Shown here one piece after another: positions 1 through 64,000 of a stretch of DNA of 64,000 bases. This DNA is from a virus. Made by a program: the position numbers and the translations under genes. Numbering within the stretch: position 1 is the first letter of the stretch; each line of letters opens with the position of its first letter. The notes beneath the pieces were generated by a model. The model was not told the DNA's origin. It saw only the letters and a list, made by a program, of their open reading frames with translations, and ran no database searches. The stretch covers positions 39,273-103,272 of the IMG/VR virus record IMGVR_UViG_3300002835_000068; one strand, written 5' to 3'.

Positions 1-2
1 CA

Positions 3-3000
3 GCAAAACTTAGAACTGAAGCAGCAAAATGGGAAGAAGTCGCAGCACGTGAAGATGGTAAGAATATTTACACTGCTGAAAATGCTAGAGCACTAAAAAA
101 GCAGGCAGATGAAGCAGAAATAAAAGCAGCAGAGTTAAGAATAAAAGCAGCAGAAGCAGATATCCAAGCAACCCAGTTAGAAAATGGTAGTGCAACACCA
201 AACGAAATCGTAGCGAATGGAACTGCAGAGCAAGGCGATGGCCTAAGAAGAATTGTTGATGATACAGAAACTACAGCAGAATCTTCTGAAGTTGTAGCAG
301 GTCAAACAGAAGAACTTGCAAGCGTAACACAGGATGCTGTTAATGCTCAAACAGAAAATGCAACAAACCTTTCAACTGGCGCACAGATCACAAATGCAAC
401 AACTGGAAACCTTAATGATGTCCTTCAAGCAACAGATCAGACTGGTTTTGCTCAGCAAGACCTTGCAGAATCTTCAACAAATGTTGCTAACATAAATGAG
501 CAAATTGAAGCAGAAAAGCAAAGAGAACTTGAAAGACTTAAAAAATACAATGCAGAGCAAGCAGCATTGCAAGCAGCAGAAAATGGAATTGTTCCTCCAG
601 GAAGTCAATCACAAAATGATCTAAACAAAAATAGAATGGGGTCAGTTGAGGCATACGAAGAGGCATCTAACTATACAAGAGACAAGAATGGTCATATACT
701 TTTTGATCCAGAATTAGATAAAGATGGAAAGAGACAACCAACAACGCTTACTGAAAGCCAAATAAAGAAAAAGAAGCGTGGAATGCGTAGAGAGAAAGTT
801 GGAAAGTTTTCTGGAAAGGTTTCTGGAGCAGCAGGTACGGCAGCAATGGTTGCTGGTATGGCAGGAGCCCCACCTGCAGTAACGGCTGGCTTGGGAGCAG
901 TAGCAACAGTAGCACAATTTGCGCCGATGATTGCAGGAATGACTGGACCACAAGGTATTGTCGCAGCACTCGCAGCAGTTGCTATTGGAGCATATGCTTT
1001 AAATAAAAAACTAGAAGGTACTGCAATAGCCATTGCAAAGTTTACAAGATCTACAACAGTATCTGCAGACATGTTAAAAAAGATAGGAGAGCAAACTGGT
1101 AAGGTAGGCGCTTCTGAATTAATGAATAAAAGAAGGGGCGAAGGACAACTAAATACTTATGTTGAGGTCAACAGAAAGAGTACTATGGAGTCTGCACAGT
1201 TCCTTGAGGGAGAAGCAGGTAAAGCACTACAAAATGCATTTGTAGCAAATGCAACAAAGAATGGAACACAGGTTGCAGCAGAACAGTTTGCATTACAGAT
1301 AGCAGCAGCGATATCTGACGGAACAATAGCCCCTGAACTTGGACAAGATATTGCAACTCAGATGGGAATTAATCTCAAAGATTCTGTTGCTGGCGTAAGA
1401 ATTAATTTAGAGTTAAGAAAACTTATTGGACCAAATGGAGAAGATTTAGCAAAAGATCCTTTAGAGGTAAGAGCAAGAATTGCACAAAGATCAGCATCTT
1501 TGTCTGAAGAATTAGTAAGAAAAGTTAATTCAAAGGATAGGTCAGAAGTTGGTGGCAACAGCAAACTTTCTATGTTTGGAACTCTTGGACTTATTGGTGC
1601 AGCATCTGGATCTGATAAAACAGCAGCACTTGCTGTTGCGGGATCTTCAGCAATTGAAACAGCACAGGCACAAGCAGATGCAATGTCTATGTACTATGAT
1701 GAGCAATTAAAAACATTAAAAAATGAGTTGGTAGCAACAACCAATAAAGAAAAGCAGTTAGAAATACAAGAAAAGATTGTCGCAATGACAAAGGAGCAAG
1801 AGGCTGGAATGGCCAGACTTAACAATCTTGTTGCTGCACAGATTTCAAGACAAACAAGTTATGCTAGTGATATTATTAATCAAAATAAATCAAAATTATT
1901 TACTGGCAATAACTTTTTAAATGACGCAGCAAGAAGACAAGATGCTTTCTTTGATGCACAGAAAGCAGATGTAAAAGCAAAGTACAAGGGTACAGCACAA
2001 GAAGCATCAGCACAAAGAGTCTTGGATCTGGGTGCTAGAGCAGACGAAGATAAGTCTTTTGCAAATAAAAATGAAGGAAGAACCTTTGAAGCAAAAATAA
2101 ACTTCCTAATGCAGTCTGGACAAATGCAGCCAGAACAAATTGAAACAATGATGAAAATTTTTAAGGGCGACCTAAAAAAGATGGACACAGTCTTAGCAGT
2201 TGGTATGAGACTACACGGTGGAGCAAAGATGGCAGAACTTGCAGGAATGTTAAGCGGTGTTGACAAGAAAACTGCTAAGAGAATTATGATACAGATGTCT
2301 AGAAAGAATCCAGAAGAGTTTGATAGAGTAGGAAAGGCTATTGCAGTTCTTCAAAGATCAGATGGCCTAGAAGTAGATATGCAGGCAACTATAGATACAA
2401 TTGGTATGCCTGGACTAGTTGAGTTATCAAACAAACTAGCAGCACTTGAAGCATTACCAGATCCAATAGAAAAAGAAGCAATTATTAAATTTGGAATAGA
2501 CAATAATGTAGACATGCAGGGAATTATAGATAACTGGGATTACTATTCAAAACTAAAACCAGAAGTAAGAAAAGAAGCATTTGAAACATATACAACATTG
2601 TTTACTACGGCAACATCATTTAAGACACAAGCAGAAAAGGATGCTTGGGTTAAATTGCAGGCTGAAAATGCAGCAATTCTAAAGGGCGATAAGGGGTCGG
2701 CAAAATACACAGCAGAATACAACACTGTAATTAGACTGCTAACACTAGATGCAAATGGAAAGCCACTTCCTCTAAATGACTTTAAAGCAGCAGCAGCGTG
2801 GGCTAATAAGGGTGTAGAAGCAATCTTTGGTTCTGACCCCACTATTGCAAGCAAGCCTGGTGGACCTCTTGATGGCGGAGACAAGGGAAGCAAAAAGAAT
2901 CCATTAGACTTCCTTGAAGAACTTGCAATGAGAATAAAGAATGTTCGTGACGGTGCATTTGATGCAACACAACCACTAAAGTCAATGCTTGCTGCTCTTA

Positions 3001-5663
3001 ATAGTAAGAAGGCTAAAAAGGACATATCTTCATTAATGGATGTGTTTGATGGCCTGCAACAAAGAATGCTTAAGATGAAGGTTCCAAAAGAATTTAGAGA
3101 CATGATTATGGGAATGTCTGCAGAAGACTTTAAGGCCATAGCAAACTTAAAGAATGAAAAAGCAATCTTTAAATTTAAAAAGGGTAAGCCAAGAACAAAG
3201 GCTAACATTGAGGGACTAACAAAAACAGGCGATGGCCTAATGAGATTTTATAGAGAAGCACAAATTGGAGAGGCTCAACTTGTAAATAAAGAAACTGTGT
3301 CAGAAATTGCAGATAAAGAAAAAGCATTTAGAATGCTTATTGCCAGCGGAGTAAGTGCAACAGATGCGCTAAAGCATGTAGAAGATGCTGCGGTAGCAGC
3401 AGCAATTGCAGCAGGAACTCTTGGCAAAGAAGGCTCACCTGAAAGAAAAGCATACATAGATGATTTAAAGAAGGCTAGTTCTGAATTAGAAAGATTTGCA
3501 CTTAGACAAAAAATGATTCAGGCAAATGAAGAGTTCAAACTTTTAGAGCAAATGCCAAAACTTATGACTGCAATGAAGGCTGCAGGAATGTCAGCAGATC
3601 AGATGGCAGCAGCACTAGAAGATCCAGCACTAGCAAAGCATTTAATTGAAGACCTCAAAGATGGAAAGGTCGACGCTAAAGAAATAGCAGACTTCCTAAA
3701 CTCTATTGAAGCCAAAAAAATTATTGATATTCAGGTAAAGTATAATGCTGGTAAGTATGGAGAAGCAGCACAGCCTGGAATTGACGCAGCAGAAAGATTA
3801 TTTGCTGCACTTGAATCTGGGATTAGAAACGGCGTTGAAGGATTCTCTTCTCCTCAAAACAAGATAGATGTTGCAACTATTCAAAAGAACAATAAGTTAA
3901 TTGCAGAAGCAGAACTTAAGGCAGCAGGATTTAGACATCAAATAGAATTAATTAATCGTGAAATTCGTGGTATGGAACGAGATATTGAAATGAACTATAC
4001 ACGACCAATCGAAGAGGCTTCAGAAAAAATCAGTGATATGGAAAGAGAACTAGAGATGAATCCAATCTTTGGTAATCGTGCTATAGGAAAGTTAAATGAT
4101 GAAAATACAAAACTTTCTAATGACTTGGCAATTATGGCAAACCAAGCAGAAAAGATTAATGAGAGATATGACAAGCAGGCAGAAGCGCTACAAAAGGTAG
4201 CAGATATTAATGATGGAATTATTGCTCAGCAGCAAAGCCAGTTAGATCTTGCAGATGCTCTTACTCAGGGAGATATATCAGCAGCAGCAAGGGCTATGCA
4301 GGCAAGTCGTGCTGACCAAGCATCAAGAAATCAAGAAGGAGTGATGGATGCTCTTGAGCAGGCACGTACAAACGAACTAGATGGTTTGCGTGGAGCAGAG
4401 AGCGGTTTGAGTCAACTGCAAATTTCTGAAAGACAGTTTGTTATAAGTCAAGAAATCTATAAGATGGAAAATAATCCAGAAAGACTTAAGATTATGGCAG
4501 ACATTTTGGCTCTGCAAGATAAAATTTATGATTTTGAAGAAGGAAGAGAAGCAGCACTTCTAAAGATTAGAGATAAAGAAGATGCAATCTATAAAATTAA
4601 TAAAGAACAACTGTGGCCTCTTGAGGATAGCATTGCAGATATGCAGCACCAAAATGATTTAGCACAGAGAAGACTTGATATAGATGTATCTAACTTGACT
4701 GTTTTAGGAAAATCAAGAGATCAGTTTGAAAAGATAAAAGCAGAAATTGAACTTAGTGAGGTAGCAGCACAAAATCTTACTGCTGTATTTGGAGGAATGC
4801 TTGCAGCCATTGAAGCAATTAGGGCTAAGTGGGCAGAGGTTATTGCAGCAATCGCAGCAGCACAAAACGCTGCAGCAGCACAGGTTGTAGCAGATGGAAT
4901 TAAAGCAAATGCAGATGCAGCAGCAGAAGAAGTAGCAGCAGATGCAGCAGCAGCAGTAGATGGAAGTGCTGGCTCAAAGAGTGATTCTGCAGCAGATGCA
5001 TATGCAGCAGCATTAGCAAAGGGTCATTTTGAATCTGCAGCAAAGGCTGCAGCAGGAGTTAGCCCAAGCAAACTAGCATTAGCAGAAAGCGGAGCAATTG
5101 GTGCAGCATCTATTGCGTCACAACTTGCAGCAGCACAAGCAAGACTTTCTGCATCAACTACAACATCAAAGCCTACACCAAAGCCTACACCAAAGCCTAC
5201 CCCAAAACCTACTCCAACGCCTACACCAAAAAAGCAGGTTGATCCAAATCCAGGAATTAAACCAGGAACAGGAGTTTACTCTGGAAGTACGTTTATACCA
5301 GCACAAAAACTTGTTCCAGGAACAGGTGTGTATGTTGGCAGCAAGTTTGTTCCCCCACAGTATAAATCTAAGGGAGGACTAATATCTGGAGTGTTGGGGA
5401 ATAGCACATTTGCTCGTGGCACAGATACAGTTCCTGCAATGCTTACTCCAGGAGAGTTTGTGATGAGCAAGTATGCTGTGCAGTCTTATGGTTTAGAAAA
5501 AATGAAGTCAATTAATAATGGATCATCAGTTGGCGACTCAGTGTATAATTATAGTATTAATGTTAATGTAGAGTCAGAAGCAAACCCTGATGAAATTGCA
5601 AGGGTTGTTATGACACAAATACGAAGCGTTGAATCACAAAAACTTAGGGGGACTAGAATCTAA
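3..5663 (+). CDS. Tape measure protein (5'-truncated; frame open from position 3)
   Basis: >1880 aa Ala-rich helical/coiled-coil ORF with hydrophobic Gly/Ala segments and the C-terminal GTDTVPAMLTPGEFV motif typical of tape measures; followed by tail genes. The frame has no stop upstream of the listed TTG at 567. Confidence 0.9.
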   Translation, partial: AKLRTEAAKWEEVAAREDGKNIYTAENARALKKQADEAEIKAAELRIKAAEADIQATQLENGSATPNEIVANGTAEQGDGLRRIVDDTETTAESSEVVAGQTEELASVTQDAVNAQTENATNLSTGAQITNATTGNLNDVLQATDQTGFAQQDLAESSTNVANINEQIEAEKQRELERLKKYNAEQAALQAAENGIVPPGSQSQNDLNKNRMGSVEAYEEASNYTRDKNGHILFDPELDKDGKRQPTTLTESQIKKKKRGMRREKVGKFSGKVSGAAGTAAMVAGMAGAPPAVTAGLGAVATVAQFAPMIAGMTGPQGIVAALAAVAIGAYALNKKLEGTAIAIAKFTRSTTVSADMLKKIGEQTGKVGASELMNKRRGEGQLNTYVEVNRKSTMESAQFLEGEAGKALQNAFVANATKNGTQVAAEQFALQIAAAISDGTIAPELGQDIATQMGINLKDSVAGVRINLELRKLIGPNGEDLAKDPLEVRARIAQRSASLSEELVRKVNSKDRSEVGGNSKLSMFGTLGLIGAASGSDKTAALAVAGSSAIETAQAQADAMSMYYDEQLKTLKNELVATTNKEKQLEIQEKIVAMTKEQEAGMARLNNLVAAQISRQTSYASDIINQNKSKLFTGNNFLNDAARRQDAFFDAQKADVKAKYKGTAQEASAQRVLDLGARADEDKSFANKNEGRTFEAKINFLMQSGQMQPEQIETMMKIFKGDLKKMDTVLAVGMRLHGGAKMAELAGMLSGVDKKTAKRIMIQMSRKNPEEFDRVGKAIAVLQRSDGLEVDMQATIDTIGMPGLVELSNKLAALEALPDPIEKEAIIKFGIDNNVDMQGIIDNWDYYSKLKPEVRKEAFETYTTLFTTATSFKTQAEKDAWVKLQAENAAILKGDKGSAKYTAEYNTVIRLLTLDANGKPLPLNDFKAAAAWANKGVEAIFGSDPTIASKPGGPLDGGDKGSKKNPLDFLEELAMRIKNVRDGAFDATQPLKSMLAALNSKKAKKDISSLMDVFDGLQQRMLKMKVPKEFRDMIMGMSAEDFKAIANLKNEKAIFKFKKGKPRTKANIEGLTKTGDGLMRFYREAQIGEAQLVNKETVSEIADKEKAFRMLIASGVSATDALKHVEDAAVAAAIAAGTLGKEGSPERKAYIDDLKKASSELERFALRQKMIQANEEFKLLEQMPKLMTAMKAAGMSADQMAAALEDPALAKHLIEDLKDGKVDAKEIADFLNSIEAKKIIDIQVKYNAGKYGEAAQPGIDAAERLFAALESGIRNGVEGFSSPQNKIDVATIQKNNKLIAEAELKAAGFRHQIELINREIRGMERDIEMNYTRPIEEASEKISDMERELEMNPIFGNRAIGKLNDENTKLSNDLAIMANQAEKINERYDKQAEALQKVADINDGIIAQQQSQLDLADALTQGDISAAARAMQASRADQASRNQEGVMDALEQARTNELDGLRGAESGLSQLQISERQFVISQEIYKMENNPERLKIMADILALQDKIYDFEEGREAALLKIRDKEDAIYKINKEQLWPLEDSIADMQHQNDLAQRRLDIDVSNLTVLGKSRDQFEKIKAEIELSEVAAQNLTAVFGGMLAAIEAIRAKWAEVIAAIAAAQNAAAAQVVADGIKANADAAAEEVAADAAAAVDGSAGSKSDSAADAYAAALAKGHFESAAKAAAGVSPSKLALAESGAIGAASIASQLAAAQARLSASTTTSKPTPKPTPKPTPKPTPTPTPKKQVDPNPGIKPGTGVYSGSTFIPAQKLVPGTGVYVGSKFVPPQYKSKGGLISGVLGNSTFARGTDTVPAMLTPGEFVMSKYAVQSYGLEKMKSINNGSSVGDSVYNYSINVNVESEANPDEIARVVMTQIRSVESQKLRGTRI
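5167..5230 (+). repeat. 12-nt tandem repeat (CAAAGCCTACAC-like, about 5 copies) encoding KPTPKPTP
   Basis: Read directly in the DNA. Confidence 0.9.
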
Positions 5664-6319
5664 TGGCAACTAACAATTACATGTCTGGAAGAAAGAAGTA
5701 TTCTAGACCACAGGCAATGCTATTTGCTGATAACCCTGGAACAAAGGTTGATGGTTTCTACATCCCAGACGGCAGTGAAATAGGGTCCTATACAGCCTCT
5801 GAAGGCTCCAATGGCGAGTTTTTAATACTTTCGGATGATAACAGATCAGACATTAATTTTAAGCCTACCAGAATTGAAAAAAGAGAAAGAATGATTAATG
5901 GCCGAATGAGGTCATATCATATTGCAGATAAACTACAGATAACAGCATCCTGGGATATGCTCCCATCAAGAGCATATGATACCAAGGCAGACTTTGATGC
6001 TAATGGAAATGCAGATATGCTTAAGACCGCATCAAGGACAAACCCTTTAGAGTTTACAACAGATGGCGGAGCAGGCGGAGTAGAACTTCTTAATTGGTAT
6101 GAAAATCACAGAGGTTCTTTCTGGGTATATCTTTCTTACGATAAGTATACAAATTTTGAAGATACAGACACTAGCGAGATAGATAATAGATTTAATAATA
6201 TTAATAAGTATAATGAGATAGTAGAAGTTTTTTTCTCAGACTTTAGTTATTCAGTTGTAAAAAGAAGCGGTTTAAACTTTGACTTTTGGAATGTGTCTCT
6301 TACACTGGAAGAGGCATAA
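5663..6319 (+). CDS. Minor tail protein (distal-tail position)
   Basis: Directly after tape measure with TAATG coupling; 218 aa. Confidence 0.6.
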   Translation: MATNNYMSGRKKYSRPQAMLFADNPGTKVDGFYIPDGSEIGSYTASEGSNGEFLILSDDNRSDINFKPTRIEKRERMINGRMRSYHIADKLQITASWDMLPSRAYDTKADFDANGNADMLKTASRTNPLEFTTDGGAGGVELLNWYENHRGSFWVYLSYDKYTNFEDTDTSEIDNRFNNINKYNEIVEVFFSDFSYSVVKRSGLNFDFWNVSLTLEEA

Positions 6320-9300
6320 TGTTTCAAGACAAAGATTTATTAAATTATATAGAGACAAACTCTTCAGTTCAAACAAGATCATCAGTAATTGCTGAATGGA
6401 ACATGAATATAGCATCAAACATTAAGATGGTTGGAAACTATAGATACAGACCAACCCAGCAGGATTCTGCATACAGAACAATTCCAAATACTTTTGATCC
6501 ATTAGAATCTAGTACAAACGGTGTAAAATATTACACTGGTGCAACAGATGCAGACATAAAAATAGATGGTGGATTTGATGACGAAGGTATTCCAACATCC
6601 TTGTATCCAGCAAAAGATAAAATGAAGATGCTGTACTCTTTAGAAAATTGTTTTTCATATCAACGTCCACGCAGCGGAATCAATAAGGCAACATACCTTA
6701 ATGGTAAATTTTTACATAATCCAAATATCAATATGGCCAAGAGACCAAGATACTATATGCCAGATAAAAAGGATCCATTTAAATACTGGACATCTTTTAG
6801 AACAGAAAGTGGTATTGAGTATGGAGTTGCCAACAAGACAGTAAATGGAAAGAATAGAATAGAAGATGCTTGCCCATTCGTGGTTTATAAAGAGCAGATA
6901 CCAGCAAACAGAATAGTTGTAAAGATGCAAACAAATACTGGGGAGTTGGACTATGGAATATTCTCAAACTCTGCTGAAACATTTTTAGATCCCTACTTTG
7001 GAGAAAACAATAGAACTACGCCTAACAACTGGAAAATTCAAGTATTAAAAAATAATAGTTGGGTAGACGCTAAGTCTTTTTCTAGCAGTGACAAAAGAAA
7101 AGACGGTACAGCAATCATAGGATCTGATGGATACGTAGAATTGTCTTATGGATTAATAGTTCCAGTCGCATACTCAGATACATTTAATTTTATTAAAGAG
7201 ATTTCCTCTGTACTACTAAGGCCAGAGTCTGCAAATGAAGGAGATGCATTTTTGGTTGTACCAAATAGTACATCTTTAGGTACATTCCACATATGGAGTA
7301 GGGGTGCCTGGAAAACCTTTACACCAACATACGGGTGGTCCCTTGAAGATTCAGTTGTCAGTGGACTCACAAGTTTTGTAACAGATCTAACAAACCCACC
7401 ATCTTTTGTTGCTAATAATGTTACAAAATATAAAGAGTTTGAATATATTTCTGGCATCAGAATAGTTGTTGACTCAATGAATAAGTTTGATTCTACTTTT
7501 GATTTAATTGAAATATCTCCAAGGCTAACAGCAGACTTAAGCGATAGGGTAATGAAATACTCTGTAAACAAGAGTGCTTCTGATTTAGGAGTAAGCGGAT
7601 TGCCAGTAGGACAACTACTCGCCTCAACAGGATCGATTTCACTATTTGATTTTGACGATGCTTTTCATTCAGATAACCCAACAAGCATAATTAGTAGATA
7701 TGTTTCAAAAAACATTCAAATAAAACTATATGAAGTTATAACAGATACACAGGGCATTGAATACTACATGCCAATAAAAACGATGTACGCAGATGGGTTT
7801 CCAAAACTAAATAATCAATCAAAAGAAGTTTCAATAGAACTTAGAGATTTATATTTTTATTTTGAATCACAGACTGCACCACAAATGCTACTGACTAATG
7901 CCTCTGTAAGTTCTGCAGTTTCTATACTTCTTGATTCAATAGGATTTTCTAATTATGTTTTTAAAAGAGTAGAGGGCGAATCAGAAGTAATAATACCATA
8001 CTTTTTTATTCCTCCAGAAAAAAGTGTTGCAAAGGTTTTAGAGGATATTGCCATATCAACTCAGACTGCAATGTTTTTTGATGAATACAATAACTTTGTT
8101 ATGATGAGCAAAGATTATATAATGCCGTCATTAGATCAAAGACCAACAGACCTTACGCTTTATGGAACTACAGACTTTAGTGATGATGGAGTATTAAAAA
8201 ATAAAAAATCAAATAGCAAACTTTCTAATATTATAGAAATAACATCACAAGATAATGAAGTGTATAACGATGGGAAAATTGTATATACAACAAGATATAT
8301 ACAGAGATCTCTAGGAAGCATAAAGCAGGCAAGCCTTATAGATAATGAAAAAACTTGGATATACAAGCCAGTGCTTCTTTGGGAAGTTCAGGGAACTCAA
8401 AATACAAAATCTATCAATGGCGAAGTTGGAAACCAATCAACATATATGCTAAGTGCAATACCATTAAACTCAAACCTTTCTGAAAGTTTACCATCTGTAA
8501 AAAATAATAGGCTTGTAGACAATATAATGGACCTTGGAGAAGGAGTTTACTGGATAACTAGGTATAACGGATACTTCTACTCAAACGGAGAAATTATTAA
8601 GTATGATGCGGTTCAGTACAATATTTCTGGTACTGGAGATGTCTGGATCAATAATGTTCAAGAGTACGATAAGTATTTTTCATCTTTGCCGTTTAATGGA
8701 AAGATATATCCAACAGGACTAGTTAGAATTTATGCAGAGCCAAATTACGAAGAAATTTCTGGTGTATATAAACTTAAGAATGGTCCAGTTTCAAAGCATG
8801 GAAGAGGTCAGTTCGGAACGCCAGTTTCTGAGCATGGGGCAGGTTTAAACCCTTATTGGTCAAACAATTCTAATGTTCGTGGATGCACGATGCAGTCAAA
8901 GTACTTATTTGATTTAAACCAAACAGCACCTGTAACTACTGTTGGCCCAGCAGGAATAAACAATACTCTTGCACAAAAAACATCAAGAAATGGTATTATA
9001 AAAAACTTCTTAGCATCAAAATATATCTCTGAGTCAGAAGTAAACGGAATGCTATCTACACAGGCAGGTACTGTACAGTCTTCGGCTTTAGTCATGAACG
9101 GTCCAGGGTTTACTACAACAGAGTCGCCAGTTGATTTTGTTTCTTACGTTTATAAAAAATTAGAAAACAAGTATAAGCATTTTGGGACTAGAATGAGAAT
9201 TGTAGGCAAGGTTGAAAATGATGCAAATCGTGGACAAACTCCAGTAGGTGCATCAACATACTTTACTGTTCCAGGGACAACTCCAGAAAAAAGTATCAGT

Positions 9301-10596
9301 ATCGTTGGAGGTTCTGGAGGGTTAGCAGTAATGATTAACCCAGAAAGTAATAACGGATACTACTTTGAAATTATCGCTTTGGGTGCCAACAACCTTAATG
9401 AGTCTGAGAAAAAAAATGTAAACAACGTAATGTTTTACAAGGTTAAGGCATCTGGAACTAATGCAATTCCTATCAAGTTGTATGAAGGACTAACAAATAT
9501 TGTTGTAGACGATGGAAGATTTACTGGTCAATACAGAATGTCAACAGAAGAAAACCCAACAGTCTTTGACCTGTCCGTTGAGTACCAAGATATTGGAACA
9601 AGAAGAAGGTTTTTCTTATATATAAATAACAATCTAATTGCAACAGTTGACGACGAAGAGCCATTGCCAGCATACAACAATATGGCCCTTTTTGTTCGTG
9701 GATCATCTAGGGTAATGTTTGAAAATATATATGCACTTGCAAATAATTACTCGCAAAATACTGCATTTAAGATTAATGCTCCAATAGCCTCAGCCTTTGG
9801 TGATTCTGAAATAAATGCAAACGATTCATTTATGAAGTATGCGATGAGTGGTGTCGTGCAAGGAACTTATCTTGCAGGAATAAGTTCTGCCGAGCCACCT
9901 GCATTTAGTATGTACTTTGAAGAGTTTGGAACAATAATGAGAGAGGCTGCATCATTTAATATTAAGTATGACAAGGCCTATCCAGCACTATACGCAAAAC
10001 TCTCTCCTACATTTAACAGAATTAAAGGCTATTCAATTTCTGGATTTACAGCGGGATCATACGGAGCAGAGTTTTTAGTTTTTAACTCAACAGACACTGC
10101 CTTAAGTTTAGATGAAAGTAGTGGAAATTACTTAAGAATTCAGGGAATTGCTTTTAGCCAGCAATCTGACAACGACTTAACAGTTGATGAGTATTTTGCA
10201 AAGAATAGTAATTTGGCAGATCCAGAGACCATTGATTCATCTTTAGTCTCATACCCATTTAAAGTTGCAAAAGATTATGAGGATATAAAATTAAGCCGTA
10301 TGTCTTACGGCAAAAAAGACTTTAGTCTAGAAGTTCCATATATTCAGTCTCATGACGCAGCAGAAAACCTAATGTCTTGGGTTATTAAAAAAATAATGAA
10401 ACCAAGAAGATCGATGGGTGTTAAGATATTTGCAAACCCTATGATCCAACTTGGAGATATTGTTTCCGTAGACTATGTTGATAATGGTATAGATATGGTT
10501 TCATCAGTAGAAAAACGATTTGTTGTGTATAATATAGAGTATGCAAGAGAAAACGATGGTCCAACAATGACAGTATTTTTAAGTGAGGTCGTTTAA
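6319..10596 (+). CDS. Large minor tail / tail-tip hub protein
   Basis: About 1425 aa beta-rich ORF; ATG 6319 overlaps the previous stop; hub-like C-terminus (ANPMIQLGDIVSV). Confidence 0.65.
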   Translation: MFQDKDLLNYIETNSSVQTRSSVIAEWNMNIASNIKMVGNYRYRPTQQDSAYRTIPNTFDPLESSTNGVKYYTGATDADIKIDGGFDDEGIPTSLYPAKDKMKMLYSLENCFSYQRPRSGINKATYLNGKFLHNPNINMAKRPRYYMPDKKDPFKYWTSFRTESGIEYGVANKTVNGKNRIEDACPFVVYKEQIPANRIVVKMQTNTGELDYGIFSNSAETFLDPYFGENNRTTPNNWKIQVLKNNSWVDAKSFSSSDKRKDGTAIIGSDGYVELSYGLIVPVAYSDTFNFIKEISSVLLRPESANEGDAFLVVPNSTSLGTFHIWSRGAWKTFTPTYGWSLEDSVVSGLTSFVTDLTNPPSFVANNVTKYKEFEYISGIRIVVDSMNKFDSTFDLIEISPRLTADLSDRVMKYSVNKSASDLGVSGLPVGQLLASTGSISLFDFDDAFHSDNPTSIISRYVSKNIQIKLYEVITDTQGIEYYMPIKTMYADGFPKLNNQSKEVSIELRDLYFYFESQTAPQMLLTNASVSSAVSILLDSIGFSNYVFKRVEGESEVIIPYFFIPPEKSVAKVLEDIAISTQTAMFFDEYNNFVMMSKDYIMPSLDQRPTDLTLYGTTDFSDDGVLKNKKSNSKLSNIIEITSQDNEVYNDGKIVYTTRYIQRSLGSIKQASLIDNEKTWIYKPVLLWEVQGTQNTKSINGEVGNQSTYMLSAIPLNSNLSESLPSVKNNRLVDNIMDLGEGVYWITRYNGYFYSNGEIIKYDAVQYNISGTGDVWINNVQEYDKYFSSLPFNGKIYPTGLVRIYAEPNYEEISGVYKLKNGPVSKHGRGQFGTPVSEHGAGLNPYWSNNSNVRGCTMQSKYLFDLNQTAPVTTVGPAGINNTLAQKTSRNGIIKNFLASKYISESEVNGMLSTQAGTVQSSALVMNGPGFTTTESPVDFVSYVYKKLENKYKHFGTRMRIVGKVENDANRGQTPVGASTYFTVPGTTPEKSISIVGGSGGLAVMINPESNNGYYFEIIALGANNLNESEKKNVNNVMFYKVKASGTNAIPIKLYEGLTNIVVDDGRFTGQYRMSTEENPTVFDLSVEYQDIGTRRRFFLYINNNLIATVDDEEPLPAYNNMALFVRGSSRVMFENIYALANNYSQNTAFKINAPIASAFGDSEINANDSFMKYAMSGVVQGTYLAGISSAEPPAFSMYFEEFGTIMREAASFNIKYDKAYPALYAKLSPTFNRIKGYSISGFTAGSYGAEFLVFNSTDTALSLDESSGNYLRIQGIAFSQQSDNDLTVDEYFAKNSNLADPETIDSSLVSYPFKVAKDYEDIKLSRMSYGKKDFSLEVPYIQSHDAAENLMSWVIKKIMKPRRSMGVKIFANPMIQLGDIVSVDYVDNGIDMVSSVEKRFVVYNIEYARENDGPTMTVFLSEVV

Positions 10597-11090
10597 TGAC
10601 AACGGATTCAGTAGCAAATCAATCAAAGCCAGACATAAAGTCATCCTCTTTAGCATCAGTTAAGTCTGCAACGCCAGAACTAATTGCTTTGAGCAATCCT
10701 CCAATGGACATAGACATCATGGCAGATATGATTTTTGAAAATATTGGGGGACAAGAATTAATAAATATATCAAGAAGTGACACAATCAATGGCCAAGATG
10801 TAATCTATAGCCCTTTAAAAAACCTTAAAGATCTGTATATTCAGTACAACCCTAATAATATAATAAAACTAGAAAGCACTGCAGATACATACTTTAAGAA
10901 TTTTCCAATAAGGCTAGAGTCAAAGTTACCTCCTTACGGGACAGGGCCAAGTGGAGAGGTTGTATATTTAGACCCCGTTACTGGAGATCTTGTCATAAAT
11001 GTTTCTTCCCTTGACCCTGATGAGCAGGTTGATGTTCAGATACTAAACAGTGGAGAGACACTTAATGGTACAATATATGGTGAGGTATAA
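10596..11090 (+). CDS. Putative tail-associated structural protein
   Basis: Coupled ORF in tail operon. Confidence 0.5.
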   Translation: MTTDSVANQSKPDIKSSSLASVKSATPELIALSNPPMDIDIMADMIFENIGGQELINISRSDTINGQDVIYSPLKNLKDLYIQYNPNNIIKLESTADTYFKNFPIRLESKLPPYGTGPSGEVVYLDPVTGDLVINVSSLDPDEQVDVQILNSGETLNGTIYGEV

Positions 11091-11093
11091 AAA

Positions 11094-12230
11094 ATGATAA
11101 CTAATACAGGTAAGAATATTTTAGCCAAATATCTTGTTGGACAGGCCCCAGCATATGCATCATACATTGCTATTGGCTGTGGAGCAAAACCACTACCTGC
11201 TGATGGAGTTCTTGGAGACTACTCTGCAAAAAAATCTTTAGATTTTGAAATGTTTCGTGTACCAATAACATCTCGTGGATATGTTACTGAAAACGGACAA
11301 TCAAAAATTGTTTTTACAGCAGAACTTCCAACAGCAGAAAGATATGAGATAACTGAAGTAGGCGTTTGGTCAGCAGGGGCAAACCCAACTGCAGGATCCT
11401 ATGATAGCAAAACAATATATTCTTTTAGCGGAACAGAAAACTGGGAATACCATAACCAAAATGGTGCTGTAGCAATTCTTCCAATTTATGAACCATTAGA
11501 CTCAGGATCAAATCCTCCTAACAATATTATCAGTACAAGTAGTCAAGTTTTTCAAACTAACGCAGATAATAGAATTTTTACAAATCAGGAAAGATCGTCA
11601 CGGTATGAAAGATGTAGATTCTTAAACAATATTATGGTTATAAGAGGAGACATGACAAACCTGTCACTTACTAGCGGAGTTGTTGGTGTTCCAAATGGGT
11701 CAAGTCACATACACTTGACTGGAGCAAATGTTGACTTTAATAAAAATGCTCCAACAGATCAACTTAAACTTGCTTTTTCTGTTATAAATAAAGATGGAGA
11801 ATCAGAGGTACAGCCAGACGAAGTTAGAATTGTTGTTGAATTTTCTGATACGGATGAGGCAAACTCTACAAACTCTCAGTATGCAAGGCATCAAATAGTC
11901 TTAAAGGATACAGATCCAACTGTTGATTTTGCAACAGGACGATATTTTGTATCTTCAGTAGAACTTCAAGATTTAATTAAGACATCTGGTTTTACTTGGA
12001 ACGTTGTAGACACTGTAAAGTTTTATGTTTCGGTAATAAAAAACAATGTTGCTTCAAGTGACTACTATGTTTGCTTGGATGCTCTAAGACTAGAAAATGT
12101 GACATCCTCTAACCCTGTATACGGGCTATCTGGATACTCTGTGATAAAAAATTTAAATGCAGAGCCAATAATTAAAAATGCTAATACAACAAATCACATT
12201 GAGTTTAGGTTTGGAATGGATGTTCTTTAA
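11094..12230 (+). CDS. Putative tail/baseplate structural protein
   Basis: MITNTGKNILAKYL...EITEVGVW N-terminus resembles tail-collar/fibre attachment domains. Confidence 0.55.
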   Translation: MITNTGKNILAKYLVGQAPAYASYIAIGCGAKPLPADGVLGDYSAKKSLDFEMFRVPITSRGYVTENGQSKIVFTAELPTAERYEITEVGVWSAGANPTAGSYDSKTIYSFSGTENWEYHNQNGAVAILPIYEPLDSGSNPPNNIISTSSQVFQTNADNRIFTNQERSSRYERCRFLNNIMVIRGDMTNLSLTSGVVGVPNGSSHIHLTGANVDFNKNAPTDQLKLAFSVINKDGESEVQPDEVRIVVEFSDTDEANSTNSQYARHQIVLKDTDPTVDFATGRYFVSSVELQDLIKTSGFTWNVVDTVKFYVSVIKNNVASSDYYVCLDALRLENVTSSNPVYGLSGYSVIKNLNAEPIIKNANTTNHIEFRFGMDVL

Positions 12231-12661
12231 TGTCAAACCCAGTTGTTAAAAAGGTTGTTATAAAAAAAGAAGACCTTCCAGCATTTAATGGAACAGAGCA
12301 AAACTATTTAGTTAGATATAGGATAGTGTCTGAAGACAGAAACAGGACATCTCACTGGTCTCCATACTACTCTGTTACTACTCCAACAGTGGCACAGGTT
12401 GCTTGCTCAGTAACTGTTTTATCAAATGTTATTAACATGGTTTGGCAGAATCCAACATCCACGACATTTCAGCAATACGATGTATATATAAAGACAAATA
12501 TAGAGGACTGGACCTATCTGTCTAGTTCTTCTTCAACCCAATTTTCTACACTCGTCCCAACAGGAATATCTTCTTTTCAGGTTGCAGTTCAGGTGCCTAC
12601 ATATCCAAAAAAATATTTCACAAATGCTGCAATTTTTACATCAACACAGATAGCCGTTTAG
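12230..12661 (+). CDS. Putative structural protein, FN3-like
   Basis: YLVRYRIVSEDRNRTSHWS, beta-rich; coupled to previous gene. Confidence 0.45.
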   Translation: MSNPVVKKVVIKKEDLPAFNGTEQNYLVRYRIVSEDRNRTSHWSPYYSVTTPTVAQVACSVTVLSNVINMVWQNPTSTTFQQYDVYIKTNIEDWTYLSSSSSTQFSTLVPTGISSFQVAVQVPTYPKKYFTNAAIFTSTQIAV

Positions 12662-12679
12662 TGGTATAATTAATATACT

Positions 12680-13123
12680 ATGGCAAAAATACCTTTACCT
12701 GAGCGTGGACAACCACTAGACGTTACATACATTTCTCAGTTAGCCCAAGCAGTTAATGATTTATCATCTGCTATTTCACCAGCAACATATAAGTACACCT
12801 CCATTGACACCCCAAATGCTGGAAGACAAAATATTAAAGGCAGTGAGGCCAGAGTTATCGGAGGATACGTTCGTGTAGTTAATAGCGGAACAATCACTGC
12901 TGGAGAAGAAAAATCATTTACATATTCTTTCCCTGGTGAATTTAAGTACACTCCAATTGCAACAGCAACAGCCATCAACACTGGCAATACAGTTGCTGGC
13001 AAAAACGTTACAATTGTTTTAAAAAGCATTACAACATCTGGAGTTGAAGGAATTGTAAGATTTAATACATCTGGAGATGTGTCTATTGATGTTAACTTAA
13101 TTATCATTGGCGTACCTAATTAA
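12680..13123 (+). CDS. Putative tail-fibre-like small structural protein
   Basis: Beta-rich 147 aa; TGGTATAAT at 12662-12670 upstream. Confidence 0.45.
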   Translation: MAKIPLPERGQPLDVTYISQLAQAVNDLSSAISPATYKYTSIDTPNAGRQNIKGSEARVIGGYVRVVNSGTITAGEEKSFTYSFPGEFKYTPIATATAINTGNTVAGKNVTIVLKSITTSGVEGIVRFNTSGDVSIDVNLIIIGVPN

Positions 13124-13314
13124 TGCTAAAGTGTAAAAGATGTAGTGGGAGAATGTTTCTTGATAGACAATACAGTACAGTCGGTCACCTTGAAACCTAT
13201 TGCATTTCATGTGGATCAAGAAGTTTTTATAACCCACCAGAAAGTTCTGCGGAGGGGTCATGGCTGTTAAAAAGGGAAGTATCGAGAGCGAAGGCTACAA
13301 TGTCCTCCCTGTAA
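13123..13314 (+). CDS. Small zinc-ribbon protein
   Basis: CKRC...CISC; TAATG coupling. Confidence 0.6.
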   Translation: MLKCKRCSGRMFLDRQYSTVGHLETYCISCGSRSFYNPPESSAEGSWLLKREVSRAKATMSSL

Positions 13315-13802
13315 TTCCAGGGAATAAAAAGGTCTGGTTCTTAAATGGAGACCTTGTAAGAGTACACCACCTAAACAAGTCTAACGGGATCATGTCTGTT
13401 TACAATATAACAAAAGATCAGATTGAAAGTTGTTTAATTTCTGATTTTAAAAAGAAACGTGAAAGAGCATATACTGTTAGAGAGACTGCTGATTTAGTTA
13501 ATCGCCATAAAAAATATATGCCATCACTAATGAAACGAGGAGTTATTCCATTTCCAACGGGATCTCAAAAAGGTGGAGCAAGAGGATTTCAGGTAAGATC
13601 CTATTACTCAGAATCGCAAGTAAGGGAGATTCGTGATATACTTGCTACATACCATATTGGTAGACCAAGAAAAGATAATTTAATAACAAATGATATCACC
13701 CCAAGCAAGCAAGAGTTGACACGAAGAATGGGCGATGGTATACTTACATATACGAGAACTGAAGATGGTCGATTCATTCCAATCTGGTCTGAATCTATTT
13801 AA
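13260..13802 (+). CDS. HTH DNA-binding protein (MerR/excisionase-like)
   Basis: AYTVRETADLVNR...GVIPFP...RSYYSESQV; SD GGAGG upstream. Confidence 0.6.
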   Translation: MAVKKGSIESEGYNVLPVIPGNKKVWFLNGDLVRVHHLNKSNGIMSVYNITKDQIESCLISDFKKKRERAYTVRETADLVNRHKKYMPSLMKRGVIPFPTGSQKGGARGFQVRSYYSESQVREIRDILATYHIGRPRKDNLITNDITPSKQELTRRMGDGILTYTRTEDGRFIPIWSESI

Positions 13803-13810
13803 CGAAGGGT

Positions 13811-14023
13811 ATGAACATGGAAAACGAAGACACAAAGGTATCTGTAACACTTGGATACACACTTAACCTTGGAAACTTTCAATCACTAAGACTTGATCTT
13901 GGAATTGTAGATTCAAGACGTAACGGAGAAACTGCAGACCAGGCATTTGAACGTGTTTATAAGTTTGTAGAAGATAAGTTAACTGAAAAGATTAACGAAG
14001 CAAAGTCTGAAATTAACGAGTAA
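13811..14023 (+). CDS. Hypothetical phage protein
   Basis: GYTLNLGNFQSLRLD; in replication operon. Confidence 0.6.
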   Translation: MNMENEDTKVSVTLGYTLNLGNFQSLRLDLGIVDSRRNGETADQAFERVYKFVEDKLTEKINEAKSEINE

Positions 14024-14331
14024 TGGCAGAACGCAAAGACCGTATGGCTTTGCTTTCAAGATACAGTAAGTATCATACCGCAAGGTACGAGTCAAAGCCA
14101 TCACTTAATTTAAACGTAGAGCAGTGGGCCTCAGATGGCCTTGTAGAGTCATACGGACTATCTGGCTGCTACGATATACTTGAGTATTATTTTTCAGTTT
14201 CAGAAAATCCTTCATGGAATTACTTTGCTTATAACGCAGAAAAAATTTTACAGGCAAAAAAAGATAAAAAAAGAGACGATGAAGAGAGAGCAGAGCGTAG
14301 AAGAATGGCTAAGGAGTGGCTAAGTGAATAA
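14023..14331 (+). CDS. Hypothetical protein preceding helicase (possible loader)
   Basis: Coupled ORF; function from position only. Confidence 0.5.
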   Translation: MAERKDRMALLSRYSKYHTARYESKPSLNLNVEQWASDGLVESYGLSGCYDILEYYFSVSENPSWNYFAYNAEKILQAKKDKKRDDEERAERRRMAKEWLSE

Positions 14332-15544
14332 TACAGAGTCCAAACTAATTACTGCAGTTCTTCAGGATAAGCAGATCCACGTTCTTTTACAGGCCAACGT
14401 AGATAACTTACTTAGAACTCACGGAGATATTTGGAACTTCATACGGCTATACTTTGAAAACAATAAGTCACTTCCTCCTTCAGAATTGGTTACAGAAAAG
14501 TTTAGAGATTTCTCTCCTATTTCAAATGTTGGTGCAACAAAACATCACCTTGAAGAGTTGCAGGGAGAATATCTAAATGATAGCCTTAAAGATATCTTAA
14601 GATCTGCAGCAACAAATGTTCAAAACAATCAGGGCAATATTGCACTAAATGATTTAATTACACAAACATCAGAGTTAAAGAAAAACACTTCGGCCATTCG
14701 TGATATTGACGTAACTGACCTTGAGTCTGCAGTAGCATACTTTGAGAATTTAAAGATTCAGCAAGCAGCAGGGCACGTTGGAATTAAAACCAATCTTCCA
14801 GGGTTCGATAACTATCTTCCTTCTGGAATTATGCCAGGTCAATTAGGGGTCTTTTTAGCATACCCAGGTATAGGAAAGTCATGGATGGCTCTGTACTTTG
14901 CTGTACAAGCCTGGAAACAGGGTAAGACACCCCTTGTAATCTCACTTGAGATGAGCGAGACAGAAGTTCGTAACCGTGTATTTACAATTATGGGAGAAGG
15001 CCTTTGGTCGCACAGAAAATTGTCTAATGGAGATGTTGAGTTGGACACTCTTAAGGCTTGGCATGAAAGGCACTTAAAGGGTAAGCCAGAGTTTCATATC
15101 ATTTCAAATGACCAGGGTGGAGAAATCAATCCGTCAGTTCTTCGTGGAAAGATTGATCAGTATAAACCAGACTTTGTAATCGTTGACTACCTACAGTTGA
15201 TGGCTCCTAATCAGAAGTCAGACAACGAAACGGTACGAATGAAGAACCTTTCAAGAGAACTCAAACTCATGGCTATTGGAGAAGAGGTTCCAATTATTGC
15301 TATCTCATCTGCAACACCAGACGATGTAAATGATCTAAGCGGTGTTCCAACTCTTGGACAGACTGCTTGGTCAAGGCAGATTGCATACGATGCAGACTGG
15401 GTTATTGCACTTGGTCGTGCAAGCAATAGCGATATTATTGAGTGTGCTTTTAGAAAGAACCGTAATGGGTTTATGGGAGACTTCCTTGTACAGGTTGATT
15501 TTGACAAGGGATACTACAGATATAAAGACTATGAAGATAAGTAG
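14324..15544 (+). CDS. dnaB: Replicative DnaB-like (SF4) helicase
   Basis: Walker A AYPGIGKS, SLEMS, VIVDYLQLM, KNRNG. Confidence 0.92.
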   Translation: MNNTESKLITAVLQDKQIHVLLQANVDNLLRTHGDIWNFIRLYFENNKSLPPSELVTEKFRDFSPISNVGATKHHLEELQGEYLNDSLKDILRSAATNVQNNQGNIALNDLITQTSELKKNTSAIRDIDVTDLESAVAYFENLKIQQAAGHVGIKTNLPGFDNYLPSGIMPGQLGVFLAYPGIGKSWMALYFAVQAWKQGKTPLVISLEMSETEVRNRVFTIMGEGLWSHRKLSNGDVELDTLKAWHERHLKGKPEFHIISNDQGGEINPSVLRGKIDQYKPDFVIVDYLQLMAPNQKSDNETVRMKNLSRELKLMAIGEEVPIIAISSATPDDVNDLSGVPTLGQTAWSRQIAYDADWVIALGRASNSDIIECAFRKNRNGFMGDFLVQVDFDKGYYRYKDYEDK

Positions 15545-15558
15545 GTATAATATGTTAC

Positions 15559-15885
15559 ATGGCGAACTATCACCACAAGCCAATCAAGAAGTTCAATTTG
15601 AATGGAGTAATTCATGACGAATCGGCACTTGGCAGGCTTAAAGAAGAATATATCAGGCTACTGGAGTCTGAGATGCGCCTATCTGGATACGTACCAAGAC
15701 TTGACATAAACCCAGACTTTACTATAGACTATAATGAAAGAAAAAAATATTTTGAGTTTGAATTAACAGTACACGGTATACATACAGGGAGAAAGCAAAG
15801 CGAATGGATAGCAGGGATAGACGGAAGCACACCAATCTATACACAAAAGAACAAATCAAAAGAGTTCTCACAGGAACAGGTGTAA
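15559..15885 (+). CDS. Hypothetical protein, probably leaderless
   Basis: TATAAT 15546-15551, 7 nt before ATG; overlaps primase start. Confidence 0.6.
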   Translation: MANYHHKPIKKFNLNGVIHDESALGRLKEEYIRLLESEMRLSGYVPRLDINPDFTIDYNERKKYFEFELTVHGIHTGRKQSEWIAGIDGSTPIYTQKNKSKEFSQEQV

Positions 15886-16748
15886 CGATTGAGTCTGAGG
15901 TAGACTCAGACTATATAATCTTTTGTCCATACCACAATAACAATAGAACGCCAGCAGGAGAAATAGACAAGAACAATGGAACATTTTTTTGCTTTGCCTG
16001 TCATCATGTAACTGGACTTACAGAGTTCGTAATGCATATGTCTAACAGGACTTACTTTGAAGCAGCAAGATTTATAAAAAGTAAAGAGACAGAAACAAGT
16101 ATTGAGACCGATATAGATAAGGCGCTATACAAAAAGCCAGAGTTCACACTGTTTGATGAACTAGTTCTTAAGCGTTTGCACAATAACCTTCTTTCCTTTG
16201 ATAGAGCAAAAGATTATTTTAACTACAGAAAGATAACCAAAGAGTCTGCATCAAAGTTTTCTTTAGGATACTCAGACAAACAGGATATGGTTACTGTACC
16301 TGTTCATAGCCCAGATGGTTTACCAATTGGCTTTGTTGGAAGATCTATTGAGGGCAAAGAGTTCAAGAATACTCCAGGACTTCCAAAATCAAAAACACTT
16401 TTTAATCTTCACAGGGTTAAGAGTTCTGGGAAAGTGTATGTTGTAGAGTCATCATTTGACGCTATTAGGCTTGACCAGTGTGGCTTTCCTGCAGTAGCAA
16501 CCCTTGGCTCAAACGTATCTAACATACAAATAGAATTGCTTAAAAAGTACTTTAATGATATAATTGTTATTGCAGACAACGATGAAGCAGGTGGAAATAT
16601 GAAAACTAAGATAGTTGAAAAACTTGGTTCTCGTGTATCTGTAATACAACTAAATAAGCAATATAAAGATATAGGCGACATGGACGATAAGTCAATTCAA
16701 GAACTGGACTTCCAGTTTGACAAATCAATACAGTCTATGCTAAACTAA
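15804..16748 (+). CDS. dnaG: DNA primase (CHC2 zinc finger + TOPRIM)
   Basis: CPYH...CFAC; VVESSFDA; ADNDEAG; KDIGD. Confidence 0.9.
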   Translation: MDSRDRRKHTNLYTKEQIKRVLTGTGVTIESEVDSDYIIFCPYHNNNRTPAGEIDKNNGTFFCFACHHVTGLTEFVMHMSNRTYFEAARFIKSKETETSIETDIDKALYKKPEFTLFDELVLKRLHNNLLSFDRAKDYFNYRKITKESASKFSLGYSDKQDMVTVPVHSPDGLPIGFVGRSIEGKEFKNTPGLPKSKTLFNLHRVKSSGKVYVVESSFDAIRLDQCGFPAVATLGSNVSNIQIELLKKYFNDIIVIADNDEAGGNMKTKIVEKLGSRVSVIQLNKQYKDIGDMDDKSIQELDFQFDKSIQSMLN

Positions 16749-16772
16749 CATAACACAGAAAAGAGAAAACAC

Positions 16773-17426
16773 ATGGCAATACTAAGAGGAATAAAGGAAA
16801 TGGGCCCAGTACTAGACGGCCCAAAGGGTGGAGATGGTCCAAAGGTTAAGTGGCTAAAACTTGCTGACGGACAATCAGTAAAGATTCGGTTCTTAGAAGA
16901 ACTAGACGAAGATTCAGCAAACTATAACGCAGAGCGTGGACTAGCAATTGTTGTATCAGAACACACAAACCCAAAGGACTATAAGCGCAAGGCTGTAGAC
17001 ACAATGGATACAGAAGGTCGTGACTGGGCTGAAGAAATGCACCGCAAGGATCCAAAGGCTGGCTGGAGAGCACGTCTTCGCTTCTACTGCAACGTTCTTG
17101 TAGACGATGGCATTGAATCACCATATGTTGCAATCTGGTCAATGGGTATCAGCAAGCAATCATCATTCAACACAATTCGTGAGTATGCACTTGAAACAGG
17201 AAGCATCTCAAATGTACAGTGGAAGTTAAAGCGTAATGGTCAGGGAACTGAAACAAATTACACTCTTATTCCATCTGCACCAGACAAGGAACCATTTAAC
17301 TGGGGAGACATTAAGCCTTACCCACTAGAATCTGCACTACGCAAGGTTCCATACGCAGAACAAGAAGCGTTCTATTTGGGCTTTGATGGCCCATCTGCCA
17401 CCTCAGCAACTAACGCTGATTGGTAA
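16773..17426 (+). CDS. Single-stranded DNA-binding protein
   Basis: Between primase and polymerase; WLKLADGQSVKIRF, KRNGQGTETNY, tail ending ADW. Confidence 0.7.
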   Translation: MAILRGIKEMGPVLDGPKGGDGPKVKWLKLADGQSVKIRFLEELDEDSANYNAERGLAIVVSEHTNPKDYKRKAVDTMDTEGRDWAEEMHRKDPKAGWRARLRFYCNVLVDDGIESPYVAIWSMGISKQSSFNTIREYALETGSISNVQWKLKRNGQGTETNYTLIPSAPDKEPFNWGDIKPYPLESALRKVPYAEQEAFYLGFDGPSATSATNADW

Positions 17427-17427
17427 T

Positions 17428-20400
17428 ATGAACTACGTCGGCTTACATGTCCATACCCATTTTAGTTTATTTGATGGGATTGCTACTCCAGAAGAATACG
17501 TGAACCGTGCAGTTGAGTTAGGGATGCCTGCAATAGCCATCACTGACCACGGTACTTTATCTGGGCATAGGGAACTGCACCGTATTGCAAAAGCAAAGGG
17601 CATTAAGCCAATTCTAGGTCTAGAAGGATACATGTGTGCAGACATATCTGATACACGAGATAAGTCTGAAAGAGAAGGTCAACAAGATCTTGTCTACAAT
17701 CACATTATCCTTCTAGCCAAGAATCAAATTGGTTTAGAAAATCTTAACAAGATTAGTGAACTATCTTGGACAGATGGTTTTTTTAAGAAGCCACGATTTG
17801 ACTTTACTATTTTAGAAAAGTATAAAGAGGGTATTATCGTTACCTCTGCTTGTCCAAGTAGCGTTTTAGTTAAAGCACTTGAGGAAGAAGAGTTTGCACT
17901 TGCTAAGAAGTACATTTCTTGGTTTAAAGAACGTTTTGGAGATGATTACTACATTGAAGTCATGCCACATAACGAAGCACACATTAATAAATATCTTATT
18001 GCACTTGCTGACGAGTTTGAAGTCAAGGTAGTTGTAACTCCAGACTGTCACCATGTTGACTCATCACAAAAGGAAGTTCAAGAGTTTAAGTTGCTCATGA
18101 ACACACACGGCAAGGTATTAAAAGATACAACATACGAAAAGTCAAAAAAGAAAACAAACATGATGGAACGCCTTGACTACCTTTATGGAGAAGACCGTCA
18201 GATTACTTTTAATAAGTTTGATATTCATCTGCTCTCATATGAAGAGATGAAGGCAGCGATGGAATCGCAGGGGATTGATCGACCAGACATCTACTCAAAT
18301 ACACTCCTATTAGCAGATACAGTAGGAGACTATGGCATTCAAGATGGCATGAATCTTCTACCTGTACAGTATAAGAGTCCAGATAAAGAACTAAAGAAGA
18401 TTGCATACGAAGGTTTAGAGCAAAGAGGTTTTGCAAATAACCCAGAATATGTTGCAAGAGTTGAAGAAGAACTTGAAATTATTAAAGATAAGAAGTTTGC
18501 TCCATACTTCCTTGTAGTTCAAAGCATGATTGCTTGGGCTAAGAAAGAAGGAATAATGGTAGGGCCAGGTCGAGGATCTGCTGCTGGATCATTGGTTTGC
18601 TACGCTCTTGGAATTACAGATGTAGATCCTATTAAGTATGGACTTTTGTTTTTCCGTTTTATTAATCCAGAGCGCAACGACTTCCCTGATATTGATACAG
18701 ATATTCAAGACTCTCGTCGTGATGAGGTTAAAGACTATCTTGTTAGACAATATAGGCACGTTGCATCTATTGCGACATTCTTACAGTTTAAAGATAAGGG
18801 TGTTGTCCGAGATGTTGCACGAGTATTAAACATTCCTCTTACAGACGTTAATAAGGTACTTAAGTTAGTTGACACTTGGGAAGACTTCTGCACATCAAAG
18901 TCAACAAGAGAGTTTAGAGAAAAGTATCCAGAGGTAGAGATTTATGGAGAGCAACTTCGTGGTCGCATTCGTGGTACAGGTATTCATGCTGCTGGTGTTG
19001 TAACATCTAAGGATCCAATCTTTAGATATGCACCAATGGAAACAAGATCATCTCCAGGTTCTGATGAAAGAATTCCTGTTGTTGGTGTTGATATGGAAGA
19101 AGCAGAGCGAATTGGCCTTATTAAGATTGATGCTTTGGGTCTAAAGACTCTTAGTGTTATTCAAGATGCTGTTGCAATGATTAAAGAGAATCATTACAAG
19201 GATATTGATTTACACTCGCTTGACCTTGCAGACCCAAAGATTTATGAAATGCTTTCTGACGGCTACACAAAAGGTGTATTCCAGTGTGAAGCAACACCAT
19301 ACACAAACCTTCTTGTTAAGATGGGTGTAAAGAACTTTAACGAACTTGCTGCATCAAATGCTCTTGTTCGTCCAGGTGCTATGAATACAATTGGTAAAGA
19401 TTACATTGCACGTAAGCACGGAAAGCAGAATGTATCTTATAGTCACCAAATTATGAAACCATTTACGGAGGATACTTATGGTTGCGTTTTATACCAGGAA
19501 CAAGTTATGCAAGCATGCGTACACCTTGGACAGATGTCCATGTCAGAAGCAGATAAAGTTAGAAAGATCATTGGAAAGAAAAAAGATGCTAAAGACTTTG
19601 ATGAGTTCAAAGACAGGTTTGTCAAGGGCGCTTCTGCCTTTGTTAGTCCCAATCAGGCTCTTGATCTATGGCATGACTTTGAAGCGCATGCGGGTTACTC
19701 GTTCAACAAGTCTCATGCGGTTGCTTACTCTACGCTCTCGTATTGGACGGCGTGGCTAAAGTATTATTATCCACTAGAGTTTATGTTTGCCCTTCTTAAA
19801 AATGAAAAGGACAAGGATAACAGAACTGAGTACCTTATTGAGGCAAAGCGTATGGGGATTCCTGTAAAGTTACCTCATATCAACGACTCAGACTTTGACT
19901 TTAAGATTGAAGGTAAAGGTATTAGATTTGGCCTGACTGGTATTAAGTACATATCAAGCAACATTGCAGAAAAGTATATTGCTGCAAGACCTTTTAAGAC
20001 ATTGAAAGAGGTGGAGGAGTTTACTTTTACCAAAGGTAATGGGGTAAACAGTCGTGCACTTCAAGCAATGAATATGGTTGGCGCTTTAACGTTTCCAGAT
20101 AATCCAAGAAACGATAGTCAGATTAAAGAAAACCTATACGAATATTTAAACCTTCCAGAGTTTAATATTACAATTCCTTCACACTACTACGCATTTATAC
20201 AGGATGTGGAAGAGTTTGAGGAAAAGGGGTCATATGTTTTACTGGGTATGGTAAAATCAATTAAACGAGGAACAGGATGGTCACGAGTTGAAGTTTTGGA
20301 CAAGACTGGTAGTGTTGGTATATTTGATGAAGAAGGAACGACTATTGAGACTGGTCGTACTTACCTTATTCTTTGTAATGATAACAGGATTGTTTCTGCA

Positions 20401-20703
20401 GTACCTGCTGATGAAATAAAAGGATCTTCAAACGCCCTTGTAAAGTTCTTGGGTTATAAGCAGTTACCTTATAAAGATGAAGAAATGTTTGTAGTTTCTT
20501 TTAAACCAAGAATTACAAAGGCTGGAAAAAAGATGGCATCTCTTACATTAGCAGATACAGACAGAGATCTTCATTCTATTACAGTTTTCCCTACATCTTT
20601 TGCAAAAGCATATATGCATATTGAAGAAGGAAAGGCTTATAAATTTAGTTTTGGTAAAACAAAAGACGGAACAGTAACATTGGAGGATGTACATGTCAGT
20701 TAG
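17428..20703 (+). CDS. dnaE: DNA polymerase III alpha subunit (family C)
   Basis: PHP HVHTHFS/TDHG; GRGSAAGSL; FPDIDTD; HAAGVV; YSFNKSHAVAY. Confidence 0.97.
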   Translation: MNYVGLHVHTHFSLFDGIATPEEYVNRAVELGMPAIAITDHGTLSGHRELHRIAKAKGIKPILGLEGYMCADISDTRDKSEREGQQDLVYNHIILLAKNQIGLENLNKISELSWTDGFFKKPRFDFTILEKYKEGIIVTSACPSSVLVKALEEEEFALAKKYISWFKERFGDDYYIEVMPHNEAHINKYLIALADEFEVKVVVTPDCHHVDSSQKEVQEFKLLMNTHGKVLKDTTYEKSKKKTNMMERLDYLYGEDRQITFNKFDIHLLSYEEMKAAMESQGIDRPDIYSNTLLLADTVGDYGIQDGMNLLPVQYKSPDKELKKIAYEGLEQRGFANNPEYVARVEEELEIIKDKKFAPYFLVVQSMIAWAKKEGIMVGPGRGSAAGSLVCYALGITDVDPIKYGLLFFRFINPERNDFPDIDTDIQDSRRDEVKDYLVRQYRHVASIATFLQFKDKGVVRDVARVLNIPLTDVNKVLKLVDTWEDFCTSKSTREFREKYPEVEIYGEQLRGRIRGTGIHAAGVVTSKDPIFRYAPMETRSSPGSDERIPVVGVDMEEAERIGLIKIDALGLKTLSVIQDAVAMIKENHYKDIDLHSLDLADPKIYEMLSDGYTKGVFQCEATPYTNLLVKMGVKNFNELAASNALVRPGAMNTIGKDYIARKHGKQNVSYSHQIMKPFTEDTYGCVLYQEQVMQACVHLGQMSMSEADKVRKIIGKKKDAKDFDEFKDRFVKGASAFVSPNQALDLWHDFEAHAGYSFNKSHAVAYSTLSYWTAWLKYYYPLEFMFALLKNEKDKDNRTEYLIEAKRMGIPVKLPHINDSDFDFKIEGKGIRFGLTGIKYISSNIAEKYIAARPFKTLKEVEEFTFTKGNGVNSRALQAMNMVGALTFPDNPRNDSQIKENLYEYLNLPEFNITIPSHYYAFIQDVEEFEEKGSYVLLGMVKSIKRGTGWSRVEVLDKTGSVGIFDEEGTTIETGRTYLILCNDNRIVSAVPADEIKGSSNALVKFLGYKQLPYKDEEMFVVSFKPRITKAGKKMASLTLADTDRDLHSITVFPTSFAKAYMHIEEGKAYKFSFGKTKDGTVTLEDVHVS

Positions 20704-21703
20704 TATCGAAGAAGCGTTAGCACAGTTAGATCCCAAGTTAAGAAAGAGATTGGGCAGTGGAGTAGGAGTCAACTATGAGTATCAGCCCACTCCTAGTTTT
20801 GGGCTAAACCGTGCTCTTGGTGGAGGGCTTCCTTACGGTAGACAGGTACTTATCTGGGGATCAAAGTCTTCAGCAAAGTCTTCTATGTGTCTTCAGATGA
20901 TCGCTTTAGCACAGGCAGAAGGAAAGTTGTGTGCATGGATTGACTCAGAGATGTCATACTCAGAAGACTGGGCTAGAACTTTGGGAGTAGATCCAGAAAA
21001 ACTAATCTACTCACAAGCAAGAACTATTAGCGATATGGTAGATGTAGGTGTTGGACTTATGAACGCTGGAGTTGACCTAATTGTGGTAGACTCTATTACA
21101 TCAATGCTTCCAGCAATCTATTTTGAAAAAGATACAGATGAGATGAAGGCATTAGAAAACACTAAACAGATTGGAGCCGAATCCCGTGACTTTAGTAACG
21201 CATGGAAAATGCTTAACTATGCAAACAATAAAGTTAAGCCAACTCTGCTTGTTCTCATTTCTCAGTCTCGTAATAATATTAATGCTATGTATACTAGCCA
21301 GCAGCCTTCTGGTGGCCAGGCTACTAAGTTTTATTCCTCATGTATTGTTAAACTCTTTTCTTCAGAGTCAGACAATCAAGCGATTAAGGGCAAGATCAAA
21401 GTAGGAGATAAATTAATTGAAGAAAAAATTGGTAGAACTATTAAATGGGAACTCCAGTTCTCCAAAACCTCTCCAGGGTTCCAATCTGGTGAGTATGATT
21501 TTTACTTTAGAGGTGACGATATTGGTCTTGATACCATTGGTGATCTGGTTACTACAGCAGAACTAAATGGTATTGTAGAGCGCACAGGGGCTTGGTATAT
21601 CCTTCCTGATGGCTCAAAGGTTCAGGGTAAGGAAGCGTTTGTGAATCGTGTAAGAGAGGATCTTGACTTGCAAGAATCAATCAAGGCAAGGTTAAATGGC
21701 TAA
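20693..21703 (+). CDS. recA: RecA-like recombinase
   Basis: GGGLPYGR, GSKSSAKSS, WIDSE, IVVDS, SGGQATKFYSS, GAWY. Confidence 0.92.
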   Translation: MSVSIEEALAQLDPKLRKRLGSGVGVNYEYQPTPSFGLNRALGGGLPYGRQVLIWGSKSSAKSSMCLQMIALAQAEGKLCAWIDSEMSYSEDWARTLGVDPEKLIYSQARTISDMVDVGVGLMNAGVDLIVVDSITSMLPAIYFEKDTDEMKALENTKQIGAESRDFSNAWKMLNYANNKVKPTLLVLISQSRNNINAMYTSQQPSGGQATKFYSSCIVKLFSSESDNQAIKGKIKVGDKLIEEKIGRTIKWELQFSKTSPGFQSGEYDFYFRGDDIGLDTIGDLVTTAELNGIVERTGAWYILPDGSKVQGKEAFVNRVREDLDLQESIKARLNG

Positions 21704-21872
21704 CTACAGCATATACGAAGGAAAGTTTCCTTGCAAAACATGTAAAAAAGAAGTAAAGACTATGAGAGTTTATATGGAGACTGGAATGGCCTCTTGGATG
21801 TGCTCAGACAAACATCTGTCAGAGGTGATGCTATTTAAAAAAGGATACAAGAAAGTAAAAAGAGATGACTGA
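21696..21872 (+). CDS. Small zinc-binding protein, 58 aa (not in ORF track)
   Basis: MANYSIYEGKFPCKTC...WMCSDKH; overlaps both neighbours. Confidence 0.65.
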   Translation: MANYSIYEGKFPCKTCKKEVKTMRVYMETGMASWMCSDKHLSEVMLFKKGYKKVKRDD

Positions 21873-22149
21873 AAAAAGTGAAAGCAAAAGGATTGGGGCT
21901 AAGCAGCACAAGAACTCTGGTCGTAACACCCAAAAGGGAGATGCTTCTTGGAAAAACTTTGTTGTAGATTTTAAAGAGGTTGGAAAATCTTTTACTTTAA
22001 ATAAAGAGGTTTGGGCAAAGGCTACCACCGATGCTATGAAGAATGGCAAGGATCCAGCAATAGTTGTAGTAATAGGCGAGGGTAACTCAAAGGTAAGACT
22101 TGCAATAATTGAAATGTCAATTCTTGAGAATCTAACTGATGGTGTATAA
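21865..22149 (+). CDS. Small PD-(D/E)xK nuclease / Holliday junction resolvase-like
   Basis: NSGR..KGDA....VVDFKE. Confidence 0.7.
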   Translation: MTEKSESKRIGAKQHKNSGRNTQKGDASWKNFVVDFKEVGKSFTLNKEVWAKATTDAMKNGKDPAIVVVIGEGNSKVRLAIIEMSILENLTDGV

Positions 22150-22156
22150 TAAGAGT

Positions 22157-22789
22157 ATGGCAAACAATAGTTATAAAGAAAATGTATTTACTGAAGAAGA
22201 AATTAAGGATATAGAGACAAACATCTCAAATGAACTTAAAAGTAGAGAGCATGTTGAATGGTCAGATGCTCTTATGGGTAATACACATACAGAAAACCTT
22301 GTTAGAATTAAAAGAGATTTTCTTGGAAGGATTGAAATTAATAACCTACCAATGCCAGACTCAGTTATTGAAAAGGTTTTAAAACTTGCAAAAGATATGT
22401 ATCAACTAGAAACTTCACACCCTCAAAATATTAGTGGTATAACGTACGTTGAGTATAATCCAAAATATGGTACACCATCTTTAAATGTTCATAAAGATAA
22501 TGGGTCCTGTGGCTTTATATTGGATTATCAACTTGCTTCAAACATATCTTGGCCATTTGGTGTTGAGGAGTCGACATACGTCTTGTCAGATAATTCTATT
22601 TTGGCTATGTATCCAACCACACATTATCATTGGAGACCAAGTATTAAATGGAGTGAGGGTAACTTTGTTAGACTTATATTCTTTGAGTTTTTTACTCCAG
22701 GGCTAATAAAGGTTGAAGATCCAGAAAAGTATCAAAGTGCTTTGAGTTTTGCCAATAGTTTTGTACAGGAGGATAAGAATGAAGTATGA
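22157..22789 (+). CDS. 2OG-Fe(II) oxygenase-like protein (paralog 1 of 3)
   Basis: LNVHKD...DYQL...WP...HWRP; TATAAT 6 nt before ATG 22157. Confidence 0.65.
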   Translation: MANNSYKENVFTEEEIKDIETNISNELKSREHVEWSDALMGNTHTENLVRIKRDFLGRIEINNLPMPDSVIEKVLKLAKDMYQLETSHPQNISGITYVEYNPKYGTPSLNVHKDNGSCGFILDYQLASNISWPFGVEESTYVLSDNSILAMYPTTHYHWRPSIKWSEGNFVRLIFFEFFTPGLIKVEDPEKYQSALSFANSFVQEDKNEV

Positions 22790-23369
22790 TGAAGTAAATA
22801 CGATTGTTGACTCAGTTTTAACTGAAGAAGAAATTAAAATGATTTATTCGTTAGTTGAAAAGTCTAACGAGGGCTACCTAATGGAACTGTTTAATCAAAA
22901 AATATCAAACTTTCCATTACCAGAAGATATATCTAAAAAAATAATTAGTAAATGTGAGGAGTTGTCTGGGGAGTCAGGATTGGAGATATCTGAGTACCAG
23001 TTTTCTAAATATGAAAAAACAACAGATGAAAATGGAAAGACAAGGTATCCAAACCTATTCCCTCATTTTGACGACACCTTTCCAGAGCCAAGGTTCACCT
23101 TTGACTATCAGATAGGTGGTAATACTACCTGGCCACTAGTAGTTGAAGGCAGTGTCTTTGAGTTAAAAAATAATCAGGCTTTAACATTTTCTGGAACACA
23201 CCAGATTCATTGGAGAGTAAAAAAAGATTTTAAAGATGGAGAAAGAATAGATATGATTTTCTTCCATCTCAGAAAAAGAGGCGGGGATAAAAAAGACCCT
23301 TCTGTAAACGAAACAATGAATGCTAAAGAGGGAAAGTTTAGAAAGATGTACGATCAGGGGAATAACTAA
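22779..23369 (+). CDS. 2OG-Fe(II) oxygenase-like protein (paralog 2 of 3)
   Basis: LFPHFD...DYQI...WP...HWR. Confidence 0.7.
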   Translation: MKYDEVNTIVDSVLTEEEIKMIYSLVEKSNEGYLMELFNQKISNFPLPEDISKKIISKCEELSGESGLEISEYQFSKYEKTTDENGKTRYPNLFPHFDDTFPEPRFTFDYQIGGNTTWPLVVEGSVFELKNNQALTFSGTHQIHWRVKKDFKDGERIDMIFFHLRKRGGDKKDPSVNETMNAKEGKFRKMYDQGNN

Positions 23370-23370
23370 A

Positions 23371-24159
23371 ATGGCAGAAATGCATAACTACCTAACACCA
23401 ATGGATAAGTATTCAAAAAGACTGCCTTTTTATATAGACAACTTATTTGATTCAGACCAAGTTTTAAGAATTAAATCTCTTTTAGAAGAGAACAGAAAAC
23501 TAGAACCTTTTATCATTGGTGACAGAATTGAAGATGGATACATAAGAACTTCTGAATTTAGAAGTAGGTATCAGCCAAAGATTGCAAAGAATATGTCAAG
23601 AACTTTGATCGAGTTTGATATGCCAGAAGACTGTGAGAAGGTTTTGGATAGCATTGCTAAGCCGTTGTATGACGGTGATATAGCGCTATGTCACTATAAC
23701 TATATTGACTACAATATTAAGTATGGGTATGGAGACAATAGCCCAGCGCTACCACCACACCTTGATGCAGATGAGAACCTTATAACTATTAACTACTGCC
23801 TTGATACAAATATTGACTGGGACCTTTACATAAGTACCCCAGAAGATTCTTCTAAATTTGAAAAGTATACACTGACTGCTGGTCAAACCATTGTCTTTAG
23901 TGCTGTTAATCAAATTCACTGGAGACCAAAAAGAAAATTTAAAGAAGGGGAGTTCTGTGAGATTATTAGCATGGATTACTGCCCAACTACCAACTATAGG
24001 TTTACTGGAGAGGACAATCCTATTGATCCAGAAAAAAGCCCAATGAAAAGAAAAGAGTATCTAGATAAGTTACAGTCTCGCCAAGAGATGATGGCTGCAT
24101 TTAATTTATGGAACGAAGAGGGTCTTCGTGACGGTATTGACATGAAATCGATGGGGTAA
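23371..24159 (+). CDS. 2OG-Fe(II) oxygenase-like protein (paralog 3 of 3)
   Basis: LPPHLD...WD...HWRP. Confidence 0.7.
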   Translation: MAEMHNYLTPMDKYSKRLPFYIDNLFDSDQVLRIKSLLEENRKLEPFIIGDRIEDGYIRTSEFRSRYQPKIAKNMSRTLIEFDMPEDCEKVLDSIAKPLYDGDIALCHYNYIDYNIKYGYGDNSPALPPHLDADENLITINYCLDTNIDWDLYISTPEDSSKFEKYTLTAGQTIVFSAVNQIHWRPKRKFKEGEFCEIISMDYCPTTNYRFTGEDNPIDPEKSPMKRKEYLDKLQSRQEMMAAFNLWNEEGLRDGIDMKSMG

Positions 24160-24161
24160 AC

Positions 24162-24467
24162 ATGGAACAACAAGGTACAACAATAGATATGGTAAACGGT
24201 CTAGCAGAGATTGCAGACTACATGCAGGATGAGGAGTTAACAGTAGCGCTTACAATGATAGCCAAGTTAATTATTAAGCCAGACATTCCTTTGAACGTAG
24301 CACACGTAGAGATAGTACGGCTTCAAGCAATAGCAGCAAAGATGGCTTTTAAGGCTACATGGATGGCTAATGTTGATAAGTCAGATCGTGGAAAGAAGAA
24401 TCTTTATTATACTGCAGCAGAGTCTCTTAATAATTTAGTGTCTGCACTCAAATATATAACCCGTTAA
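24162..24467 (+). CDS. Hypothetical protein
   Basis: 101 aa helical ORF. Confidence 0.6.
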   Translation: MEQQGTTIDMVNGLAEIADYMQDEELTVALTMIAKLIIKPDIPLNVAHVEIVRLQAIAAKMAFKATWMANVDKSDRGKKNLYYTAAESLNNLVSALKYITR

Positions 24468-24502
24468 TCTGCTATACTTATACTAATAGAAACGAGTAAA
24501 AC

Positions 24503-25303
24503 ATGACAAAAAGTTTATTACAGCAGATTATGGTTAAACAGGAAAAGCCACCAGTGCACTCAGTAGATGTTGCTGGTTTGACTGAAAAGATTCAGTCTGG
24601 ATATATTGTAAACCGAATTGATAAGCAAACACAGAAGAAAACCTTTGCCCCATCTACAATTGCCTACGGGCATGGAGAGTGTCCAAGGTATTGGTATCTT
24701 GCATTTGATGGTCAAATGTTTGAGGATGATGCAACACCATATAGTGCAGCAAACATGACTGCAGGAACAAAATCTCACGAAAGAATTCAGGAAGCCATGG
24801 GCAACGTTCCAGACTTTCTTGTTGACTCTGAGTTTAAAATTACAAACAATGATCCACCAATCTTTGGATATGGGGACGTTATTGTAAATTGGCAGGGAGA
24901 AGAACTCCTTGGGGAAATCAAGACAATGATGAATGAAGGGTTTGAATACCGTAAGGCACACAACAAACCTAAGAGCGGTCACCTAATTCAGTTATTGATT
25001 TATATGAAGATTCTAAAGAAGGCTAAGGCAGTTCTTATTTATGAGAACAAGAATAACCATGAGTTGCTAATCCTTCCAGTAGAAGTTAATGATTATTATC
25101 GTCGGTGGGTAGACCAGACGTTTGAATGGATGAGATCAGTTCGTAAGGCTTGGGTCGACAGAACCCTACCTGAAAAGAACTATCGCTCAAATTCAAAAAT
25201 TTGCAAATCATGTCCAATTAAAAAGGCATGTGCAGAGGCTGGTAAGGGAGACTTTAAACTAAAGTCCTTGGAGCCACTAGATGAAACACTGCCAATGGTG
25301 TGA
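24503..25303 (+). CDS. Cas4/RecB-like exonuclease (PD-(D/E)xK with probable Fe-S cysteines)
   Basis: CPRYWY, GTKSH, GYGD, EIKT, QLLIY, CKSCPIKKAC. Confidence 0.85.
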   Translation: MTKSLLQQIMVKQEKPPVHSVDVAGLTEKIQSGYIVNRIDKQTQKKTFAPSTIAYGHGECPRYWYLAFDGQMFEDDATPYSAANMTAGTKSHERIQEAMGNVPDFLVDSEFKITNNDPPIFGYGDVIVNWQGEELLGEIKTMMNEGFEYRKAHNKPKSGHLIQLLIYMKILKKAKAVLIYENKNNHELLILPVEVNDYYRRWVDQTFEWMRSVRKAWVDRTLPEKNYRSNSKICKSCPIKKACAEAGKGDFKLKSLEPLDETLPMV

Positions 25304-25556
25304 TAAACAATTTAAAACAGATATAACATATCAAATATACTGTTCACCAGAGTGCAGAGATATGTCTACTAAAGAAAAAATTGCTGCAAGGTATATGATT
25401 TCTAGACGACAAAAAAGAAAAGGCAAGGAAAGAAATTGCAAGTCATGTAAAGAACCTTTATCAATATATAACGATGAAAGTCTTTGTGTTAAGTGCAATG
25501 TAAATCCTTCAGATGTTGCAAAAGCATTAAAAGAAATTAAGGATAATCTAAAATGA
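25281..25556 (+). CDS. Cys-rich zinc-finger protein
   Basis: CQWC, YCSPEC, CKSC, CVKC. Confidence 0.7.
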   Translation: MKHCQWCDKQFKTDITYQIYCSPECRDMSTKEKIAARYMISRRQKRKGKERNCKSCKEPLSIYNDESLCVKCNVNPSDVAKALKEIKDNLK

Positions 25557-26149
25557 AATTAGCAGAGGCAATAGGGATAAAAATCCCAAAGACTATTTGT
25601 GCTATTGATGCAAGCACTAATAGCCTTGCCTTTGCTATTTTTAACACAGAGAAAAAAACCTTAGAGTCAGTTGGCAAGATTACCTTTAAAGGAAAAGACA
25701 CCTATGAAAAGGTTATGGACGCAGGACAAAAAGTTAAACTATTTATTGACATGTATGGTGGCTTTGAGGCAATAATTATTGAGCATACTGTTTTTATGAA
25801 TAGTCCTAAAACTGCTGCTGACCTTGCTTTGGTTCAGGGGGCAATACTTGGGTCTGCTGGACAGTCTGGTACCAAGATTATTGGAAAGGTTTCCCCAATA
25901 ACTTGGCAAAACTTTATCGGAAATAAAAAGATCTCTAAAGAAGAGCAACTTATTATTCGTGCACAAACCCCAGGAAAATCTGAATCATACTATAAAGCCT
26001 ACGAGAGAATGCTTCGCAAAGAAAGAACAATAAACTTTATTAATATTAATTATGATAGGTCTATTACAGATAACGATGTGGCAGATGCTTGTGGAATTGG
26101 CCACTGGGCACTATCAAACTGGGGTAAGGCAATTGGAGTTGACAAATAA
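25553..26149 (+). CDS. RuvC-like Holliday junction resolvase
   Basis: AIDAS, IIEH, SPITWQ, NDVADACGI. Confidence 0.8.
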   Translation: MKLAEAIGIKIPKTICAIDASTNSLAFAIFNTEKKTLESVGKITFKGKDTYEKVMDAGQKVKLFIDMYGGFEAIIIEHTVFMNSPKTAADLALVQGAILGSAGQSGTKIIGKVSPITWQNFIGNKKISKEEQLIIRAQTPGKSESYYKAYERMLRKERTINFININYDRSITDNDVADACGIGHWALSNWGKAIGVDK

Positions 26150-26153
26150 TACT

Positions 26154-26309
26154 ATGGCTGCTAAACTATATACAAGTGAAGTCTTTATGCGTAAGAGGTA
26201 TCTTGTGGATAAAAAGACTCCAGAAGAGATTGCAAAGGAGTGCGGATCTAGTGTTGAAACTATATACGTATACCTTGCTAAATTTGGATTAAGGAAATCA
26301 AAAAGATGA
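26154..26309 (+). CDS. Small HTH protein
   Basis: TPEEIAKECGSSVETIYVYLAKFGL. Confidence 0.7.
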   Translation: MAAKLYTSEVFMRKRYLVDKKTPEEIAKECGSSVETIYVYLAKFGLRKSKR

Positions 26310-26428
26310 AAAAGATTAAATATGTAGCGTTTGTTCTATCATTGGTAGCAGCGGTAGGAATTGCATATGCAACTGCAACTCTTAAAGGGTTTCCAGATGC
26401 ATTTGATATGGAGGAAGATGATGAGTGA
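26306..26428 (+). CDS. Small membrane protein, 40 aa (not in ORF track)
   Basis: MKKIKYVAFVLSLVAAVGIAYA...; ATGA coupling. Confidence 0.55.
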   Translation: MKKIKYVAFVLSLVAAVGIAYATATLKGFPDAFDMEEDDE

Positions 26429-26669
26429 AAACTTAAACATAACTGTTGATCAAGTCAACCACCCAGCCCACTATACTACAGACCCTTCTGGAGTAGAATG
26501 TATTCAAATTACACGTCATCGTAACTTTAACATTGGTAATGCTTTTAAGTATTTGTGGAGAGCAGGAATCAAGGATGAATCAAAAACCATCCAGGATCTT
26601 GAGAAAGCCATCTTTTATATCAAAGACGAAATCAACAGATTAGAAGGTAAGTATGTCAACCGAAGATGA
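26421..26669 (+). CDS. DUF3310-like (T7 gp1.7 nucleotide-kinase-like) protein
   Basis: VNHPAHY...GVECI...GNAFKYLWRAG.K...DLEKA..Y. Confidence 0.8.
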   Translation: MSENLNITVDQVNHPAHYTTDPSGVECIQITRHRNFNIGNAFKYLWRAGIKDESKTIQDLEKAIFYIKDEINRLEGKYVNRR

Positions 26670-27189
26670 TTTAGTTAAGCACCTTGATCAGGTAAACCTG
26701 GTAGTAGAAGAATACCTAAAAGGTAACGATCCTACAGTAATTTCAAAGCAACTGGATATACCAAGAACAAAGGTTGTTACACTAATCAATGAATGGAAAG
26801 TCATGGCATCTGCTAATGATGCTATTCGTGCCCGTGCCAAAGAAGCACTTGCAGCAGCAGATACACACTATAGCAAGTTGGTTTCACGCACATACGAGGT
26901 GATTGATGAAGCCTCTATGACTAACAATCTTAGTGCAAAGACTGCAGCAATTAAACTTGTTATGGACATTGAGTCCAAAAGAATTGACATGTTGCAAAAG
27001 GCTGGCCTGCTTGAAAACAAAGAACTTGCAGAAGAGATGATTGAAATTGAGCGTCGCCAAGAAGTTCTTGTTTCTATATTAAAGGACATTGCTTCAGAGT
27101 ATCCACAGGTTCGTGATGAGATTATGCGTAGACTTTCTTCATTTGCAAAAGACAACGAGGTGATTACAGTTGTCCACGATGTTCAATGA
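26653..27189 (+). CDS. Terminase small subunit (putative)
   Basis: N-terminal HTH plus coiled coil, directly upstream of TerL. Confidence 0.65.
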   Translation: MSTEDDLVKHLDQVNLVVEEYLKGNDPTVISKQLDIPRTKVVTLINEWKVMASANDAIRARAKEALAAADTHYSKLVSRTYEVIDEASMTNNLSAKTAAIKLVMDIESKRIDMLQKAGLLENKELAEEMIEIERRQEVLVSILKDIASEYPQVRDEIMRRLSSFAKDNEVITVVHDVQ

Positions 27190-28951
27190 GTTTTTAGAAG
27201 CACTACAAGATGATCACTTTCAAGAGATTCCAGTAGACGCAAGAACATTTGTAGAGGGAGAAGCATACCTTGGCCAACCTCCACTGTCAGATATTCAGTA
27301 CGACATTGTAGAAGCCATGAGCCAGATCTATCGTAAAGAAGATCTTATAAATTTGCTGGGGGAAGAAAAAGGAAACCAATATTATAATAAGTATACTAAG
27401 AACGAAATCATTCTGCAACTTGGCAAGGGATCTGGAAAAGACTTTACATCAACAGTAGCATGCTCATACATCGTATATAAACTTCTATGTTTAAAAGACC
27501 CAGCAAAATATTTTGGTAAGCCCTCTGGAGATGCTATTGACCTTATCAATGTGGCTATTAACGCTCAACAAGCAAAAAATGTTTTCTTTAAAGGTTTTAA
27601 GACCAAGATTGAAAAGTCTCCTTGGTTTGTTGGAAAGTACAATGCTAAGGCAGACTCAGTTGAGTTTGATAAGTCTATTACAGTTTATTCTGGTCACTCA
27701 GAAAGAGAGTCTCATGAGGGTTTAAACCTTCTTCTTGCTGTTCTTGATGAAATCTCTGGCTTTGCTTCTGAGATTGGAACAGGAAATGATCAGGGTAAGA
27801 CTGCTGACAATATCTACAGAGCATTCCGTGCTTCAGTAGATTCTCGCTTTCCTGACTTAGGCAAGGTTGTTTTGCTTTCATTCCCAAGATATCCAGGAGA
27901 CTTTATTTCAGAAAGATATGATGCTGTAATTGCTGAAAAAGAGTCAATTGAAAAGACTCACAGGTTTATTATCAATCCAATCTTGCCAGAAGATGATCCA
28001 GATAACTATTTTGATATTTCCTGGGATGAAGATCAAATTCTTTCATATAAATATCCAGGAGTCTTCGCATTAAAGAAACCAACATGGGAAGTAAACCCTA
28101 CAAGAAAGATTGATGATTTTAAGATTGCATTTTTAACAGACATAGGAGATGCAATGCAAAGATTTGCATGCGTTCCAACTTTTGCATCAGATGCCTTTTT
28201 TAAGCAGTCTGAAAAAGTAAGAGCCTGTATGACATTGAGAAACCCTGTAGATAACTTTAGAAGGTTTGATGAATCTTTTAAACCAGATCCAGACAAGGTT
28301 TATTATGTTCATGCTGACCTTGCACAAAAGCATGACAAGTGTGCTGTTGCTATTGCTCACGTAGATAAATGGGTAAATATTCAGGTAATTAATAACTATG
28401 AACAAGTAGCACCAATTGTTGTGGTAGATGCAGTAGCCTGGTGGGAGCCAAAGGTTGAAGGACCTGTTAACCTATCTGAAGTAAAGATGTGGATTCAAAA
28501 CCTTCGTAGGCTTGGATTTAATATTGGAATGGTTTCCTTTGACCGCTGGCAGTCATTCGATATTCAAAATGAGTTAAAGCAGGTAGGAATGAGAACTGAT
28601 ACTGTTTCTGTTGCCAAAAAACATTATGAAGATATGGCTATGCTTGTCTATGAGGAAAGACTGGCTATGCCAGCAATCGAACTATTGTTCGATGAACTAA
28701 CCCAGTTAAAGATTATGAAAAATAACAGAGTTGACCACCCACGAAAGAAGTCAAAAGACCTGGCAGATGCCGTGTGTGGAGCAATATTTGGGGCAATATC
28801 ACATACCCCAAAAGACCAAAATATGGTGGTCGAAGTTCATACCATTAGTGATCGACCTAAGCAGGTTGACACAGGTAGAGACAATGTGATAGAATATAAA
28901 CCTATGCCAGATGATGTAAAAGATTATCTGGATAGATTCAATCTACTATAA
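27170..28951 (+). CDS. terL: Terminase large subunit
   Basis: GKGSGKD Walker A, VLDE Walker B, HADLA and KDLADAV nuclease motifs. Confidence 0.9.
   Translation: MSTMFNEFLEALQDDHFQEIPVDARTFVEGEAYLGQPPLSDIQYDIVEAMSQIYRKEDLINLLGEEKGNQYYNKYTKNEIILQLGKGSGKDFTSTVACSYIVYKLLCLKDPAKYFGKPSGDAIDLINVAINAQQAKNVFFKGFKTKIEKSPWFVGKYNAKADSVEFDKSITVYSGHSERESHEGLNLLLAVLDEISGFASEIGTGNDQGKTADNIYRAFRASVDSRFPDLGKVVLLSFPRYPGDFISERYDAVIAEKESIEKTHRFIINPILPEDDPDNYFDISWDEDQILSYKYPGVFALKKPTWEVNPTRKIDDFKIAFLTDIGDAMQRFACVPTFASDAFFKQSEKVRACMTLRNPVDNFRRFDESFKPDPDKVYYVHADLAQKHDKCAVAIAHVDKWVNIQVINNYEQVAPIVVVDAVAWWEPKVEGPVNLSEVKMWIQNLRRLGFNIGMVSFDRWQSFDIQNELKQVGMRTDTVSVAKKHYEDMAMLVYEERLAMPAIELLFDELTQLKIMKNNRVDHPRKKSKDLADAVCGAIFGAISHTPKDQNMVVEVHTISDRPKQVDTGRDNVIEYKPMPDDVKDYLDRFNLL
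28866..28895 (+). promoter_or_regulatory. Sigma70/SigA-type promoter inside the terL 3' end, serving the 28969 gene
   Basis: TTGACA-18-TAGAAT with extended TG. Confidence 0.65.
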
Positions 28952-28968
28952 ATAAGGAGAAATACCGA

Positions 28969-30108
28969 ATGAATTCATTCAAGAAAATCGCACTAGCCAT
29001 GGTTGCAGCCATGACTTTGGGCACAATCGTAGCAACACCTGCAAGTGCTGCTGTAATGACAGTTGCTGTAGATCTTGCTGGAACGGCTAACACAACCGCT
29101 TCTTCAATTGCTACACCTGCTGCATTGCCAGTCCCTGCAGACAACACAGTTGACGCTGCTGACGCACTTAAGTTCGTCGCAACAGTTGACACAGGAACAG
29201 TCGTTTCTGTAGTGACAACAAACGCAACAATCGTGTCTGCATTACACACATCTGCTGCACCAGTAGCAGCGACATCAGGATCATCGTCATTGACAATCGC
29301 AACTGGTACAGGAACAACTGCAACATTCTATGTCTATACAAAGACAACAGCAATTGGCACAGTTGTAATCAACAACGGTGGAACAACCCTTACATACTAT
29401 GTACAGGGCACTGCTGGTAAGATCAACAACCTAACAGTAACCGCTCCAGTATCAGGTGCTGCAGGTACAAAGCAAGACATTCTAGTTACAGCAACAGACG
29501 TATTTGGAAACAAGGTTTCTGGTAAGTCCCTTACTGCAACAGTATTTGCTGCAACAGCAACACTTGATTCAGCAACAGCATCAACAGGTGCTACACTTTC
29601 AGACTTTGGAGTTGCAACATTTAAGGCAACACTTCCAACAGTTGGAACACGAGCACTAGTTATGTTTGCTCCAACAACATCAACAGATGCAGTTGCTGCA
29701 GCAGTTGTAGGCTTGACTGCTCCAACACTTGCTCCATTTGCAGAGATCACAGTCCGTGATCTTGTAGCAGAACTTGCTGCTCAGATTGCTGCTAAGACTG
29801 CAGCAGAAAAGGCTCTTGCAGATGCTCTTGCCAAGGCTGCAGCCGATTCTGCTACTGCTAAGTCAGTTGCAGATTCAAATGCGCTCACTGCAGCAGCAGA
29901 GATTGCTAAGTTAAAGGCAGAGGCTGTTTCAGCCAAGATTGCTTCAGACAAGGCTCTTGTTGACGCTATCGCTGCTAAGGATGCTCAGATTGCTAAGTTG
30001 ACTTCAGATAACACTGCTGCACTTGCATCACTAAAGAAGGCATTCAACACACTTGCAAACAAGTGGAACAAGAAGAATCCAAAGGCAAAGGTTACTTTAG
30101 TTAAGTAA
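28969..30108 (+). CDS. Secreted Ala/Thr-rich Ig-like / S-layer-like surface protein
   Basis: Signal peptide (MNSFKKIALAMVAAMTLGTIVATPASA), TATDVFGN Ig-like motif, coiled coil, basic C-terminus; strong SD. Confidence 0.65.
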   Translation: MNSFKKIALAMVAAMTLGTIVATPASAAVMTVAVDLAGTANTTASSIATPAALPVPADNTVDAADALKFVATVDTGTVVSVVTTNATIVSALHTSAAPVAATSGSSSLTIATGTGTTATFYVYTKTTAIGTVVINNGGTTLTYYVQGTAGKINNLTVTAPVSGAAGTKQDILVTATDVFGNKVSGKSLTATVFAATATLDSATASTGATLSDFGVATFKATLPTVGTRALVMFAPTTSTDAVAAAVVGLTAPTLAPFAEITVRDLVAELAAQIAAKTAAEKALADALAKAAADSATAKSVADSNALTAAAEIAKLKAEAVSAKIASDKALVDAIAAKDAQIAKLTSDNTAALASLKKAFNTLANKWNKKNPKAKVTLVK

Positions 30109-30121
30109 TTATTCCAACATT

Positions 30122-30154
30122 AAAGGGGTTGCCAATTACGGCAGCCCCTTTTTT
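30122..30154 (+). terminator. Rho-independent terminator
   Basis: AAAGGGGTTGCC-aattac-GGCAGCCCCTTT followed by a T run. Confidence 0.85.
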
Positions 30155-30212
30155 GTGCAATAAAATGGTATAATCATCCTATCAGACATGTCGTCTGCAA
30201 GGGGGAAAGGTA

Positions 30213-32354
30213 ATTAAACGACTACTAAGAATAGTAACGGCCACAGTCTTAGCCTTTGGCTGGCTACTTATAGCCCCCCAGGAAGCCCACTCTGATGATC
30301 CACTCACAGTAGCAGCCCAAGAAATACAGGAACTTAACGATAGCGTAGATGACCTTGGCTATCAAGATGATTTTATAGATCTTATAGAGATAGCAGAAAA
30401 TAAGTTTGCCTCAGCCACAAATGCGAAGGAACTTAAAGATGATGCCTATGATGCCCACGAAGATGCAGTAGAAGCAGAAGCCACAGCCTTAGAAGCAAAA
30501 AATCTTGCCCAGTCAAATGTGGATGGTCAGACAGCCACAGTAGCCTTGGCCCTTGAACATAAAGACAACGCTCTTGAAGAAAGAAACGATGCACAGGATG
30601 CTCTCAGCATAGCCAACATAAATGTTCAAACCACACAGTCTAATATGCAGGCTGCTGGAGGAACAGGGTTAGCCTATACGGTTTATACTCTTGTCAGACA
30701 AGGAAATGTCGCTACCCCAGGATCTGTGCTTTGTTCTGGCACTTGGAACTCAAACTCTATGTATCTTCCAGTTTGTGGCAACAGGTATGAAAATTTTATA
30801 GTTAAATTTACTGGAACGATTACTGTCCCATCATGGTTTACAACAACATATTTTGCAGGATATACAGATGATGGATTTAGAATGTATGTAGACGGAGTTC
30901 TTGCAGTTGATAACTGGCAAGAGCAAGGCACTACTTGGAGTGATTATTCACCAGTATATGATGTTAGTGAAGACAAAACATTGGGTGTAGAAATTTGGTG
31001 GTATAACGGCGGAGGTCCTGGATCTTATCATCTTGGATGGGCAATTCCTGGAGGCTGGACTGGAGTAGGATGCGACTATGCTGGAGATCCACGAGTATGG
31101 GGACAAAACTTTAGTTGTAATCTTAATACATTTTCTTCTGGCTCAGGACCAACACAGGAACAGATCAATGCTTACAATGATGCTGTTGAAGCACAGGCTA
31201 TAGCACAAACAATCTATAATAATAAATTAGCAGTATATAATGACAAACTAAATGTTTACAATCAAGAAGTACAAGTCTTACAAAATCTCACATCAAACCT
31301 CACAACAGCAATACAAAACCTAACAATCGCACAACAAAACCTAACATCTGCTTTAGAATTAAAAAATAATAGAATCAACACATATAATCAATCTATAATT
31401 GATTTAAATGCTGCTATTGAAGATGCATGGACTTATTATTTTGAGCAGGCACAAAGAGAACTTAATGCTGCTATTGCTCAGGCAGCAGCCAATGCTGCAG
31501 CCAATCAGCCTACCCCAGAACCAACACCAGAACCTTCTCCAGAACCAACTGAAGAGCCAACAGATGAACCAAGCCCAGAGCCCTCACCAGAGCCTACAGA
31601 GGAACCAACTGAAGAACCTACACCAGAACCATCTCCAGAGCCTACAGTAGACCCTACAGATGAGCCTACACCTGAACCTACCCCAGAGGTTACACCAGAT
31701 CCAGAACCAACTGAGGAGCCAGTTGTAGAGCCTACTGAAGAACCTACCCCAGAACCTTCACCAGAACCTGGACCAGATCCAGAACCAGAAGATAATCCTT
31801 GGACTGAACCAGATGTAGAAATCAAAGATGAAGTATTAGAAGCCCTCATTCCTGAAAAGGGAACTGGTACATCAGAAGATTTATCTGGAGTTATTGCTAA
31901 CCTTACAAGCAAAGATAATAAGTTAGTTACTCTTTCCCCTGAACAAATTACAGCAGTAAGTCAAACACTCAAAGCATTGACGCAAGAAGCAAAAGTAGAA
32001 GTTGCAGAAGACCTTGGCATTAAGCCGTCAGAAGTTGCACAGATTGCTGAGCAGATGAAGTCTAACCCAGAACTTGCCTCAGCATTTGTTGAGTTCGCAG
32101 AAAGAGCAGGGGATGCAGGAGAAACCCCAATGCCATTTACATTAGCAGATGCAGTAACAGAAGTACAGACAGAAGCATTTTTAGCAGACCCACTTGGTGC
32201 AGTATTTGAAGTGGATGTTACAGAACTCCTATCCAATTTCTCTGAGTTGGGTATGGATATGACAGATGATCAGAGAGAAAAAGCCCAAGAAGTCATTATC
32301 CCAGTAATCATTGTTTCACAGATTGCAAATGTAATGATTGGGATGAGGAGGTAA
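30213..32354 (+). CDS. Surface protein: signal peptide, coiled coil, PA14 domain, Pro/Thr/Glu linker, C-terminal hydrophobic segment; probable ATT start
   Basis: Frame open 102 codons upstream of the listed GTG, encoding IKRLLRIVTATVLAFGWLLIAPQEAHS; PA14 motifs FTGTI, TDDGFRMYVDG, WWYNGGG. Confidence 0.7.
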   Translation: MKRLLRIVTATVLAFGWLLIAPQEAHSDDPLTVAAQEIQELNDSVDDLGYQDDFIDLIEIAENKFASATNAKELKDDAYDAHEDAVEAEATALEAKNLAQSNVDGQTATVALALEHKDNALEERNDAQDALSIANINVQTTQSNMQAAGGTGLAYTVYTLVRQGNVATPGSVLCSGTWNSNSMYLPVCGNRYENFIVKFTGTITVPSWFTTTYFAGYTDDGFRMYVDGVLAVDNWQEQGTTWSDYSPVYDVSEDKTLGVEIWWYNGGGPGSYHLGWAIPGGWTGVGCDYAGDPRVWGQNFSCNLNTFSSGSGPTQEQINAYNDAVEAQAIAQTIYNNKLAVYNDKLNVYNQEVQVLQNLTSNLTTAIQNLTIAQQNLTSALELKNNRINTYNQSIIDLNAAIEDAWTYYFEQAQRELNAAIAQAAANAAANQPTPEPTPEPSPEPTEEPTDEPSPEPSPEPTEEPTEEPTPEPSPEPTVDPTDEPTPEPTPEVTPDPEPTEEPVVEPTEEPTPEPSPEPGPDPEPEDNPWTEPDVEIKDEVLEALIPEKGTGTSEDLSGVIANLTSKDNKLVTLSPEQITAVSQTLKALTQEAKVEVAEDLGIKPSEVAQIAEQMKSNPELASAFVEFAERAGDAGETPMPFTLADAVTEVQTEAFLADPLGAVFEVDVTELLSNFSELGMDMTDDQREKAQEVIIPVIIVSQIANVMIGMRR
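31508..31790 (+). repeat. Degenerate 12-nt repeats encoding (E/D)P(T/S)(P/E) linker
   Basis: PTPEPTPEPSPEPTEE... about 95 aa. Confidence 0.9.
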
Positions 32355-32356
32355 AA

Positions 32357-32563
32357 ATGAAAATAATCAAAAAGGTTGTGAAGGGATTCTTCACATGGCT
32401 TAAAGATGCAGGGGTGGAAGTGATTGCACAGGCCTTTACTCTCCTTGGCTTCTTCATCGCATGGCTAACTTTGACGGGATCAGCAAGAGACATTGTTGGT
32501 ATTGCAGTACTTGCAACTACAGTAATCTGGCTTATTACAATCCCACTAAGAAAGGAGGACTAA
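32357..32563 (+). CDS. Small two-TM membrane protein
   Basis: Hydrophobic helices; SD GAGGAGG. Confidence 0.7.
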   Translation: MKIIKKVVKGFFTWLKDAGVEVIAQAFTLLGFFIAWLTLTGSARDIVGIAVLATTVIWLITIPLRKED

Positions 32564-32565
32564 AT

Positions 32566-32850
32566 ATGGCAACTAAAAAGGTAGTAGAGCCTCCTAAGAA
32601 GGAGCACCCACAAAAGGCAATTACTAATATATTGATGAGAATCGTAGCAGTCTTTGCAGCATCTGGTCTATCAGTACTTGGTGCTGGAGCAGTTGTAGGA
32701 ATTGACACAGTTCAGGCAGTATTCTTAGCAGGACTATTAGGCGTAGCAACAGTCATTGAAAGACTGGCAAGGGCTTTTTTGGACGATGGAAAACTCACAT
32801 TGGCAGAGATCAATGATGCGTTTAAAACGGTAGACAAAAAGGCTAATTAG
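32566..32850 (+). CDS. Holin-like membrane protein
   Basis: Two TM segments and DDGKLT...EI tail; SD AGGAGG. Confidence 0.5.
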   Translation: MATKKVVEPPKKEHPQKAITNILMRIVAVFAASGLSVLGAGAVVGIDTVQAVFLAGLLGVATVIERLARAFLDDGKLTLAEINDAFKTVDKKAN

Positions 32851-32866
32851 TCATTATTAACGTTAG

Positions 32867-32930
32867 TTGACAGCCCTCTCTGGGCAATGGTATACTTAAG
32901 TATCACCTATCTGGAGAGGGCTTTGTCATG
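32867..32930 (+). promoter_or_regulatory. Promoter TTGACA-18-TATACT embedded in a long hairpin covering the downstream SD and ATG
   Basis: TGACA-GCCCTCTC (32868-80) pairs with GAGAGGGC-tt-TGTCA (32914-28). Confidence 0.75.
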
Positions 32931-33452
32931 ACCTGTATTGCTGTAGTAAAACATGAAGATAAAATCTACATGGCTGGAGATCGTGGAGCATCAGACGATG
33001 GGACTATTCTAGCACTTGATGCACCAAAGGTTTGGAAGATAGGTCCTTATCTTATTGGCTATGCTGGATCAATGGACGGAGAAAGAATCCGTTTTAACTT
33101 TAAGCCAAGTGCTCCTAACATTAAAGATACAGATAAGTTTATGCAGACAAGGTTTATTAAAGAACTAAAGGAATTCTATAATGAGTTCTGGGTTGACACA
33201 TCCAAAGACGGAGACCTTGGTTTGATCATTGCAGTTCGTGGAGAAATCTATGAACACAGTTCTGGGGATATGTCTTTATCTAAGTACATACTTCCTTATC
33301 TTGCAATGGGCTCTGGAGCAGAGTATGCTTATGGGGTTTTGTATGCAACTGATAAACAAAAAAATGCAAGAAATAGGGTTGTTCAAGCAGTTAACGCTGC
33401 TATCAAGTTTAATCCTTCTTGCATGGGGCCAGTAGATGTAGTTAGTTTATGA
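32928..33452 (+). CDS. HslV/proteasome-beta-like Ntn threonine protease
   Basis: M-T-CIAV N-terminus, AGD, KV, GYAGS, AMGSGA. Confidence 0.8.
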   Translation: MTCIAVVKHEDKIYMAGDRGASDDGTILALDAPKVWKIGPYLIGYAGSMDGERIRFNFKPSAPNIKDTDKFMQTRFIKELKEFYNEFWVDTSKDGDLGLIIAVRGEIYEHSSGDMSLSKYILPYLAMGSGAEYAYGVLYATDKQKNARNRVVQAVNAAIKFNPSCMGPVDVVSL

Positions 33453-34252
33453 GAGAGTTTCGCACTGACACAAATAATATTATCAATAAAACTTCTTGGA
33501 ATCTAGTTGGAGCGTATAAAGAAGTTTTTGGCAACCTTAATGACAAACTTTATCCATGCGTAATAAATGATAAAAAAGTTATTCTTGGTGGGTATAATAA
33601 CTGGGATTGGCCCACCCTGCAGTTCATGAATATTGATGGGTATAGGTCTGACAACTTTAAAAAAAATACAGAAAACGATATTGTTTTTTTAGGTTGTTCA
33701 CAAACTTTTGGAGTTGGTATTGCACAAAATTTTACTTGGCCAAAAGTTGTACTAGATTCTATTGCACCAAACAATAACCTAAATAATTTGTCTCTTGTTT
33801 CAGGAGCAATAGAAGAAATTATTTATAATTTTTTTAAATATTGTAATATATATGATAATCCAGGAACAGTGTTTTTTTTAATGCCAGACATACATCGTGG
33901 CTTTGAGCCAGTATTAGAGTTGGCTCAATTAAGAGCAATACAGTTTTATCAAATATTAGAAATTTACTGCAAGATAAACAATATTAATCTTATTTCATCT
34001 ACTTGGGATATTAGGAGACCTAATAATAATGATCAGAGTTTAAATGATTTTTTTGATGGAATGTTTGACACATTTTACAAAATAAATATACAGGATTATG
34101 CTAAAGATATTAATGATTTTATGGAAAAAAACAGCCATGAAGAGTATCTCTTGGTTGCTAGAGATAAAAAGCATATGGGTATTGCTATGCATCACGCTAC
34201 TGCAAAGTTTATGGTAGAAAAATATTTAAACTTGACATCCAAACAAGAATAG
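33449..34252 (+). CDS. SGNH-hydrolase-like protein (paralog A)
   Basis: FLGCSQTFG.G...TWP; C-terminal RDKKHMG. Confidence 0.6.
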   Translation: MREFRTDTNNIINKTSWNLVGAYKEVFGNLNDKLYPCVINDKKVILGGYNNWDWPTLQFMNIDGYRSDNFKKNTENDIVFLGCSQTFGVGIAQNFTWPKVVLDSIAPNNNLNNLSLVSGAIEEIIYNFFKYCNIYDNPGTVFFLMPDIHRGFEPVLELAQLRAIQFYQILEIYCKINNINLISSTWDIRRPNNNDQSLNDFFDGMFDTFYKINIQDYAKDINDFMEKNSHEEYLLVARDKKHMGIAMHHATAKFMVEKYLNLTSKQE

Positions 34253-34266
34253 GATACACTTTATAT

Positions 34267-34488
34267 ATGAGCGAAGAATTTGAAGAAATCTTAAAAGATA
34301 TTCAAAATACAGAGGCAGATTTTAATGAGTTTGAGATCTGGCTTGAAAACGGAATTGAACGGGGATGGATAACAGAACCGTTCTGTAATACTCATGAAGG
34401 CGATCCTTATATGAGTGAAGAAGAGCAACAAGAGTGGGAAGCAGGTGGCGACCCATGTCAACTAGTAATCAAGATAAAGGGTATATAA
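34267..34488 (+). CDS. Acidic hypothetical protein, leaderless
   Basis: TTGACA(34232)-17-TACACT, then 6 nt, then ATG. Confidence 0.7.
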   Translation: MSEEFEEILKDIQNTEADFNEFEIWLENGIERGWITEPFCNTHEGDPYMSEEEQQEWEAGGDPCQLVIKIKGI

Positions 34489-34490
34489 AT

Positions 34491-35270
34491 ATGAAAAAGT
34501 TAATCGCACTAATCGCAGTACTGTTTTCAGTAGTAGTTCCAATTAATGCAAATGCAAACACAGTTGGTTCTGTTGTAATTATTGATAGCAATTTTAACGA
34601 GTCTTTTATTTCAGGAAGCCGTGAAGTAGTTTGCCTATACACATCCAACTGCTCTGTTCCTCAGTCTGGTAAAACAACAGAGTCAATGCATGGAACTATC
34701 ATGGCAGAGGTTGCAAGAACTGCAAATCCAACCGCAAACCTTATTCTAATTAAGGCTGCAACTACTCCAACTGGAATCGTAAATGGAGATGATTTTAACA
34801 CTGCTTTGTCTTGGGTTATTGCAAACCTAAAGACAAAGAATATCAAGTCTGTATCATTTGCTCGTGGATCAGGTGCAGCGTCTAATACGTCTACTGGGTG
34901 CATGCCAACACATCACACTGACAGGAATGTTCTAAAGGCAAAGACGATTGTGAATGTAGATTTACTGTCTTCGTCTGGAGTAAAGGTGTATGCCTCTACT
35001 GGAAACACAAACAAGGTTGGAAGTCTTGAGTATCCAGCATGCTTGCCAAATGTAACAGCCGTAACAACGCTGTCAAGACAAAAGACAGATGGGGTCAATG
35101 AGTACACAGATATCCTATTGTCTGCTGGATCATTAAAGGTTGTATCTTTAACTGGTGTCAATACAAAGCAGGTTTTTATGACAACATCTGCAACTGCTAC
35201 TTTAGCAGCAGCGATGTACGACAAGATCTCATTTGTTCCTAACGGAAGAACAAGAGTATTGCTTCCTTAA
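34491..35270 (+). CDS. Secreted subtilisin-like (S8) peptidase
   Basis: Signal peptide; IIDS, HGTIMA, ASTGN, YPAC, TTSATA. Confidence 0.75.
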   Translation: MKKLIALIAVLFSVVVPINANANTVGSVVIIDSNFNESFISGSREVVCLYTSNCSVPQSGKTTESMHGTIMAEVARTANPTANLILIKAATTPTGIVNGDDFNTALSWVIANLKTKNIKSVSFARGSGAASNTSTGCMPTHHTDRNVLKAKTIVNVDLLSSSGVKVYASTGNTNKVGSLEYPACLPNVTAVTTLSRQKTDGVNEYTDILLSAGSLKVVSLTGVNTKQVFMTTSATATLAAAMYDKISFVPNGRTRVLLP

Positions 35271-35277
35271 TTAGGAT

Positions 35278-35350
35278 TGGGCTGTAACTCAGATGGTAGA
35301 GTGCCGAACTGTTAATTCGGATGTCGCAGGATCGATACCTGCCAGCCCAG
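35278..35350 (+). tRNA. tRNA-Asn(GTT)
   Basis: Acceptor TGGGCTG/CAGCCCA; anticodon arm CCGAA-CTGTTAA-TTCGG; no encoded CCA. Confidence 0.9.
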
Positions 35351-35405
35351 CAAAGTAAGTTATATGGTGTATAATTGTTTTAGTAATTGAGAAGAATGGA
35401 GCAGC

Positions 35406-36089
35406 GTGGAATACCCATCAATTTTAAACAATATCACTGATGACTTTGATATATGGTACAAGACTAAAGATCCCGTTTTTTCTGATCTAAGTTTAAAGTC
35501 AAGGCTTCCAGATAGGTGGGTTAGGTTTGATACTGTAGCCAAGGGCAAATATAAAGACAGTGTAATTAAACCAATCAACACATATGTTCAGGCACTCTAC
35601 CCAGCACCAACTTTAGTAAGTATAGAAAATGGTGTTGTTAGGCTTAGACAAAGAAACCATGCGGAGTTCTTTTTGCTTGAGACATCTACAAGGCTAAGAA
35701 ATATTGACAGACCCTGGATGAGGCAATACTATAACACAGACTTTAAAATGGCAAAAGACAAAGAATGTTTTGATGATGTCTTTAAGTTTTACGCACCATG
35801 GTATATAGATTTAGACGTTGAGGTCTTTTATGAAACTCCACAAGAGGACTCTCCTTTTGTCATAAGCCCAGACTCATCAGTTCATAAAAAGATAGATAAA
35901 GAATTAATATATTTAGAGCCAGACTTTATACCCTTTAAATTTAAGAGAGTTGGCCCTCATATGGTTGACCATAGGTTTGGCAAAATAAAAAGGTATTCAG
36001 CGATGTTTGATATAGTATTTAAAGTAGATGGTATAATTGAAGAGAAAGTTAGGAACTTTTATGAACAAGATCAAGTTTTACCCATTTAG
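35406..36089 (+). CDS. Hypothetical protein (possible distant relative of the next two genes)
   Basis: FKFYAPW resembles the FRILPFW/WRMNW segments of its neighbours. Confidence 0.55.
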   Translation: MEYPSILNNITDDFDIWYKTKDPVFSDLSLKSRLPDRWVRFDTVAKGKYKDSVIKPINTYVQALYPAPTLVSIENGVVRLRQRNHAEFFLLETSTRLRNIDRPWMRQYYNTDFKMAKDKECFDDVFKFYAPWYIDLDVEVFYETPQEDSPFVISPDSSVHKKIDKELIYLEPDFIPFKFKRVGPHMVDHRFGKIKRYSAMFDIVFKVDGIIEEKVRNFYEQDQVLPI

Positions 36090-36783
36090 CCAGTCAACAA
36101 CAGAGTTTACCCCAAAGCCATATCCTGCTTTAAAGGCTATTCCAGACTGGTATAAAAGTCAGCCATCAGTAATGAATGAGAAAGAATCTCTTGCACAGGG
36201 GTTTTCTACTTCAACAATTAAGAGATGCATGCCAATATTTGACTACATAACTGCGGGATACATACTATCTATCCCATGTGATATATATATTGATGCTACC
36301 AATCCAGAAAAACTAGAATGGTCAGTTCCACAACCTATGAAGACATTTGCGATAAGCATGATAGCCTCACATGCTGAAGAGCAGTATTCTCATTTTCCTA
36401 TAGATAAAGATAAATACCATAAGCAACTGTTTAGAATTTTACCTTTCTGGTCAGTAAAAACAGAGCCAGGATATAGTTGTTTGTTTCTTCATCCAACACA
36501 TAAAGATCCAGTACCTTTCCTAACAATAGAAGCAATAATAGACACTGATAATTTTATTACAGATGGACATGTTTCTATGTTAATTGAAAAAGATTTTAAG
36601 GGTGTTATAAAGCAAGGAACACCTTTTATTCAGGTACTTCCCTTTCAAAGAGAAGACTGGGAGATGGAACTGGTTGACCCAGAAGTTGCACAAAAAGAAA
36701 TAACTGCACAAAGATTATCTCTTCGTAGTACTTTTTCTTTTGGATATAAGAACAAAATGAGATCAAAAAAGGATTTTAAGTGA
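36061..36783 (+). CDS. DUF6065-like protein
   Basis: IPDWYK, TIKRCMP..D...GY, W.VKTEPGYSCLFLHP, GTPFIQVLPF.R. Confidence 0.65.
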   Translation: MNKIKFYPFSQSTTEFTPKPYPALKAIPDWYKSQPSVMNEKESLAQGFSTSTIKRCMPIFDYITAGYILSIPCDIYIDATNPEKLEWSVPQPMKTFAISMIASHAEEQYSHFPIDKDKYHKQLFRILPFWSVKTEPGYSCLFLHPTHKDPVPFLTIEAIIDTDNFITDGHVSMLIEKDFKGVIKQGTPFIQVLPFQREDWEMELVDPEVAQKEITAQRLSLRSTFSFGYKNKMRSKKDFK

Positions 36784-37553
36784 GTGATGTCCCACTTCCT
36801 ATAAAATTTACCCCAACATTCTTAGGTCACTCTGGAATGCTTACTATGCCAGTACCAGCGGTGTCTAAGGTTCCAGAATGGTACAGAAGTCTTGCACGTT
36901 TTGATAGATCAAATGACGATATAACTCTTGGGGTAAATAATAATGTAGGTACTGATGGAGCAATGGTAGCAACAAAAATGTGTATGCCATTTTTTGATGC
37001 ACTAACTGCTGGATATCAGTATGTTCTAGAAGATGATGTATATGTTGACTTAGATAAAGATGGAAAGCCAATCATTTCATGGAAAGGCCAGGTAATGATG
37101 GTAGATAAAAGACCAACGATAGAATTACCAGTACCAGACAATTGTCATCCAATACACTATGGCTGGAGAATGAATTGGTTCTACGAAACTCCTCCAGGAT
37201 ATTCAGTATTGATTACACACCCAATGAATAGGTATGACCTTCCATTTTACACAATGTCTGGTATCGTTGAGTCAGATATATGGGGGCTTCCAGTTTTTAC
37301 AGCCTTCTTTTTAAAAAGAAACTTTATAGGAGTAATACCAAAAGGAACTCCAATATTCCAGATTGTTCCAATTAAAAGAGATTCCTGGGAGTCTGAGTGC
37401 ATCGAGACAGACGAGGCACTTGATAGACATGAACTAGCAGCAGAGAATAGAAGATCACGACTTTATGGATACTACAAACAAACAGCCTGGAGAAAAAAGA
37501 TGTTTGGTGTAAAAAATTCTAAAATAAAAGAAGTTTCACACGACGATGAATGA
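36780..37553 (+). CDS. DUF6065-like protein, paralog of previous
   Basis: VPEWYR, TKMCMP..D...GY, TPPGYSVLITHP, GTPIFQIVP..R. Confidence 0.65.
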   Translation: MSDVPLPIKFTPTFLGHSGMLTMPVPAVSKVPEWYRSLARFDRSNDDITLGVNNNVGTDGAMVATKMCMPFFDALTAGYQYVLEDDVYVDLDKDGKPIISWKGQVMMVDKRPTIELPVPDNCHPIHYGWRMNWFYETPPGYSVLITHPMNRYDLPFYTMSGIVESDIWGLPVFTAFFLKRNFIGVIPKGTPIFQIVPIKRDSWESECIETDEALDRHELAAENRRSRLYGYYKQTAWRKKMFGVKNSKIKEVSHDDE

Positions 37554-38406
37554 TATATTAGTTTTGATTTATTCCTACAAAGGTAAAAATCTTAAAGATG
37601 TTGTTGACAATGTTTTTAAAAATTCTAGCGGTAAAAGAAAAATAAAGGTTATAGTATCAGACCAACACCCACTAAACAGAAGAGACACCTTCTCTAGCAT
37701 AGACTGCAGTTACTTTCATATATTTTGGGATTTTATAACAAGTCCATGCCATCATAAAAATTCTTTTATAAGGACAAACCTATCTAAGTATTCTTTAATT
37801 TTGGGAGACTCAGTTATGGTTCCAAAAAATTGGGATGATGATCTTGTTAGTCTTGTAGAAGAAAACAATTGCGTTATTTCTGGATCTGGCAAAACTGTTT
37901 TAGGGATAGAGAGCCTTTTCTTTTTAAAGAAAGAAAACATACATAGTGATAGTTTTTCAGTTACACAATACATAGACAGAGATTTTATCTTTGGGCTAAC
38001 ATCTTTTTTATCAGAAGTTAAATATCCAACCTATCTAAAATATAACGGAGAAGAAGAATCCCTGTCTGTTAAGATTTTTACAAAGGGTGTTGATATATAT
38101 TCTGCCCCATCAAACTACTATAAAAAAGTTTCAGAAAATCTTATAGGTGAAATATATGTCCCATTTTCTTTAAATCATAACTATAATGAGGCAATAAGCC
38201 TTTTGCAAAATGGGTCTAATTCCTTTGAAAATATCAATGGACTAGAAAGAAGTGTAGAAGATTTTAATATTTTTCACGGAAATATATTTCAGCATCTAAA
38301 TAATTTACCATTTCACACTAACGATGTTGAGTATGATCCACAAGCCCTTTCTTTTAATAAGGTAGATGCAAGAAGATATCTAGGCAACACAAAAGCAATC
38401 CATTAA
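37546..38406 (+). CDS. GT60/Gnt1-like (GT-A fold) glycosyltransferase, diverged
   Basis: IYSYK, KNWDDDL, FIFG...EV.Y....Y.GEEESLSVKIFTKGVDIYSAP. Confidence 0.6.
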   Translation: MNDILVLIYSYKGKNLKDVVDNVFKNSSGKRKIKVIVSDQHPLNRRDTFSSIDCSYFHIFWDFITSPCHHKNSFIRTNLSKYSLILGDSVMVPKNWDDDLVSLVEENNCVISGSGKTVLGIESLFFLKKENIHSDSFSVTQYIDRDFIFGLTSFLSEVKYPTYLKYNGEEESLSVKIFTKGVDIYSAPSNYYKKVSENLIGEIYVPFSLNHNYNEAISLLQNGSNSFENINGLERSVEDFNIFHGNIFQHLNNLPFHTNDVEYDPQALSFNKVDARRYLGNTKAIH

Positions 38407-38432
38407 TGGTATAATTATATAAAGGAGAAAAT

Positions 38433-39125
38433 ATGACAGACTCAGATATGCCTGCAGAGCGCAGGGCAGACCTAAAAGGTGGACATAGAATCCACGTAAT
38501 TAAGAATTTCATAACACCAGAAGACGCACAAACCCTTATTGATGAGCAAAGAAATCCATCATCAACAAACCCTTATCCAGAATACTATAAGAAGAGATTC
38601 GGAGGAACCTCTTTTCCATATAATGATCGTGTAATGGATATCTTAAAGAAGTATGGAGAAAAAGCAAATGAGGTTCATAAAGAACAGAATGCTTTTTATA
38701 ATGATATCTATGTCTTTAAGGCTTTTGGCTCTTGGTGGACTGAGGGAACAAAGGGTGGCCTACATATAGACGCACAAGACCCTGAACCATTTATTGAGTG
38801 GAGTACAATTATCTACTTAAACGGTAACTTAAATCCACAAGAAGAAGAAGATGGGCAAACAATAAGTCCAGACCTAGAGTTTACTGGTGGAAGAATTTAT
38901 TTCCCAAACCAAAACTATGTATATGAGCCAAGAAGATATTCTGCAGTATTTTTCCCTAGCGCTGGAACAGAGTACATTCATGGAATAACTAAGGTTCTAT
39001 CTGGTAACAGACATACAGCATTATATATGCATACAAGTCTTCCTACCCACGCCGATCCAGATTTTATTAAGCCAGGGGTTGTTCCAAAATGGAAGGCTAT
39101 GGGATACCCATTAAATGATGAATGA
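38433..39125 (+). CDS. Prolyl-4-hydroxylase-like 2OG-Fe(II) oxygenase
   Basis: HID, IIYLN, FTGG, FFPS, H...SGNR; own TGGTATAAT and SD. Confidence 0.85.
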   Translation: MTDSDMPAERRADLKGGHRIHVIKNFITPEDAQTLIDEQRNPSSTNPYPEYYKKRFGGTSFPYNDRVMDILKKYGEKANEVHKEQNAFYNDIYVFKAFGSWWTEGTKGGLHIDAQDPEPFIEWSTIIYLNGNLNPQEEEDGQTISPDLEFTGGRIYFPNQNYVYEPRRYSAVFFPSAGTEYIHGITKVLSGNRHTALYMHTSLPTHADPDFIKPGVVPKWKAMGYPLNDE

Positions 39126-39783
39126 TTTTGAAATTTTAGATCTTGGTTTAGTTTATTATAAAAATGTAGTAAATGATCCACAGGGTCTGATTAAAAAGAT
39201 CGAAGAACTTGATTCAAGATATCAAGAGGAAAAGCCAGCACCCTTTATGACATCAGTAAAGCCATGGATTCCATGGACGTATGGAGAAGGTTCAAATAAG
39301 GTTACTTTTAATATGCAAAAGTTTATACCACAAGTTAAAGATATTTCAAAAACAGATATCTATTTAAACCAACAAACTTTTATATCAAATGAACTGTTCG
39401 GGGCACTTGATAGAACACTTAGTCACTACTCAACTGAACTTTATCCTTTTGCTGAAAAAAACATAAAGTCTAGAGAAAAGACCATGCATCTGCTTAAATA
39501 TGATAAAACTGGACACCTACCAGCACATCAGGATCAAGGAATTAGTACAAGAGTTTTATCTGTTCTTTTATATCTAAATGATGACTACGAGGGTGGAGAA
39601 ATTGAGTTTAGACATTCTGGGTTAAAGTTTAAGCCAGAGGCAGGAAGCGTACTGTTTTTTCCATCAAACTTCTTATATGTTCATGAGGTGTACCCAGTCA
39701 CAAAGGGTCCAAGGTATGCACTACCAAATTGGTACCATAATGTCCCACTTGAGTTTAAGAGAGACTCAACAGGTGATGAATGA
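39115..39783 (+). CDS. Prolyl-4-hydroxylase-like 2OG-Fe(II) oxygenase
   Basis: HQD, YLNDDYEGGE, FFPSN..YVHEV.PV..G.RY. Confidence 0.9.
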   Translation: MMNDFEILDLGLVYYKNVVNDPQGLIKKIEELDSRYQEEKPAPFMTSVKPWIPWTYGEGSNKVTFNMQKFIPQVKDISKTDIYLNQQTFISNELFGALDRTLSHYSTELYPFAEKNIKSREKTMHLLKYDKTGHLPAHQDQGISTRVLSVLLYLNDDYEGGEIEFRHSGLKFKPEAGSVLFFPSNFLYVHEVYPVTKGPRYALPNWYHNVPLEFKRDSTGDE

Positions 39784-41243
39784 TAATTCTTGGTATTAAC
39801 GAAACCACACATGATGCATCAGTATCTTTAATTAAAGATGGAGAGATACTTTTTGCTGGTCATGCAGAAAGATACAGCAAGGAAAAAAATGATTGGTTTA
39901 CAAATAGAGAACTTATTAAAGATGCTCTTCAATACGGTTATCCAGATCAAATTGCATACTATGAAAAGCCATTACTAAAAAAAACAAGGTTGTTATTAAA
40001 AGGCGGATTCGGTGGAGGTAGACCATGGTTTGAAACAACAGAACTTGGAAAACTGCCAAGAAAAAACTTTAAGCATCACTACTCTCATGCAGCAGCAGGA
40101 TACTATACAAGTAGTTTTGATGATGCTGTAATTGTAGTGTTAGATGCTATTGGTGAGTGGGAAACTTGCAGTGTCTGGGTTGGTGAAGGAGAAAAGATAA
40201 AACATGTTTACTCTGATAGTTACCCTTTTAGTTTTGGCTTGTTTTATTCAGCATTTACACAACTAATAGGTCTAATGCCAAACCAAGAGGAATATATCAT
40301 GATGGGTATGGCTGCCTATGGGGACTGGAAGAAGCATTATCTAAAAGTTAATGCATACTTTGAATCTACAATCTATCAAAAGTATAACTTTCACAAGGGC
40401 ATTCAAGACTGGGGTGTTATTGAAAATGAACAAGACAGATTTGATATAGCAGCAGCCGTTCAGTATGTATATGAAAGAAGGCTATTGGAGTTTATGTCGC
40501 AAGCAAAGTCTAATACAGGTAAAAAGAACTTAGTCTTTATGGGTGGTTGTGCTCTTAACTCATCAGCAAATACAGCCCTGTGGACACTTTTCGATATGAT
40601 TTGGATCATGCCCAACCCTGGAGATGCTGGTAGTTCTTTAGGTGCAGCAGCAGCCTTATACGGAAAACACCTTGACTGGAAGACTCCATATCTTGGCTAT
40701 GATCTTGGAGGAGAGTATCCTGTTCAGCAAATTGTGGACGGTATATTAAAAGATGGAATCGTTGCAGTAGCATCAGGCAAAGCAGAGTATGGCCCAAGAG
40801 CATTAGGAAATAGATCTATCCTTGCCGATCCAAGAGATCCACTCATCAAAGACAAAGTAAACCTAATTAAACAAAGAGAACTTTTTAGGCCCTTTGCCCC
40901 AGTTGTTTTGGCTGAACATGCACATAAATGGTTTGATATGGATTTTGAAAGCCCATACATGCAATATACAGTAAAATGTTTGCAACCAGAAAAGATACCT
41001 TCTGTAGTGCACAAAGATGGAACCTCCAGGGTACAGACGGTCACTAAAGATCAGCACCCAGGATTATATAGAGCAATAAACAAGTTCTACCTTCAAACTG
41101 GTGTTCCAGTTCTTTTAAATACAAGTCTTAATATTAAAGGACAGCCATTGCTTAATGATGAAAATGATATTATTAAGTGGGAAAAAGAATATAATTTTAA
41201 TATATTGGGAGACAAGGGTGTCAGAACATTATTTGATGAGTAG
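39780..41243 (+). CDS. O-carbamoyltransferase (NodU/CmcH/TobZ family)
   Basis: HDAS, HHYSHAAA, DAIGE, MGMAAYG, GGCALN, GPRALGNRS, FRPFAP, LNTSLN. Confidence 0.95.
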   Translation: MIILGINETTHDASVSLIKDGEILFAGHAERYSKEKNDWFTNRELIKDALQYGYPDQIAYYEKPLLKKTRLLLKGGFGGGRPWFETTELGKLPRKNFKHHYSHAAAGYYTSSFDDAVIVVLDAIGEWETCSVWVGEGEKIKHVYSDSYPFSFGLFYSAFTQLIGLMPNQEEYIMMGMAAYGDWKKHYLKVNAYFESTIYQKYNFHKGIQDWGVIENEQDRFDIAAAVQYVYERRLLEFMSQAKSNTGKKNLVFMGGCALNSSANTALWTLFDMIWIMPNPGDAGSSLGAAAALYGKHLDWKTPYLGYDLGGEYPVQQIVDGILKDGIVAVASGKAEYGPRALGNRSILADPRDPLIKDKVNLIKQRELFRPFAPVVLAEHAHKWFDMDFESPYMQYTVKCLQPEKIPSVVHKDGTSRVQTVTKDQHPGLYRAINKFYLQTGVPVLLNTSLNIKGQPLLNDENDIIKWEKEYNFNILGDKGVRTLFDE

Positions 41244-42105
41244 TATTTTAAAAAACGATATTGTCGAGTCTTTGTTTTTTAATAATTTAGAAAAAATAGA
41301 AAGAACAGAAAGTGAAAGATTTGTTCACAGAACAGAAAATATAACTAAAAAAGATAAAGCAAATACAGATGTTGAATATCTGTATAATAGTTTTGGTTTT
41401 CGCTCAGATGAATTTAAAAAGGATCATGAAAAGGAGCACATACTTTTTGCTGGCTGTTCAGAAACAGAAGGGATTGGTGGCAACCTGGATTCGGCTTGGG
41501 CACATATGCTTTATTCTAAGATTTTAAAAGAAGTGGAACTGTCTGGATTTTTTAATATAGGACGGGCTGGATGGGGTTATGATAGGATAATTTCAAATAT
41601 TATGTCCTATATAGATTCTTATGGAAAGCCAGATAAAATATTTATTCTTTTCCCAAACATTGGTAGATTTTATAATTGGGATGGGGCTCAATCAAAATAT
41701 CTAGAAGTTTTTGAGTATTCTTCATCAATACCTCCAGAAATTGACGACGAAGAAAAAAAAATATATCCCAAGCACAAAAAAGATTTAAATATAGGAGATC
41801 ATAGAAAACTTTTTATTTCATTTACAATGATATTAAAAATATTTGAAGAGTATTGTTCTTCTTCTGGTATAGAATTGTTTTGGTCCACATGGAATAGTTA
41901 TGATTTAAAAAATTTAGAGAAGGTTAATACTTTTAAGAGATATATCCCTATGAATTGCACTGATTTTTATAAAGAAAAAGAAGACTATCTTTTAAAAATC
42001 TCAAAAGACCGTAAAGACTGGGGGTCAAAAAGAGATGGGCATGCTGGATACCTTCTTCATTTATCCTGGTGTGAAAAATTTTATAGTCAAATAAATTTTG
42101 ACTAA
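41236..42105 (+). CDS. SGNH-hydrolase-like protein (paralog B)
   Basis: YNSFGFRSDEF, FAGCSETEG, RDGHAG. Confidence 0.6.
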   Translation: MSSILKNDIVESLFFNNLEKIERTESERFVHRTENITKKDKANTDVEYLYNSFGFRSDEFKKDHEKEHILFAGCSETEGIGGNLDSAWAHMLYSKILKEVELSGFFNIGRAGWGYDRIISNIMSYIDSYGKPDKIFILFPNIGRFYNWDGAQSKYLEVFEYSSSIPPEIDDEEKKIYPKHKKDLNIGDHRKLFISFTMILKIFEEYCSSSGIELFWSTWNSYDLKNLEKVNTFKRYIPMNCTDFYKEKEDYLLKISKDRKDWGSKRDGHAGYLLHLSWCEKFYSQINFD

Positions 42106-42126
42106 ATGGCAGATTAGTGGTATACT
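42098..42126 (+). promoter_or_regulatory. Promoter for endolysin operon
   Basis: TTGACT-17-TATACT with extended TG. Confidence 0.7.
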
Positions 42127-42152
42127 AGAACAATAAACAAAGGAGGCCAGAC

Positions 42153-42803
42153 ATGGCAGCAAAAGGTAGTCTAGAAGCAATCATTGAGGTTGCAAAGAAG
42201 GAAGTGGGCACAATTGAAGGCCCAAAGGATAATGAAACAAAGTACGGCGCTTGGATTAAGGTAAACTTCCAACCATGGTGCCAGTCATTTGTTTCTTGGT
42301 GTGCATTTACTTCGGGAGTAAAGTCATTCCCTAAGTCTGCATCAACAGTTCAAGCAGCAGACTGGTTTAAGAAGAATGAGCGATGGTCAGATGCTCGTAA
42401 TGATGATCCACAAGCAGGAGACTGGATCTATTTTGATTTCCCAGACGATGGTGTAAATCGTATTTCACATGTTGGTCTTTGCATTAAGAACAATGGCGAT
42501 GGAACAATCCAAGTTATTGAAGGAAATACTTCAGGAACTGCAAAGGGAGATCAGCGCAATGGAGGAATGTGTGTTGAGAAGACTCGTGCATATGTTAAGA
42601 ACAACAAGAAGAAGTTAGTTAATGCTGTTGTTGGTTGGGGCCGTCCAGTTTATACTGGTGAAGAAAATGCTCCACTACTAAACAAGTTGGCAGCAACACC
42701 TACACCAGTTAAAACAACTTCAGCAGATGCAGCAAAGAAGTCTGTAAAGCCAGCGGTTAAGAAATCATCTGGTGGCGGAGGAAAAGGTTCGGTGGCACTA
42801 TAA
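42153..42803 (+). CDS. CHAP-domain endolysin
   Basis: PWCQSFV, GDW, SHVG, IEGNT, GWGRP. Confidence 0.85.
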   Translation: MAAKGSLEAIIEVAKKEVGTIEGPKDNETKYGAWIKVNFQPWCQSFVSWCAFTSGVKSFPKSASTVQAADWFKKNERWSDARNDDPQAGDWIYFDFPDDGVNRISHVGLCIKNNGDGTIQVIEGNTSGTAKGDQRNGGMCVEKTRAYVKNNKKKLVNAVVGWGRPVYTGEENAPLLNKLAATPTPVKTTSADAAKKSVKPAVKKSSGGGGKGSVAL

Positions 42804-43003
42804 TGGAGTCAACCAAAAGAACACTATTAAAAACAGCAAGTTGGGAGACTTTTCACCTTGTTGGTGTCGCTGGAGTAATTTATCTTTTCACTGGTGAATG
42901 GGAGTATGCAAGTCTTGGTGCTCTTATTTATATAGGTTGGGAAGCACTGGGATATTTCTTGCATGAAAGAGTCTGGGCTAAATTTGGAAAGAGGATCAAG
43001 TAA
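42803..43003 (+). CDS. DUF2061-like membrane protein
   Basis: RTLLKTASW...YFLHERVW. Confidence 0.75.
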   Translation: MESTKRTLLKTASWETFHLVGVAGVIYLFTGEWEYASLGALIYIGWEALGYFLHERVWAKFGKRIK

Positions 43004-43110
43004 TGCGTATTAAGATTATTCGTTTTGTTGTAAAAGCACTTGGATACGAATGGTCTGGAGATGAACTCAAACTGCCAGTTTGGTATGTAAAAGAAAAGAA
43101 AAAGAAATAG
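43003..43110 (+). CDS. Small basic protein, 35 aa (not in ORF track)
   Basis: TAATG coupling; fills the intergenic gap. Confidence 0.5.
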   Translation: MRIKIIRFVVKALGYEWSGDELKLPVWYVKEKKKK

Positions 43111-43114
43111 CACA

Positions 43115-43300
43115 ATGGCGTTGTACGAATACGATTGTATGCCTTGCGGTCAGCGGTATACAAAAGAAAGATCAATTAAAGACAACGATCCAGGGTATGA
43201 TTGTGAAACTTGCAATCTACCGCTGGTTCGTGTATACTCTAATGTAGGAGCAGTTTTCAACGGTAGTGGATTTTATTCCACCGATAATAGAAAGAAGTAG
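43115..43300 (+). CDS. FmdB-family zinc ribbon protein
   Basis: YEYDC..C...CETC...F.GSGFYSTD. Confidence 0.85.
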   Translation: MALYEYDCMPCGQRYTKERSIKDNDPGYDCETCNLPLVRVYSNVGAVFNGSGFYSTDNRKK

Positions 43301-43308
43301 AGTATACT

Positions 43309-43566
43309 ATGAGTACTATGATTGATACACCTGTAGAAGTTAAAGAGTGGGTACTTAAGGCAACTGACAGATGTGATTCATGTGCAGCAGAAGCATTGGT
43401 TCAGATTACTGGATTAAACGGAGACCTTCTTTTTTGTGGTCACCACTACAACAAAATCATGAATAATCCAGAAGGATACAAAAAAATGATGTCTTTTATG
43501 ATTACTTTGATTGATGAACGAGATAAACTTATTGAAAACAAGGCAAAGGAAGCACCACACGCATGA
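43309..43566 (+). CDS. Small Cys/His zinc-binding protein
   Basis: DRCDSC...LLFCGHH. Confidence 0.65.
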   Translation: MSTMIDTPVEVKEWVLKATDRCDSCAAEALVQITGLNGDLLFCGHHYNKIMNNPEGYKKMMSFMITLIDERDKLIENKAKEAPHA

Positions 43567-44324
43567 TTATTCAGATTATTGGCCTACCTGGTTCTGGTAA
43601 AACAGAACTGGCTAAGGCCCTAAAAGAACGCATTAACGCTATTCATCTCAATGCAGATGAAGTTCGTGCAACAGTTAATTCAGACCTTGGGTTTACGCCA
43701 GAGGATCGTATTGAGCAAGCACGACGTATGGGAGAGATGGCTCGTCTTATCTCTAAGCAAGGTGTTGCTCCAGTAATTGTAGACTTTGTATGTCCTACAG
43801 ATTTAACTCGTGCAGCATTTGGTAAGCCAGATATCTTGGTGTTTATGGATACAATTGCTGAGGGCAGGTTTGAAGATACAAACAAGATGTTTGAACGACC
43901 AGACAATGCAGATGTATCATTTATTAGTCACAACCTAGATGCTGAAGCAAAGGCATCACACATCATTGATAAGTTTAGTCTTCATGATTGGTCTGCCCCT
44001 ACAACACTTATGCTGGGTAGGTACCAGCCATGGCACGAAGGTCACCACGCCCTTTATAAGGAGGCTGGCAAGAGAACTGACCAAGTACTTCTTGGAGTCC
44101 GCAATACCTACAACACAAGCGAAAAAGATCCTCTTAAGTTTGATCAGGTAAAAGAATATATTGCCAAGGACGACTTTATGGATGGTGCATTAGTATTAAG
44201 ACTACCTAACATTACCAATATTGTATATGGTCGTGATGTAGGATATAAGATTGAGCAAGTAGATTTGGGGGCAGACATTCATGCTATTTCGGCTACGCAA
44301 AAGCGTAAAGAGATGGGTATCTAA
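43563..44324 (+). CDS. APS-kinase (CysC)-like domain fused to HxGH nucleotidyltransferase
   Basis: GLPGSGKT, NADEVR, DLGF..EDR, DFVCP, FERP; then GRYQPWHEGH, GRDVGY, ISAT..R. Confidence 0.8.
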   Translation: MIIQIIGLPGSGKTELAKALKERINAIHLNADEVRATVNSDLGFTPEDRIEQARRMGEMARLISKQGVAPVIVDFVCPTDLTRAAFGKPDILVFMDTIAEGRFEDTNKMFERPDNADVSFISHNLDAEAKASHIIDKFSLHDWSAPTTLMLGRYQPWHEGHHALYKEAGKRTDQVLLGVRNTYNTSEKDPLKFDQVKEYIAKDDFMDGALVLRLPNITNIVYGRDVGYKIEQVDLGADIHAISATQKRKEMGI

Positions 44325-44372
44325 GGTTTGGAACATAATCAGTAAAGGTCCTAAAAATATGGAGTGGCCAGC

Positions 44373-44576
44373 ATGAATGTATCTAAACAAAGATCAGCAC
44401 TAAAGGCTATTACCTGGCGTATAATTGGAACAGCAGATACATTTGCTATTGCTTGGCTTATAACCAAAGAGCCAGTTACAGCAGGTGCAATCGCAAGTTT
44501 CGAGGTAGTTACAAAAACAATCCTTTATTACTTCCATGAGCGTGGTTGGAATAAAGTTAAATGGGGGAGAAAATAA
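44373..44576 (+). CDS. DUF2061-like membrane protein
   Basis: RSALKAITWR...YYFHERGW. Confidence 0.8.
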   Translation: MNVSKQRSALKAITWRIIGTADTFAIAWLITKEPVTAGAIASFEVVTKTILYYFHERGWNKVKWGRK

Positions 44577-44983
44577 TGTTTGAATATTATGTAAAGAAAG
44601 TAACAAAGGTCGTTGATGGAGATACCATTGATGTCGATATTGATTTAGGGTTTGACATTTCTTTTAGTTCAAGAGTGAGGCTGGCTGGTATTGATACCCC
44701 TGAGTCTCGCACTACAGACAAGGCTGAAAAGGCTTTAGGGCTGGAATCAAAGGCTTATTTGAAGCATGCTATCGACAACGCTAAGAGTGTGGTTATTAAG
44801 ACTGAGAAAATTAACTCATCTGAAAAATATGGTCGCATTCTTGGTTGGGTTTATTTAGATGGCGATACAGAGTCTCTTAATGATAAGATGATTAATGACG
44901 GATATGCCTGGGGATATATGGGTGACACAAAGGTTAAAGACTTTGATGCTCTTGCAAAGGCTAGAAAGAAGTCTGGTAAGTAA
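44576..44983 (+). CDS. Thermonuclease (SNase-like)
   Basis: VVDGDTI, RLAGIDTPE, KYGRIL. Confidence 0.9.
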   Translation: MFEYYVKKVTKVVDGDTIDVDIDLGFDISFSSRVRLAGIDTPESRTTDKAEKALGLESKAYLKHAIDNAKSVVIKTEKINSSEKYGRILGWVYLDGDTESLNDKMINDGYAWGYMGDTKVKDFDALAKARKKSGK

Positions 44984-44984
44984 T

Positions 44985-45323
44985 TTGGAGTTTAAAGACG
45001 AGGACGATGCTATTGAAAAACTGATACTTGCGGGAGCGCTGGAGGTTGCTGGTATAGACATAGATACTGGAGAGCCAGTTTATAATTTTACAGAAAAACT
45101 AATTGACGTAAATCCAGAACTTCATAATGAGGTATCAACATATTTTTCTCGTGAGACTATGGCTTTATGGCAAGAAGGTTTTTTAGATATGGACATAACT
45201 GAAAAAAATCCAATAGTTAGGCTAACTCAAAAAGCATTAGACGAGATAGAGGTAGCAAATCTAAACAAGGATAAGCAGTACACTCTAAAAGAAATAATAA
45301 GAATTATTTCATTAGATAGGTAG
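44985..45323 (+). CDS. Hypothetical protein (TTG start likely)
   Basis: Acidic ORF beginning just after the SNase stop. Confidence 0.55.
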   Translation: MEFKDEDDAIEKLILAGALEVAGIDIDTGEPVYNFTEKLIDVNPELHNEVSTYFSRETMALWQEGFLDMDITEKNPIVRLTQKALDEIEVANLNKDKQYTLKEIIRIISLDR

Positions 45324-45344
45324 TATAATTGTTTAGGAGGAACT

Positions 45345-45764
45345 ATGGAATATTTTTTGGGATCTTTGCTAACCCTATTAGCCATGTTTGTCACAACAAA
45401 ATTGGTATCTTCAAAAACAAATACTATAGTTAAGAGTCCTTTTAGATACAGTCAAAGCCATATCCACGAAATAATATCTCCGTTGGTGCCAGATATAAAG
45501 TTGTACAAGAAAAAGAAAGATCGTCAATCAGATAAGCAAGAAGAAAGAACAAATATAAAGGTTGTTATTTTTGACAACAAGGCTTATTTTGTTAAAGATG
45601 GAACCTTTTATTGTGCAGAAATGCACGGAACAGAGATAGACGGAGCCAATGCTACCCTAGTTGACACGATGGGTATGGATAAGGTACAATTAGACAAGAT
45701 GCTATTTATAATGGATCAACTTAGAGATGGGAAGAAAAATGATAGTGGGGATTCAAGGAACTAG
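45345..45764 (+). CDS. Membrane-anchored hypothetical protein
   Basis: N-terminal TM; TATAAT and SD AGGAGG upstream. Confidence 0.65.
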   Translation: MEYFLGSLLTLLAMFVTTKLVSSKTNTIVKSPFRYSQSHIHEIISPLVPDIKLYKKKKDRQSDKQEERTNIKVVIFDNKAYFVKDGTFYCAEMHGTEIDGANATLVDTMGMDKVQLDKMLFIMDQLRDGKKNDSGDSRN

Positions 45765-46089
45765 TGGTTTTGATGACTACCAGGTATTTCTTAGAGCCAT
45801 GGCAGTCACCATGTCTTCTTTAAAAGACGAGGACCCATTCTTTTATCTTTACTCTGCAGGACCAGCAAACATCAATGCAATGGCTATGGAGTTTGCAAAT
45901 CTTTCAGAGCGTGGGCTTAAGGCTCGTGGTAAAAAAATTAAATACAAGCCAGTACCACCTTGGTGGATTACAGAAAATATTTCAGATATAAACTACTTTG
46001 CGTTTTTAAGTAAAGAAAGAGAACAGGTTTCAAAACTTGTTGATGAAGCAAAAAACAATAATGTCGAATACGGCATTTTCAGATACTAA
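45739..46089 (+). CDS. Hypothetical protein (possibly SLOG/YspA-like)
   Basis: IVGIQGTSGFDDY...SAG. Confidence 0.5.
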   Translation: MIVGIQGTSGFDDYQVFLRAMAVTMSSLKDEDPFFYLYSAGPANINAMAMEFANLSERGLKARGKKIKYKPVPPWWITENISDINYFAFLSKEREQVSKLVDEAKNNNVEYGIFRY

Positions 46090-46103
46090 CAGAAAGAATA
46101 ACA

Positions 46104-46313
46104 ATGCAGATCAAATCATTAGAACAAATGGAAACAATTGTAAATTCAAACAAGTCACTAGTTTGGGATGGATGGACTGTGGTCAATTCTTATCCTTCTG
46201 AGAAGGGAAGAACATCACAGCAGGGAGCATTTGTTAATGGCAAGTGGCACCTACAGCGTCGTTTTGTACCTTCAAAGAGTGGATGGGACATACCAGACAA
46301 GTTTGTGAGTTAA
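46104..46313 (+). CDS. Hypothetical protein
   Basis: LVWDGWTV; 69 aa. Confidence 0.6.
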   Translation: MQIKSLEQMETIVNSNKSLVWDGWTVVNSYPSEKGRTSQQGAFVNGKWHLQRRFVPSKSGWDIPDKFVS

Positions 46314-46314
46314 T

Positions 46315-46602
46315 ATGCCAAAGCATGAATGGAAAGATGATGCAATTTGTTTGGACTATGATACAAACTTGTTCTTTGATAAGTATGAAGAAGATGAATT
46401 ACTTAGACCAGCAATAGATAAACTATGTTCTGGTTGTCCTGTTGCAAAAATGTGTTTTGCTGTTGGAGTTTCTCAAAAAGAGTGGGGTGTTTGGGGTGGG
46501 GTATACCTAGAAAATGGACAAATGTCTAAAGAGTTTTCACGACACAAGAGTAAGTCTGATTGGGCCAATACCTGGCAATACCTTACAATGGAGTCTCAAT
46601 AG
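46315..46602 (+). CDS. whiB: WhiB-family Fe-S transcription factor
   Basis: W...AIC..D..LFF, CSGCPV..C, GVWGG. Confidence 0.92.
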   Translation: MPKHEWKDDAICLDYDTNLFFDKYEEDELLRPAIDKLCSGCPVAKMCFAVGVSQKEWGVWGGVYLENGQMSKEFSRHKSKSDWANTWQYLTMESQ

Positions 46603-47556
46603 GTGTTAGTTCTAGGACAAGAAACAAGGCCAGAAATCTTTGAGGGGGTTTATTCCTTAGAGTTTTCTGGCACCTATTATTCTCCACCAAATATAGAAAA
46701 AACAGAAGACTTTGAAAACTATGAAGTTTTTGATAATACAGAAAGTAAATGTGTAGTTATACTATCTGACAGATATTATCATACATTCATGGAGTCGTTA
46801 GGAATTATACTTCAAGAGTTTAATAAGAATAAAGAGACTCACTTCTTTATCCTAAGCGGTGCACCACCTGAGAACATGCTACAAGAACATGTTCTATTTT
46901 TTATTAAAGTTTTAAAAATGAATAAAGTAAAGCATACATTTGTAGATCTTTTAGAATATAAAGTTATGGATAAAAGGTTTTTAATAAAAGATTTTTATTA
47001 TTATTCATCTCCAAAGTTAACAGATAATTTTGTCACCAACTTGTATAGTGTTTCAAGTCCTTATCATTTTGAAGGTAGTCCATTTAGAAAGGTATACTGT
47101 AGTAGAGGAAAGACAAAGTATAAAACTGGATCTTGGATAACTGGAGATAGGGACCCAGAGACATTAAAAATAAAAGATGATTCTGCGAGAATGTCGGATG
47201 AGTTAGCACTTGAATCATACTTAAAATCTAATGGATTTGAGATTGTTTATCCAGAAGACTTTGACTCTTTTGAGGATCAGATAAAATACTTTAGTTCAGT
47301 TAAGACATTGATATCTCCTACGGGAGCAGGGCTAATCAACATGTGCTTTATGAAGGATGGATGTCAGGTCGTTGAACTAACCATACCTATGATGGTTCAG
47401 GGAGAGAGCACTATACACCAACACTATGCACCAATTGCCTGGGCTAAGGGTCTGGTTTATTTTTCTATTCCGTCAATGAGATCGTCAGAAGATGTTTTAA
47501 AGATAATGGACTCAAACAGTATAATAAAAGGACTTATAATGGAGGAGACATGCTAG
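46603..47556 (+). CDS. GT61 (DUF563-type) glycosyltransferase
   Basis: YYH, KVYCSR, GFEIVYPEDF.SFEDQI.YF, GAGLIN..F, VVEL. Confidence 0.75.
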   Translation: MLVLGQETRPEIFEGVYSLEFSGTYYSPPNIEKTEDFENYEVFDNTESKCVVILSDRYYHTFMESLGIILQEFNKNKETHFFILSGAPPENMLQEHVLFFIKVLKMNKVKHTFVDLLEYKVMDKRFLIKDFYYYSSPKLTDNFVTNLYSVSSPYHFEGSPFRKVYCSRGKTKYKTGSWITGDRDPETLKIKDDSARMSDELALESYLKSNGFEIVYPEDFDSFEDQIKYFSSVKTLISPTGAGLINMCFMKDGCQVVELTIPMMVQGESTIHQHYAPIAWAKGLVYFSIPSMRSSEDVLKIMDSNSIIKGLIMEETC

Positions 47557-48512
47557 TATTCTTTAACGATAGTAGGAATATCCTAAAATATGAACCAGAT
47601 ACAGTATATCTTCTAATTTCTAAAGATGACGATAACGACATATACCTTAAAAAAGAACTGTCAGAAGAAGAAGATAAACTTTTTTATTATAAGTTAGACT
47701 TATGCTCAAATGAAAATAAATTTTTTATAAACTTGCCTACATCCTACTATCATGCGGTAGCAGATACTTTATCACATATACTTGTGCATAACAAAAAGTA
47801 TCCTTCAACAAAATTTATCATCAACTGTTTTGAAAAAGATGTGTCAGAAGGCCTAAACTCTTTCTACAAGTTTTTCTTTGATGCTTTAGTTGCCGAAGGA
47901 ATAAACTATGAATCAATATATATTGATAAAAGAACCGCACTAAAGATAAACAATATTTCATACATAGAATCTATGGCTGTGTTTGAAGAAGGAGTTAAGG
48001 CTGTATCAGAACTTATAGAAAAATATCGTCCTCAAGAATCTGTAGATCCATATAGAAAAGTTTTTTTAAGTAGAGCAAAAACAAGAAAAAGAAAGAATAA
48101 CGGACTGTTTGGTGGCAGAGATCCAAAAAACTTTAATTTTTTCAATGATGACAGAGTAGATTCTGAACAAAGGTTGTCTGAGTATTTTTACTCTATGGGT
48201 TTTGAAATAGTTTGTCCAGAAGACTTTCTTTCTTTTGAAGATCAAATAGAGTATTTTAATTCAGTAAAGACGTTAGTTTCACCAACTAGTGCTGGACTTG
48301 TAAATGGACTACTAATGAAAAAAAATCAAACTATTATTGAGTTAGAGGTACCAATGGTTTCAAGAGGAAAAGAAACTCTGCACTCCCTATACCCAGGTCT
48401 TTTATTTAATATGGGTCATATCTTTATAATGATTCCAAGTCTTAGAAATAGCACAGAAATTATAAATAAAATAAAATTAAATAAATACATAATGGGGATT
48501 TTAAATGACTAG
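47550..48512 (+). CDS. GT61 (DUF563-type) glycosyltransferase, paralog
   Basis: YYH, KVFLSR, GFEIVCPEDF.SFEDQIEYF, SAGLVN, IIEL. Confidence 0.75.
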   Translation: MLVFFNDSRNILKYEPDTVYLLISKDDDNDIYLKKELSEEEDKLFYYKLDLCSNENKFFINLPTSYYHAVADTLSHILVHNKKYPSTKFIINCFEKDVSEGLNSFYKFFFDALVAEGINYESIYIDKRTALKINNISYIESMAVFEEGVKAVSELIEKYRPQESVDPYRKVFLSRAKTRKRKNNGLFGGRDPKNFNFFNDDRVDSEQRLSEYFYSMGFEIVCPEDFLSFEDQIEYFNSVKTLVSPTSAGLVNGLLMKKNQTIIELEVPMVSRGKETLHSLYPGLLFNMGHIFIMIPSLRNSTEIINKIKLNKYIMGILND

Positions 48513-49869
48513 CCTAATAGTTTTTGACTTAGATGGAGTTCTTGTTGATAGCAAGACTATTCACTTTGATGCACTTAACGATGCTTTGAGAGCACTAAGT
48601 CCTGACTATATAATTACTAAAGAGGAACAGGAAAACATATATGAGGGGCTTCCAACAAAGGCTAAACTAAGTCTTTTGAATAAATATAAGGGTCTTCCAG
48701 AAGAAAGTTTTGATAGTGTCTGGAGACTTAAGCAAGACATAACAAGTACTATGTTTTCAAATATTCCAGAAGATAAAGAACTAATTGGACTACTTACAAT
48801 AATTAAAGACAATAAGATTAATATAGCGGTAGCAAGTAATAGTATTCGTAATACTGTGTTTGATTGCTTAGAGGGGCTAGGTATCGTACACTTAATAGAC
48901 CATGTTGTAAGTAATGAAGACGTAAAGCATCCAAAGCCTCACCCAGAAATGTACTGGAAGGCTATGTCTTACTTTGGTGTGATTGCAGATGAGACTGTTA
49001 TTTTTGAGGATAGCCTTGTTGGTAAACTTGCTGCAAGAGATAGTAAGGCTACCCTGATTGAAATTAAAAATAGAGCAGACCTTACAGAGGATAAGATTAA
49101 TAAGGCTATTAGTCTTTTGCAATCTGGAAAAGGTACATGGAAAGATCAGGGACTTAATGTTTTAATACCAATGGCAGGCCTTGGAAGCCGTTTTAAGGAT
49201 GCTGGATATGTATTCCCTAAGCCGTTAGTGGAAGTAGACGGAAAGCCCATGATTCAGGCTGTAGTGGAGTCTATAGGGGTAAATGCAACATACACCTACA
49301 TAGTTCAAAAAGAACATTATGAGAAATATAATCTGTCTTACCTACTTAACCTTATAACTCCAGACTGCAATATTGTGCAGGTAGATGGGATAACAGAAGG
49401 AGCAGCAGTTACTTGTCTATTAGCAAAAGAATATATAGATAACGAGAGCCCATTAATCTTGGCTAATTCTGATCAGATAGTTGAATGGAATAGTAGGCAG
49501 TTTATCTATGATTTAATGACAAAAAATGCAGATGGAGGAATTGCTACATTTGAGTCCACACATCCAAAATGGTCTTATGCAAAAGTTAATTCAGATGGTT
49601 TAGTTACAGAGGTTGCAGAGAAAAAACCAATTAGCAATATAGCAACAGTTGGGATTTATTATTGGAAACATGGATCAGACTTTGTTAAATATGCTGAGCA
49701 GATGATAGATAAAGACATTAGAACAAACAATGAGTTTTATGTTTGCCCTGTTTTTAATGAGGCGATTGCGGACAATAAGAGGGTGTTTGCAAGCAATATT
49801 AAAAAAATGTGGGGGGTAGGAACCCCAGAAGATTTAAATAACTACAACTATAGGAGAGATAATGATTAA
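48505..49869 (+). CDS. HAD phosphatase fused to sugar-nucleotidyltransferase-like domain
   Basis: FDLDGVL, KPHP, FEDS; IPMAGLGSRF, PKPL, NSDQ, EKK, GTPEDL. Confidence 0.88.
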   Translation: MTSLIVFDLDGVLVDSKTIHFDALNDALRALSPDYIITKEEQENIYEGLPTKAKLSLLNKYKGLPEESFDSVWRLKQDITSTMFSNIPEDKELIGLLTIIKDNKINIAVASNSIRNTVFDCLEGLGIVHLIDHVVSNEDVKHPKPHPEMYWKAMSYFGVIADETVIFEDSLVGKLAARDSKATLIEIKNRADLTEDKINKAISLLQSGKGTWKDQGLNVLIPMAGLGSRFKDAGYVFPKPLVEVDGKPMIQAVVESIGVNATYTYIVQKEHYEKYNLSYLLNLITPDCNIVQVDGITEGAAVTCLLAKEYIDNESPLILANSDQIVEWNSRQFIYDLMTKNADGGIATFESTHPKWSYAKVNSDGLVTEVAEKKPISNIATVGIYYWKHGSDFVKYAEQMIDKDIRTNNEFYVCPVFNEAIADNKRVFASNIKKMWGVGTPEDLNNYNYRRDND

Positions 49870-50299
49870 AATAGCACATCGTGGAAATACACGAGGACCA
49901 AAACCAGAGTTAGAGAATAGCCCAGAGTATATTTCTAAGGCTATAGAAGATGGCTTTGAGGTTGAAATAGATATCTGGTTTCAAGATGGTGAAGGATTCT
50001 TTCTTGGACATGACTATCCTAAGTATAAAATAGATGAAGATTTTATAGGTGCGGTCAATCCTCATGCATGGTTTCACTGCAAAGACCTCCTGTCTCTTGA
50101 AAAATTTATAAATGATTATTCACATGCAAGATTTTTTTGGCATCAAGAAGACTCATTTACTCTTACAAGCAGTAAGCATATATGGACATATCCTGGAAAA
50201 GAAATAGTAAGTAATACTATACTTGTTCATTTAGAGGAGTTTAACGAAGATGATTTTGAAACAAAGCCATTTGCAATCTGTAGCGACTTTCTGGTATAA
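49862..50299 (+). CDS. GDPD/PLC-like phosphodiesterase
   Basis: IAHRGN, EN, VEID, GHD, HCK, ICSD. Confidence 0.8.
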   Translation: MIKIAHRGNTRGPKPELENSPEYISKAIEDGFEVEIDIWFQDGEGFFLGHDYPKYKIDEDFIGAVNPHAWFHCKDLLSLEKFINDYSHARFFWHQEDSFTLTSSKHIWTYPGKEIVSNTILVHLEEFNEDDFETKPFAICSDFLV

Positions 50300-50323
50300 T
50301 AGAGTTTAAAGAAATAGGTAACT

Positions 50324-50542
50324 ATGTGGTCATGGATTCTTGCCGTAATAGGCGTAACTGGTATATTTTTTGTAGGTCGAAAGACTATCTGGGGTTGGAT
50401 CGTACTTTTATTTAATGAAGTGCTGTGGATAGCCTATGCCTTATATACAGACCAGTATGGGTTCATATTTAGTGCTCTAGCATATGCAGCCGTTTATATT
50501 AAATCATACTTGCATTGGAGGAGAGAAGATGAGAAGTCATAA
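50324..50542 (+). CDS. Small three-TM membrane protein (half-PnuC-like)
   Basis: Hydrophobic; GW..., QYG; own TGGTATAAT. Confidence 0.55.
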   Translation: MWSWILAVIGVTGIFFVGRKTIWGWIVLLFNEVLWIAYALYTDQYGFIFSALAYAAVYIKSYLHWRREDEKS

Positions 50543-50699
50543 AGAGTACGAAGACTTAGACTCTACCGTTGACCTAGTGATTCATACAAAATCTCCCAAT
50601 AAATGGCTCCTGATTGATCGTGAAACTGGGGAAGTTTACCAGGGAAATTCTGGTGGGTTTTGGGACAGATTAGATCCAGTAGAAAAAGGCAAAAGATAA
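50529..50699 (+). CDS. Hypothetical protein
   Basis: HTKSPNKWLLIDRETGEVY. Confidence 0.55.
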   Translation: MRSHKEYEDLDSTVDLVIHTKSPNKWLLIDRETGEVYQGNSGGFWDRLDPVEKGKR

Positions 50700-50935
50700 T
50701 GTATACAATAAACATGAAAAAGGCTTTTCGTTCAATAACACCTCCAAAAAATTTTTCATTACAGATAATTGATAATGATAACTTCTTAACAGTGAAGGCA
50801 AGTGAGGATCAATTTATGAAGTTGCCTGGTGAAGATAGGAAGGTTGCCGTAGAGTATATGATTCGTGTAAAAAAAGCATTAGAAGACAACGGCGCAATCG
50901 TATTATTAGTAAGAGATGGTGGCAAAGACCTTTGA
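50699..50935 (+). CDS. Hypothetical protein
   Basis: TAATG coupling. Confidence 0.6.
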   Translation: MYTINMKKAFRSITPPKNFSLQIIDNDNFLTVKASEDQFMKLPGEDRKVAVEYMIRVKKALEDNGAIVLLVRDGGKDL

Positions 50936-51516
50936 AAGAGTTTATTCTAAAATATGGAAGTGCTGGAACCTGGATCACTGATGATTTATTTTTAGTATCT
51001 AGTTTACCACTTGAAGACATAGACATTAGCAATAAAAAAGATATAAGAGAAAGACTACTAACACTTGTTAAGGCAAAATTTAAATATAAAAAAAATATCA
51101 CAATAACAGATGAACCTTCTGATTCTGGGATAACTTCTATTGTCTGTCTTTCAGATGTCTGCAAAATAGAGATGCTTGGAAGTACACATACTTTAGAAAA
51201 AAGGTTTATAATTATGTTTATTGGAAACGAAAATTACAAACTTGTAGATGGTGAATTTTTAGTTGAAACATTTAAGTATAAAGATGGATTGGACGGTTTT
51301 GGAACTGGAAGCAAGAAGTATATAGTTACATCAACAATAAGAGATGTATATGAATTGCCAGTAAACGCAGAATCAGAAGAGGATGCTTTAGAAAAGTCAA
51401 AAAATTATCACATAAATGATTGGCATCACCTAGAAGACACAGATGAACATTTGAGAGATGTTGTTTTTGTTAGGGCAGCAAAATGGGGCAACTTCGAAGT
51501 AAGGGAGATAAATTAA
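50932..51516 (+). CDS. Hypothetical protein
   Basis: 194 aa ORF, TTGA overlap. Confidence 0.55.
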   Translation: MKEFILKYGSAGTWITDDLFLVSSLPLEDIDISNKKDIRERLLTLVKAKFKYKKNITITDEPSDSGITSIVCLSDVCKIEMLGSTHTLEKRFIIMFIGNENYKLVDGEFLVETFKYKDGLDGFGTGSKKYIVTSTIRDVYELPVNAESEEDALEKSKNYHINDWHHLEDTDEHLRDVVFVRAAKWGNFEVREIN

Positions 51517-51518
51517 AA

Positions 51519-51944
51519 ATGTTTGATTTTTTTGCATTTGTAATTTTTATTTTTGTATTTTTCTTTTTGGTTTATAAAAACATTAAACTAAGGCTTAAGA
51601 TATCTTCAGTAACATTAGAGTTGATAAAAGCACACCTAGATAAAACAATAGTGTCAGAAAAGTTGACAGAGTTGCAAGAAATAAATAAAAATAGGAGCAA
51701 TCTGGATCAGGAGGCTTTCTTAAAATTTATTTCAGACTCAAGAGATTGGGCTTACCAATATATAGATGATGTCCAGTCATCATTAAATAAGTTTGTTAGT
51801 GATGTAGAGCCTGAGATATTATATTTTGATACTTATGGGGACCTTATGGGTGCTGAGCCAAACTATAACGCAATGAAGAAAATTTCTGGGGCATACAAAG
51901 AACTAAAGAAACTGCTACCAGAAGACTATGATAGAATAGAGTAA
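51519..51944 (+). CDS. Membrane-anchored coiled-coil protein
   Basis: N-terminal TM; SRDWAYQYI. Confidence 0.6.
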   Translation: MFDFFAFVIFIFVFFFLVYKNIKLRLKISSVTLELIKAHLDKTIVSEKLTELQEINKNRSNLDQEAFLKFISDSRDWAYQYIDDVQSSLNKFVSDVEPEILYFDTYGDLMGAEPNYNAMKKISGAYKELKKLLPEDYDRIE

Positions 51945-52111
51945 TGATCGCCCTAAAGCATACTAAAAACCTCAACATGTTTATGTGTGAGGAAGAGTTG
52001 TGCGAGGACGAAAGTACGCAGATTTGGGCAAGTTCTGAAAGTAGAATAGTTGATCTGTGTGATTTACATTATAGTCAAGCAACACAATTCCTAGGAGGAA
52101 AAAATGAATGA
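51944..52111 (+). CDS. Small Cys/His protein, 55 aa, leaderless (not in ORF track)
   Basis: TGATAGAAT, 6 nt, ATG; CEEELC...LCDLH. Confidence 0.55.
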   Translation: MIALKHTKNLNMFMCEEELCEDESTQIWASSESRIVDLCDLHYSQATQFLGGKNE

Positions 52112-52403
52112 ACAAATTAAAGCAGCACTAGCGTCATACGGAAGATCAGTTCTTGGAGCAGCAACAGCAATGTATGCATCTGGAGTTACAGATCCACAGA
52201 CACTAGCATACTCACTACTTGGAGCACTTGTGCCCGTTGTATTGAGAGCAGCCAACCCTTCAGATACTGCATTTGGAAAGATGCCTTCAGTAGATGAGGT
52301 AGATGCAGCAGTTAAGTCTGCAAAGGTTGTTAAGAAGACCGCAAAGAAGGCTCCTGCAAAGAAGTCATCTGGCGGAGGCAAGACAACTAACCAAGTAAAG
52401 TAG
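52104..52403 (+). CDS. Holin-like protein with Lys-rich tail
   Basis: SYGRS, two TMs, LRAANPSD.AFG; SD AGGAGG. Confidence 0.65.
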   Translation: MNEQIKAALASYGRSVLGAATAMYASGVTDPQTLAYSLLGALVPVVLRAANPSDTAFGKMPSVDEVDAAVKSAKVVKKTAKKAPAKKSSGGGKTTNQVK

Positions 52404-52416
52404 TTTAAAAAGAATT

Positions 52417-52440
52417 AGGGGGCCTTTCGGCCCCCTTTTT
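52417..52440 (+). terminator. Terminator between convergent genes (possibly bidirectional)
   Basis: AGGGGGCC-tttc-GGCCCCCT plus T run; A run upstream. Confidence 0.85.
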
Positions 52441-52444
52441 CTAT

Positions 52445-53149
52445 TTAAAAAAGTTTTTTAAATTCTGGTTTATATGGAAACACTTTTAGTTTTGATCTTC
52501 TAAGTGCAGACTCATCATCTTCTCCAAAGAATAAAAATGAAACAATTGTCCATCTTGGATTGCCACTTTTAATTTCATGAATTTTATGTTCGTATGAATA
52601 TCCAGAGGGGAAAACGAGAAGATCTCCAGCCTTTGGTTTTATTGTAACTCCAAAGTGAATAAACTCTAGTTCTCCTCCTTCGTAATCATCATTTGGATAA
52701 TACACTAAAGAGACAGTTCTTGGTGTTGCATATGAGTCGTCGCTATGTGCACCAAAAAACTCGCCATTGGAAAATCTTGAAATTCTTAGAGACTCTCTAC
52801 TTTTTGGATCAATATTCCAGTGAAAACAATAGGAGTCGAGTATTCCACGAAAAGCATCATTGGCTTCTTCATGTTGCCACAGCCAGCATGTGTCTGACTG
52901 CTTTCCATTTTCCTTAGTATATTCTAGGTCATCAAAAAAATCTTCACGTACCCACTTCTTTGCTCCATCTTTACCATCTTTGTCTTCCCAAAAATCTTTG
53001 TCTAAAAGTCTATTCATTGTCTCCATTGAGTTTGGCCATACATTTCTATATAGGTGAACTCCAGGCGCAACGCTTTCAAAAGCGTATCTATTGCCTTCCT
53101 GGTCTTGAGTAAATCCTTCAGCAGCGTTTTGCATTCTTTGTTGATCCAT
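52445..53149 (-). CDS. Prolyl-4-hydroxylase-like 2OG-Fe(II) oxygenase
   Basis: HSD, NDDYEGGELEF, FPS..SYEH...G..R. Confidence 0.85.
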   Translation of the reverse strand: MDQQRMQNAAEGFTQDQEGNRYAFESVAPGVHLYRNVWPNSMETMNRLLDKDFWEDKDGKDGAKKWVREDFFDDLEYTKENGKQSDTCWLWQHEEANDAFRGILDSYCFHWNIDPKSRESLRISRFSNGEFFGAHSDDSYATPRTVSLVYYPNDDYEGGELEFIHFGVTIKPKAGDLLVFPSGYSYEHKIHEIKSGNPRWTIVSFLFFGEDDESALRRSKLKVFPYKPEFKKLF

Positions 53150-53174
53150 TGTGTTTACCAACCTTCCGTATTCA

Positions 53175-53197
53175 ATTATACCATGCTATGGTATACT
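53175..53197. promoter_or_regulatory. Back-to-back divergent extended -10 promoters
   Basis: ATTATACCA-tgcta-TGGTATACT. Confidence 0.7.
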
Positions 53198-53203
53198 ATA
53201 TAT

Positions 53204-53773
53204 ATGCTAGGAAATAAACAATTCGACGATAACTTTTTGCTAATCACCTATCCAAGAACTGGATCACATTTTTTGCACCGTTATTTAAAGCAATTAACAG
53301 GATTTGAAATTAAAAAAACACATTTTCCAAGATGGTCTGGGGATAAAAAGGTAATCACAATAATAAGAGATCCAAAAGAAACTTTAAAATCAGGATTCAC
53401 AATGTCAAAGCATCACGCAGTTAACCGAATAAAAGACTTTGACTGGGAAGAGCATAAACACGAAAGAGCCTTAACGAATATAACTGGATATAACTATTTC
53501 TTTGATTATATGACAGAGCATGCTGATGTCTTTATAGACTACAATACTTTGATTGAAAGGCCTTACGATGTTTGTAAATTTTTAGGAGACTATATTGGTT
53601 TACGAGTTAAGTCAAAAGAAGACTATATTCAGGTTTTAGAGGATATTCCTGGTCAAGAGTACCTTGTTTCAAGTAAAACATCTCCATATTATGAAGATAT
53701 GGATGTGTCTTGGGTAGATCTGTCTGCTCATTATGATAGGTATTATGAGATGCTTGCCAAGAAAAGTATCTAA
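53204..53773 (+). CDS. Sulfotransferase-like protein, leaderless
   Basis: TYPRTGS (5'-PSB-like), KTH, IIRDP..T (3'-PB-like), Y..L...P. Confidence 0.7.
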   Translation: MLGNKQFDDNFLLITYPRTGSHFLHRYLKQLTGFEIKKTHFPRWSGDKKVITIIRDPKETLKSGFTMSKHHAVNRIKDFDWEEHKHERALTNITGYNYFFDYMTEHADVFIDYNTLIERPYDVCKFLGDYIGLRVKSKEDYIQVLEDIPGQEYLVSSKTSPYYEDMDVSWVDLSAHYDRYYEMLAKKSI

Positions 53774-53783
53774 TTAAAGAATT

Positions 53784-54491
53784 GTGAAAATGAAAAATAT
53801 AAGAGTTTTAATAAATAGTGCCCCAAGGTCTGGTCATGCCTGGCTTCAGTATTTGCTATTAAAGTCAGTTAATTTTGATAATAATATTTCAATGGGAGAG
53901 ATTCACAGTCAATTCATAATACGTGAGAATGTTCCTGTTACACTTCTTGCTAAGTTCCCAGATGTGGTTCAAACAACAATACTTAGAAGCCCTCTAGAGA
54001 TAATACCTTCAGTTGTAACAAAAACTATTGGTGGATTTGGAAACACAAGGACTATGGGTGTGTCTATGCCACATGAAAATAACAGTTTGCCATCATTAGA
54101 TCAACTTGTAGACGGTGAGTTTAATGTTTATAAAAGGTGGTCTGGTTCAATTATTAAAAATATTGAAAACTTGGAAGCCTTCACCTTTGACCAGGTATGT
54201 GATAATCCAGAATTTGTTGTAGATAGCATAATGGCAAACTTCCAATATGAATATTTTAAGGTAAAGAATATAGACTTGCCAACCTTGTTAAAAGAAGCAC
54301 GGCAGGGAATAAGCCAACATGATAAAGGTAATCCAGGATTTAATAATCCATTACCAATAGGAAAGAAACCAGACATATACTATGAAGCATTAGATATTGT
54401 AAAGAACAACAGAAGACTTCAAGAATCTATTGAACTTTTTGAGTTAGCCAAAGATGAAATATACAAAAAGCAGGGACAGATAAATGGCTAG
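53784..54491 (+). CDS. Sulfotransferase-like protein
   Basis: SAPRSGHAWL, ILRSPLE..PS, FDQV..NP. Confidence 0.6.
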   Translation: MKMKNIRVLINSAPRSGHAWLQYLLLKSVNFDNNISMGEIHSQFIIRENVPVTLLAKFPDVVQTTILRSPLEIIPSVVTKTIGGFGNTRTMGVSMPHENNSLPSLDQLVDGEFNVYKRWSGSIIKNIENLEAFTFDQVCDNPEFVVDSIMANFQYEYFKVKNIDLPTLLKEARQGISQHDKGNPGFNNPLPIGKKPDIYYEALDIVKNNRRLQESIELFELAKDEIYKKQGQING

Positions 54492-55194
54492 AAGACCTGT
54501 CAGGCCTATGTCAGACGATGCTATAAGGTCTATTAATATAGATGAAATAGAAGATTCTGAAAAAATTAGTCAAAAGCAATTAAACAATGCAAGACTATTT
54601 TCTTCAAGGGAAGAGTACGCTAAAAGCCTTCCTAAAGGTATAAAGTACATGGAGGTAGGGGTTGCTTGGGGATACTCTGTTCAGATGTTCCTTGACGCTA
54701 CTGAAGCACAATCAGCAGACCTTGTGGACTTGTATAACCAGGACCTAAAGTGCTGGTCATGGAGAAAGTTTGGATCATGCCAGTGTAATGGTTTTAAGCA
54801 TGAACTTCTATATACCCCAGATACACATGAACAGTATATTATTGATAAGTTTAGTTCTTATAAAAATGTTAGAACAATAAAAGGAGATGCAACAAAGGTT
54901 ATTCCAGAATTAAAAAATAAATATAACTTAATCTATATAGATGTTTCAAATGATAGGTTTCTGACAAGAGAGGTTCTCAAACATTGTTCTTTGCTTGTAG
55001 AAGAAGGAGGAGTTATTGGTCTAAATGATTATCTTATCTACGATGGTATAATAGAAGATACCCCATACGGTACATTTCAAACAGTAAACGAGTTCTTACA
55101 CGATAATCCAGACTGGGAAGTAGATGCTATTGCCCTACACAATCTAGGGTTTTACGATATATACATAAGGAAAGGTAGTCATGGACCTACATAA
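54484..55194 (+). CDS. Class I SAM methyltransferase (Methyltransf_24-like)
   Basis: MEVGVAWG, VD, KGDA, LIYID, GG.IGLNDY. Confidence 0.8.
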   Translation: MARRPVRPMSDDAIRSINIDEIEDSEKISQKQLNNARLFSSREEYAKSLPKGIKYMEVGVAWGYSVQMFLDATEAQSADLVDLYNQDLKCWSWRKFGSCQCNGFKHELLYTPDTHEQYIIDKFSSYKNVRTIKGDATKVIPELKNKYNLIYIDVSNDRFLTREVLKHCSLLVEEGGVIGLNDYLIYDGIIEDTPYGTFQTVNEFLHDNPDWEVDAIALHNLGFYDIYIRKGSHGPT

Positions 55195-56221
55195 AAGAAG
55201 AGCCAGAAATGATAGCAAGATGATAGATGTCGAGTTTTCAGAAGATGCTATAAATGATTTACTAATTGGAGAATTAGACGGGACATGGGGAAGGTCTAGC
55301 CAGCATGTAAACCTAAAAAGAGATTTAGATGAATACTATAGGTCATACGGTTACTTCTTTGATGGTGAGTATCACAACTTTAACAAGATTCCTCCAGAAA
55401 GAATTCTTGATGGTAGAGAAGACTGGAAGGTTGACTATAAATATAATAAAGAATTTTTTAGATCAGACAACTTTAAAAAAAATCATGACGGGTTGCACAT
55501 TGTTTTTGGAGGTTGTTCTAATACAGAAGGAGTTGGGGCTCCAATAGAGAAAACTTGGTCCCATATGCTATATGAAGAACTATCTAAAGATTATAAAGTT
55601 TCTGGATATTTTAATCTAGGAAAGGGTGGGTATGGATGGCATAAAATAATATCCTCCTATCTTGATTATGAAAAAAGATTTGGATCTCCAGACATATTTG
55701 TTGTAAATCATCCAAATATCTTAAGAGACTATTACTGGGACAGTAAACAGGATAGATGGATATATGCTCAGCAGTATCCATATGCTGCAGAAGGAACAGA
55801 AGAAGAACTAGAAGAGGCTAAGACCTTAAGAGAAGGTCATCCTTATCATGGAATAAATATCAATGTTTTTCCAACATTAGATGAATACAGACGTGCTTTC
55901 CCAGTATGGCTAACTGCTTGGAACCTATTCCTTGAGTACTGTAATTCTAAAAATACAAAAGTTGTTTGGGGTATGTGGGATGGATCTGGCCAGGTAAGTT
56001 TAACAAACTGTGATATATTCTTACAATCTTATGTACGACTATATAGTGTAACAGAGTCCTTTATAGAAGAGTTTAGAAAAGATGGTAAGTTAGAAGATGG
56101 AGATATGGATGCAAGAGATGGACATCCAGGGTTTTTAGTACAACTTAACTGGAAGAATCAATTTATTAAATTTATAAAAGATAGGGGATTGTTAAATGAA
56201 AATCATAAAAAAAATAATTAG
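55181..56221 (+). CDS. SGNH-hydrolase-like protein (paralog C)
   Basis: YNKEFFRSDNF, FGGCSNTEG.G...TW, RDGHPG. Confidence 0.6.
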   Translation: MDLHKRRARNDSKMIDVEFSEDAINDLLIGELDGTWGRSSQHVNLKRDLDEYYRSYGYFFDGEYHNFNKIPPERILDGREDWKVDYKYNKEFFRSDNFKKNHDGLHIVFGGCSNTEGVGAPIEKTWSHMLYEELSKDYKVSGYFNLGKGGYGWHKIISSYLDYEKRFGSPDIFVVNHPNILRDYYWDSKQDRWIYAQQYPYAAEGTEEELEEAKTLREGHPYHGININVFPTLDEYRRAFPVWLTAWNLFLEYCNSKNTKVVWGMWDGSGQVSLTNCDIFLQSYVRLYSVTESFIEEFRKDGKLEDGDMDARDGHPGFLVQLNWKNQFIKFIKDRGLLNENHKKNN

Positions 56222-56281
56222 GAGATATAGGATGAAAAAAATTCTAAAAGAATTAAACAAAGATAGGAAGTTTATATACTA

Positions 56282-57052
56282 ATGAGTGGTACATTATACT
56301 TAATAGGATCTCCAATTGGAAACCCTGAAGATATAAGCGATAGGCTTATCAATGCTGTAACAAATGCAACAACTATTTGTGTTGAAGATGAGGGCAGATT
56401 CTCTGAATTTTGTAGAGAAAATAACTTAACCTATACTGCAGATATTGTTGACATATCGTATTCCGTTGGAAATGATCGTGAGTTTAACAATAAAGATTTA
56501 ATCATAAATAAACTATTGTCAGGAGAAGATGTTCATATTATTTCTGATGAAGGAATGCCAGGAGTGTGTGATCCAGGACATACACTTGCCTATCTAGCAG
56601 TTAAAAAGAATATACCAGTAAAAGTTTCTCCTGGACCATCAACAATTATTGCTGCTGCAATTACTGCAAATGTTGGAAATGGATTTTCTTTTGAGCAGTT
56701 TCCTCCTCATAATGAGCAGGGTCATGAAGAAATTTTGTGGGAGAGACTTCTTCAAAAAGATAACCCAATGATCTTCTTATTACAAAATCCTCTACATCTG
56801 CCTTCAGACAATGAGGAGAAGATTAATAAAGTTTGGCCTACAAATAGTGCTTTCTACTTTATTAATAAGGCTGTTGAAAAATTTGGGGAGAACAGAAATG
56901 CAGTCTTTTGTACAAACCTTACCTACCCTAATGAGTATGTACTTAGAGGAACACTAAAAACAATAAAAGAATATATAGATAACAACCCAACTAAGTTACA
57001 TAAGATGTGCATAGTTGTTGATGGAAAAGATAAAAAGGTTGCAGTTGCTTAG
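56282..57052 (+). CDS. rsmI: RsmI-like tetrapyrrole-family methyltransferase
   Basis: TLYLIGSPIGNPEDIS.R, VED, ISDEGMPGVCDPG, PGPS, NLT..E...G. Confidence 0.8.
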   Translation: MSGTLYLIGSPIGNPEDISDRLINAVTNATTICVEDEGRFSEFCRENNLTYTADIVDISYSVGNDREFNNKDLIINKLLSGEDVHIISDEGMPGVCDPGHTLAYLAVKKNIPVKVSPGPSTIIAAAITANVGNGFSFEQFPPHNEQGHEEILWERLLQKDNPMIFLLQNPLHLPSDNEEKINKVWPTNSAFYFINKAVEKFGENRNAVFCTNLTYPNEYVLRGTLKTIKEYIDNNPTKLHKMCIVVDGKDKKVAVA

Positions 57053-57177
57053 TTCTTTTTATGCTTTACTTCATATGGTGCAATTTTAGATTTAATGCGA
57101 CCATCTTTGTATAGTCTTACAATCCAGCCATCTTTAATCTGAATAGGGTTGAATGCTGATGCTTTTTTCTTTGGCAT
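57049..57177 (-). CDS. Small basic protein, 42 aa (not in ORF track)
   Basis: MPKKKASAFNPIQIKDGWIVRLYKDGRIK... Confidence 0.55.
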   Translation of the reverse strand: MPKKKASAFNPIQIKDGWIVRLYKDGRIKSKIAPYEVKHKKN

Positions 57178-57179
57178 AA

Positions 57180-57497
57180 TTAGTCCTTAAATAGATTGGT
57201 AACTCTTGTTTGTTTTGAGTAATCTTTTGCTGAAAAGAATATTGACTCTGTTTTTGTAACAGGTATGCAGTTTGGAACTGGATTACCATCTGCTCCTGGC
57301 TTCATTCCTCTTTGAACGTAGCCTTCCCAACATGGATCAGCCTTACCTATTGATGAGTCATACATAGCCATAGCAACCTCTGAGTCGTTATCTGAAGAGC
57401 ACACTGGACAGTCTGGACAGTCTACATTGAGTTGTTTACAGGTCTCACAGTCGCATCCTTGGTATGTACTTGTTGGCATCATTGAATCATCACTCAT
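57180..57497 (-). CDS. Cys-rich hypothetical protein, leaderless
   Basis: CDCETC..CPDCPVC, CWEGY...VPNC; TGGTATACT, 6 nt, ATG. Confidence 0.65.
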   Translation of the reverse strand: MSDDSMMPTSTYQGCDCETCKQLNVDCPDCPVCSSDNDSEVAMAMYDSSIGKADPCWEGYVQRGMKPGADGNPVPNCIPVTKTESIFFSAKDYSKQTRVTNLFKD

Positions 57498-57515
57498 ACT
57501 ATCAGTATACCATAT

Positions 57516-57782
57516 TTAACTAGCAAGACGGTTATGAGTTCTTATCCTATGGCAGTTGGCACAAACTACTTCGCATTTTTCAATCTCTTTTTTTATAGCC
57601 TTCCATGAAAAACCATCATGGATCATTCTTGATATGTTGTATTTCTTGTCTCTTATGTGATCAAAGTCTAGGATTATATGGTTACCAACACCACAATCTA
57701 CACAGCCAGAATCCTCTTTTATCTTAGCAAGCATCTTCTTATACTGCTGCTTATTATAATGGTCCAACTCTTTGTCAGTCAT
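57516..57782 (-). CDS. HNH endonuclease
   Basis: CVDCG, DFDH, CEVVCANCHRIRT. Confidence 0.85.
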   Translation of the reverse strand: MTDKELDHYNKQQYKKMLAKIKEDSGCVDCGVGNHIILDFDHIRDKKYNISRMIHDGFSWKAIKKEIEKCEVVCANCHRIRTHNRLAS

Positions 57783-57809
57783 TGATATTATTATACCGCC
57801 AAATGTTAG

Positions 57810-57893
57810 GCCCCACACAGGCAATTCACCTGACTTGCGCCACGGTCTCTATCCAATGGGTAACTAATCCATCACTAAGGTCCTGTGTGGGAC
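57810..57893 (-). ncRNA. Candidate 84-nt structured RNA with its own promoter
   Basis: 12-bp terminal stem GUCCCACACAGG/CCUGUGUGGGGC; 5' G lies 7 nt after TGCTACAAT. Confidence 0.55.
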
Positions 57894-57915
57894 AATTATA
57901 TTGTAGCATAGGAAA

Positions 57916-58030
57916 TGAGCAGTTTATAGACGACTGCTCAGGTCTATTAGCCACGAAGATTCAACTCCTGCTAACTCTCCACTCATAGGAGCATCCGTTG
58001 TAAAACCTTTTAAAGTCTTATATCGGAATG
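57916..58030 (-). ncRNA. Candidate ~115-nt multi-stem/pseudoknot RNA with its own -10
   Basis: TATAAT at 58042-58037; stems CAU(U)CCG/CGGAUG, GCUCCU/AGGAGU, UGAGCAGU/ACUGCUCA. Confidence 0.45.
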
Positions 58031-58042
58031 TTATCTATTATA

Positions 58043-58459
58043 CTACTTAATTTTAATAGATTTAGGCTTCTTTTCTTCAGGAACGATACGAACCACATTG
58101 ACATGTAGCATGCCGTCCTTAAGTTCTGCAGATGTTACTTCCATATATTCTCCCAGTGCAAAAGATCTTACGAACTTTCTTCCTGCGATACCCTTGTGGA
58201 CTATCTCTGCATCTGTGACTTCAACAATGTCACCCTTAATAATGAGTGTTCCATTGTCTACGGATACATCAATATCTTCCTTAGAAAACCCAGCGACAGC
58301 AAGTGAAATCTTATATGTATCTTCATCTAGTTTGATAAGATCATACGGAGGATATGATTGTGAGTTTGTTTTATGTGCAGTGTTTAGGCGATTTAACTCT
58401 CTGTTAAAGCCAATAAAAAAAGGATCATTGAACAGATCCATAGCGTACTTTGTTACCAT
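58043..58459 (-). CDS. hsp20: Small heat shock protein (Hsp20/IbpA-like)
   Basis: YPPYD, LAVAGF, HKGIAGRKFVRSF, A.LKDGML, PEEKKP. Confidence 0.95.
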   Translation of the reverse strand: MVTKYAMDLFNDPFFIGFNRELNRLNTAHKTNSQSYPPYDLIKLDEDTYKISLAVAGFSKEDIDVSVDNGTLIIKGDIVEVTDAEIVHKGIAGRKFVRSFALGEYMEVTSAELKDGMLHVNVVRIVPEEKKPKSIKIK

Positions 58460-58524
58460 GTTATTCCCCTTTCAAGCGAATAAGTTAATTACCCCCCATT
58501 TGGGCAGGTAAATATATTATATCA
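58457..58524 (-). promoter_or_regulatory. hsp20 promoter and two-hairpin 5' UTR, ROSE-like thermometer
   Basis: TGATATAAT; UUAUUCGCUU-GAA-AGGGGAAUAA masks the SD with a G.G mismatch. Confidence 0.6.
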
Positions 58525-58529
58525 TAAAG

Positions 58530-58602
58530 TACCCCTGGCAAGAATCGAACTTGCGACGCATGGCTTAGAAGTCCATCGTTCTGTCCACTGAACTACAGAG
58601 GT
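58530..58602 (-). tRNA. tRNA-Arg(TCT)
   Basis: ACCTCTG/CAGGGGT; loop CTTCTAA; TTCGATT. Confidence 0.9.
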
Positions 58603-58606
58603 AAAG

Positions 58607-58679
58607 CATCTCCAACGGAATTCGAATCCGTGTTGCTGCCGTGAAAGGGCAGAGTCCTGGGCCACTAGACGATGGAGAC
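58607..58679 (-). tRNA. tRNA-Glu(TTC)
   Basis: GTCTCCA/TGGAGAT; CTGCC-CTTTCAC-GGCAG; TTCGAAT. Confidence 0.92.
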
Positions 58680-58680
58680 T

Positions 58681-58754
58681 TGGAGCGGATGATGAGAATC
58701 GAACTCACCCCTTCTGCTTGGAAGGCAGAGGCACTACCAATATGCAACATCCGC
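58681..58754 (-). tRNA. tRNA-Gly(TCC), CCA encoded
   Basis: GCGGATG/CATCCGC-TCCA; TCTGC-CTTCCAA-GCAGA. Confidence 0.95.
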
Positions 58755-58758
58755 ATCG

Positions 58759-58832
58759 TACATCTGGAAGGACTTGAACCTTCGGCTCTCTGCATATAAG
58801 GCAGGTACTCTAACCAACTGAGTTACAGATGT
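58759..58832 (-). tRNA. tRNA-Ile(TAT)
   Basis: ACATCTG/CAGATGT-A; CTGC-CTTATAT-GCAG; TTCAAGT. Confidence 0.85.
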
Positions 58833-58867
58833 AAACCTTTTATATCCCGCAGGATTTTAGGAAATAT

Positions 58868-59644
58868 TTAGTAGGTTCGTTTCCAAACCAACTTCTTTCC
58901 AGACTTAACGCATGTGAACTTTGCTCCACCATACACCTGCTTTTGTCTTAACTTACTGCATGATTTACCAACAATCGCTTTCTTAATAGCAGCCTCAAGC
59001 GCAATCCTTAATTGCTCTTCTTGCTTAGCCTTTAGTTCTTCGGCAGCCTTGTTCCAAAAAGCAGCAGCAGCATCTCCTGCAGCCTTTGCATCAGCAACAA
59101 TCTTTGCATCAATTGCTGCTTTTGCAGCAGCATCTGCAATTGCTTTTGCCTCTGCCTCTGCCTTGGCTTTTGCCTCTTCAGCAGCCTTAATGACATCAGA
59201 CTGATTAGGTATAAAATTCATTGGATATGACTGATGCAGACTTAACTTTCCAGCAGAGTCAAGAAACTTTACTTGAATTTTTAATGTTAGTGGAAGTTTA
59301 ATTTCTTTTGACTCATATCCATAGATTCTGAACTCTTTGCTTTCTACTACAGAGTATGCTTCTCGCCAAAATGTTAGGTTCATATGTTGATCAAAACTAA
59401 TTTCTTTATTGCTTGCATCGTAGAGGCCTAAATTAATAACGCTAACCTCTCCTACAGGATCGGAGAATCTAATTAAAAACTCATATTCTTTTCTTTCTGA
59501 TATGCCTTGTGCAGAAGGAAGTTCATACTGAGTTGTGGTAATTGGTGTAATAAAGTTAACATACTTTGAAATTTCATTTGCATGTGCTGGAGTAAAACCC
59601 CCAGAAAATACAAGTAGTGATAGTATGAAAGCAATTTTCTTCAT
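58868..59644 (-). CDS. Secreted protein with Ala/Lys coiled coil and C-terminal Cys motif
   Basis: Signal peptide ending AHA; GKSCSKL...FTCVKSGKKLVW; promoter TTGACA-17-TATACT at 59702-59674. Confidence 0.7.
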   Translation of the reverse strand: MKKIAFILSLLVFSGGFTPAHANEISKYVNFITPITTTQYELPSAQGISERKEYEFLIRFSDPVGEVSVINLGLYDASNKEISFDQHMNLTFWREAYSVVESKEFRIYGYESKEIKLPLTLKIQVKFLDSAGKLSLHQSYPMNFIPNQSDVIKAAEEAKAKAEAEAKAIADAAAKAAIDAKIVADAKAAGDAAAAFWNKAAEELKAKQEEQLRIALEAAIKKAIVGKSCSKLRQKQVYGGAKFTCVKSGKKLVWKRTY

Positions 59645-59703
59645 TTTAATCCTTTGTTAGTAGTTATGTTATAAGTATACCGAATTCTGCACGGTATGTC
59701 AAG

Positions 59704-59778
59704 TACACCAGGTAGGACTTGAACCTACGAATAGCCGAATTATGAGTTCGGTGCCTTAACCAACTTGGCTACTGGTGC
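59704..59778 (-). tRNA. tRNA with CAT anticodon, probably Ile2 (lysidine) rather than Met
   Basis: GCACCAG/CTGGTGT-A; CCGAA-CTCATAA-TTCGG; C4-G69 and C5-G68; lacks the initiator GGG/CCC anticodon stem. Confidence 0.8.
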
Positions 59779-59784
59779 TAGACC

Positions 59785-60238
59785 TTATTTAATTAGTAAT
59801 CCAAAAAATGTTCCAATTAAAAAGCATAAAAACCCAACTGTCCAATGGTAGTAGGTTTTCATATGTTCTTTAATTATGTGATGCTTTAAATCATCTGGAA
59901 TTTTTTTTAACTTATCGTAATCAACCATAGCACTTCCTAATCTTTATTTAGTTAAGAGTTTAAAGCAGAAAATATGATTCCTTCTCTAATTGACTTTTGC
60001 TTACGCTCAAACCTTGATAGGTATGGCTTAGCCTGTATTCTTTTTTTGTTTTTGTTTGCTCTTTTGATCTTGTGCTGAGATACTTTGTTGTTAGACTTCT
60101 TCATTACTGCCCCTGACTTTCTGATATATTGTCACATGGACAAATAATTGATTCTGGAAGTTCATGAACCTTTGTAACAATAGTGATCATAGTTTCACAT
60201 TCATTACACTTGTATACTTTTTTAATTCGTTTGCTCAT
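59785..60238 (-). other. Three small ORFs: 60104-60238 (Zn ribbon, leaderless), 59952-60104 (basic), 59785-59928 (C-terminal TM)
   Basis: Manually translated; promoter TTGACT-17-TATCAT, 6 nt, ATG at 60238. Confidence 0.55.
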
Positions 60239-60269
60239 ATACTAATGATACCACTTTCTATTCTGTAAG

Positions 60270-60737
60270 TCAAGACTTATCTCCATCCCACGTACCAATC
60301 TTAGTAGTAGGAATTTGGTTATCTTCCCATAACCTGATAACATTTGGGTTGTCATCTACCGCATGAAGAACTTTCCAATGATTATTAATCTTGTGAAGTA
60401 TATCTCTTTTAACCTCATAGTCTGGTCTGTTGTCTTCGTCTGATCTCATAAATAAAGCATGAGACCTTAGATTATTTTTTGCAAGCCACATAGATGTTAG
60501 CCCACGCCACTTATCTTTACGAGAAGTTACAATAAGAATAGCATGCTGATCTGCAACAGCATTATTTAACATCTCAACTACTTCCAAATTTGGCAGGGCA
60601 TCTATAGAAGCCTCATGAAAGGCATCGTAGTCCCTATTAGAGCCACGAACATGGTGCAGGTAGGGATCTACATTGGCTAGAGTACCATCTACATCAAATA
60701 TGTAGGCGGTTGGCCTGTTATCAATCTTGATTAACAT
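60270..60737 (-). CDS. HAD phosphatase, like the PseT/PNK 3'-phosphatase domain
   Basis: FDVDGTL, VTSR, MR...D.RPD.EVK, VDDNP. Confidence 0.85.
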   Translation of the reverse strand: MLIKIDNRPTAYIFDVDGTLANVDPYLHHVRGSNRDYDAFHEASIDALPNLEVVEMLNNAVADQHAILIVTSRKDKWRGLTSMWLAKNNLRSHALFMRSDEDNRPDYEVKRDILHKINNHWKVLHAVDDNPNVIRLWEDNQIPTTKIGTWDGDKS

Positions 60738-61564
60738 TATAAGTCATAATAAAATAGCAGGCAGCATACCCTAAAATAAATGCTGGAATTAAAAATAGTG
60801 CACTAATCATTCGAAGTCCTCCTGTCTTTCAAACATACTTGTCATATAATTATCTTCTCCTCTTGCAATCTTTGCTGCAAGCATTCTCATACCAATTGCA
60901 TTAGTTACAGACTCTTCAATAGGAAGAGACTCAATAGCCTTTGCAATCTCCTCTCTCAATACCATTTCATCTATACTCATTCTTTATCCTTATCCCAATA
61001 TGCTTTACCAAATTCATCATAATCGTCCCATCCTGAATCAGACATATCAATTTTGATCTGATCCAACTCTTTTTTCCAAGCCTCCATGTCTATGGTGTAA
61101 TAGGTTCCCCACCACTCGTAAGGTTTGTTAAGATACTTCCACATTTTTGCGTGGTATTTATATTGCCACCCATGCTCCTGATGTTCATCCATATTAACAC
61201 ACTTAACTAAATGATTCCCAGCAAACTCTCCAGAAATATTACCGATCCATCGTAATGGAAGTATCTTAGTTCTTTCTGTCTTGGTTGAATGATTTATCAT
61301 CTTTAGGCACCCACACTTTCTTTCCATCTTTCCATACAGGCCAATAGCCAAGGCTACGCCAGTCCATTTGGGCTATCTTAGGCTCTTTCATCCATACTCC
61401 TATCCCATAAAATTAAGCATTTAGTACATTGTATACCATTCTCACGCATATACCAAGTATGACTACACTCTTTTGGCACACCACACCCTGTAATCACTCA
61501 TAGTTTGATGGGTATCCCAGTACTCAATGTTTTCTTTGTTCATCCCGCAGGTTTTGCAGATCAT
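60721..61564 (-). other. Cluster of small hypothetical ORFs (60721-60810, 60807-60980, 60977-61300, 61266-61391, 61463-61564)
   Basis: Manually translated; several with ATGA overlaps. Confidence 0.5.
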
Positions 61565-61672
61565 TGCCTATGCCTCTTCTTGTTGCCAAACTTAGACTTG
61601 ACCTCAGCCTTAGCCTGATTAACTATAGCGTTCGTAATCTCTTCAACACTAAACTCTTGGTCGAAGGTTTGT

Positions 61673-61882
61673 TCAGTATCCACCTAGGCACTCATTTCTT
61701 GTATGGTATAAACGAATTTTTGTCATAATTTTGCGGGAGGGAGCAAACAAGTCTTCCTTACATGTAGAACATCTAAAAGACCATTCACCACTAAAGAAGT
61801 CATACACAGCACCCTTAGCGTTAGCATACTTCTTGGCTACAAAGGTTTGAAATGGATCTGGGATTTCCATGTTAGTAATCAT
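61673..61882 (-). CDS. Small Zn-finger-like protein
   Basis: CSTC...H....C. Confidence 0.6.
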   Translation of the reverse strand: MITNMEIPDPFQTFVAKKYANAKGAVYDFFSGEWSFRCSTCKEDLFAPSRKIMTKIRLYHTRNECLGGY

Positions 61883-62022
61883 AGTTTAGCCACATATTGA
61901 GCAGCCATTTTTAGACCCTTAACAAGGCCATCATGATAGTCTTGGTTCTTAATAACCTTAGTTGTGTCCCAAATACGATAGGATTCCTGGTTTAATAGAT
62001 CAGATATTTCTTGATTGGTCAT
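61879..62022 (-). CDS. Small hypothetical protein, leaderless
   Basis: TTGACA-17-TATTAT, 6 nt, ATG at 62022. Confidence 0.6.
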   Translation of the reverse strand: MTNQEISDLLNQESYRIWDTTKVIKNQDYHDGLVKGLKMAAQYVAKL

Positions 62023-62060
62023 ACTATAATAATACCCTATGTGGGCATGAGTGTCAAGTC

Positions 62061-62186
62061 TTAGGAAACAAGACCCATAGATAGGTGGGTCATACACACA
62101 TCAGCGACTATCCAGTTAGCGTGATTTACGACAATATCGTAATGAGTTGCCTCTTTTTCGCAAAAATAACATTTAGACTTTTCCAT
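62061..62186 (-). CDS. Small Cys/His protein, 41 aa, leaderless (not in ORF track)
   Basis: CYFC...VCMTH; TGATATAAT, 6 nt, ATG. Confidence 0.6.
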   Translation of the reverse strand: MEKSKCYFCEKEATHYDIVVNHANWIVADVCMTHLSMGLVS

Positions 62187-62265
62187 CTAATTATTATATC
62201 ACGTTTAGAGTTCGGCGAAAAATAGAGGTAACAAACCCCCACATGCCCCACAGGGGCAATATTGG

Positions 62266-62481
62266 TTAGAAACCCTTGTCCGCCAATGACTTGTCATGCT
62301 TGATCCTTCGTGCATTCTTTGTCTTCCAAGCAGCATCTCTTTCCTTATTGGCCTTAGCCCAATCTAGTTTTTGTTGCTTTTCAAGAGCACGGTATTCATC
62401 AGAAGGTGGGCATTCATTACACCAATGGTAACTGGTAAAGTAAGGCTCTCCACGCTTATAAGCACAAAGTGAACTTTTCAT
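62266..62481 (-). CDS. Hypothetical protein
   Basis: ATGA-coupled to upstream gene. Confidence 0.55.
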   Translation of the reverse strand: MKSSLCAYKRGEPYFTSYHWCNECPPSDEYRALEKQQKLDWAKANKERDAAWKTKNARRIKHDKSLADKGF

Positions 62482-62711
62482 GACTGCTCCTTAGCGTACA
62501 TAATCTTAAACTCTAACTCATCCCTATTTTCTGCAACTGTTCTGGCAGTCCAATTAATCAAAGATATGGTTCTGGTAATATCATTATGTGATACATCCTC
62601 AGACTTGGCAACCTGAAGATATCTAGTGATATCATTTTTGAGGTTTTCTAGGACAAAGACAAAATCCTCTTCGTATTGGTGCATTTGCTTCTTATTTTTT
62701 TTAGTAATCAT
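62478..62711 (-). CDS. Hypothetical protein, leaderless
   Basis: TTGACA-17-TATGAT, 6 nt, ATG. Confidence 0.65.
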   Translation of the reverse strand: MITKKNKKQMHQYEEDFVFVLENLKNDITRYLQVAKSEDVSHNDITRTISLINWTARTVAENRDELEFKIMYAKEQS

Positions 62712-62759
62712 AAACCAATCATATCAAATTTGCCACGGTATGTCAAGTATAATGAACCT

Positions 62760-63077
62760 ATGGATGAAGCAGTCTTATATATACTATACAGCCCACTACA
62801 TAAGGCTGTCAAGGTAGGTATATCAGATATAAGCGGAAGAAGGTTTGCAAGCCATAGGACCAAGGGTTGGATACTAATTAAGTATTGGCATTTTTTCGAA
62901 CGGGATAAGGCAAGAAAGGTCGAAACCCTAGTACTAAGAACACTAAGGGAAAGATATGGACATTTTCTGGATAAGGCAGATATGCCTCAAAGCGGATACA
63001 CAGAGACCTTTGATGCCTCAAAGATAACTCGTAGGGCCTTGATCCGTATGGTCAATAAAGCAATTAAAGAGGTTTGA
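62760..63077 (+). CDS. GIY-YIG-like (T5orf172-type) nuclease domain protein, leaderless
   Basis: LYIL...KVGIS...RR..SH, E..V, GYTETF; TATAAT, 6 nt, ATG. Confidence 0.7.
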   Translation: MDEAVLYILYSPLHKAVKVGISDISGRRFASHRTKGWILIKYWHFFERDKARKVETLVLRTLRERYGHFLDKADMPQSGYTETFDASKITRRALIRMVNKAIKEV

Positions 63078-63257
63078 TACCCTGGCATTTTGGACACTTG
63101 GATGTAGGGTTTGATACCCCATAAGGTACTTGATACATACCACCACAGTTAAAGCATAGGACATCTAACATTATCCAGTCATCCTTATCTGTTGTAGGTA
63201 GGCCATATAGTTAAGAAATATGAATAGGCCAAGCATGATGATTAGGAAAGGTTTCAT
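63064..63257 (-). other. Two tiny coupled ORFs: 63171-63257 (TM, leaderless) and 63064-63171 (CxxC...CxxC)
   Basis: TGCTATACT, 6 nt, ATG at 63257; TAATG coupling. Confidence 0.5.
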
Positions 63258-63286
63258 ATATCAAGTATAGCATGATGGTTTGATAG

Positions 63287-63340
63287 TTATCCACACCCTG
63301 ATAGGCTAAAAATGTCATAGTTATCCACATGTTATCCACA
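63287..63340 (+). promoter_or_regulatory. Three perfect DnaA boxes TTATCCACA (63287, 63321, 63332)
   Basis: Exact 9-mers, same orientation, in non-coding DNA. Confidence 0.75.
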
Positions 63341-63478
63341 ATTAAATGTTACTGATTATGTTGTTAGACATTCTAGAAGTGGAGTGAAGTGGAGGATAGT
63401 GGGTTAGGGAGCCCTTTTATAGATGGGGTCGTAATCTCTAGCGGCCAAACCTTCATATCTCCAAACCTTTATAGCCGC

Positions 63479-63559
63479 ATTTTACCACAAACCTTTATAT
63501 CTGTCAAACCTTTATATGCATGGTTTGGGCATTATAACCTATAAATTATGGTTTGTCAA
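63479..63559 (-). promoter_or_regulatory. Two tandem near-consensus leftward promoters
   Basis: TTGACA(63559-54)-17-TATAAT(63536-31); TTGACA(63507-02)-17-TAAAAT(63484-79) with extended TG. Confidence 0.75.
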
Positions 63560-63748
63560 GCCCATTTTATGCATAAAAAAATCTCCCAAAATCAGGAGAA
63601 ATTGTCGATAAATCGTAATAAAAATATATAAAGGTTTGATAAATATTTAAAAATCAGGATAAAAGGTTTGTATATGTTTTAGTACTAGTGGTTTGGTATA
63701 TAATCTCTTTATCCCCTGGCAAAAACGGCCAGGTTTGGGGAAAAATTT

Positions 63749-63937
63749 TTAGGCGTTCGTAATCTTATTTTCAGTTTCTTGATCCACCTGAAACTCGGCG
63801 GGAGAGAAAGAGAAGAACCTATTAACTATAGGAACATGCTTAGTGATAGATACAAAACCATTCCACATGTTATCTGAGAATGCTTGATAGCCTTTAGGAT
63901 CTCTTTGTTGATATGCTGCAAAGTGTCTTGGGCTCAT
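63749..63937 (-). CDS. Small hypothetical protein, leaderless
   Basis: TATAAT, 6 nt, ATG at 63937. Confidence 0.55.
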   Translation of the reverse strand: MSPRHFAAYQQRDPKGYQAFSDNMWNGFVSITKHVPIVNRFFSFSPAEFQVDQETENKITNA

Positions 63938-64000
63938 AGATACATTATACACCTGATATTAAGGTTTGACAAATAAAGGTTTGTATGGTATAAGGTTTGG

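Follow-up and report, generated by a model that had tools for sequence, protein, structure and literature searches.

The tRNA region of bacteriophage T4 encodes two stable RNAs, species 1 and 2 (rnaC and rnaD), whose function is unexplained. This region, with RNAs C and D and the endonuclease SegB, is the closest known situation to the one described here, in which a small structured RNA gene of an uncultured phage, designated RNA-1, is followed by the gene of a minimal HNH endonuclease of 88 amino acids. In both cases a small, presumably stable, non-tRNA RNA is located in a tRNA island and adjoins a free-standing endonuclease; however, the T4 RNAs have no sequence or structural similarity to RNA-1 and are cut from tRNA precursor transcripts, whereas RNA-1 has its own promoter at +1, and SegB is a GIY-YIG enzyme, whereas the neighbor of RNA-1 is an HNH protein, for which homing is putative. 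HNH endonucleases are also present in tRNA arrays of the T5 type. In the tRNA arrays of mycobacteria and mycobacteriophages, the HNH endonuclease is the most widespread coding gene (PMC5966550), and the HNH proteins of these actinophage and mycobacterial arrays are 44-60% identical to the 88-aa protein, both adjoining a small structured RNA gene. The two situations differ in that the array enzymes adjoin tRNAs, whereas RNA-1 is not a tRNA, and in that the 88-aa protein is cut down, lacking the N-terminal repeats that the long forms have. Furthermore, T4 SegB is a free-standing homing endonuclease of the tRNA cluster that recognizes a conserved tRNA-gene motif and ensures that it and the RNA genes around it are inherited at a rate near 100% (PMC2330249).

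RNA-1 was identified in a window of 64,000 nt (the whole stretch of DNA that was analysed) belonging to an IMG/VR record of 103 kb, with a CheckV completeness estimate of 93%. The presence of whiB on this phage genome indicates an actinobacterial host, and the source is probably a whiB-carrying phage of freshwater actinobacteria. On the minus strand, the locus reads hsp20, a second small RNA (RNA-2), a mini-pseudoknot motif, a -10 box, RNA-1, a U-rich tail, a TATAAT box, and the HNH gene (Table 1). The hsp20 gene (58459-58043, minus strand) was recognized by a Pfam HSP20 match, a cluster of four tRNAs was placed just upstream of it by ARAGORN, and six true tRNAs were detected in the window by ARAGORN and Rfam. 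RNA-1 itself is a single copy in the 103-kb genome, without repeats.

Table 1. Features of the RNA-1 locus, listed in the direction of the minus strand (coordinates are those of the window).
Feature	Coordinates	Strand	Basis or remark
Mini-pseudoknot or terminator-like motif GACCUGAGCAGUCGUCUAUAAACUGCUC	57915..57945	-	Ends RNA-2; context only, outside RNA-1
Extended -10 promoter TGCTACAAT of RNA-1	57900..57908	-	Sequence and conserved box
RNA-1, 84 nt, from G57893 (inferred start) to C57810 (last paired base)	57810..57893	-	Sequence, fold, alignment
P1, 5' strand GUCCCACACAGG	57882..57893	-	Pairs with 57810-57821; covariation
J1/3, junction strand ACCUUAG	57875..57881	-	(Nearly) invariant alignment columns
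P3, hairpin UGAUGG/CCAUUG with 9-nt loop AUUAGUUAC	57854..57874	-	93% paired; UAGUUAC invariant
J3/4, AU-rich linker GAUAGAG	57847..57853	-	Sequence and length vary, mostly 4-9 nt
P4, predicted bulged hairpin ACC-G-UGGC, GCAA loop, GUCA-GGU	57828..57846	-	Minimum-energy fold
J4/1, GAAUUG	57822..57827	-	GAAU core conserved
P1, 3' strand CCUGUGUGGGGC	57810..57821	-	Covariation with the P1 5' strand
Conserved tail CUAACAUUUG (YUAAYAUUU in relatives)	57800..57809	-	Probable weak U-tract terminator after P1
Promoter of the leaderless HNH mRNA, TATAAT + 7 nt	57783..57795	-	Sequence
Minimal HNH endonuclease gene, 88 aa	57516..57782	-	phrog_2255, phrog_3106; ATG at 57782

A closing stem of 12 bp had been proposed from the single sequence, and it is present as 12 contiguous pairs between GUCCCACACAGG and CCUGUGUGGGGC, delimiting an RNA of 84 nt. 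Across 50 diverse homologues P1 was 93.8% paired, with changes on both sides at 8 of its 12 pairs (e.g., C-G replaced by U-A in 17 sequences), and the covariation score observed in this 50-sequence alignment was matched by none of 500 shuffles. Moreover, sliding the partner strand by 1-3 columns lowered the pairing from 87.6% to 28-46%, and the length of the stem was 11-12 bp in 123 of 133 contexts. The orientation had been deduced from one U-G pair, and the bases at 57892 and 57811 indeed form U-G on the minus strand and an A-C mismatch on the plus strand. Among relatives, U-G and G-U wobbles are frequent in P1 and P3 and become A-C mismatches when read on the plus strand; since these pairs fit the minus strand only, the strand is settled. 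In the same direction, the minus-strand fold reached -33.9 kcal/mol (z = -3.1, equaled by none of 200 shuffles), and the plus-strand fold was poorer (z = -2.0, equaled by 7 of 200).

The expected offset between promoter and 5' end was also confirmed, TGCTACAAT (57908-57900) being followed on the minus strand by the spacer ATAATT (57899-57894) and by the first G of P1 at 57893. In 124 of 133 distinct contexts, a TAnnnT box (TACAAT in 89 contexts and TATAAT in 16, often preceded by TGn) comes 4-9 nt ahead of where pairing begins, and it is retained regardless of the sequence further upstream. The same spacing of 6-7 nt between the -10 box and the product was found at tRNA-Ile, tRNA-Met, the leaderless HNH gene, and the following genes of this phage. 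Transcription would start at G57893, 6 nt past a -10-only promoter, as at the tRNAs and leaderless mRNAs of the phage, and would most likely end just past the 12-bp P1, so that both ends of RNA-1 would be sealed in one helix; the tail CUAACAUUUG is a probable weak U-tract for this termination, and we infer both ends from the sequence. A consensus scan for sigma-70 promoters and terminators, which misses -10-only promoters, called no minus-strand terminator at P1. The RNA-1 stretch is present in metatranscriptome assemblies from three studies (freshwater and estuary), as contigs that are possibly DNA-derived and that indicate presence in RNA libraries, neither transcript ends nor levels; in one metatranscriptome run, the assembled contigs left a coverage gap at 57905-57931, to which no meaning is attached.

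With respect to the tRNAs themselves, -10-like boxes were observed on the minus strand at the tRNA-Ile cluster (TATAAA, 58833-58850) and at tRNA-Met (TAAATA, 59779-59795), the mature 5' end being only 6-7 nt away in each case, so that the transcripts of these tRNAs may have a very short 5' leader or none. Most tRNA genes of the phage lack an encoded CCA (within the cluster, the tRNAs for Ile, Glu, and Arg are without it and tRNA-Gly alone has it), and no gene for a CCA-adding enzyme was found in the phage.

P1 and its tail could terminate transcription, and the element might act in cis, either as the terminator of hsp20 and RNA-2 or as a tRNA-like cut site of a host RNase that separates messages and insulates the leaderless HNH promoter. 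The hsp20 stop runs directly into the RNA-1 element in most relatives, with no other terminator; the U-rich tail after P1 is conserved, the 11-12 bp of P1 equal the length of a tRNA acceptor and T-stem stack, and the mini-pseudoknot upstream of RNA-1 in the window fits this reading as well. However, the "loop" of such a terminator would measure 58-60 nt and contain long invariant stretches, and the RNA-1 promoter is directly ahead. An interior of about 58 nt with many invariant positions far exceeds the needs of a terminator, a conserved promoter with a start at the first base of P1 is needless for a terminator or a cut site, and the element is missing from syntenic phages that still carry hsp20. 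Consequently, we regard a purely cis-acting element as distinctly unlikely.

As judged from the aligned sequences, the fold of RNA-1 is a three-way junction formed by P1, P3, and P4. The UGAUGG/CCAUUG arm of the original prediction is well founded, its outermost pair being seen as A-U, U-G, G-C, and C-G, with further G-U to G-C changes; the family form of this P3 hairpin is (N)GAUGG / CCAU(U)(N), and the last seven letters of its loop, UAGUUAC, are unchanged. An ACCU/AGGU arm, also proposed, was discarded, as it cannot form in most family members, from which AGGU is absent. Of the GAC/GUC arm, the sequence survives as part of P4 but the pairing was mis-registered, and a bulged hairpin reads better. 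In other family types, the P4 position is occupied by CCG-U-GGC, a hexaloop, and GCC-UGG, and covariation of P4 is weak, almost none. RNAalifold supported P1 and left the interior undecided, because the interior hardly varies; its alternative 2-bp interior pairs (CC/GG) involved invariant columns only and were not adopted. Similarly, a "T-arm-like" GCAA/UUGC helix beside the P1 3' strand was set aside, G57823 being often replaced by A in relatives without compensation. A mutual-information scan of alignment A3 for extra tertiary pairs picked up nothing beyond the P1 pairs and the contrasts among family types.

The invariant unpaired ACCUUAG junction and UAGUUAC loop would likely be the surface at which RNA-1 meets a partner, protein or RNA, and in the mechanism that we favor they would contact one defined partner. 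A small size and invariant nucleotides centered on a junction are also typical of small ribozymes, and RNA-1 might represent a new self-cleaving class. We give this very little credence: no known ribozyme family in Rfam was matched, a start at P1 leaves nothing upstream to cleave off, and the mutual-information scan showed neither a supported pseudoknot nor a cleavage-site signature.

Around 80 distinct RNA-1 sequences were collected from hundreds of IMG/VR contigs. A 23-nt core of the P3 hairpin was found exactly in >117 viral contigs, and a second search pattern recovered 110 further contigs with diverged versions, counts that are not independent events, most sampled contigs belonging to one phage lineage. 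Mean identity was 86% for the RNA core, 76% for the HNH DNA, and 58% for HNH third codon positions; the higher conservation of the RNA core relative to the HNH gene indicates purifying selection, and not merely recent spread. The total length among relatives is 79-88 nt and, like that of the J3/4 linker, changes by steps other than multiples of three, and variation is concentrated in compensating stem positions. A protein-coding test detected no conserved frame or start codon at the inferred transcript start, which together with the length steps indicates that RNA-1 is non-coding. An AUG-GNN-UAG mini-frame inside P3 was dismissed as a coincidence, as its AUG lies in a stem and the 5' end has no start codon.

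For cellular relatives, a pattern scan of one genome per species in 185,579 prokaryote species returned 25 matches, which were coding sequences or chance hits without the closing stem. Among cultured phages, blastn of the locus matched only 56 nt of the HNH gene, and the R2 covariance model found no RNA-1 relative in five complete genomes. RNA-1 appears, from these searches, to be restricted to phages. In brief, the standalone minus-strand ncRNA proposed by the original prediction is upheld by the conserved promoter, the covariation, the purifying selection, the non-coding pattern, and, weakly, the metatranscriptome contigs; RNA-1 is well supported as a real, separately promoted, folded RNA gene of uncultured freshwater actinobacterial phages, and it is a new, uncatalogued RNA family. 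The functions that the original prediction had offered for it (protein decoy, antitoxin mimic, or ribozyme) are candidates only.

That RNA-1 is not a tRNA, as had been stated, agrees with ARAGORN and with Rfam (E up to 10), neither of which gave a tRNA match at RNA-1; at relaxed ARAGORN thresholds (50-70%), none was detected in 8 family members, the calls in mitochondrial mode were inconsistent, and no tmRNA was reported at RNA-1. The failure to recognize any family likewise withstood the Rfam check: Rfam 15, whose scope includes hammerhead, twister, pistol, hatchet, HDV-like, pRNA, Y RNA, 6S, and riboswitches, returned only tRNAs over the whole window at gathering thresholds, and at E up to 10 the region 57300-58500 yielded three chance snoRNA/osmY matches, far under threshold. 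In this context, the Y RNA/YrlA class, which is found in some phages, resembles RNA-1 in that a long stem unites its two ends and a structured module lies opposite; in contrast, RNA-1 has no Rfam match, no bulged Ro-binding helix (P1 is unbulged), and no phage TROVE gene, since a search for a Ro60 (TROVE) gene in the 103-kb genome, with positive controls that worked, was negative. Two further likenesses were rejected. The P3 stem and its flanks (GAUGGA...CCAU) are identical to the anticodon stem of tRNA-Arg(UCU), but once stem complementarity is allowed for, several such matches were estimated to arise by chance, and tRNA ancestry was not retained. The GGCUUAG of some relatives presumably resembles the L11-binding hairpin of 23S rRNA and loop E of 5S rRNA; neither the shifting position of the loop nor the additional junction strand agrees with these structures.

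These searches also bear on whether RNA-1 is a decoy, mimicking part of a tRNA or a host RNA and soaking up a tRNA-cutting defence nuclease or a tRNA-binding factor. The location in a tRNA island, the tRNA-like promoter layout, and the position directly after tRNA genes in two relatives would suit such a role, as would the polynucleotide-kinase-phosphatase-like gene nearby and the 11-12-bp terminal helix combined with two invariant UUAG-containing loops. Nevertheless, tRNA similarity was not detected by Rfam (E up to 10) or by relaxed ARAGORN, and by our own estimate the identity of P3 to the tRNA-Arg anticodon arm is within chance; on this balance, a decoy is very improbable.

Several observations concern the surroundings of RNA-1. 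The mini-pseudoknot GACCUGAGCAGUCGUCUAUAAACUGCUC immediately precedes the RNA-1 promoter, and its motif, composed of a stem, CCUGRGYA, the stem complement, and UAAACUGCYC, trails hsp20 in nearly all relatives (L028-L065); the first stem covaries, and the window holds one clear copy only. RNA-2 (57946-58030 on the minus strand, extending into 57915-57945) is a second separately promoted small RNA, which begins after TAGTATAAT, a sequence that overlaps the hsp20 stop. One of its hairpins shows compensating changes among relatives (GCUCCC..GGGGAG, GUUCCU..AGGAAA, and GGUCG..AGAC), another (GGAG-UUGAAU-CUUC) resembles a tRNA T-arm, and RNA-2 also occurs in relatives without RNA-1 and HNH. In two relatives without RNA-1 (L016 and L069), the slot after RNA-2 is filled by the gene of a secreted PstS-like phosphate-binding protein, as recognized from N-terminal sequence only. 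The island around RNA-1 is thus hypervariable and made up of cassettes of one gene, every one of which has a -10 box to itself. After the HNH gene lies a leaderless, Cys-rich protein of 105 aa (P0001; 57180-57497, minus strand), with a TATACT box in front, which resembles the C-terminal half of a larger protein at the same position in relatives and had no match to any Pfam family. Additionally, a gene with a HAD_PNKP (polynucleotide kinase-phosphatase) domain (60270-60737, minus strand) adjoins the tRNA island and hints at a tRNA or RNA repair capacity of the phage.

The most informative feature of the locus, which the first reading had missed, is the linkage of RNA-1 to the HNH gene, together with the kinship of this HNH to tRNA-array endonucleases. 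The 88-aa protein consists of the catalytic core only, with intact CxxC...H...N...CxxCH motifs, and matches the middle or C-terminal part of PHROG profiles of 211-252 aa; in all relatives its gene is preceded by the layout TATAAT-N6-8-ATG. An HNH gene of the same family was found downstream of RNA-1 in 141 of 141 distinct contexts, starting about 35 nt after P1 in 134 and separated from it by one gene in 7. Upstream of RNA-1, around 30 different sequences were recorded, including the hsp20 stop, RNA-2, other genes, and, twice, a tRNA gene. Of the syntenic loci anchored on hsp20, 35 had both RNA-1 and HNH and 36 had neither; 2 more were discordant, one of which is a truncated contig. When the sample was anchored on HNH, RNA-1 was present in 79 of 79, all of them close relatives. 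No RNA-1-bearing genome without HNH was seen among the contexts examined.

The linkage persists with long-form HNH proteins of 140-169 aa that are 47-53% identical (L084 and L282). In loci L110, L163, L318, and L327, a gene for a protein of 251-266 aa, which may be thioredoxin-fold or peroxidase-like to judge from the motif VNTTVGCGNANQ...PTNDYCGPG, stands between RNA-1 and HNH, so that the slot accepts a cassette and the linkage is unbroken. On a tree of HNH, changes of RNA type numbered about 11, against about 45 with shuffled labels (a short alignment analysed with FastTree, to be given low weight), indicating that inheritance was mostly joint, with some exchange.

The nearest cultured relatives of this HNH are HNH proteins of Streptomyces, Mycobacterium, Gordonia, and Microbacterium phages. 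Among HNH relatives in nine phage records, seven lie beside tRNA genes, within about 270 nt and six of them within 150 nt (Elmer, Tribute, ArcherS7, Mx1, MeganTheeKilla, TunaTartare, and Vibrio phage D254), the other two being Jera and Malisha. As in a homing cassette, the endonuclease of our locus stands beside a conserved RNA gene and is polymorphic for presence or absence (35 versus 36 loci). We therefore favor, with restrained confidence, the view that RNA-1 is a stable, trans-acting RNA of the tRNA island carried by a SegB-like homing HNH. The RNA-1 gene would behave as a member of the phage tRNA/stable-RNA island, and the 88-aa HNH would act like T4 SegB, copying itself and the neighboring RNA gene into related phages. 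SegB-like homing would explain that RNA-1 and HNH are gained, lost, and kept together; if efficient, it would also account for their joint presence and absence, for the many contexts, and for the fact that RNA-1-bearing genomes always came with HNH. However, if the HNH were purely selfish, some RNA-1 genomes should be without it, and the absolute linkage counts against this explanation.

In type III toxin-antitoxin systems such as ToxIN, the antitoxin is an RNA of tandem repeats, which the toxin, an endoRNase, processes. A promoter, a structured RNA, a terminator-like stem, and a nuclease gene follow one another in these loci as in the RNA-1 locus, and this likeness is one of the arguments for a functional pair, in which RNA-1 would serve as a scaffold or specificity cofactor of a minimal HNH that would have lost its DNA-binding domain, or as an antitoxin-like inhibitor restraining a non-specific DNase. 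Such a pair would agree with a linkage that is absolute in both directions, even with the diverged long-form HNH or an inserted gene, and with a protein that is only an HNH catalytic core; the exchange of RNA types hints, moreover, at recombination without loss of linkage. Against ToxIN, RNA-1 is a single copy without the tandem repeats of type III antitoxins, its neighbor is an HNH protein of DNase type, and the protein has a separate promoter. HEARO and omega RNAs share with RNA-1 the position of a structured RNA directly upstream of the gene of an HNH-containing protein; yet omega RNAs are >200 nt with a variable guide and IscB has 400-500 aa with RuvC, whereas RNA-1 has 84 nt and no variable single-stranded guide segment, its only variable part being the paired P1, and the 88-aa protein has the HNH only. 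Furthermore, HNH relatives of cultured phages work without such an RNA (the R2 model found none in five whole genomes), HNH genes of this clade normally adjoin a conserved RNA gene, and near-100% homing alone accounts for the linkage (PMC2330249). A functional pair is consequently possible but unlikely, and the stronger claim of a two-part system, with RNA-1 as the missing nucleic-acid-recognition module, or the RNA antitoxin, of the 88-aa HNH, seems to us rather improbable; if true, it would define a minimal HNH nuclease that depends on an RNA or is restrained by one and that has no kinship with IscB/Cas9.

Ever since the work on T4, "extra" stable RNAs with unsolved roles have been recognized in the tRNA islands of phages, and RNA-1 is an abundant, well-defined example of them: it occurs in hundreds of contigs of lake phages, its core is near-invariant, and its predicted fold is a clear three-way junction. 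Its strict coupling to a nuclease offers two experimental handles, homing or marker exclusion on the one hand and RNA-protein interaction on the other. If RNA-1 binds the HNH protein, or a defence or translation factor of the host, it would open a new class among the regulatory or counter-defence RNAs of phages; otherwise, RNA-1 is a clean new family for the catalogue and a marker of a widespread lineage of freshwater actinophages.
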